Made by a program: the position numbers and the translations under genes | Assembly: GCA_030753015.1 (NCBI GenBank) | Contig: JASMDC010000051.1 | Coordinates: 1 to 23,474, forward strand | Direction of reading: 5' to 3' | Length of the DNA stretch: 23,474 nt | Source: Candidatus Undinarchaeales archaeon | GTDB taxonomy: Archaea > SpSt-1190 > JASMDC01 | In this document: piece after piece, positions 1 to 23,474 of the stretch | Position numbering within the stretch: position 1 is the stretch's first letter | Layout: every line of letters starts with the position of its first letter | The notes under the pieces: model-generated | Databases searched by the model: none | The model's input: the letters and a program-made list of their open reading frames with translations, nothing else | What the model was told of the DNA's origin: nothing

Positions 1-97
1 AACTGGGTGGTCGACCTGACTGTCGAAGAGGACAAGGGATTGGAGCCGAGAAAAGGTTAGTTATGCAACAAAGCAGTCCCGGACTATAACAATTGTT

Positions 98-3000
98 ATG
101 AGGAAGCCGAAGGCTCTCGTAATACTGTTCACTATGATGGTCTCGATCGTCGTGCTGTCCACGTCGCTGTCGGGAGATAGGCTGGACGCCGTCATCCTGG
201 CGACCTCGGGGAACTATCCGGACGCCATCATCGCGGGCGCGGGCTCGGACAAGAGCGGCATCCCCGTCCTCCTGACCCCGCCCGACGTGCTGCCCGGGAA
301 GGTGGCCGATTTCCTGAACGAGACACGACCGGAGAGGATCATCCTCGTTGGCGGGAGCGCGGTGATCTCTTCGAACATCGAGGACGCGCTGACGGCCGAC
401 GGCTTCGAGGTGGTCCGCACGTGGGGCGTCAGCCGGTACGGGACGGCGGCCGAGTTCGCCACCTACATGTGGCAGGAGGGTGCCGAGGAGGCCGTGCTGG
501 TGTACGACGTCATGGGCAACGCCGAGGGCTTCGAGCATATCCAGCTGGCCATGGCCAAGGGCCTGGCGGCCGCAAGGAAGGTCCCCGTGCTCCTTACTGC
601 GGGTGACGCCCTCTCGGCCGAGACCAGCAACGCCCTCAAGGAGCTCGGTGTGGCAAAGGTCCTCCTTGTAGGCACCAGATTCGCCGATAACGTGACCGCC
701 GAGCTAACGTCCCTGGGCATCGGGATCGAGGTCATCACGGGCAAGGACGAGAACGAGGTCATAAAGAAGCTCGAGGACCGGGCCATCAAGGAGCTTAGAG
801 AAGAGGTCGTGGTGGATACGCTCGTGGTCATCGCCACCGCTGCCAACGACTTTTTGTCCACCATCTCCATGCCGAACACCGTCGAGGCGTCAGCGCGCAA
901 GGTGATCTCCGACGAGTCCGGGATCGTGGACGTCATCGAGTTCGTCAAGGCCAACGGGATCACGGAAGTCAAGGTGGTCGGTATCCCTGTTCTCGTGAGC
1001 AAGGTGGCCGCCCAGCTCCTGCTCATCGAGGGCATCCAGGTGACGGCCCTCTCCACGACCGACGTCGAGAAGAAGCTCGTCGACCTCGTCGAGCGGGACC
1101 GGGACAAGTGGAAGGAGAAGCGCACGGCCGAGCTCAAGAAGATCCATGAGAGGCTTGAGGAGAAGCGTGCCGAGGTGGCCGGGAGAGTGACCGGCGAGCT
1201 CGAGAAGGCTGCGGCCCTGCTCGACGAGACCGAGTCCTACCTGCAATCGCTCGAGTCGGAGGCCGAGACCGATGACCAGGTCGCGTCCCTCAACGAGGCC
1301 ACGAAGGTGCTGGAGAAAGCAAGAGAAGTGTTAGAAGGGGCGCATAGCGCCCTCGACTCCGCCGAGAGTTCCGGCAGCGTGGATGACTATGTTCGGGCAC
1401 TACGCCTCATCAAGAAGGTCTTCAGCCTTGCCAAGTCGGCCAGCTACGAGGGCGCCAACGACTTCTACGGTGCGGACGCGGGCCGGAGACGCGAGGTCGT
1501 GGAGGAGTTCCTGGACCGCGAGAGCCAGAACATGGACAGGTTCGTCGACAGGTTCCAGGGCGAGCTGGACAAGTTCAAGGAGTTCTACGAGGGGGCCGAG
1601 GAGGCAGGACTGCTCGCCGATGAGTGCTCGAACCTGGTGGACGAAGCCGAGCAGCTCTACGAGGAAGCGGACGGTGCCTACCACGCCAATGACTACCACA
1701 AGGTAAAGGAGCTGGCGTCCCGGATCAAGAAGAACCTCCAGAAGTGCGTGACCCTTACCATGCAGAAGGGCAGGGATGACAAGGGGCAGCTCGTCAGCTT
1801 CAAGCAGGAGCTCGCTGATCACCGTAACAAGGTCGCGTTCGCGGACCGCATCACGGCCTGTCGCGACAAGTGCACGGGCCGCGTGGACCGGTGCATGGAC
1901 CTGATCGACAGCTGTGCCGACACGTGCGGCTCGATCGTCGAGAAGTGCGTCGAGGGCACCCGAAAGATGGAAGCCCAGTGCGAGGCCATCGCCGGACAGG
2001 ATGATCAGGTCAATATCCCCGAGGACCACCAGGAGTGCATCGCCTGGTGCAGGTCGATGAGCGCCGCCGCGAACGATCCTGATCTGTTCAACTACTGCGT
2101 CGACCGACACTGCCCAGATGACCAGGGCGCCGGCAAGGACACGTCCGCCCGCGAGGGCTGTCTTTCCGAGGTGAAGGACTACACCTTCTCGTGCGAGGCC
2201 GAAGCAGAGGACTGTTACGAGGGATGCGACGTCCTCAGCGAGGACAAGTGCCGCCTTGAGCTTAAAGATTGCGTGCCCGGGTGTGTCGGCGAGCGCCTCT
2301 CCAAGGACCCGAGGTTCGCCGGCGAGGTGTGCGACATCGCGTGCGCCGGGGACGCCGGGTGCATCGATGATTGCACGAACCCCGGGCCCGGCCTGGAACC
2401 TACCGGATGCACGAGCAACGACGACTGCGATGACAACGACGCCTGCACTACTGACCTGTGCTCGTCGTCGAACGTGTGCCACAACCCGGTCAATCCTGAA
2501 TGTTGCAACAGCCAAGACGAGTGCGACGACGGCAACCCCTGCAACTTGGACCGGTGCATCGCGAACAAGTGCCGGTACTCACCAAACATCATCGCCGGCT
2601 GTTGCACGAGCGACACCGAGTGCGACGACGGTGATCCCTGCACCACTGACCTGTGCTCGAATGAGAACGTGTGCCAGTACAATGACATCACCACCGGCGA
2701 CTGCGGGAGGGGCCACCCAGGGGTGGCTCCTATGTGCCTGTCGGACGACGACTGCGTGTGCCACAAGAACACTGGCTGCATCCTGGGTACAACGCTCGAC
2801 GAGCTCCTGGAGCCGGGCTCGGTCATGTCATCTACTTGGTTCAATTGCGCTATAAGGAACTGCGTGTGCGAGGACGGCCGGTGCGTCAATAGGCCCGTCG
2901 AGGACGGGGACCAACTCGTCGACCCGGACAGCCCGGCGGCAATCCACTGCAAGGACAAGGGCAACGACTACACGGTCCGCATCGACGATGACGGGAAGAA

Positions 3001-4282
3001 GGTCGGCGTGTGCGTGTTCGCGGACAGGAGCGAGTGCGACGCTCAGGACTTCAAGGACAAGAGCTGCGGGCCAAGCCTGGAGCCTGCCGGATGCACGAGC
3101 GACGAGGACTGCGATGACAACGACGCCTGCACCATCAACCTGTGCTCGTCGTCGAACGTGTGCCACTACGAAATCAATTCCGACTGCTGCAACGACCACA
3201 ACGAGTGCGACGACTACAATCCCTGCACCCTCGACCGGTGCATAGGTTCCCTGTGCCGCCACTCACCAAACATCATCCCCGGCTGTTGCACGAGCGACAC
3301 CGAGTGCGACGACGGCAATCCCTGCACCGGAGACCTCTGCTCCTCGTCGAACGTGTGTCACAACCCCGCCATCCCCGAATGCTGCACGAGCAACGCCGAC
3401 TGCGACGACGGCTTCGCCTGCACCCAGGACCTGTGCTCCTCGGCCCTGTGCCATCACCAGGCGATCACCACCGGCGACTGCGCCCCCGCTCCAAAGACGT
3501 ACTGCGGTGACGGCACGTGCAACGGTGACGAGGACCAGGCCCTCTGCTGCGCTGACTGCGGCTGCTCCGGGTTCTACGTGTGCCACGACGGCCGGTGCCT
3601 CCCGCCCAAACCGCCAGCAAGCGACGAGTGCGCCGTGTGCGAGTGGGAGTGCGATATCCAGATCGGCGGAGATCACGAGGACTGTATCCACCAGCGGTGC
3701 GACAGCGTTTGCTACGTGCCATCTGTCTGCGGTGACGGTACGTGCGATGCCGACGAGGACCAGACCAACTGCTGCACTGACTGCTTCTGCCACGGTGACG
3801 ACCAGTGCCACAGCGACGGCCGGTGCCTCCCGCCCAAGCCACCTCACAACGACGAGTGCGGCACGTGCGAGTGGGACTGCAAGGTCCAGATCGGCGTTGG
3901 GTACGACGACTGCCTCGACCAGCGGTGCGGGGGCGTGTGCCCTGCCGCCACCGCCGACGAGACGCCTCCTGATTGTGCGATCACCGATCCTGTCGCAGGG
4001 GACGTTGTAAGCGGTGCTACATATGGCCTGACGGTGACGTTCAAGGCACATGACGACGGTGGATTATCCAACTATGTCATCAAAGTGATAGGCGACGACG
4101 GGTCCGGGAACATACCCGTGGTCCTCGTCAGCGATATCATGCCCGGGACCTCGTTCAGCGGTTCTGCTACGGGGAACCTGGCACCTGTGTTCAATTCGTT
4201 CAAGGCGATCACGCTCAAGGTAGTTGATGATTCCGACAATGTCTGCAGGGACGCGGTACATGTCACAGGGTCCTTGAACTGA
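98..4282 (+). CDS. Giant secreted/surface protein: signal peptide, cell wall-binding repeat 2 (CWB2) domains, coiled coil, Cys-rich repeats, DUF333-like module, C-terminal Ig-like domain
   Basis: 1394-aa ORF. N-terminal K/R plus hydrophobic signal. CWB2-type motifs ATSGNYPDAI..PVLLT..IILVGGSAVIS..GVSRYGTA. E/K-rich helical stretch. CDDGNPCTxDLC repeats. PAAIHCKDKG..GVCVFADRSECD resembles DUF333. C-terminal DETPPDCAITDP..AHDDGGLS is Ig-like. Confidence 0.85.
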   Translation: MRKPKALVILFTMMVSIVVLSTSLSGDRLDAVILATSGNYPDAIIAGAGSDKSGIPVLLTPPDVLPGKVADFLNETRPERIILVGGSAVISSNIEDALTADGFEVVRTWGVSRYGTAAEFATYMWQEGAEEAVLVYDVMGNAEGFEHIQLAMAKGLAAARKVPVLLTAGDALSAETSNALKELGVAKVLLVGTRFADNVTAELTSLGIGIEVITGKDENEVIKKLEDRAIKELREEVVVDTLVVIATAANDFLSTISMPNTVEASARKVISDESGIVDVIEFVKANGITEVKVVGIPVLVSKVAAQLLLIEGIQVTALSTTDVEKKLVDLVERDRDKWKEKRTAELKKIHERLEEKRAEVAGRVTGELEKAAALLDETESYLQSLESEAETDDQVASLNEATKVLEKAREVLEGAHSALDSAESSGSVDDYVRALRLIKKVFSLAKSASYEGANDFYGADAGRRREVVEEFLDRESQNMDRFVDRFQGELDKFKEFYEGAEEAGLLADECSNLVDEAEQLYEEADGAYHANDYHKVKELASRIKKNLQKCVTLTMQKGRDDKGQLVSFKQELADHRNKVAFADRITACRDKCTGRVDRCMDLIDSCADTCGSIVEKCVEGTRKMEAQCEAIAGQDDQVNIPEDHQECIAWCRSMSAAANDPDLFNYCVDRHCPDDQGAGKDTSAREGCLSEVKDYTFSCEAEAEDCYEGCDVLSEDKCRLELKDCVPGCVGERLSKDPRFAGEVCDIACAGDAGCIDDCTNPGPGLEPTGCTSNDDCDDNDACTTDLCSSSNVCHNPVNPECCNSQDECDDGNPCNLDRCIANKCRYSPNIIAGCCTSDTECDDGDPCTTDLCSNENVCQYNDITTGDCGRGHPGVAPMCLSDDDCVCHKNTGCILGTTLDELLEPGSVMSSTWFNCAIRNCVCEDGRCVNRPVEDGDQLVDPDSPAAIHCKDKGNDYTVRIDDDGKKVGVCVFADRSECDAQDFKDKSCGPSLEPAGCTSDEDCDDNDACTINLCSSSNVCHYEINSDCCNDHNECDDYNPCTLDRCIGSLCRHSPNIIPGCCTSDTECDDGNPCTGDLCSSSNVCHNPAIPECCTSNADCDDGFACTQDLCSSALCHHQAITTGDCAPAPKTYCGDGTCNGDEDQALCCADCGCSGFYVCHDGRCLPPKPPASDECAVCEWECDIQIGGDHEDCIHQRCDSVCYVPSVCGDGTCDADEDQTNCCTDCFCHGDDQCHSDGRCLPPKPPHNDECGTCEWDCKVQIGVGYDDCLDQRCGGVCPAATADETPPDCAITDPVAGDVVSGATYGLTVTFKAHDDGGLSNYVIKVIGDDGSGNIPVVLVSDIMPGTSFSGSATGNLAPVFNSFKAITLKVVDDSDNVCRDAVHVTGSLN
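2393..3481 (+). repeat. Seven intragenic Cys-rich CDDxxxCTxDxC repeats in two blocks (3+4) flanking the DUF333-like module
   Basis: Visible in protein and DNA, e.g. ggatgcacgagc...tgcgatgacaacgacgcctgcac...ctgtgctcgtcgtcgaacgtgtgccac occurs twice (~2405 and ~3089). Confidence 0.9.
3503..3940 (+). repeat. Two ~75-codon Cys-rich repeats (CGDGTC..EDQ..CC.DC..DGRCLPPKPP..DEC..CEW.C..QIG)
   Basis: Copies begin at 3503 and 3728 with shared DNA (gacggccggtgcctcccgcccaa). Confidence 0.9.
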
Positions 4283-4318
4283 TGTGGAAGGACCGCTTGG
4301 CGGCGGACAGGGGCCGGA

Positions 4319-5062
4319 CTATCTGTCGCCGAACAGGTGCCTGAAGTAGTCGCCGATGGCAAAGCCCACCTTGGCAAGCCCGCTCGCCTCGCGCCGAACT
4401 CTTGCCTCGCGCGCCATGTCCATGAAGTTGTCCAAAAGCATGTTACCGTCCTGGTTCTCCATCCCCTCCTTCTCCAGCTGCGCGGCCCACTCGGGGTGGA
4501 ACTGGACGGAGTACACGGGCCGGGTCCGGTGGCGCATGGCCTCGACACCGCAGTTGTCGGAATAGGCCATGACCTCGAAGTCCTCCGGGACGGCAAGCAC
4601 CTCGTCGACGTGGTGCTCGGCCATGGTGATATCCTCTGCAAGCCCCTTGAACAGGGGATCGTGTCCGTTCAGATGGATGGTGGTGGGGCCCCGTTCAAGA
4701 TCGTAGCCGGGTGCCTTGCCGCTGACGCCGCCGTAGGCCTCTGCCATGAGCTGGTGTGAGAAGCAGATCCCCAGGACCGGCCGGTCGGTCGTGAGGTACA
4801 GCTGTGCCTCTGCCTCCTTCCAGGGATCGTTGCCGTGCACGCTGTAGGGCGCGCCCGAGCCCACGATGCCGTCGAACTCGTCCGGGTCGGGAAGCTCACC
4901 GTCGTACGCAAGGAACGTGTGCACCTCGGCCCCCGTACTTTCAAGGTAGGAGGCGACCATGCTCCCCGTGTAGGCGTCGGGATGGTTCAGGAGCACGGCG
5001 ATGCGCACGGCGTCCTGCTCAGGCCCGCGATCGAGCTCTTCCGGATCCCCCAGATCGTACAC
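4319..5062 (-). CDS. Class I glutamine amidotransferase (GMP synthase glutaminase-like / gamma-glutamyl hydrolase family)
   Basis: DGIVGSG, PVLGICFSHQ (nucleophile Cys), VQFHPE (His-Glu). GTG start about 25 bp after a TATA-like box. Confidence 0.9.
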   Translation of the reverse strand: MYDLGDPEELDRGPEQDAVRIAVLLNHPDAYTGSMVASYLESTGAEVHTFLAYDGELPDPDEFDGIVGSGAPYSVHGNDPWKEAEAQLYLTTDRPVLGICFSHQLMAEAYGGVSGKAPGYDLERGPTTIHLNGHDPLFKGLAEDITMAEHHVDEVLAVPEDFEVMAYSDNCGVEAMRHRTRPVYSVQFHPEWAAQLEKEGMENQDGNMLLDNFMDMAREARVRREASGLAKVGFAIGDYFRHLFGDR

Positions 5063-5084
5063 GGATTACCGCGGCCCGCGAGGT

Positions 5085-5096
5085 TGTATTTATACA
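5085..5096. promoter_or_regulatory. Symmetric TATA-like box between the divergent GATase and AlaDH-like genes
   Basis: tgtatttataca is the main AT-rich patch of the 71-bp GC-rich intergenic gap. It reads TATTTATA on + and TATAAATA on -. Confidence 0.55.
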
Positions 5097-5133
5097 TTCC
5101 GCTCAATCCTTACCGGGCGGGGTTGAACCGGGA

Positions 5134-6099
5134 ATGAAGATCGGCATACCGAAGGAGACGATAGCCAACGATCCTCGGGTGGCCATCCTTCCCGAGGACG
5201 TGGAACGCATCATCGCGGCAGGGCACGAGCTCTTCGTTGAAAAGGATGCGGGAAGGGAGATCGGTATCGCGGTCGAGGACTACGAGCGCGCGGGTGCAAC
5301 TATCGTTCCCGGTCCTGCCCGGATATTCGACAAGGAGCTGGTGGTGAAGCTCAAGGCCCCGACGGAGAAGGAGTTCGGCATGATGAAGGGCAACAGGCTC
5401 TTCTGCATGCTGCACACCGCCCAGAACCCGCACGCAGTAGAGCTCATGAGGGAGAACGGCATCCTGGGGATCGCCATGGAGGAGGTTAAAGACGACGCCG
5501 GGGGCAGGTTCGTGGATGCCACGGACATGACCGGCGAGCAGGGGATGCTGTACGCGTTCAGCGAGCACGGCCGATCCCCGTCCGAGTGCAACGTCATGTT
5601 CCTGGGCTACGGACGCGTGGGGACGGCGGCCATACGGATCGCCAGCCAGCTGGGGGCGAGCGTCAAGATCCTGAGAAAGGCCGATTGCCCGAACCTCGCC
5701 TACTTCCTGCGGGGGACGGACATAGTCGTCAATGCCATGTCGTGGCCGGAGGAGAAGCGGAGGAACAAGGAGTACGTGATCACCAAGGACATGCTCCATC
5801 ACATGAACAGGGGAGCGATCGTCCTGGACCTTTCTGTGGACTTCCCGGGTCCGATAGAGACCTGTCGGCCCACCAGCCTGGACGATCCCTTCTACTTTGT
5901 GAGCGTTCGCGACGAGCATGGCACGGAAAGGCGGATCAAGCACATCTGTATCTACGGGTATCCGGGGCTGGCCCCCCTCTCCTGCGTGGAGAGGTACAGC
6001 AAGCAGATCACGCCGCTCCTTCTCGAGATTGCGAACGGAGATGTGGGCGACTGGCCCGACCACCTGAGAAGGGCGGTCCGTCCTGCAAAGGACCCGTAG
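5134..6099 (+). CDS. Alanine dehydrogenase/PNT-family NAD(P)-dependent oxidoreductase
   Basis: True start ATG 5134 lies inside the listed ORF 4804-6099. MKIGIPKE..RVAILP..VEKDAG, VVKLKAP, LFCMLH, Rossmann LGYGRVG, VLDLSVDFPGPIETCRPT. Confidence 0.85.
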   Translation: MKIGIPKETIANDPRVAILPEDVERIIAAGHELFVEKDAGREIGIAVEDYERAGATIVPGPARIFDKELVVKLKAPTEKEFGMMKGNRLFCMLHTAQNPHAVELMRENGILGIAMEEVKDDAGGRFVDATDMTGEQGMLYAFSEHGRSPSECNVMFLGYGRVGTAAIRIASQLGASVKILRKADCPNLAYFLRGTDIVVNAMSWPEEKRRNKEYVITKDMLHHMNRGAIVLDLSVDFPGPIETCRPTSLDDPFYFVSVRDEHGTERRIKHICIYGYPGLAPLSCVERYSKQITPLLLEIANGDVGDWPDHLRRAVRPAKDP

Positions 6100-6104
6100 G
6101 GGGC

Positions 6105-7754
6105 TCACACTTCGATAGCAGCGCCTGCCGACCTGACCGCAACCCCGGCCGGGTCATGGATCGAGCCGACGATCATTGCATATCCGTCCGAGAGCTCGTC
6201 GCTGTACTTCTCGGCGTCGCGGAAGACACGTCCTGCCATCCTTGTGTGCTCGGCCTCCCAGCCCGCCACGAGCATCGCCTCCTGCCCCGGCGCGAATCCG
6301 TCGCTGAAGCCGCGTATCACAGAATAAGGGCGCTCGCACGGTAACGACGAACCCTCGCAGAGGTCCCACTTGGTCACCCCGAGCTCTCTTGCCAGCGAGT
6401 TGACCGACGGTCCGCCGACAACGATGACCCGGTGCGCTGCAAGGTCGCTGGCGCTCACCTCGCTGTCCAGCATCGCCCTGACCAGGAACTCCTGCGAGCC
6501 GAGGTACTGGCCGATCTCGGCGGCAGCGATGCTGTCGTCCGCCTTCGATCCCTCGCCGACGACGACGAGCACGGTCTCGCGTCCTGACCCGCCGATGGCC
6601 CCGGACACGGTGAACAGCCCCTGGCCGTACAGCTCCCTGGCCCTGTCATCGGGATCGTAGCTGGAGATGATCTCGCCCACGACCGACTGTGCGATGGACA
6701 GAGAGTACTCCGCTTTGAACTCGTCCCCCGCAGCGAGCCGGTGCACGATCACCTCACCCCCGGACCCGGAGTACTTGAGCAGGAACGCAGTGGGTCCCGG
6801 GCTCAGGTCACCGGGGATGTCGAGGTCCAGCACGAGGTGCAGGTCCATGGGCTCGTCGAGAGTGAGCTCTTCTACGGCCGCGACGATACCCACCATGCCC
6901 CTGGCGTACTCCTGGGGGTCTTTCGTACGTATCGCGTCGACCTCCAGCTTGAACGCAGCGAGCCTTTCCTCGACTTCCGCATCGAAGGTCGCGTGCGCCT
7001 CCCGGATGCCCCCGAGCGACGTCTTCAATGATCCTGTCTCGAGCTCCTCGCGCGCCCCGTTCACATCGTCGCGTATCCTCTCGAGCTCTGTCTCGTTCCA
7101 GAGCGGCGGGCCGTACCCGTTATCGTCGTAATCGCTCACCAGGGTCAGTTTGTCGTTGAGCATGAGCCAGGCCAGCTTCAGCAGCCTCGCACGTTCCTCG
7201 TCGGTGATCGTCGGGTCGGCCGCACGTTCGAGGGTAATATTGATCACCTTGTCCAAAAATCCCAACGCTTCGCCCCAGGCCTCCGCCTCCATTGGATTGC
7301 CCAGGCCCAGCCCCTCCTTCCCATTGCCCGAGATCCTGTCCCAGGCCGTGTGGTGCTCGGAATGGTACTTCTCGTGGACCAGCGTCTTTGCGAGCGACAT
7401 CATCCAGCTGACGTGCACGGGGTTCGACGGGTCAAAGGGGAGGCTGGGAGGATTGAACGCCCGGGGATCGACGAAGACCGGTCCGCCGTACTCGTCGTTC
7501 TTGCCCAGCGCGCCTCCGTCCAGCGGCTTCACGATGATCTTGCCGTTGCCCAGGTACAGTGCGATGTTGTCGGCAGTGGCGTTCTGCCCGATGGAGCGAA
7601 GGTAGTCGATGATCTTCTGTATCTCCTGTCCATGGAAGTTGGACGGGCTTGCCACCGTCACTGCCTGGACGACGATGGCGCCCAGCAGGATGCAGAGCAC
7701 CAATGCCAGCACGAGGCGTCCGTGATCAGTTCTGTCCTTGGCCGTCCCCTTCAT
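6105..7754 (-). CDS. Secreted protein: HExxH zinc-metallopeptidase-like domain fused to an archaeal S-layer-type C-terminal domain
   Basis: Signal/TM segment LVLALVLCILLGAIVVQA. LVHEKYH with downstream MEAEAW. C-terminal VVVGEGSKADDSIAAAEIG, VIVVGGPSVNSLA and LVAGWEAEHTRMAG resemble Methanococcales/Thermococcales S-layer N/C motifs. Confidence 0.75.
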   Translation of the reverse strand: MKGTAKDRTDHGRLVLALVLCILLGAIVVQAVTVASPSNFHGQEIQKIIDYLRSIGQNATADNIALYLGNGKIIVKPLDGGALGKNDEYGGPVFVDPRAFNPPSLPFDPSNPVHVSWMMSLAKTLVHEKYHSEHHTAWDRISGNGKEGLGLGNPMEAEAWGEALGFLDKVINITLERAADPTITDEERARLLKLAWLMLNDKLTLVSDYDDNGYGPPLWNETELERIRDDVNGAREELETGSLKTSLGGIREAHATFDAEVEERLAAFKLEVDAIRTKDPQEYARGMVGIVAAVEELTLDEPMDLHLVLDLDIPGDLSPGPTAFLLKYSGSGGEVIVHRLAAGDEFKAEYSLSIAQSVVGEIISSYDPDDRARELYGQGLFTVSGAIGGSGRETVLVVVGEGSKADDSIAAAEIGQYLGSQEFLVRAMLDSEVSASDLAAHRVIVVGGPSVNSLARELGVTKWDLCEGSSLPCERPYSVIRGFSDGFAPGQEAMLVAGWEAEHTRMAGRVFRDAEKYSDELSDGYAMIVGSIHDPAGVAVRSAGAAIEV

Positions 7755-7911
7755 AGTGATGGGGGGAGGACCAAGCTTTATCCCTCTTTTGCCATGATCC
7801 TACAAGAGCGATGGGAGGGGACGGTAACAGGGCCGAGAAGCAGGACCGGGCACGGCGTAGAGGCGCCATTTTCCCGGACGGTACGGGTACGACCGGCGGT
7901 AGTAAGGAACA

Positions 7912-7949
7912 TTTATATTCACCAAGTGAATAATACAGTTAGTGTATTA
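7912..7949 (+). promoter_or_regulatory. TATA box plus two inverted repeats upstream of ATPase gene 1
   Basis: tttata 7912-7917; tattcac-caa-gtgaata 7916-7932; taataca-gttag-tgtatta 7931-7949; ATG at 7951. Confidence 0.6.
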
Positions 7950-7950
7950 A

Positions 7951-9324
7951 ATGCGGTTCATCGATAGGGAGCCAGAACTGGAGGAGCTGGGACGGATACG
8001 GTCCCTTTCCGAGCGGAAGCTCTTTGCCATCGCGGTCTACGGCATACGGAGGGTGGGCAAGACACGGCTCGCGCTGGAGTTCCTAAAGGACGGCGGGACC
8101 TACCTCTTCGTCAACCGCAACAAGAGGTCCTCGGACCTCCTGAAGGAGTTCGAGGGGGTTCTGCGGAGCGGGGGTCTTCTCGGTGAGCTCGAACGGCTCG
8201 ACTCCTGGGAGCGGTTCGTCGACGTCATCATAGCGAGGTCACAAGGACCTGTCGTCATCGACGAGTTCCAGAACTTCCACCACGTGGAGCCGTCCTTGTT
8301 CGGGACGCTGCAGCAAGCTCTTGACACCCACGAGGACACGCCCGGCTGCATCGTACTGCTCGGCTCGGTCATGGGGCTCGTGAGGAGGACGTTCGAGGAC
8401 AGTAGGGAACCGCTGTACGGCAGGGTGAAACGGGCCATCCGGCTGCGACCGCTGTCCCTCGCGGCCACCCTGGAGGCCGGACATGAGCTCGGGCTCTCGC
8501 GGGAGGACGCGGTGAAGTGCGCGTGCATCTTCGGCGGGTACCCGAAGTACTACGTCACCATCGAGGACTTCGCCCTTCAGGGGCGGACCGCGGAGGAGAT
8601 CATCGACGCGCTCGTCCTGTCGGGGAACGCGCCGCTCGAGGACGAGGTGAACATGGTGCTCTCCCAGGAGTTCGGCCGACGGGGGGGCAGGTACTACTCG
8701 GTCCTGGAGGCCATCGCCAACGGGAGCACCACCCTCTCCTCCATCGCCGCGTACATGAGGGTGCCACCGACGTCCATCACACGGCACCTCAAGGAGCTCC
8801 GGGACTACTTCGAGCTCATCGGGCACGAGCTGCCGTTCGAGGGCAAGCGGGGCATCTACCTGATCAGCCATCCCCTCCTCAGGTTCTGGTTCGCGAACGT
8901 CCACAAGGACCTCACCCGCTACGTCGCCCGGGACCCCTCGTTCATCGAAGGCATCAGGAGGGGCCTGCCCGCCTACCTCGGGAGGGCGTTCGAGCCCATC
9001 GCCCGGGAGTTCGTTGTCGGCAAGCTCGGTCTCACTGAGGCCAGAGGGCAATGGGGGAGGGTACCGGGCGCCCCCAAGGGGGAGAACACCTACGAGATCG
9101 ACCTCATCGGACGCTCAGGGACGGGTACCTGTGCGTTCGAGTTCAAATGGCAGTCGCTCGATGTCCGTGATTGTCACACCATCCTGGCCGGATTGGAAAG
9201 GAAGACGTCCCTCGTCCGCACCCTTACCCCGGACACGCGGCTCGGTATCGTTGCGCGCAGGATCAGGGGAAAGCGGACGCTGCGGGAAGAGGGTGCCCTG
9301 GTCTACGATATCGACGACTTCTGA
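7951..9324 (+). CDS. Archaeal ATPase (ATPase_2) + wHTH + DUF234/PD-(D/E)xK nuclease-like domain
   Basis: FIDREPEL, Walker A YGIRRVGKT, Walker B VVIDEFQ, PLYGR, GGYPKY, HTH TLSSIAAYM..SITRHLKEL, LRFWF, EIDLIG..FEFKW. Confidence 0.92.
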   Translation: MRFIDREPELEELGRIRSLSERKLFAIAVYGIRRVGKTRLALEFLKDGGTYLFVNRNKRSSDLLKEFEGVLRSGGLLGELERLDSWERFVDVIIARSQGPVVIDEFQNFHHVEPSLFGTLQQALDTHEDTPGCIVLLGSVMGLVRRTFEDSREPLYGRVKRAIRLRPLSLAATLEAGHELGLSREDAVKCACIFGGYPKYYVTIEDFALQGRTAEEIIDALVLSGNAPLEDEVNMVLSQEFGRRGGRYYSVLEAIANGSTTLSSIAAYMRVPPTSITRHLKELRDYFELIGHELPFEGKRGIYLISHPLLRFWFANVHKDLTRYVARDPSFIEGIRRGLPAYLGRAFEPIAREFVVGKLGLTEARGQWGRVPGAPKGENTYEIDLIGRSGTGTCAFEFKWQSLDVRDCHTILAGLERKTSLVRTLTPDTRLGIVARRIRGKRTLREEGALVYDIDDF

Positions 9325-9337
9325 CGACATCAGTGCC

Positions 9338-9473
9338 CAAGAAGGAAGGTCGGACATGATGCAGCGGGGGGAAGGAAATTAATCCAGGTGCCACACCATG
9401 CCCTGTACATACTAAGGCGTCCATAGTTAATGAACCTGTCGTATTGGTTGTCGTTACGGTATTGGGAACGCCC
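9338..9473 (-). ncRNA. Intergenic element copy E1 (candidate promoter + hairpin small RNA)
   Basis: Homologous to E2 and E3. Stem arms 9352-9365 and 9390-9403; TATA-like 9427-9434. The repeat is certain, the RNA call is inferred. Confidence 0.5.
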
Positions 9474-9489
9474 GCTCCATCGGGATCAC

Positions 9490-9660
9490 ATTTGGCAGAC
9501 AGTGTCTGCCAGATCTCTTGTTCCGGTGATCGCGAGGTGTAATCGGAGATAAGGGTCTGCCGGGTTCGGGGATACGCAGGTCATATCGAAGGCCGTAGAG
9601 GATGTAATTGTGGCAACCGTGTTGCCACTTTTCTTGGTGTCTGACATCTTGAAGGCAGCA
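9490..9660 (-). pseudogene. Orphan fragment of a DUF1016/YhcG palindromic linker
   Basis: Minus strand reads KVATRLPQLHPLRPSI* (compare KVGTSSPQSHPLPAPIC in 15194-16414, with matching DNA catcct.tac.g.ct.cgatatg.cctgc). IWQTLSAK lies 117 bp further on in the same frame. Confidence 0.7.
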
Positions 9661-9670
9661 GCTCATAAGC

Positions 9671-11077
9671 TCAGGGCATCAATCTCATCTGGAAGTCACT
9701 GCGTTTCTTCTTGCTTTCCTTCATCTTTTTCTTAATGACCTGATCGAAGTCTTTGGCCCTGATGAAGATGTACTTGTTACCGATCATCCGCCTTTCTATG
9801 AAGCCCAGATTCTCCAAGTGGAGCAGATCCGACCGTGCGGTCTGGTACACGACGTCGAAGGTGTTCTTGGCCTCGTTTATCGTGAGTGTCCGTTTCGAGT
9901 CCTCTGACAATTTGTTCAGGATGTACCGTTGACGATCGTTAAGACCATCGATCTGCAGGAACTTGAACAACTTGTCCTTTTCCTTGATCTTCTTGGATAT
10001 GTACTCCTTGAGGTCCTTGAGGGCGATATGGATCGTCCTGATCTTGTACTTGATGAAATAGGTGACATCGTTCTCGTCCTTTTCCGAGTGAAGATATGCT
10101 CGAGCGTACTGTGAAGGCGCTCGGATGATCGTCTTGGAGATGGGCATGTACTCGATCAACCAGTACTCGTTGGATATGAGGTACCAGTAGAATATGGCCC
10201 TCGCGGCCCGTCCGTTCCCGTCCTCGAATGGATGGACGAAGCCGATGAGGAAGTGGAGGATGCTCGCTTTGATTATCGGATGGATGAACTTCTGCTTCTG
10301 CATCTTGTTCGCGAAATCGCACACGTCCCGGACCAGTTGCGGGACCAGCTTGTGATCTGGCGGTACGTGAACGGATTCGCCCGTCATCCGATCGATGACG
10401 TGGACATCGTTCGTGTCGCGGAACCGACCCTCGTATTTCTTATCATCGAGCGTGTTGCGTGTGATGAGTGCGTGGATCTCCAGAAGTCGTTCGGTCGTGA
10501 GCGGATCGTTCTTCAGCTCGATGATCCTCTTGATCGTAAGGTAGTTGTTCAGGATCATCTGTTCGGACCGGTCCCTGGGCTTCCGTGACGTCCTCAACAT
10601 CTCCTTCGCCACCTTCCGCGTCGTTACAGCACCCTCCAGCTGGCTGGAAGCGATGGCCTCCTCCATGAGCGAGCTGATCAGGTACCTATCCCGGTCCTCT
10701 TCAGGGATGATGCTTGTCGTCGATATCGATCCTCCCAGATTCATGTCGAACTCGTGCAGCTTCTCGAGGATCGGGTTCGAAAGATTGAACTTGATATCCA
10801 ATAACTTTGTTTTACCGATGTTGATCTGTGTGGCTTTCAATGTTCGCAATAATTTGATCAGTGCCCATAAGGAGTCGTTCTTGATGTCCTTTGGCGGAGA
10901 GCGGTAGCGGATCTCGTCCCAATAATAGTAATTATCATTGACCTTATCAACGAACTTATGTACATCCGCTCGTTCGAGGTTCTTGATCACTTCCTGCATC
11001 TTGTCCTTATCCCCGAATATCTTCGATACATCCGGAGGATCGCTTGGCATCTTCATTGGATAGTATTGTGTGCTCAT
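9671..11077 (-). CDS. Fic-family protein (class II-like) with C-terminal wHTH
   Basis: Canonical HPFEDGNGRAAR motif; N-terminal inhibitory-type SSQLEG; C-terminal YQTARSDLLHLENLGFI HTH. Visibly more AT-rich than its neighbours. Confidence 0.95.
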   Translation of the reverse strand: MSTQYYPMKMPSDPPDVSKIFGDKDKMQEVIKNLERADVHKFVDKVNDNYYYWDEIRYRSPPKDIKNDSLWALIKLLRTLKATQINIGKTKLLDIKFNLSNPILEKLHEFDMNLGGSISTTSIIPEEDRDRYLISSLMEEAIASSQLEGAVTTRKVAKEMLRTSRKPRDRSEQMILNNYLTIKRIIELKNDPLTTERLLEIHALITRNTLDDKKYEGRFRDTNDVHVIDRMTGESVHVPPDHKLVPQLVRDVCDFANKMQKQKFIHPIIKASILHFLIGFVHPFEDGNGRAARAIFYWYLISNEYWLIEYMPISKTIIRAPSQYARAYLHSEKDENDVTYFIKYKIRTIHIALKDLKEYISKKIKEKDKLFKFLQIDGLNDRQRYILNKLSEDSKRTLTINEAKNTFDVVYQTARSDLLHLENLGFIERRMIGNKYIFIRAKDFDQVIKKKMKESKKKRSDFQMRLMP

Positions 11078-11098
11078 GGATATTTATGTCTTACTAAA

Positions 11099-11210
11099 AA
11101 CTACTAATATCTGTCAAATTAGTAGTTAATTTGTTCTACCCTGCATATAATACAATAAACACGACAATGCGACGTAGTATGAACTACTATTTTCTTTACA
11201 ATTAGTAGTT
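11099..11210. promoter_or_regulatory. Two 10-9-10 palindromic operators upstream of the Fic gene
   Basis: aactactaat-N9-attagtagtt (11099-11127) and aactactatt-N9-attagtagtt (11182-11210). Confidence 0.75.
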
Positions 11211-11366
11211 TTCTTGAGTTTAGGCATTAAGATCACGCTTTTTTCACGCCGCTTAGCTCCTTCATATATCCCGGATAATGAACGTTCTTATTGGGATTGT
11301 TATTATCGTGGGAAGGAACTGGGGTGATTACCGCTATCCTGGCGGCGTTCCCTGATGATACGCCCC

Positions 11367-11992
11367 CTACCCGTCAGCTGGCAGCATGTCCTCCCGTCTC
11401 ATCTGCTCTTCCAGGAACCGCTGGATCTCCTCCTTTTCCGGCAGCTGCAGTCGATAGCGGTGAGCTGTTCCAGATGGGTGTACGATAGCGATGACAGTAG
11501 TCTTCCGGAAGTAGTGACAAATTGTTGCGTCAGTGACGCAACAATCTCTGATGGAGGACAATCCGGGGATGGTAATGGATGTGATTGTTGCGACACTGTC
11601 GCAACTTTTCCAGGTAGCATTGTTCTGGGGAATCGCAGACCACCGAGCAATTGTGGAGACAGTGTCTCCACAATCTTTGGATAGCACAGGTAGAACCGCC
11701 GATAACGATACAATGCGATCCTGTCGCAGCGTCTCATCCCTTTTTCATGCAAGGCCTTTGCCAGATCGTCCATCAGGCGGTCGCCGTAGGTTGCCCGGTC
11801 CACGCCCTTGCGTTCGTACTCCTCGATATGGAACCCGATCAGCCAGTTCCTGATGGTCAGGCTGATGTTCACGGCCTTCGTAGCATGAACGGCCAATCGC
11901 TCGTGGACCTCGGCGATCGTGCCGACAAGGGCCCCAAAGCTCAATGACCCGCCGGTCCCCTTACCCCTCGCCACCGTTCTCTTTGTGGCCAT
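11367..11992 (-). pseudogene. DUF1016/YhcG paralog with a 598-bp internal deletion and frameshift (nuclease domain lost)
   Basis: N-terminus aligns with 15194-16414 up to HLEQLTAI. At tcgatagcgg (11451-11460) it jumps to the terminal RYRLQLPEKEEIQRFLEEQMRR segment in another frame. Confidence 0.9.
11521..11674. repeat. Three 25-bp palindromes in the DUF1016 pseudogene linker
   Basis: attgttgcgtca-g-tgacgcaacaat, attgttgcgaca-c-tgtcgcaacttt, attgtggagaca-g-tgtctccacaat; centres 11533, 11596, 11662. Confidence 0.92.
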
Positions 11993-12120
11993 GGCATCAC
12001 ATGTACACCATGGGTACTATCCCTTATTCCGTCTCGTTACTACCCGGGGTCGTCCTTTGGGCGTCCAAGAGGCACCATGACGTGCATCATCACCCGGGTG
12101 ACGGGGACGGTATCAGACCA

Positions 12121-12259
12121 GGGAAAGAAAATCGGGCATAGTGCAGCGGGGGGAAGGAAGTAAATTCCAGGTGCCACACAATGCCCTTGTTCCCGTGTAA
12201 TGCGTCCGGAGTTAATTAATCTGTCGTTTCGGGTGCCGTCACGGTTCCGGGAACGCCCC
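12121..12259 (-). ncRNA. Intergenic element copy E2 (candidate promoter + hairpin small RNA)
   Basis: Stem arms 12134-12147 and 12173-12186; TATA-like ttaattaa 12212-12219; abuts the stop codon of the TPR gene. Confidence 0.5.
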
Positions 12260-13288
12260 CTACCCGTCTCTTGGCAGCATGTCCCCGGGCCGGAGCGTCC
12301 GCATCACGTCCCGCTTCCACGTGTCGAGCGACCCCGACAGCCTCTTCGCGAACCACTCGAGCGAGCCCTCGGTCTCCACCCAGCCCCCGTGCGCGTCCGC
12401 GACGTACGACACGGCCTCGGACTCGTCCCCGATCCCTATGGAGTCCGGCAGGGTTCCGGGGATCGGCCTGAGCCCCAGGAGGTAGAGGGGGACGAACGGG
12501 TTCGCCCGCAGTGCCTCCTTCAGGCGGGCGTTCGCCCTGCGGCCCGCGCCCTCGCGCCTGAAAGTCCACAGCGCGCGGCCGTAGAGCCAGAAGGCGGAGC
12601 CCTCGTCGTGCCGGTCCAGGAGCTCACCCGCCTCGTCGTCCGAACCCGCCTCCAGCAGCGCGCCGAGGAGGAGGTGGCGCACACCCTGGTTGTCGTCGGG
12701 ATTGAGCTCAAGGAGCGCCCGGTAGTGATCGAGCGCCGCCTCCCGCTCCCCGAGCTCCCAGAGGGTCACCGCGAGCCCGAGCCGCGCGCGCATGTACGGC
12801 CGGGTCCCCGACTTGCTCCAGAAGCGGCCCTCGGCCTCCACCTCGGCGAACAGCTCCTCGCCGAGCACCCGCTTGCCGGCGACCACGCCCTTCGCGTAGA
12901 TCTCTTTCGCCTCCTCCAGGTCCCTTGCAGACTCCTCGGCGAGCAGAACGTGGGCGTCGGCGCAGTCCTTGGAGATCTTGAGCGCGCGCCTGGCGAGGGC
13001 GATGCGCTTCCGACGGTAAGGTTCCTCCCACGCCGTGAACATCACGTCCTGGGCCCTTTCCACCGGTGTCAGCTCCCGTTCCGGCGGCGGGATGGACCTG
13101 CCAGGGCCCATGAACTGCTGGACGTAGGCGTTCATATCCTCGATCGAGCCGAACCGCTTGTCCTCCACGAGCCGCTCGATGTCGGTGAAGTGCTTCTCCA
13201 TCGCACGGCGCATGAAGACGGGGTTCGGCGGCGGGTCGCCACGCCTCTTCCGCTTTGAGCCCTTCTTGTGCTTTCTCACATGCGTCAC
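12260..13288 (-). CDS. ST7-like / tetratricopeptide-repeat helical protein
   Basis: AQDVMFTAWE..RIALARRALKISKDCADAHVLLAEE, TRPYMRARLGLA, LLELNPDDNQGVR, LKEALRANPFVP match the prokaryotic ST7/TPR family as I recall it. Confidence 0.75.
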   Translation of the reverse strand: MTHVRKHKKGSKRKRRGDPPPNPVFMRRAMEKHFTDIERLVEDKRFGSIEDMNAYVQQFMGPGRSIPPPERELTPVERAQDVMFTAWEEPYRRKRIALARRALKISKDCADAHVLLAEESARDLEEAKEIYAKGVVAGKRVLGEELFAEVEAEGRFWSKSGTRPYMRARLGLAVTLWELGEREAALDHYRALLELNPDDNQGVRHLLLGALLEAGSDDEAGELLDRHDEGSAFWLYGRALWTFRREGAGRRANARLKEALRANPFVPLYLLGLRPIPGTLPDSIGIGDESEAVSYVADAHGGWVETEGSLEWFAKRLSGSLDTWKRDVMRTLRPGDMLPRDG

Positions 13289-13385
13289 CGTGCGAGCGGA
13301 CGTGATGTGATAAAAGGATATGCTCCACAGGGACGGAAGATGGGAAACCCCTTATGTCTCCCCCTCCTGACCACTGGCTGGGAAG

Positions 13386-13451
13386 ATGGTGCAGTACTCC
13401 GACCGGGAGCTGATCGACGCGCTGAAGCGGGCCGCCGGGGCGAGGCGGTAG
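13386..13451 (+). pseudogene. Possible 21-codon gene remnant (MVQYSDRELIDALKRAA..)
   Basis: Host-like codon usage; resembles the YSDEELxxALRRAA start of homing-endonuclease-associated repeat proteins. Very short. Confidence 0.3.
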
Positions 13452-13508
13452 ACAAAGGTTTGATTTGGGGTGGGGTACGGGGGCGATCGTTCCCGCGGGG
13501 AGCAGAAT

Positions 13509-13551
13509 GTATATATAGTTGAGACTAAAGTATACTACTTGTGTCTCAACT
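13509..13551 (+). promoter_or_regulatory. TATA box and concentric inverted repeat covering the start codon of ATPase gene 2
   Basis: tatatata at 13510-13517; agttgagac (13517-25)/gtctcaact (13543-51) and aagta/tactt share centre 13534; GTG start at 13541. Confidence 0.6.
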
Positions 13552-15007
13552 CTTTGTCGACAGGGGCCCTGAACTCGGTTTCCTGAAGGAACGGCTCGGC
13601 TCGAACGAACCGGAGTTCGTGGTGATCTACGGCCGCAGGAGGGTCGGGAAGACCAAGCTCGTGCTGGAGTTCCTGAGAGAGGAACGAGGTATCTATCTCC
13701 TGGCCACGGAGGAAGGCGACCGCGAGAACATACGCGCTTTCGCTACGGAGTTCGGGAAGTTACTGGGTGACGACGGTTTTTCGAAGGCGACCTATCCCGA
13801 CTGGTCCTCCCTTTTCGATTCCCTCTGCAACCACGCGGCCTTCACGAAGGAGCGGGATGAAAAGACCATCATAGTTATCGACGAGTTCCCGTTCCTGATC
13901 CGCGGCAACAGGGCGGTCCCCTCGATCTTCCAGAAGATCTGGGAGCAGGTCCTGGAACGACGGAACGTCATGCTCGTCCTCCTCGGCTCCTCGGTGAGCG
14001 CCATGGAATCAGAGGTGCTGGGCTACAAAAGCCCCCTGTACGGGCGGAGGACGGGGCAGTGGCAGATAGCGCCGCTCGAGTTCCGTTTCCTGGGGGAGTT
14101 CTTCCCGGACTATACGATAGAGGACCTTGCGAACGTGTGGTTCGTCGTCGGCGGGATACCGGCCTACCTGCTTAGGTTCGATCCGCACCTCTCGTTCTTC
14201 GAGAACGTCGAGCAGAAGGTCCTGAAGAAGGGCTCATACCTCCACAGGGAGATGGACATCCTGCTCCGGGACGAGTTCCGTGAGCCGAGGAACTACAGGC
14301 TCATCTTCAAGGCGATCTCGCTAGGGTACCACCGTCTGGCCGAGATATGCGACCAGACCGGGCTCGACAAGAGCATGGTCTCCAAGTACCTGGACGTGCT
14401 CGACAGGCTCCACCTGATCGTGGAAGAGAAGCCCGTCCTTGCCCCCGCGAAGTTCAGGAGGAAGCGCCATCTCCTCTCGGACCAGTACTTCTCCTTCTGG
14501 TTCAGGTACGTGTACCTGAACAGGATCGAGCTGGAGGCCATGCGGTACGGGGAGGTCCTTGGTCTGGTGAAGAACGATTTCCCTACCTATGCGGGCAGGG
14601 CCTTCGAGTCCCTGGTGAAGCACCTGCTCCTGACAGGGACCGTCCGGGGACCCTTCCCGTTCACGAGGATCGGTCGGCAGTGGGGAAAGGTCCCCGGGGC
14701 AAAGAGGGGGAAGAACACCTACGAGATCGACCTCGTGGCCGTGAACGAGGCGACCGTGGACATCTTGTTCGTCGAGTGCAAGTGGAAGGAGGGGGTCAGC
14801 GCACGACGCGTGCTGGCGGAGCTCAGGGAGAAGGCGGGGCACGTCGACTGGCGAAAAGGCTCCCGGAAGGAGCACTTCGCCATCTTCGCGAAGTCGTTCT
14901 CCCGGCGCTCCGATGACTGTCTATGCTACGACCTGAAGGACCTGGAGAAGACACTCCCGGGACGGGGACGTGAAGGCACGGGTCCGTCGCCCTCGATGAC
15001 CTCGTGA
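13541..15007 (+). CDS. Archaeal ATPase (ATPase_2) + wHTH + DUF234/PD-(D/E)xK nuclease-like domain
   Basis: FVDRGPEL, YGRRRVGKT, IVIDEFP, SPLYGRRT, GGIPAYL, FSFWFRY, EIDLVA..VECKW. Confidence 0.93.
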   Translation: MSQLFVDRGPELGFLKERLGSNEPEFVVIYGRRRVGKTKLVLEFLREERGIYLLATEEGDRENIRAFATEFGKLLGDDGFSKATYPDWSSLFDSLCNHAAFTKERDEKTIIVIDEFPFLIRGNRAVPSIFQKIWEQVLERRNVMLVLLGSSVSAMESEVLGYKSPLYGRRTGQWQIAPLEFRFLGEFFPDYTIEDLANVWFVVGGIPAYLLRFDPHLSFFENVEQKVLKKGSYLHREMDILLRDEFREPRNYRLIFKAISLGYHRLAEICDQTGLDKSMVSKYLDVLDRLHLIVEEKPVLAPAKFRRKRHLLSDQYFSFWFRYVYLNRIELEAMRYGEVLGLVKNDFPTYAGRAFESLVKHLLLTGTVRGPFPFTRIGRQWGKVPGAKRGKNTYEIDLVAVNEATVDILFVECKWKEGVSARRVLAELREKAGHVDWRKGSRKEHFAIFAKSFSRRSDDCLCYDLKDLEKTLPGRGREGTGPSPSMTS

Positions 15008-15042
15008 CGGGGACCGTGCACTTCTTCAGGGGACAGTAACAG

Positions 15043-15185
15043 GCTCAAGAAGGAAGAATGGGCATGATGTAGCGGGGGGAAGGAAGTATTAATTCCAGGT
15101 GCCACACCATGCCCTGTGCATTATTAGGTGTCCAGAGTTTATCAACCTGTCGTATCGGGTGTCGTTACGGTCTTGGGAACCCGCC
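15043..15185 (-). ncRNA. Intergenic element copy E3 (candidate promoter + hairpin small RNA)
   Basis: Stem arms 15060-15073 and 15101-15114; TATA-like 15138-15145; directly downstream of the DUF1016 stop. Confidence 0.5.
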
Positions 15186-15193
15186 TGGTCGTG

Positions 15194-16414
15194 TCACGTC
15201 GGTGGCACCTGCGTCCGTTCCCTTCTCATCTGCTCTTCCAGGAACCTCTGGATCTCCTCCTTTTCCGGCAGTTGCAGTCGATAGCGGGAGACGAAGAGCT
15301 GGTTGTCCATCCCGGCAAGGGCGTATTCCACCAGAGCACGGTCCTTCTGCGTGCAGAGAAGGAGGCCCACTGGAGGATTGTCACCACTGGTCATCTCATT
15401 GTCGCGGTACCAGTTGAGATAGGTGTTGAGCTGGCCGAGGTGTTCGTGGCTGAAGCCATCGACCTTCAGCTCGATCAGCACGTGGCACTTTAGGATGCGG
15501 TGGTAGAGGACCAGATCGACGAAGTAATGTCCGTCGCCTATGAGCATCCGCTTCTGTCTGGCCTCGAAGCAGAAGCCGTGCCCGAGCTCCAGCAGGAACT
15601 CCTGGAGCCTGTCCAGCAGCAGGTCCTCCAGTTCCGACTCGCCCATCACCTCTTTGGCCCGTATCCCGAGGAACTCGAACACATAGGGGTCACGTACCGT
15701 CAGGCGAGGCGAATCCACTTCCGCGCCCGATCGTACGAGCTCGGCCAGCTTCTTCTTGTCCCTCGACAGCCCCGAACGCTCGAAATAGAGACTGGCGATC
15801 TGGCGCTTGAGCTCCCGCACGGACCAGTTGCCCCGGACGCATTCTATCTCGTAGAAGGAGCGCTTCAGCGGGTCCTCGATAGCGGTGAGCCGTTCCAGAT
15901 GGCAGTACGATAGCGATGATAGGAGCATTTCGGGAGACGTTCCCAATTGTGGCAACAGTGTTGCCACAATCTCTGGTGCAGGGCATATCGGAGCCGGTAA
16001 AGGATGTGATTGTGGGGACGATGTCCCCACTTTTACTGATGACCGATATCCTCTAGGTAGAAGAGAATGGAATTGTGGAGACAGTGTCTCCACAATCTGA
16101 GGATAGCACAGGTAGAACCGACGGTAACGATACAATGCGCCCCGGTCACAGCGTCTCATCCCTTTTTCGTTCAAAGCCTTTGCGAGTTCGTCCATCAAGC
16201 GCTCGCCATAGGTGGCCCGGTCCACGCCATCGCGTTCGTACTCCTCGATATAGTAGCCGATCAGCCAGTTCCTGATGGTCAGGCTGATGTTCACCGCCCT
16301 CGTGGCATGAACGGCCAGTCGCTGATGGACCTCGGCGATCGTGCCGACAAGGCCGTCAAAGCTCAATGCTGTACTGAACGCCCTGCCCCTCGCCTCCGTT
16401 CTCTTCGGGGCCAT
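15194..16414 (-). CDS. DUF1016/YhcG-family PD-(D/E)xK nuclease domain protein
   Basis: AVNISLTIRNWLIG..YGERLM..YRRFYLCYP, RSFYEIEC..NWSVRELKRQI, RDPYVFEFLG, FLLELGHGFCF, VDLVLYHRILKCHVLIELK, GQLNTY, PPVGLLLC. Confidence 0.95.
   Translation of the reverse strand: MAPKRTEARGRAFSTALSFDGLVGTIAEVHQRLAVHATRAVNISLTIRNWLIGYYIEEYERDGVDRATYGERLMDELAKALNEKGMRRCDRGALYRYRRFYLCYPQIVETLSPQFHSLLPRGYRSSVKVGTSSPQSHPLPAPICPAPEIVATLLPQLGTSPEMLLSSLSYCHLERLTAIEDPLKRSFYEIECVRGNWSVRELKRQIASLYFERSGLSRDKKKLAELVRSGAEVDSPRLTVRDPYVFEFLGIRAKEVMGESELEDLLLDRLQEFLLELGHGFCFEARQKRMLIGDGHYFVDLVLYHRILKCHVLIELKVDGFSHEHLGQLNTYLNWYRDNEMTSGDNPPVGLLLCTQKDRALVEYALAGMDNQLFVSRYRLQLPEKEEIQRFLEEQMRRERTQVPPT
15946..16096. repeat. Three 25-bp palindromes at exact 63-bp period in the DUF1016 linker
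   Basis: attgtggcaaca-g-tgttgccacaat, attgtggggacg-a-tgtccccacttt, attgtggagaca-g-tgtctccacaat; centres 15958, 16021, 16084. Confidence 0.92.
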
Positions 16415-16712
16415 GGCCTCACACGTGTACGATGACGTCCATCCCTTAATCGTTCTCGTTACTACCCGGAGTAGTCCCTAGGGCGTCACTGTCGGCCTCT
16501 GGGACCTACCCGTCCGCCAGAAGCATGTCCGTAAGGTCCGGTCATCATAGGGAGCGGATTTGTCGCAGTATGACGTGACACATACGTCGTCGGGGGCTGT
16601 GGGGACGCACGACCATGTAACGGTCGCCCCTAGAGTGCCCAGGGAAGGTTATGATCAATCACACCATGGCATGACCTGTGCGCCCTCACGGTCCCGGGGA
16701 CCCGCCCGGCCG

Positions 16713-16811
16713 CGTCACGTCGACGACGCCCTCGCCCGTCCCCAGTACCTCGTACCCGCTGTCCCCGTCCACGTCGGCGAACACGAACCCCTCGATGTTC
16801 CCGCTGTCGTT
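16713..16811 (-). pseudogene. Possible remnant of an SdrD-B/Cna-B-like surface-protein domain
   Basis: Reads NDSGNIEGFVFADVDGDSGYE, then TGEGVVDVT after a one-base shift. No start codon; begins right at the stop of the ACT gene. Confidence 0.4.
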
Positions 16812-16812
16812 C

Positions 16813-17511
16813 CTAGGTCCGGTACGAGATCCGATACTTCTCCCGTTCCTCGGAAAAGTGTTCACGGATCATCTCCTGGAAGGCACTGTACGCCTTCACT
16901 GCGTCCTTCTCGCCGATGATGTACGTCAGCTCGGTCATGGTGGAGATGTTCTCGAAGATGTTCACGTTCTCCCAGGCGAGCCTTCGTGTGACCAGTGAGA
17001 GTATGCCTGGCGTGTGCAGGAATTCCTCGCCCAGACTGAGGGTGATGGCGACCAGGTCCTTTTCGATGTTCAGGACCGTCTCATCCTTCAGGATCGTTCT
17101 CAGTTCATCGAGGTGCTTTTGGGAGATCACAATGGTGATCTCGTAGTTCCCCTGGATTATGTTGAGGGTCTCACCCTTCTCATAGTCGACCACTCGGTGT
17201 ATCTGCTCGATCCTGGCAAGGGCCGACGGGGCCTTGACGATGCAGACATCGCACAGGTTGGTCTTCATGATGATCTCGTTACTCCATGTTATCGGCTTTT
17301 GGATAATGGTCTCCTTCTTCAGCCGTTCTCCATGCCGCCGCAAGGCCATTATGATGGCCGTGTTCTTGACCTCGGTGCCGAGCTCTGCCTCGATCCGTGG
17401 CCTCAGCTTCTGGGCAAGGCTCGAGTAGTTGACGATCCCCTCCATTATCGCTTCCTGCAACCGGGGTCGCGCATTGATGATGCTCTTGACGACGTGGCTG
17501 ATCGTTACCAT
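16813..17511 (-). CDS. ACT-domain-containing putative amino-acid-sensing regulator
   Basis: N-terminal HTH-like GIVNYSSLAQKL..AIIMALRR; C-terminal aspartokinase-type ACT-like TPGILSLVTRRLAWENVNIFENISTMTELTYII. No kinase domain. Divergent from the lys operon. Confidence 0.75.
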   Translation of the reverse strand: MVTISHVVKSIINARPRLQEAIMEGIVNYSSLAQKLRPRIEAELGTEVKNTAIIMALRRHGERLKKETIIQKPITWSNEIIMKTNLCDVCIVKAPSALARIEQIHRVVDYEKGETLNIIQGNYEITIVISQKHLDELRTILKDETVLNIEKDLVAITLSLGEEFLHTPGILSLVTRRLAWENVNIFENISTMTELTYIIGEKDAVKAYSAFQEMIREHFSEEREKYRISYRT

Positions 17512-17612
17512 AACACATCCGCCTACTTTTTTGTTAGTATTATAACATCACGTTTATTAATAAGGCTTTCTTTCAGGCACACCTGGTCAACATCACCAAG
17601 AGGCGAATACGA
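17512..17612. promoter_or_regulatory. Divergent promoter region of the regulator and the lysW operon
   Basis: AT-rich; tgtta-N6-taaca (17532-47) and the palindrome ttattaataa (17554-63); gaggcg SD-like sequence before lysW. Confidence 0.5.
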
Positions 17613-17777
17613 ATGGATGAATGTGTAACGTGTGGAGGAGAACTGAGCGTTCCCACAGGGACCGAGATCAACGAGATAATCACCTGCGACGACTGCGGCT
17701 CCGAGCTCGAGGTCGTGAGCATGGAACCCTTGACCCTGCACCTGGCGCCGGAAGAGGAGGAGGACTGGGGCGAGTAG
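17613..17777 (+). CDS. lysW: Amino-group carrier protein LysW (absent from the ORF track)
   Basis: Manual translation MDECVTCGGELSVPTGTEINEIITCDDCGSELEVVSMEPLTLHLAPEEEEDWGE: two CxxC motifs and the diagnostic C-terminal EDWGE. Confidence 0.97.
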   Translation: MDECVTCGGELSVPTGTEINEIITCDDCGSELEVVSMEPLTLHLAPEEEEDWGE

Positions 17778-17820
17778 GTCTTTGCCTGGCCCTGCCGACT
17801 CCGTACCGAGGGGATCTACG

Positions 17821-18057
17821 ATGGTCTTGATACTGGATCCAACGTTAGAAGCGGGCGAACAGACCCCGGGCGTGTACTTCGCACCCCACATCAAGCTGGC
17901 CATCGTCGGCCTTCCTGACCGCATCGGCGCAGACCTTGTCGAAGCAGGTCATCCAGCCGAAAGCGACGAGATCGAGCACATCGTCCGATGGTGTGAGGAG
18001 CACCACGACATAACGGACCGTGTCCACCGACAAAGGAGGGAGCGCACATGCGCGTAG
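17821..18057 (+). CDS. Small hypothetical protein (78 aa) between lysW and lysX
   Basis: ATG 17821 preceded by gagggg; fills the gap and overlaps the lysX start by 10 nt. No family recognised. Confidence 0.5.
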
Positions 18058-18887
18058 GTTTCCTGCACTCACTGATACGTAAGGATGAAAAACATCTTCT
18101 GAAAGAACTGAAACAACGGGGCGTCGAGCCGGTCCGGATCGATGACCGGCGACAGGTCTTTGATCTGCACGATGTCGAGGATGACTACGATGTGGTCATC
18201 GAACGCTGCATCAACCACTCACGGGCCCTTTATGCCCTGAAGCTCCTGAACGACAGTGGGGTCCGGACCGTGAACACCTACGAGGTGGCCAACGTGTGCG
18301 GCAGCAAACTACTGACCACAGCGGCCCTGATCAAGGCAGGTGTCCCGACACCACGGTGCTTTACCGCCTTCTCGTCCGAATCGGCGCTCGAGGCCATGGA
18401 GCGACTGGGCTATCCCTGCGTGGTGAAGCCGGCCACGGGTTCATGGGGACGGCTTTTAGCGAAGGTCAACGATCGCGAGGCCGCCGAGGCGGTCCTCGAG
18501 CACAAGCAGGTCCTGGGCAGTTATCATCACTCCATCTTCTACATCCAGGAGTACATCGAGAAACAGGGTCGTGACATCCGCAGCTTCGTGGTGGGGGACG
18601 AGTGCATCGCCGCCATCTACCGGAATTCCGGCCACTGGATCACCAACACGGCACGGGGCGGGGTGGCGAGCAACTGTCCTGTAACGCCCGAGCTTGGTGA
18701 TATCTCGCTCGCCGCGGCCCAGGCCGTGGGAGGGGGCGTGGTCGCCGTCGACCTGTTCGAGACGGACGACGGGCTCACTGTGAACGAGGTGAACTACACC
18801 ATGGAGTTCAAGAACAGCATCGATGTCACCGGTGTGAACATCCCGGCAAAGGTCGTGGAGTACGCGCTCGAGGTGGGGGAACGATGA
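18048..18887 (+). CDS. lysX: Alpha-aminoadipate--LysW ligase (RimK/ATP-grasp)
   Basis: [47 protein letters not shown]; SD aggagg. Confidence 0.95.
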
Positions 18888-19906
18888 GGGCCAGTATCGT
18901 CGGGTGCAGCGGATACGTCGGCGGAGAGCTTTTGCGTCTGCTCCTCCAGCACCCTCACGTCGAGGTACACCAGGTCACGTCGGAACGCTTTGCCGGAAAG
19001 CCCGTCAAGCAGGTCCACCCGAACCTGCGAGGATCGAGCGACCTGAAGTTCGTCAGCGCAAAGGACCTGGAGGACGTGGACCTGCTGTTCACGGCCCTGC
19101 CGCACACGAACCTCATGCAACGTTTCGACGAGTTCGACGCCCGTGCCGGGCGCATCATCGATCTTTCCGCGGACTTTAGACTCAAGGACCTGGAGGCGTA
19201 CCGCGAATGGTACGACCTCGACCACCCGCGACCGGAGCTTTTGGAAGAGTTCGTGTACGGCATAGTCGAACTGCACCGCGACCAGATGCGGAGCGCGCAT
19301 TACATCAGCAGCGCCGGGTGCAACGCAACGGCCGCGATACTGTCGCTACACCCGCTCTTTGCGAACGGTGTGGTGGACCGGGAGAGACCCGTGGTCGCGG
19401 AAGCGAAGTGCGGGTCCTCCGAGGCCGGGAACAAGTCCTCGGAAGCATCCCATCATCCCGAGCGGAGCGGCTGCGTCCGTTCGTACAAGCCGATCCGGCA
19501 CCGGCACACGGCAGAGATGGCCCAGGAGCTGGGCGGCCATGTCAACTTCTCGGCCACGTCCATCGAGATGGTGCGGGGCATCCTGATGACGGCCCACGTG
19601 TTCGTCCGCGACGGGGTCACCGAGCGCGACATCTGGAGGACGTACCGCTCCGAGTACGGCACCGAGCCCTTCGTCAGGATCGTGAAGGAGCGCACGGGCC
19701 TCTACCGCTATCCCGAGCCCAAGATCCTTGCAGGCACGAACTACTGCGACATCGGCTTTGCCATGGACGGTGACCGGCTCGTCGTCATGGGCGCCATCGA
19801 CAACCTGATGAAAGGTGCTGCGGGCCAGGCCGTGCACGCCATGAACGTGATGTGCGATTTTTCCGAGACCGCAGGTCTCTCCTTTACGGGGTTGCATCCG
19901 ATATGA
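18884..19906 (+). CDS. lysY: LysW-aminoadipyl-6-phosphate reductase (ArgC family)
   Basis: [55 protein letters not shown]; ATGA overlap with lysX. Confidence 0.95.
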
Positions 19907-20691
19907 TCCTTGTCAAGGTCGGCGGTGCCGTTGGTATCGATTACGACCGCGTCCTGCAGGATGTGGCGCGGTACCAGGACGTCGTCATGGTCCACGGCGG
20001 GTCCGCGGAGCTCAACAACATCTCAACGCTGCTGGGCAAGCCGCCCCGGATGCTGACATCGGCCTCGGGTCACGTGTCCCGACGGACCGACCCAGAGACA
20101 CTTGCGATCTTCAACATGGTCTACTGCGGCAAGATGAACAAGATGATCGTGGAGAAACTGCAGCAGCTGGGCGTGAACGCAGTAGGGCTCAGCGGGATCG
20201 ACGGTCGGCTTCTCGTGGGCAAGCGAAAGCATCCACGGGTCGTGGAGAACGGCAAGAAGAAGGTCCTCCGCGACGATTATACCGGGCGCGTGGACCGCGT
20301 CAACGTCGATCTGATCACCCTGCTCCTCGATAACGGCTTCCTGCCGGTGATCACACCACCGGCCCTGAGCTATGACAACGAGGCCATCAATGTCGACGGC
20401 GACCGGGCCGCAGCCAGTATCGCCAGCGCCCTGGATGCTGAGGCCCTTGTGATCCTCTCTAACATCCCCGGACTCCTGCGCGACGTCGATGACGAGGCCA
20501 GCCTGATCGAACACATCGATGCGGACAGGGCCGAGGAATACATGCCGTTCGCACAGGGCAGGATGAAAAAGAAGCTGCTCGGGGCCATCGAGGCCCTGGA
20601 CCAGGGAGTGGGCACGGTGATCTTCGGGGACGCCCGGGTGGATGAGCCCGTGACCCGTGCCCTGCAAGGCCGGGGGACCGTGATCCAATGA
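19903..20691 (+). CDS. lysZ: [LysW]-aminoadipate kinase (ArgB family)
   Basis: Start ATG 19903 (ATGA overlap); [29 protein letters not shown]. Confidence 0.95.
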   Translation: MILVKVGGAVGIDYDRVLQDVARYQDVVMVHGGSAELNNISTLLGKPPRMLTSASGHVSRRTDPETLAIFNMVYCGKMNKMIVEKLQQLGVNAVGLSGIDGRLLVGKRKHPRVVENGKKKVLRDDYTGRVDRVNVDLITLLLDNGFLPVITPPALSYDNEAINVDGDRAAASIASALDAEALVILSNIPGLLRDVDDEASLIEHIDADRAEEYMPFAQGRMKKKLLGAIEALDQGVGTVIFGDARVDEPVTRALQGRGTVIQ

Positions 20692-21839
20692 ACGTAATAG
20701 CCGTCGAGGACGCGTGCGAGGTGGACGTGTACCCGCGACGTGACGTGGTCCTCGTCAGAGGGCAGGGGAGCACGCTCTACGACCACCGGGGCAGGGCGTA
20801 CATCGACTGCGCCGCCAACGTGGGCGTCTCGAACATCGGCCACGGGAATGAACGCGTGGCCCGCGCTATTGCCGAGCAGTACCTGACGCTGGGCAACTGC
20901 TACGGCATGTTCTACAACGATGTACGCGCACGCCTGGCACAAAAGCTCGTGACCATCACACCACCCGGTCTGGACAGGGTGTTCTTCTGCAACTCGGGCA
21001 CAGAGGCCGTGGAGGCGGCCATCAAGTTCGCGCGCGCGACAACGAACAGGCACGAGATCGTCTGTGCCATGCGCGGGTTCCACGGCAAGACCATGGGCTC
21101 ACTTGGGGCGACCTGGGGCAAACACTACCAGGAACCGTTCTTGCCCATGCTGGCAGGCTTTCACCACGCACCCTTCAACAAGTTCGAGAGACTGGAGGCC
21201 GCCATCAGCGACGACACGGCCGCCATCCTGCTCGAGGTCGTCCAGGGCGAGGGCGGTGTTCGTGTCGGCGATCCGGACTTCTTTGCAAAGGTCCGACGAT
21301 GCTGTGACGACCGGGGCATCCTCCTCCTAATCGACGAGGTGCAGACGGGCTTTGGCAGGACCGGGAAGATGTTCGCGCACGAGCATTACGTGGTCCCCGA
21401 CATCCTGTGCCTTGCCAAGGCCATCGCCGGCGGCGTCCCCATGGGCGCCGTGGTGTGCAACGAGAGGGTGCGCGTGCCCAGAAAGAGCCATACGACGACC
21501 TTTGGCGGCAGTCCGCTGGCCTGTGCCGCGGCCCTTGCATCGCTGGAGGTCATCGAACAGGAAGGGCTGGTCGCACAAGCAGCCGACCAGGGTGCGTACT
21601 TCCTGGACCGGTTGCGGACCATCGAGAGCGACCGGATCAGGGAGGTCCGCGGTCTGGGCCTGATGATCGGTATCGAGCTGAAGGGGAAGGCGGCACCCTA
21701 CGTCCGCGCCCTGATGGACCGCGGCATCATCGCCCTCCTGGCGGGCAAGTGCGTGATCCGACTGCTGCCACCTCTAATCATCACAAGAGACGAGATCGAC
21801 CGAGTGCTGGCGTGCCTGCAAGAGGTCTTTGCATGCTGA
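20688..21839 (+). CDS. lysJ: [LysW]-aminoadipate semialdehyde aminotransferase (class III PLP, ArgD family)
   Basis: NSGTEAVEAAIK, FHGKTMG, EVVQGEGG, DEVQTGFGRTG, LAKAIAGG, TTFGG. Confidence 0.93.
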   Translation: MNVIAVEDACEVDVYPRRDVVLVRGQGSTLYDHRGRAYIDCAANVGVSNIGHGNERVARAIAEQYLTLGNCYGMFYNDVRARLAQKLVTITPPGLDRVFFCNSGTEAVEAAIKFARATTNRHEIVCAMRGFHGKTMGSLGATWGKHYQEPFLPMLAGFHHAPFNKFERLEAAISDDTAAILLEVVQGEGGVRVGDPDFFAKVRRCCDDRGILLLIDEVQTGFGRTGKMFAHEHYVVPDILCLAKAIAGGVPMGAVVCNERVRVPRKSHTTTFGGSPLACAAALASLEVIEQEGLVAQAADQGAYFLDRLRTIESDRIREVRGLGLMIGIELKGKAAPYVRALMDRGIIALLAGKCVIRLLPPLIITRDEIDRVLACLQEVFAC

Positions 21840-22834
21840 TCGAAGATATGGTCTCCATCTACAGCCCCACGGGCTCGGAAGGCGAGCTGGTGAGCTTTCT
21901 GATCGAGTGGGCCTCTGCGCACGGGTTCAGGGCGTACCGGGACGAGGTCGGCAACTTCGTTGCCGAGAAGGGCTCGGGCACAGAGGTCCTGCTCGTCGGG
22001 CACGTGGACACCGTGCCTGGCGAGATCGGGGTCCGACAGGTGGGGCGACGACTGTACGGTCGAGGTGCCGTTGACGCCAAGGGGCCGCTGGCCTGCTTTC
22101 TGGAGGCTGCCGCGGCCGTCGACGTGGGCAAGGTCCGCGTCATCGGGGCAGTGGACGAGGAGGGCGGTTCGCGCGGCGCTCGGCACGTCCTCGACCGGTT
22201 CGATCCGGCGTTCATCATCGTTGGCGAGCCCAGCGGCTGGAGCAACGTGACGCTCGGGTACAAGGGACGGGTCACCCTATCCTACCACAGGGAGCAGGCC
22301 AAGGTGCACAGCTCGAATTCTGCTGCGAACGGTCATGAAGAGGCCATCGACTTCTACAACGAGCTGCGGTCGTACACGGACGGTATCAACCGCGGTAAGA
22401 GCCTGTTCGGTCAGCTGGGGATGAAGCTTGTGGCCGTCAATACCCAAGATGACGGGTTTTGCGAGCACACCGACATGGTGATCGATCTCCGGCTCCCCGT
22501 GGACCTTGACGCGACAACGTTGCAGGCGTTCGTCCACGACATCCAGGGTGATGCACGGGTGACGTACTCGCGCATGGAGGCCCCGGTGCGCGTCGGCAAG
22601 GGCAACAGGCTCGTTACGAGCTTCATGCGTGCCATCCGCTCGAACGACGGGAAGGTGACGTTCAAGCTGAAGTCCGGTACCTCTGACATGAACGTACTAC
22701 AGGCGTACAATGTTCCCATGGTGACGTACGGCCCGGGCGATGCGACCCTTGACCATACACCGGACGAGCATCTGGACCTGGACGAGTACGAGCGGGCCGT
22801 GAGCGTTCTCACCGCCGTACTGAAGATGCTGTGA
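21833..22834 (+). CDS. lysK: [LysW]-lysine hydrolase (M20 family)
   Basis: True start ATG 21833 inside the listed ORF 21407-22834; GHVDTVPG, GRGAVDAKGP, VDEEG, GEPSG, GTSDMN, YGPGD..LDHTPDE. Confidence 0.95.
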   Translation: MLIEDMVSIYSPTGSEGELVSFLIEWASAHGFRAYRDEVGNFVAEKGSGTEVLLVGHVDTVPGEIGVRQVGRRLYGRGAVDAKGPLACFLEAAAAVDVGKVRVIGAVDEEGGSRGARHVLDRFDPAFIIVGEPSGWSNVTLGYKGRVTLSYHREQAKVHSSNSAANGHEEAIDFYNELRSYTDGINRGKSLFGQLGMKLVAVNTQDDGFCEHTDMVIDLRLPVDLDATTLQAFVHDIQGDARVTYSRMEAPVRVGKGNRLVTSFMRAIRSNDGKVTFKLKSGTSDMNVLQAYNVPMVTYGPGDATLDHTPDEHLDLDEYERAVSVLTAVLKML

Positions 22835-22959
22835 GATCGCGACAGGGGATAGGTTAACAGTGTGAGATACAACACAGTAATGGGAAAGGGTTCATGACAG
22901 AACCGTGAACTCTTGCTGGGAATGGGTGGGACGTAGAATGGCCATCCTGAGTGGTCTTT

Positions 22960-23132
22960 CCCCTGCCGGGAAGGCCGGGGGTGCATAAAAGCCACACCCA
23001 AAACGAGCGTTTTCGCGAAATGCCACGATATGCGGGACTTCCCTGCCGGGAAGGCCGGGGGTGCATAAATGCCCCATCCTAACCGTGACTTTTGTAGAAA
23101 TGCCACGATATTCGGGACATCCCTGCCGGGAA
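22960..23132. repeat. 80-bp tandem repeat, about 2.2 copies
   Basis: ccctgccgggaa at 22961, 23041 and 23121; gaaatgccacgatat at 23017 and 23097. Confidence 0.9.
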
Positions 23133-23474
23133 ATCGCTAGGTGCGCACTTGCCACGCGAAAAAGCACGGCTACTATGCATTTTGCGAGGGCGTGAACGGG
23201 GAAGTAACTGATCATTCGGCACTCAAGCCGGGAATTGAACCCGGAGATGGGTACTAAAATGGTGCTGTTGGATTTGAATCGAGTCTGGGGGGAGCATCGT
23301 GAACGGGGCGAAGGACAAGGAGAAGATCCTGCACATCCTGGCGAAGACCATGGGCAACGGCAAGGGTGCTGAGTGAGCGTATTGGAAACGGACTAGGGTG
23401 GTGGAAGGGCGCCCGTCTGAATGAGTCCATCAATCGTGAGCCTATATCCCACATTGGAAGAAATAAATTGAATA

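Follow-up and report, generated by a model that had tools for sequence, protein, structure and literature searches.

The question raised by this locus is why the coding sequence of a nuclease gene holds translated palindromes, and what keeps their two arms complementary. The window analysed here is the whole 23,474-nt stretch of contig JASMDC010000051.1 from a Candidatus Undinarchaeales archaeon, and contains members of DUF1016/YhcG, an uncharacterised nuclease family widespread in bacteria and archaea, to which E. coli yhcG belongs. Three regions were assigned to the family:

15194..16414, minus strand: gene A, intact DUF1016/YhcG gene, 406 aa (translation, Pfam, PADLOC)
11399..11992, minus strand: gene B, paralogue with DUF1016_N and linker only, 197 aa (translation; Pfam PF17761 only)
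9484..9640 (approximate), minus strand: decayed DUF1016 linker fragment with two units, without flanking domains (stop codons between the units in the unit frame)

Gene A encodes DUF1016_N, a linker with three palindromic units and a YhcG_C PD-(D/E)xK nuclease domain, in that order, with Pfam matches to PF17761 (E 6.7e-23) and PF06250 (E 4.9e-54) and a PADLOC match to PDC-S02 (E 3.5e-123). Its N-domain is 86% identical to that of gene B (nt 1–318; 89% over 300 nt), and the linker block is 77% identical, with a first spacer that is unalignable. Judged from a repeat comparison, in which repeat families D2 and D3 overlap at 11451–11460 in gene B, gene B is a deletion derivative that lost its nuclease domain between two copies of TCGATAGCGG, found in gene A at 15278–15287 and 15876–15885. 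The palindromic units were located as follows:

16072..16096, minus strand: gene A unit 1, ATTGTGGAGACA-C-TGTCTCCACAAT, 12/12 pairs, encoding IVETLSPQ
16009..16033, minus strand: gene A unit 2, AAAGTGGGGACATCGTCCCCACAAT, 9/12 pairs, 8-bp arms gtggggac/gtccccac, encoding KVGTSSPQ
15946..15970, minus strand: gene A unit 3, ATTGTGGCAACA-C-TGTTGCCACAAT, 12/12 pairs, encoding IVATLLPQ
11650..11674, minus strand: gene B unit 1, same sequence as gene A unit 1, 12/12 pairs, encoding IVETLSPQ
11584..11608, minus strand: gene B unit 2, AAAGTTGCGACAGTGTCGCAACAAT, 10/12 pairs, encoding KVATVSQQ
11521..11545, minus strand: gene B unit 3, ATTGTTGCGTCA-C-TGACGCAACAAT, 12/12 pairs, encoding IVASLTQQ
9607–9631, minus strand: decayed-fragment unit, 9/12 pairs, reading KVATRLPQ
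9490–9514, minus strand: decayed-fragment unit, 11/12 pairs, reading IWQTLSAK

The units are in-frame 25-nt palindromes (12+1+12), perfect in units 1 and 3 of both genes and shorter in the middle units. ORF offsets of 318/381/444 in gene A (spacing 63/63 nt) and 318/384/447 in gene B (spacing 66/63 nt) place all six in codon phase 0. Folding as DNA gave, for A unit 1, a hairpin with an 11-bp stem and 3-nt loop (dG −10.6 kcal/mol, z −5.4), and hairpins at −8.6 kcal/mol (z −5.95) for A unit 2, −12 kcal/mol (z −5.7) for A unit 3 and −8.9 kcal/mol (z −3.4) for the fragment unit at 9490. Comparison of the A and B stems revealed 10 differences, which form 5 compensatory pairs (6-20 and 8-18 in unit 2; 6-20, 9-17 and 10-16 in unit 3) and leave no unpaired change; the only non-stem differences within units are at the centre of unit 2. 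A prior sequence-only reading of this DNA had claimed the shared codon phase, the arms that change together and an orphan fragment with two units, and all three were recovered here, the fragment's units standing 117 nt apart. The pattern ATTGT-N15-ACAAT has 4 matches, compared with 0 in each of 100 shuffles, and for five of the six A and B units synonymous resampling with each gene's own codon usage (20,000 draws per unit) attained the natural degree of pairing in 0 to 0.015% of draws; for A unit 2 the share was 1.1%. The 3.85-Mb genome holds five perfect 12+1+12 palindromes, four of them in genes A and B, and 20 palindromes with 11/12 pairs, of which three are DUF1016-type (9490 in the window, C84:3147 and C90:5237).

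The motif reaches far beyond what the sequence-only reading had seen at this locus. It is a family-wide DUF1016_N coding element, spread over many bacterial and archaeal phyla and present in E. coli yhcG, and we regard it as practically certain that DUF1016/YhcG genes carry a self-complementary, translated DNA element of this kind; no published description of it was found in the literature searched. It spans 25–27 nt, occurs in one to four copies per gene, always in one and the same codon phase, and has the general form R-ATT-nnn-nnn-nCA-S-TGn-nnn-nnn-AAT-Y (outer triplets sometimes AAA...TTT), with strict Watson-Crick complementarity of the arms over an 11-bp stem, the innermost pair and the centre being relaxed. 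Of 147 genes, 121 have a unit of at least 10/12 pairs at the homologous DUF1016_N place, 95 have one of at least 11/12 and 31 a perfect one; hosts include Pseudomonadota, Bacteroidota, many other phyla and archaea, with gene GC contents of 28–65%. For these 147 genes, the ORFs (168 kb) contain 118 windows of at least 11/12 pairs, 116 of them in frame 0, and the flanks (345 kb) contain 16, a rate about 15 times higher in ORFs. Of 176 units, 107 have one further Watson-Crick pair immediately beyond their ends; farther out, pairing is at chance (20–31%), which defines the unit length. Even GC-rich genes use ATT and CAA/GAA/AAA.

In canonical genes, most of them with one unit, the element directly precedes the helix conserved as LSW(S/T)H or LPWGH within the DUF1016_N coding sequence; in the window's subfamily the element comes after an invariant Y-P and then repeats in the linker. 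The array-like layout with 38–41-nt spacers described earlier holds for one subfamily and is not general; E. coli K-12 yhcG has three units (nt 303, 342 and 381) with a 39-nt start-to-start spacing. That layout resembles a CRISPR array in its palindromic repeats alternating with unique spacers, and the nuclease domain also matches a PD-DExK profile listed as CRISPR-associated (PDLC01464, E 2.6e-30); unlike CRISPR repeats, the units are non-identical, are translated in one frame, number only one to four and have other spacings elsewhere in the family.

Unit 1 was placed purely by its position, two residues past the invariant Pro, in 79 of 81 genes (L022 and L047, without the Pro, were dropped). 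The mean number of complementary pairs was 10.2/12, against 5.7 after synonymous resampling and 3.0 in background in-frame windows, and in 71 of the 79 genes the pairing seen was attained by less than 5% of resamples. Canonical genes, anchored on a W-x-H motif (present in 62 of 67), had at least 10/12 pairs in 35 of 62 cases versus 0.7% of resamples, with 50 of 62 below 5%. When the 79 unit-1 sequences (77 of them distinct) were aligned, 88.2% of cells were paired versus 71.6% after shuffling (0/500 shuffles reaching the observed value) and 29–44% with slid partners; both-side changes numbered 158 cells versus 68.7 (again 0/500), the covariation score was 0.414 versus 0.159, and all four Watson-Crick pair types were seen at the variable stem positions. 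A FastTree phylogeny without the linker (66 genes; 13 of the 79 were dropped for lack of an LS[FY][ST]H anchor) required at least 62 Watson-Crick-to-Watson-Crick double changes. At free third-codon positions of stem pairs 5–9, G:T was used in 4/357 opportunities, A:C in 19/519 and transversion mismatches in 48/876. Position 8 (Q/E/K) takes an A-ending codon even in GC-rich genes, T:G at pair 2-24 occurs in 0/73 units, and C and G are about equally frequent at the centre (98 and 97 units), with no strand bias.

The encoded peptides vary with the DNA (IVETLSPQ, IRESLTPE, IWQSVTAK, IRKSLISE and others), and homologues keep the DNA symmetry while the peptide changes, so that the symmetry is not a by-product of the peptide; that protein selection alone is insufficient, as proposed earlier, agrees with the far less palindromic codon-resampled controls. 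Together, codon resampling, double changes, wobble intolerance and the variable peptide place the constraint on DNA complementarity and not on RNA or protein, with the intolerance of G:T wobble and the unbiased centre arguing for DNA over RNA. This DNA-level constraint is probably selected and functional, and the octapeptide varies freely as the DNA symmetry dictates. Protein constraints on Ile 1, Leu/Val 5 and Leu 9 may partly explain the conserved ATT, xTG and T, since the octapeptide is modelled as a short helix in canonical proteins (H97–104 in the L145 protein, mean pLDDT 80). In gene A, the unit 1 peptide falls in a confidently modelled region (pLDDT blocks 89 and 85), and residues 131–156, around unit 2, have pLDDT below 50.

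By structural comparison (Foldseek was also run), the PD-(D/E)xK domain resembles NucS (2vld: Z 8.7, rmsd 3.2 Å, 100 aligned residues) and Hjc (1gef, Z 7.0); Kosinski et al. 2005 related it to DUF91/NucS, YraN and archaeal Holliday-junction resolvases (PMC1189080). According to Hu et al. 2009, deletion of yhcG is synthetic-lethal with hypomorphic dnaB, dnaN and parE alleles (PMC2672614). The homodimer model scored 0.66, and the best of three controls 0.00; among proteins solved as one-chain pairs, 20 of 30 attain the mark it passed, and among those known as single chains 1 of 23, counts that hold only roughly because the prediction used a custom alignment. Dimer runs shared at least 91% of contacts with a partner pLDDT of at least 71, placing the interface on N-domain helices (residues 9–75), and the model supports a product predicted to be a symmetric homodimer. 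A ParB-like likeness of the N-domain (Z 6.0–6.6) is under the caution level for helical folds.

Our preferred explanation, a tentative one at somewhat less than even confidence, is that the element acts in cis, as a hairpin or cruciform or as a two-fold symmetric site, and would be read by the gene's own product, the predicted symmetric homodimer with its NucS/Hjc-like domain. The assignment as a putative site for that nuclease is likewise tentative. Recognition would serve self-regulation or self-loading, and would also expose the site to breaks and to local gene conversion, and so would account for the hypervariable cassette, varying unit number and truncated copies described below. The palindrome site appears, moreover, to be a hot spot of recombination. 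Arm symmetry would be maintained by selection, with templated repair from arm to arm (quasi-palindrome template switching) as a probable aid. The interpretation offered by the sequence-only reading is, as a whole, partly supported here; its hairpin-templated arm copying is a plausible way of keeping the arms symmetric.

Several points count against the own-nuclease site. Units within single genes differ at covarying positions (IWQSVTPK, IRESVTPE and IAESATPQ in L078; IRKSLISE and IVGTLSAQ in L039), so a single sequence-specific reader would not fit them all, and only a structure-specific reader, or one reading just the conserved ends and centre, is compatible with them. Such within-gene variety also sits poorly with the earlier suggestion that these may be self-binding sites co-evolving with their encoded peptide. 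A dimer reading conserved positions alone would not demand symmetry at the unread ones, and in vivo a palindrome with 11-bp arms should extrude as a cruciform only rarely. Integron attC sites, REP elements and IS200/IS605 ends are structure-conserved, sequence-variable DNA hairpins; they share with the element the conservation of pairing over sequence, strict DNA-type complementarity and a conserved stem foot and tip, and differ from it in being non-coding and tied to a recombinase or transposase, whereas the DUF1016 element is translated and has no such gene linked. Sites within the gene of the protein that uses them have precedent, including parS inside spo0J of B. subtilis. In ori-lambda, gene O itself contains four 18-bp iterons, to which O protein must bind for initiation (PMC3349717). 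Like the DUF1016 units, the iterons are short dyad-symmetric sites translated with the gene of the acting protein; they are near-identical per origin and read by sequence, whereas the DUF1016 units, as putative sites, vary both inside single genes and from gene to gene, only complementarity, outer triplets and centre are conserved, and the gene product is a nuclease rather than a replication initiator.

An unlikely alternative, which bears directly on the paired A/B changes, is a neutral quasi-palindrome that perpetuates itself: an ancestral palindrome in a weakly constrained region would owe its symmetry to intrastrand template switching alone, arm mutations being reverted or copied across during replication, so that DNA structure persists without function. 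In E. coli reporters, quasi-palindrome template-switch mutations are orders of magnitude commoner than base substitutions. Such a process would yield exactly the observed A/B arm changes, whose full pairing (10/10) suggests fast symmetrisation, and is favoured by strictly Watson-Crick complementarity without wobble and by the untranslated fragment that is still palindromic; the good palindromes of the fragment at 9484–9640 fit functionless self-maintenance and recent decay equally. As a mutational process, however, it leaves unexplained why the element is tied to one family (four of five perfect genome palindromes; the ORF enrichment over flanks) and kept at one position in bacteria and archaea, why its length stays at 25–27 nt, linker units modelled as disordered included, although a neutral palindrome could there grow or shift unhindered, and why ATT and CAA/GAA/AAA persist in GC-rich genes.

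Also improbable, to a similar degree, is a recombination or diversification device, a reading already offered from the sequence alone, in which the palindromes would promote breakage, cassette exchange and unit gain or loss in a fast-varying DUF1016_N segment, with truncated copies as donors. Local hypervariability, claimed earlier, is borne out: the window paralogues differ most in the linker, and 481 of 4430 E. coli genomes carry a cassette 60–80% identical at yhcG nt 211–420 (70.7–72.0% among the four matches listed). In one cassette allele, identity is 53–72% in windows starting at nt 241–361 and at least 92% in those starting at nt 1–181 and from nt 451 onward, and homology returns inside the right arm of the last unit. 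The number of units in E. coli alleles is 1, 2 or 3, and one allele has a 78-nt deletion; in one class of genomes, yhcG is cut off exactly behind unit 3. In the window, despite the similar N-domains, the first spacer is unalignable, B units 2 and 3 share GTTGCG, and the genome holds three truncated or decayed copies beside the intact gene. Among 20 fragments, seven (L172, L173, L174, L175, L176, L179 and L181) break within about 10 codons of a unit, a clustering biased by the choice of fragments, most of which were picked by a DUF1016_N match ending or starting near a unit. Against a dedicated device, the 5' end of the E. coli cassette (one allele) falls some 90 nt before the first unit and not at a palindrome, a single unit, usual in canonical genes, does not allow units to be exchanged, and variation of this segment is not known to bring any benefit. 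Some breakpoints, moreover, come from ordinary IS insertion (IS1 in H69, IS629 in H60); these are among the unit-touching breakpoints of E. coli, each of which may reflect one event.

Messenger RNA hairpins controlling translation, mRNA stability or termination are very unlikely: the stems would fold as RNA too, and two terminator-like matches lie on units, but such sites are not above shuffles (2 versus a mean of 1.0), an Rfam search gave no family match (sole hit mir-653, E 0.29), G:U-type pairs are not tolerated at free third-codon positions, being used there no more than A:C, the T:G option at pair 2-24 is passed over in favour of A-ending codons, and the centre is without strand bias. A small mobile palindromic element of the Rickettsia palindromic element, REP or MITE type, inserted in frame, is hardly credible, for although coding palindromes of this kind exist and units are duplicated within genes, the units in this genome are confined to DUF1016 genes or fragments, occupy one homologous position family-wide, and differ in sequence between genes while the symmetry stays.

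Coding palindromes have been described as Rickettsia palindromic elements (Ogata 2000 and 2002, as cited in PMC4316617), in Nematomorpha mitochondrial genes (PMC6649704) and as PARCEL repeats (PMC2996958). As these sources present them, they too are in-frame inverted repeats with both arms translated, and are dispersed or mobile, or long repeats in many unrelated genes; the DUF1016 unit differs in being 25–27 nt long, in belonging to one family at one homologous position, and in being inherited with the gene and evolving by compensatory change.

The window holds an intact DUF1016/YhcG gene (gene A), a truncated paralogue (gene B) and a decayed linker fragment, and both genes contain translated palindromic units of 25 nt (12+1+12), scored here as complementary pairs of 12.

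15194-16414, minus strand: gene A, 406 aa, with DUF1016_N and the YhcG_C PD-(D/E)xK domain (Pfam)
16072-16096 and 15946-15970, minus strand: perfect 12+1+12 palindromes of gene A
16009-16033, minus strand: middle unit of gene A, 9/12 pairs
11399-11992, minus strand: gene B, 197-aa paralogue, DUF1016_N and linker kept, nuclease domain lost
11650-11674 and 11521-11545, minus strand: perfect 12+1+12 palindromes of gene B
11584-11608, minus strand: middle unit of gene B, 10/12 pairs
about 9484-9640, minus strand: decayed DUF1016 linker fragment

Curated Pfam cut-offs placed both genes in the DUF1016/YhcG family (PF17761 DUF1016_N plus PF06250 YhcG_C; COG4804), with gene A matching PF06250 at 182.9 bits (cut-off 32.5) and PF17761 at 81.7 bits (cut-off 32.8), and gene B matching PF17761 alone at 42.3 bits (cut-off 32.8). 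Gene A was also matched over residues 18-401 by profile PDLC04807 of PDC-S02, a PADLOC family with a candidate defence label (E 3.5e-123). Gene B arose by a ~590-nt deletion in an A-like gene between two copies of TCGATAGCGG (15278-15287 and 15876-15885 in gene A, 11451-11460 in gene B), which removed the nuclease domain and shifted the frame. Two further DUF1016_N fragments of the same genome, C90 and C84, carry one unit each (IVPQPVAQ and IFQTLSGK, respectively).

The sequence-only reading had described palindromes in a single codon phase, listed the peptides that they encode, and noted that both arms change together. The palindromes are real, being perfect at four sites, and all six units start on a codon boundary (ORF offsets 318, 381 and 444 in gene A; 318, 384 and 447 in gene B); translation of the two genes returned the six listed peptides, and the ten stem differences between genes A and B resolved into five compensatory pairs with none unpaired. 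Identity between the two N-domains is 86%, and the first spacer could not be aligned. Folded as single-stranded DNA, the six units gave stems of 8 to 11 bp with 3-nt loops (dG -8.6 to -12 kcal/mol, z -4.7 to -6.0), and the unit at 9490 in the decayed fragment gave dG -8.9 kcal/mol (z -3.4).

Five perfect palindromes of the 12+1+12 form were found in the whole 3.85-Mb genome, four of them in genes A and B. Synonymous codons were resampled with each gene's own codon usage (20,000 draws per unit), and for five units no more than 0.015% of resamples equalled the pairing seen; for the second unit of gene A, 1.1% did. Among 17 genomes searched in the phylum, most of the others being 0.6-1.2 Mb, DUF1016_N was found in the window's own genome only, which fits acquisition by transfer; relatives were therefore taken from other phyla.

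For the subfamily of the window, 80 loci (51-64% identical, from many bacterial phyla and archaea) were fetched. Across these loci plus genes A and B, 101 kb in total, a score of 10/12 or higher was reached by 127 windows in frame 0, and by 4 and 2 windows in frames 1 and 2, respectively. Unit 1 was defined purely by its position after an invariant proline, and 79 of 81 genes were used, two without the proline being dropped. Its mean pairing was 10.2/12, compared with 5.7 in synonymous resamples and 3.0 in other in-frame windows, so that codon-resampled controls are far less palindromic, and fewer than 5% of resamples matched the observed pairing in 71 of the 79 genes. An origin of the symmetry in chance or codon usage was ruled out by synonymous resampling together with shuffled and slid controls.

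For canonical DUF1016_N genes, 72 loci were collected, the sources being five genomes plus samples of two phyla, and 67 remained after removal of five duplicates (GC 28-65%). The best in-frame window scored 12 pairs in 15 genes, 11 in 22, 10 in 11, 9 in 13 and 8 in 6, and lay directly 5' of a conserved LSW(S/T)H or LPWGH in nearly all canonical genes listed. When the unit was anchored on this motif (62 of 67 genes), 35 had at least 10/12 pairs, compared with 0.7% of resamples. In both samples combined, a unit with at least 10/12 pairs was present in 121 of 147 genes, and windows with at least 11/12 pairs numbered 118 in 168 kb of ORFs against 16 in 345 kb of flanks, a roughly 15-fold difference in density. 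In Escherichia coli K-12, yhcG contains IHQTMSGE at nt 303, IPQTPSAE at nt 342 and IWQTLSAK at nt 381, three units with 11, 10 and 11 pairs. DUF1016_N itself turned up in samples of two bacterial phyla, in 45 of 201 genomes of the first and 50 of 151 of the second, as well as in archaea and on mobile elements. The palindromic element is a property of the DUF1016 family and not of the window locus. Separately, the 8.1-Mb genome of locus L065 (G019) gave 17 DUF1016_N matches, and the copies fetched from it carry different palindromes.

The encoded octapeptides are highly diverse (IVETLSPQ, IRESLTPE, IWQSVTAK, IRKSLISE, ILRSATAK, IFRSVSGK, KVRSVTAL, IVQQAVGQ, IVHALRAQ, ISHTLCEK, IGYTLCSQ), and their residues co-vary exactly as base pairing demands: codon 2 pairs with codon 8 (V-Q, R-E, W/L/F-K), codon 3 with codon 7 (E/G-P, R/Q-A, K-S), and codon 4 with codon 6 (T-S, S-T, A-P). 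Covariation of the arms was borne out on the unit-1 alignment (79 sequences, 77 distinct), in which 88.2% of cells were paired, compared with 71.6% in shuffles (0 of 500 reaching the observed value) and 29-44% with slid partners, and 158 cells were changed on both sides, compared with 68.7 in shuffles (0 of 500). A 66-gene tree that excluded the linker, as well as thirteen genes that lacked a downstream anchor, required a minimum of 62 switches between Watson-Crick pairs at pairs 4-10. Units within one gene are near-identical in some loci (L049, L064, L076) and clearly different in others (L039, L055, L078, L080).

Pair types were counted on a pooled set of 219 distinct units with at least 9/12 pairs, drawn from the 147 genes. 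All four Watson-Crick types occurred at pairs 4-10. The innermost pair alone was relaxed (39 G:T, 31 A:C or C:A), as expected with a 3-nt loop. For the centre base, 98 units had C and 97 had G. The pair immediately outside the unit was R:Y and Watson-Crick in 107 of 176 units and pairs farther out were at chance level, which gives an element of 25-27 nt with sharp ends.

These comparisons show that DUF1016 genes carry a family-wide translated DNA element with arms held complementary. At one homologous site of a very widespread family, a structural constraint at the DNA level overrides the protein sequence, through compensatory evolution of a kind normally confined to structured RNAs. The DNA gives rise to the octapeptide 'motif' as a by-product, and the amino-acid covariation of this motif (V/Q, R/E, W/K, E or G/P, R or Q/A, T/S) reflects base pairing and not protein contacts, which calls for caution in annotation and evolutionary analysis.

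For the protein, an alignment of 37 sequences showed the catalytic residues E284, D300, E315 and K317 to be invariant; PMC1189080 describes a matching motif, E-D-E(I/L/V)K, for YhcG. The structural model of gene A was poor overall (mean pLDDT 64), with confident helical structure at unit 1 and pLDDT below 50 over residues 131-156, where most of units 2 and 3 lie. A model of a canonical member (mean pLDDT 80) had a C-terminal domain with a restriction-endonuclease-like fold, and in it the octapeptide formed a short helix (H97-104) between two N-domain helices. VIA-align gave, for this C-terminal domain, moderate Z scores, of 8.7 for NucS (2vld; rmsd 3.2 A, 100 aligned), 9.2 for the AdnA nuclease and 7.0 for Hjc (1gef), and Foldseek matched the Cas4 family, MGME1, RecE, Hjc and EndoMS at E 1e-3 to 2e-2. 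As modelled, the domain resembles NucS, Hjc, Cas4-family and RecB-type nucleases, a likeness already published for YhcG (PMC1189080). The N-domain had no clear relative: its weak likeness to the ParB/Spo0J HTH is a lead at most, since Z 6.0-6.6 falls short of what a helical domain calls for, and scanning three N-domains against Pfam at low stringency brought nothing further. No solved structure was found for any sequence relative at E up to 0.1, no NCBIfam family matched at E up to 0.01, and Foldseek, run on the poor gene A model (mean pLDDT 64), gave no match at E up to 0.001.

The homodimer model scored 0.66, and the best of three controls 0.00. Among proteins of solved structure, the mark that the model reached was attained by 20 of 30 same-chain pairs and 1 of 23 single chains, counts that hold only roughly for this run with its custom alignment. 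Homodimer runs shared at least 91% of contacts, with partner pLDDT of at least 71. The models support, short of demonstrating it, a DUF1016 homodimer that pairs through the long N-terminal helices. In the literature, the family is reported as enriched in defence and restriction-modification loci (PMC9881135, PMC3424549) and next to targets of programmed inversion (PMC9881135), and deletion of E. coli yhcG as synthetic-lethal with replication hypomorphs (PMC2672614); the family also appears in PMC4316617 and PMC7967276.

Signs of instability around the units were followed in 5426 complete E. coli genomes, 4465 of which had a yhcG match, with at least 80% of the gene covered in 3349. A one-unit allele has a 78-nt deletion and a 12/12 unit (IRQTVSGE), a two-unit allele has IVQTLSAQ (12/12) and IRQTLSGE, and three-unit alleles also exist. 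Identity to K-12 yhcG over nt 211-420 was bimodal, with 3941 genomes at 95% or above, 8 at 80-95% and 481 at 60-80%. In one fetched allele of the 60-80% class, 60-nt windows with starts at nt 1-181, or anywhere from nt 451 onward, kept at least 92% identity to K-12, those with starts at nt 241-361 dropped to 53-72%, and homology resumed within the right arm of the last unit. In another class (locus L163 and matches H27-H29 and H54-H59), yhcG is cut exactly at the 3' end of the third unit (nt 405/406). At L163 (E. coli Ec387, 2501-2906), the one locus inspected, the cut is followed by unrelated DNA that includes a 101-aa ORF annotated as a transposase. Two other breakpoints, H69 and H60, were rejected as unit-linked since they are IS1 and IS629 junctions, respectively. 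Fragments in other genomes often break near a unit, in a sample that is biased by selection on the end of the Pfam match; this clustering is suggestive and is not counted as evidence. Best-unit scores averaged ~9.7 in fragments and ~10.4 in intact genes by our own averaging, in a sample too small to use. Many short ORFs (L168-L187) have just the N-terminus of DUF1016_N and stop shortly past the unit, and some DUF1016 copies are frameshifted just before it.

The reading that we favour makes the element a putative cis-acting site, in the form of a hairpin, a cruciform or a two-fold sequence, that would serve the nuclease of its own gene. The proposed user would be the dimeric, junction-resolvase-like product of the gene itself, local recombination would be a consequence of site use, and templated arm-to-arm repair may help to maintain the symmetry. 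Against this reading, units differ within genes, the short helix puts some constraints on the peptide, and the decayed fragment is still palindromic. Origin-lambda, with intragenic repeats in gene O that are bound by the O protein (PMC3349717), offers a precedent for a cis-acting site of a gene's own product; a putative site of this type in DUF1016 has indirect support from the symmetric homodimer model. As a further intragenic DNA site, parS lies inside spo0J of Bacillus subtilis.

A stronger form, which we consider rather improbable, would make the heritable hairpin or cruciform the natural substrate or loading site of the encoded Holliday-junction-resolvase-like nuclease, in a self-targeting, self-diversifying gene. 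The protein would then act in cis on its own gene, setting its own level and triggering local breaks that gene conversion from truncated paralogues or foreign alleles would mend, and the N-domain segment encoded by and around the palindrome would be continually rewritten; if so, the conserved unit would be a DNA structure and not a protein motif. As a possible lead for this form, the stem foot of the units reads ATT, then mostly G or C, which resembles the reported cleavage preference of RuvC, an unrelated resolvase, for (A/T)TT-(G/C).

Two rivals to the own-nuclease site are neutral self-maintenance of the palindrome, in which the symmetry would perpetuate itself, and a dedicated diversification device. 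A third, mRNA hairpins, is opposed by intolerance of wobble pairs: at third-codon positions where wobble is protein-neutral, the opportunities taken up were 4 of 357 for G:T, 19 of 519 for A:C and 48 of 876 for transversion mismatches. No Rfam 15 family was found in 11300-16500, the sole match being mir-653 at 23.2 bits (gathering score 77; E 0.29), and RNA structure was ruled out on these two grounds. Intrinsic terminators were rejected, as a hairpin plus T run was no commoner than in shuffles (2 sites in 15100-16700, shuffle mean 1.0, sd 1.0); promoter matches were likewise not above shuffles. A mobile element, the fourth rival, is very improbable, and a dispersed palindromic repeat (REP, RPE, MITE) was ruled out by whole-genome scans, in which 25 windows had at least 11/12 pairs, the 7 of DUF1016 type all lay in DUF1016 genes or fragments, and the other 18 were unrelated sequences.

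The array-like layout proposed in the sequence-only reading did not generalize: units are translated in one frame of a Pfam domain and differ within a gene, and their spacing varies between subfamilies, so that a CRISPR array was rejected. Such units can nonetheless mimic small CRISPR-like arrays. The literature search, which covered the main text of largely open-access papers on DUF1016/YhcG and on coding palindromes, returned no earlier account of the element. The element gives a first concrete lead to what YhcG/DUF1016, a NucS/Hjc-like nuclease still uncharacterised, does, and its presence in E. coli K-12 makes it directly testable, with simple decisive experiments.

Several other features of the window were recorded. 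An intergenic repeat of ~85 nt (GGGGAC...GCAGCGGGGGGAAGGAAGTA...AATTCCAGGTGCCACAC) at 12103-12187, 15029-15115 and, inverted, ~9355-9400 adjoins each DUF1016 copy or fragment as part of a larger duplicated module. Two archaeal-type ATPase genes (ATPase_2 plus DUF234; 7951-9324 and 13541-15007, both plus strand) are each convergent with a DUF1016 copy or fragment, with which they may form a two-gene module. A 16-nt inverted repeat (AGTTGAGACTAAAGTA / TACTTGTGTCTCAACT; 13517-13551, 88% complementary) overlaps the ATPase ORF start at 13541 and may be an operator or promoter element. A 36-nt AT-rich repeat occurs twice (11092-11127 and 11175-11210) upstream of a Fic/DOC plus HTH_DeoR gene (9671-11077, minus strand), and two short repeat families flank the DUF1016 copies, D4 at 11360-11391, 12253-12284 and 16499-16530, and D6 at 12032-12060, 16454-16482 and 17274-17302.
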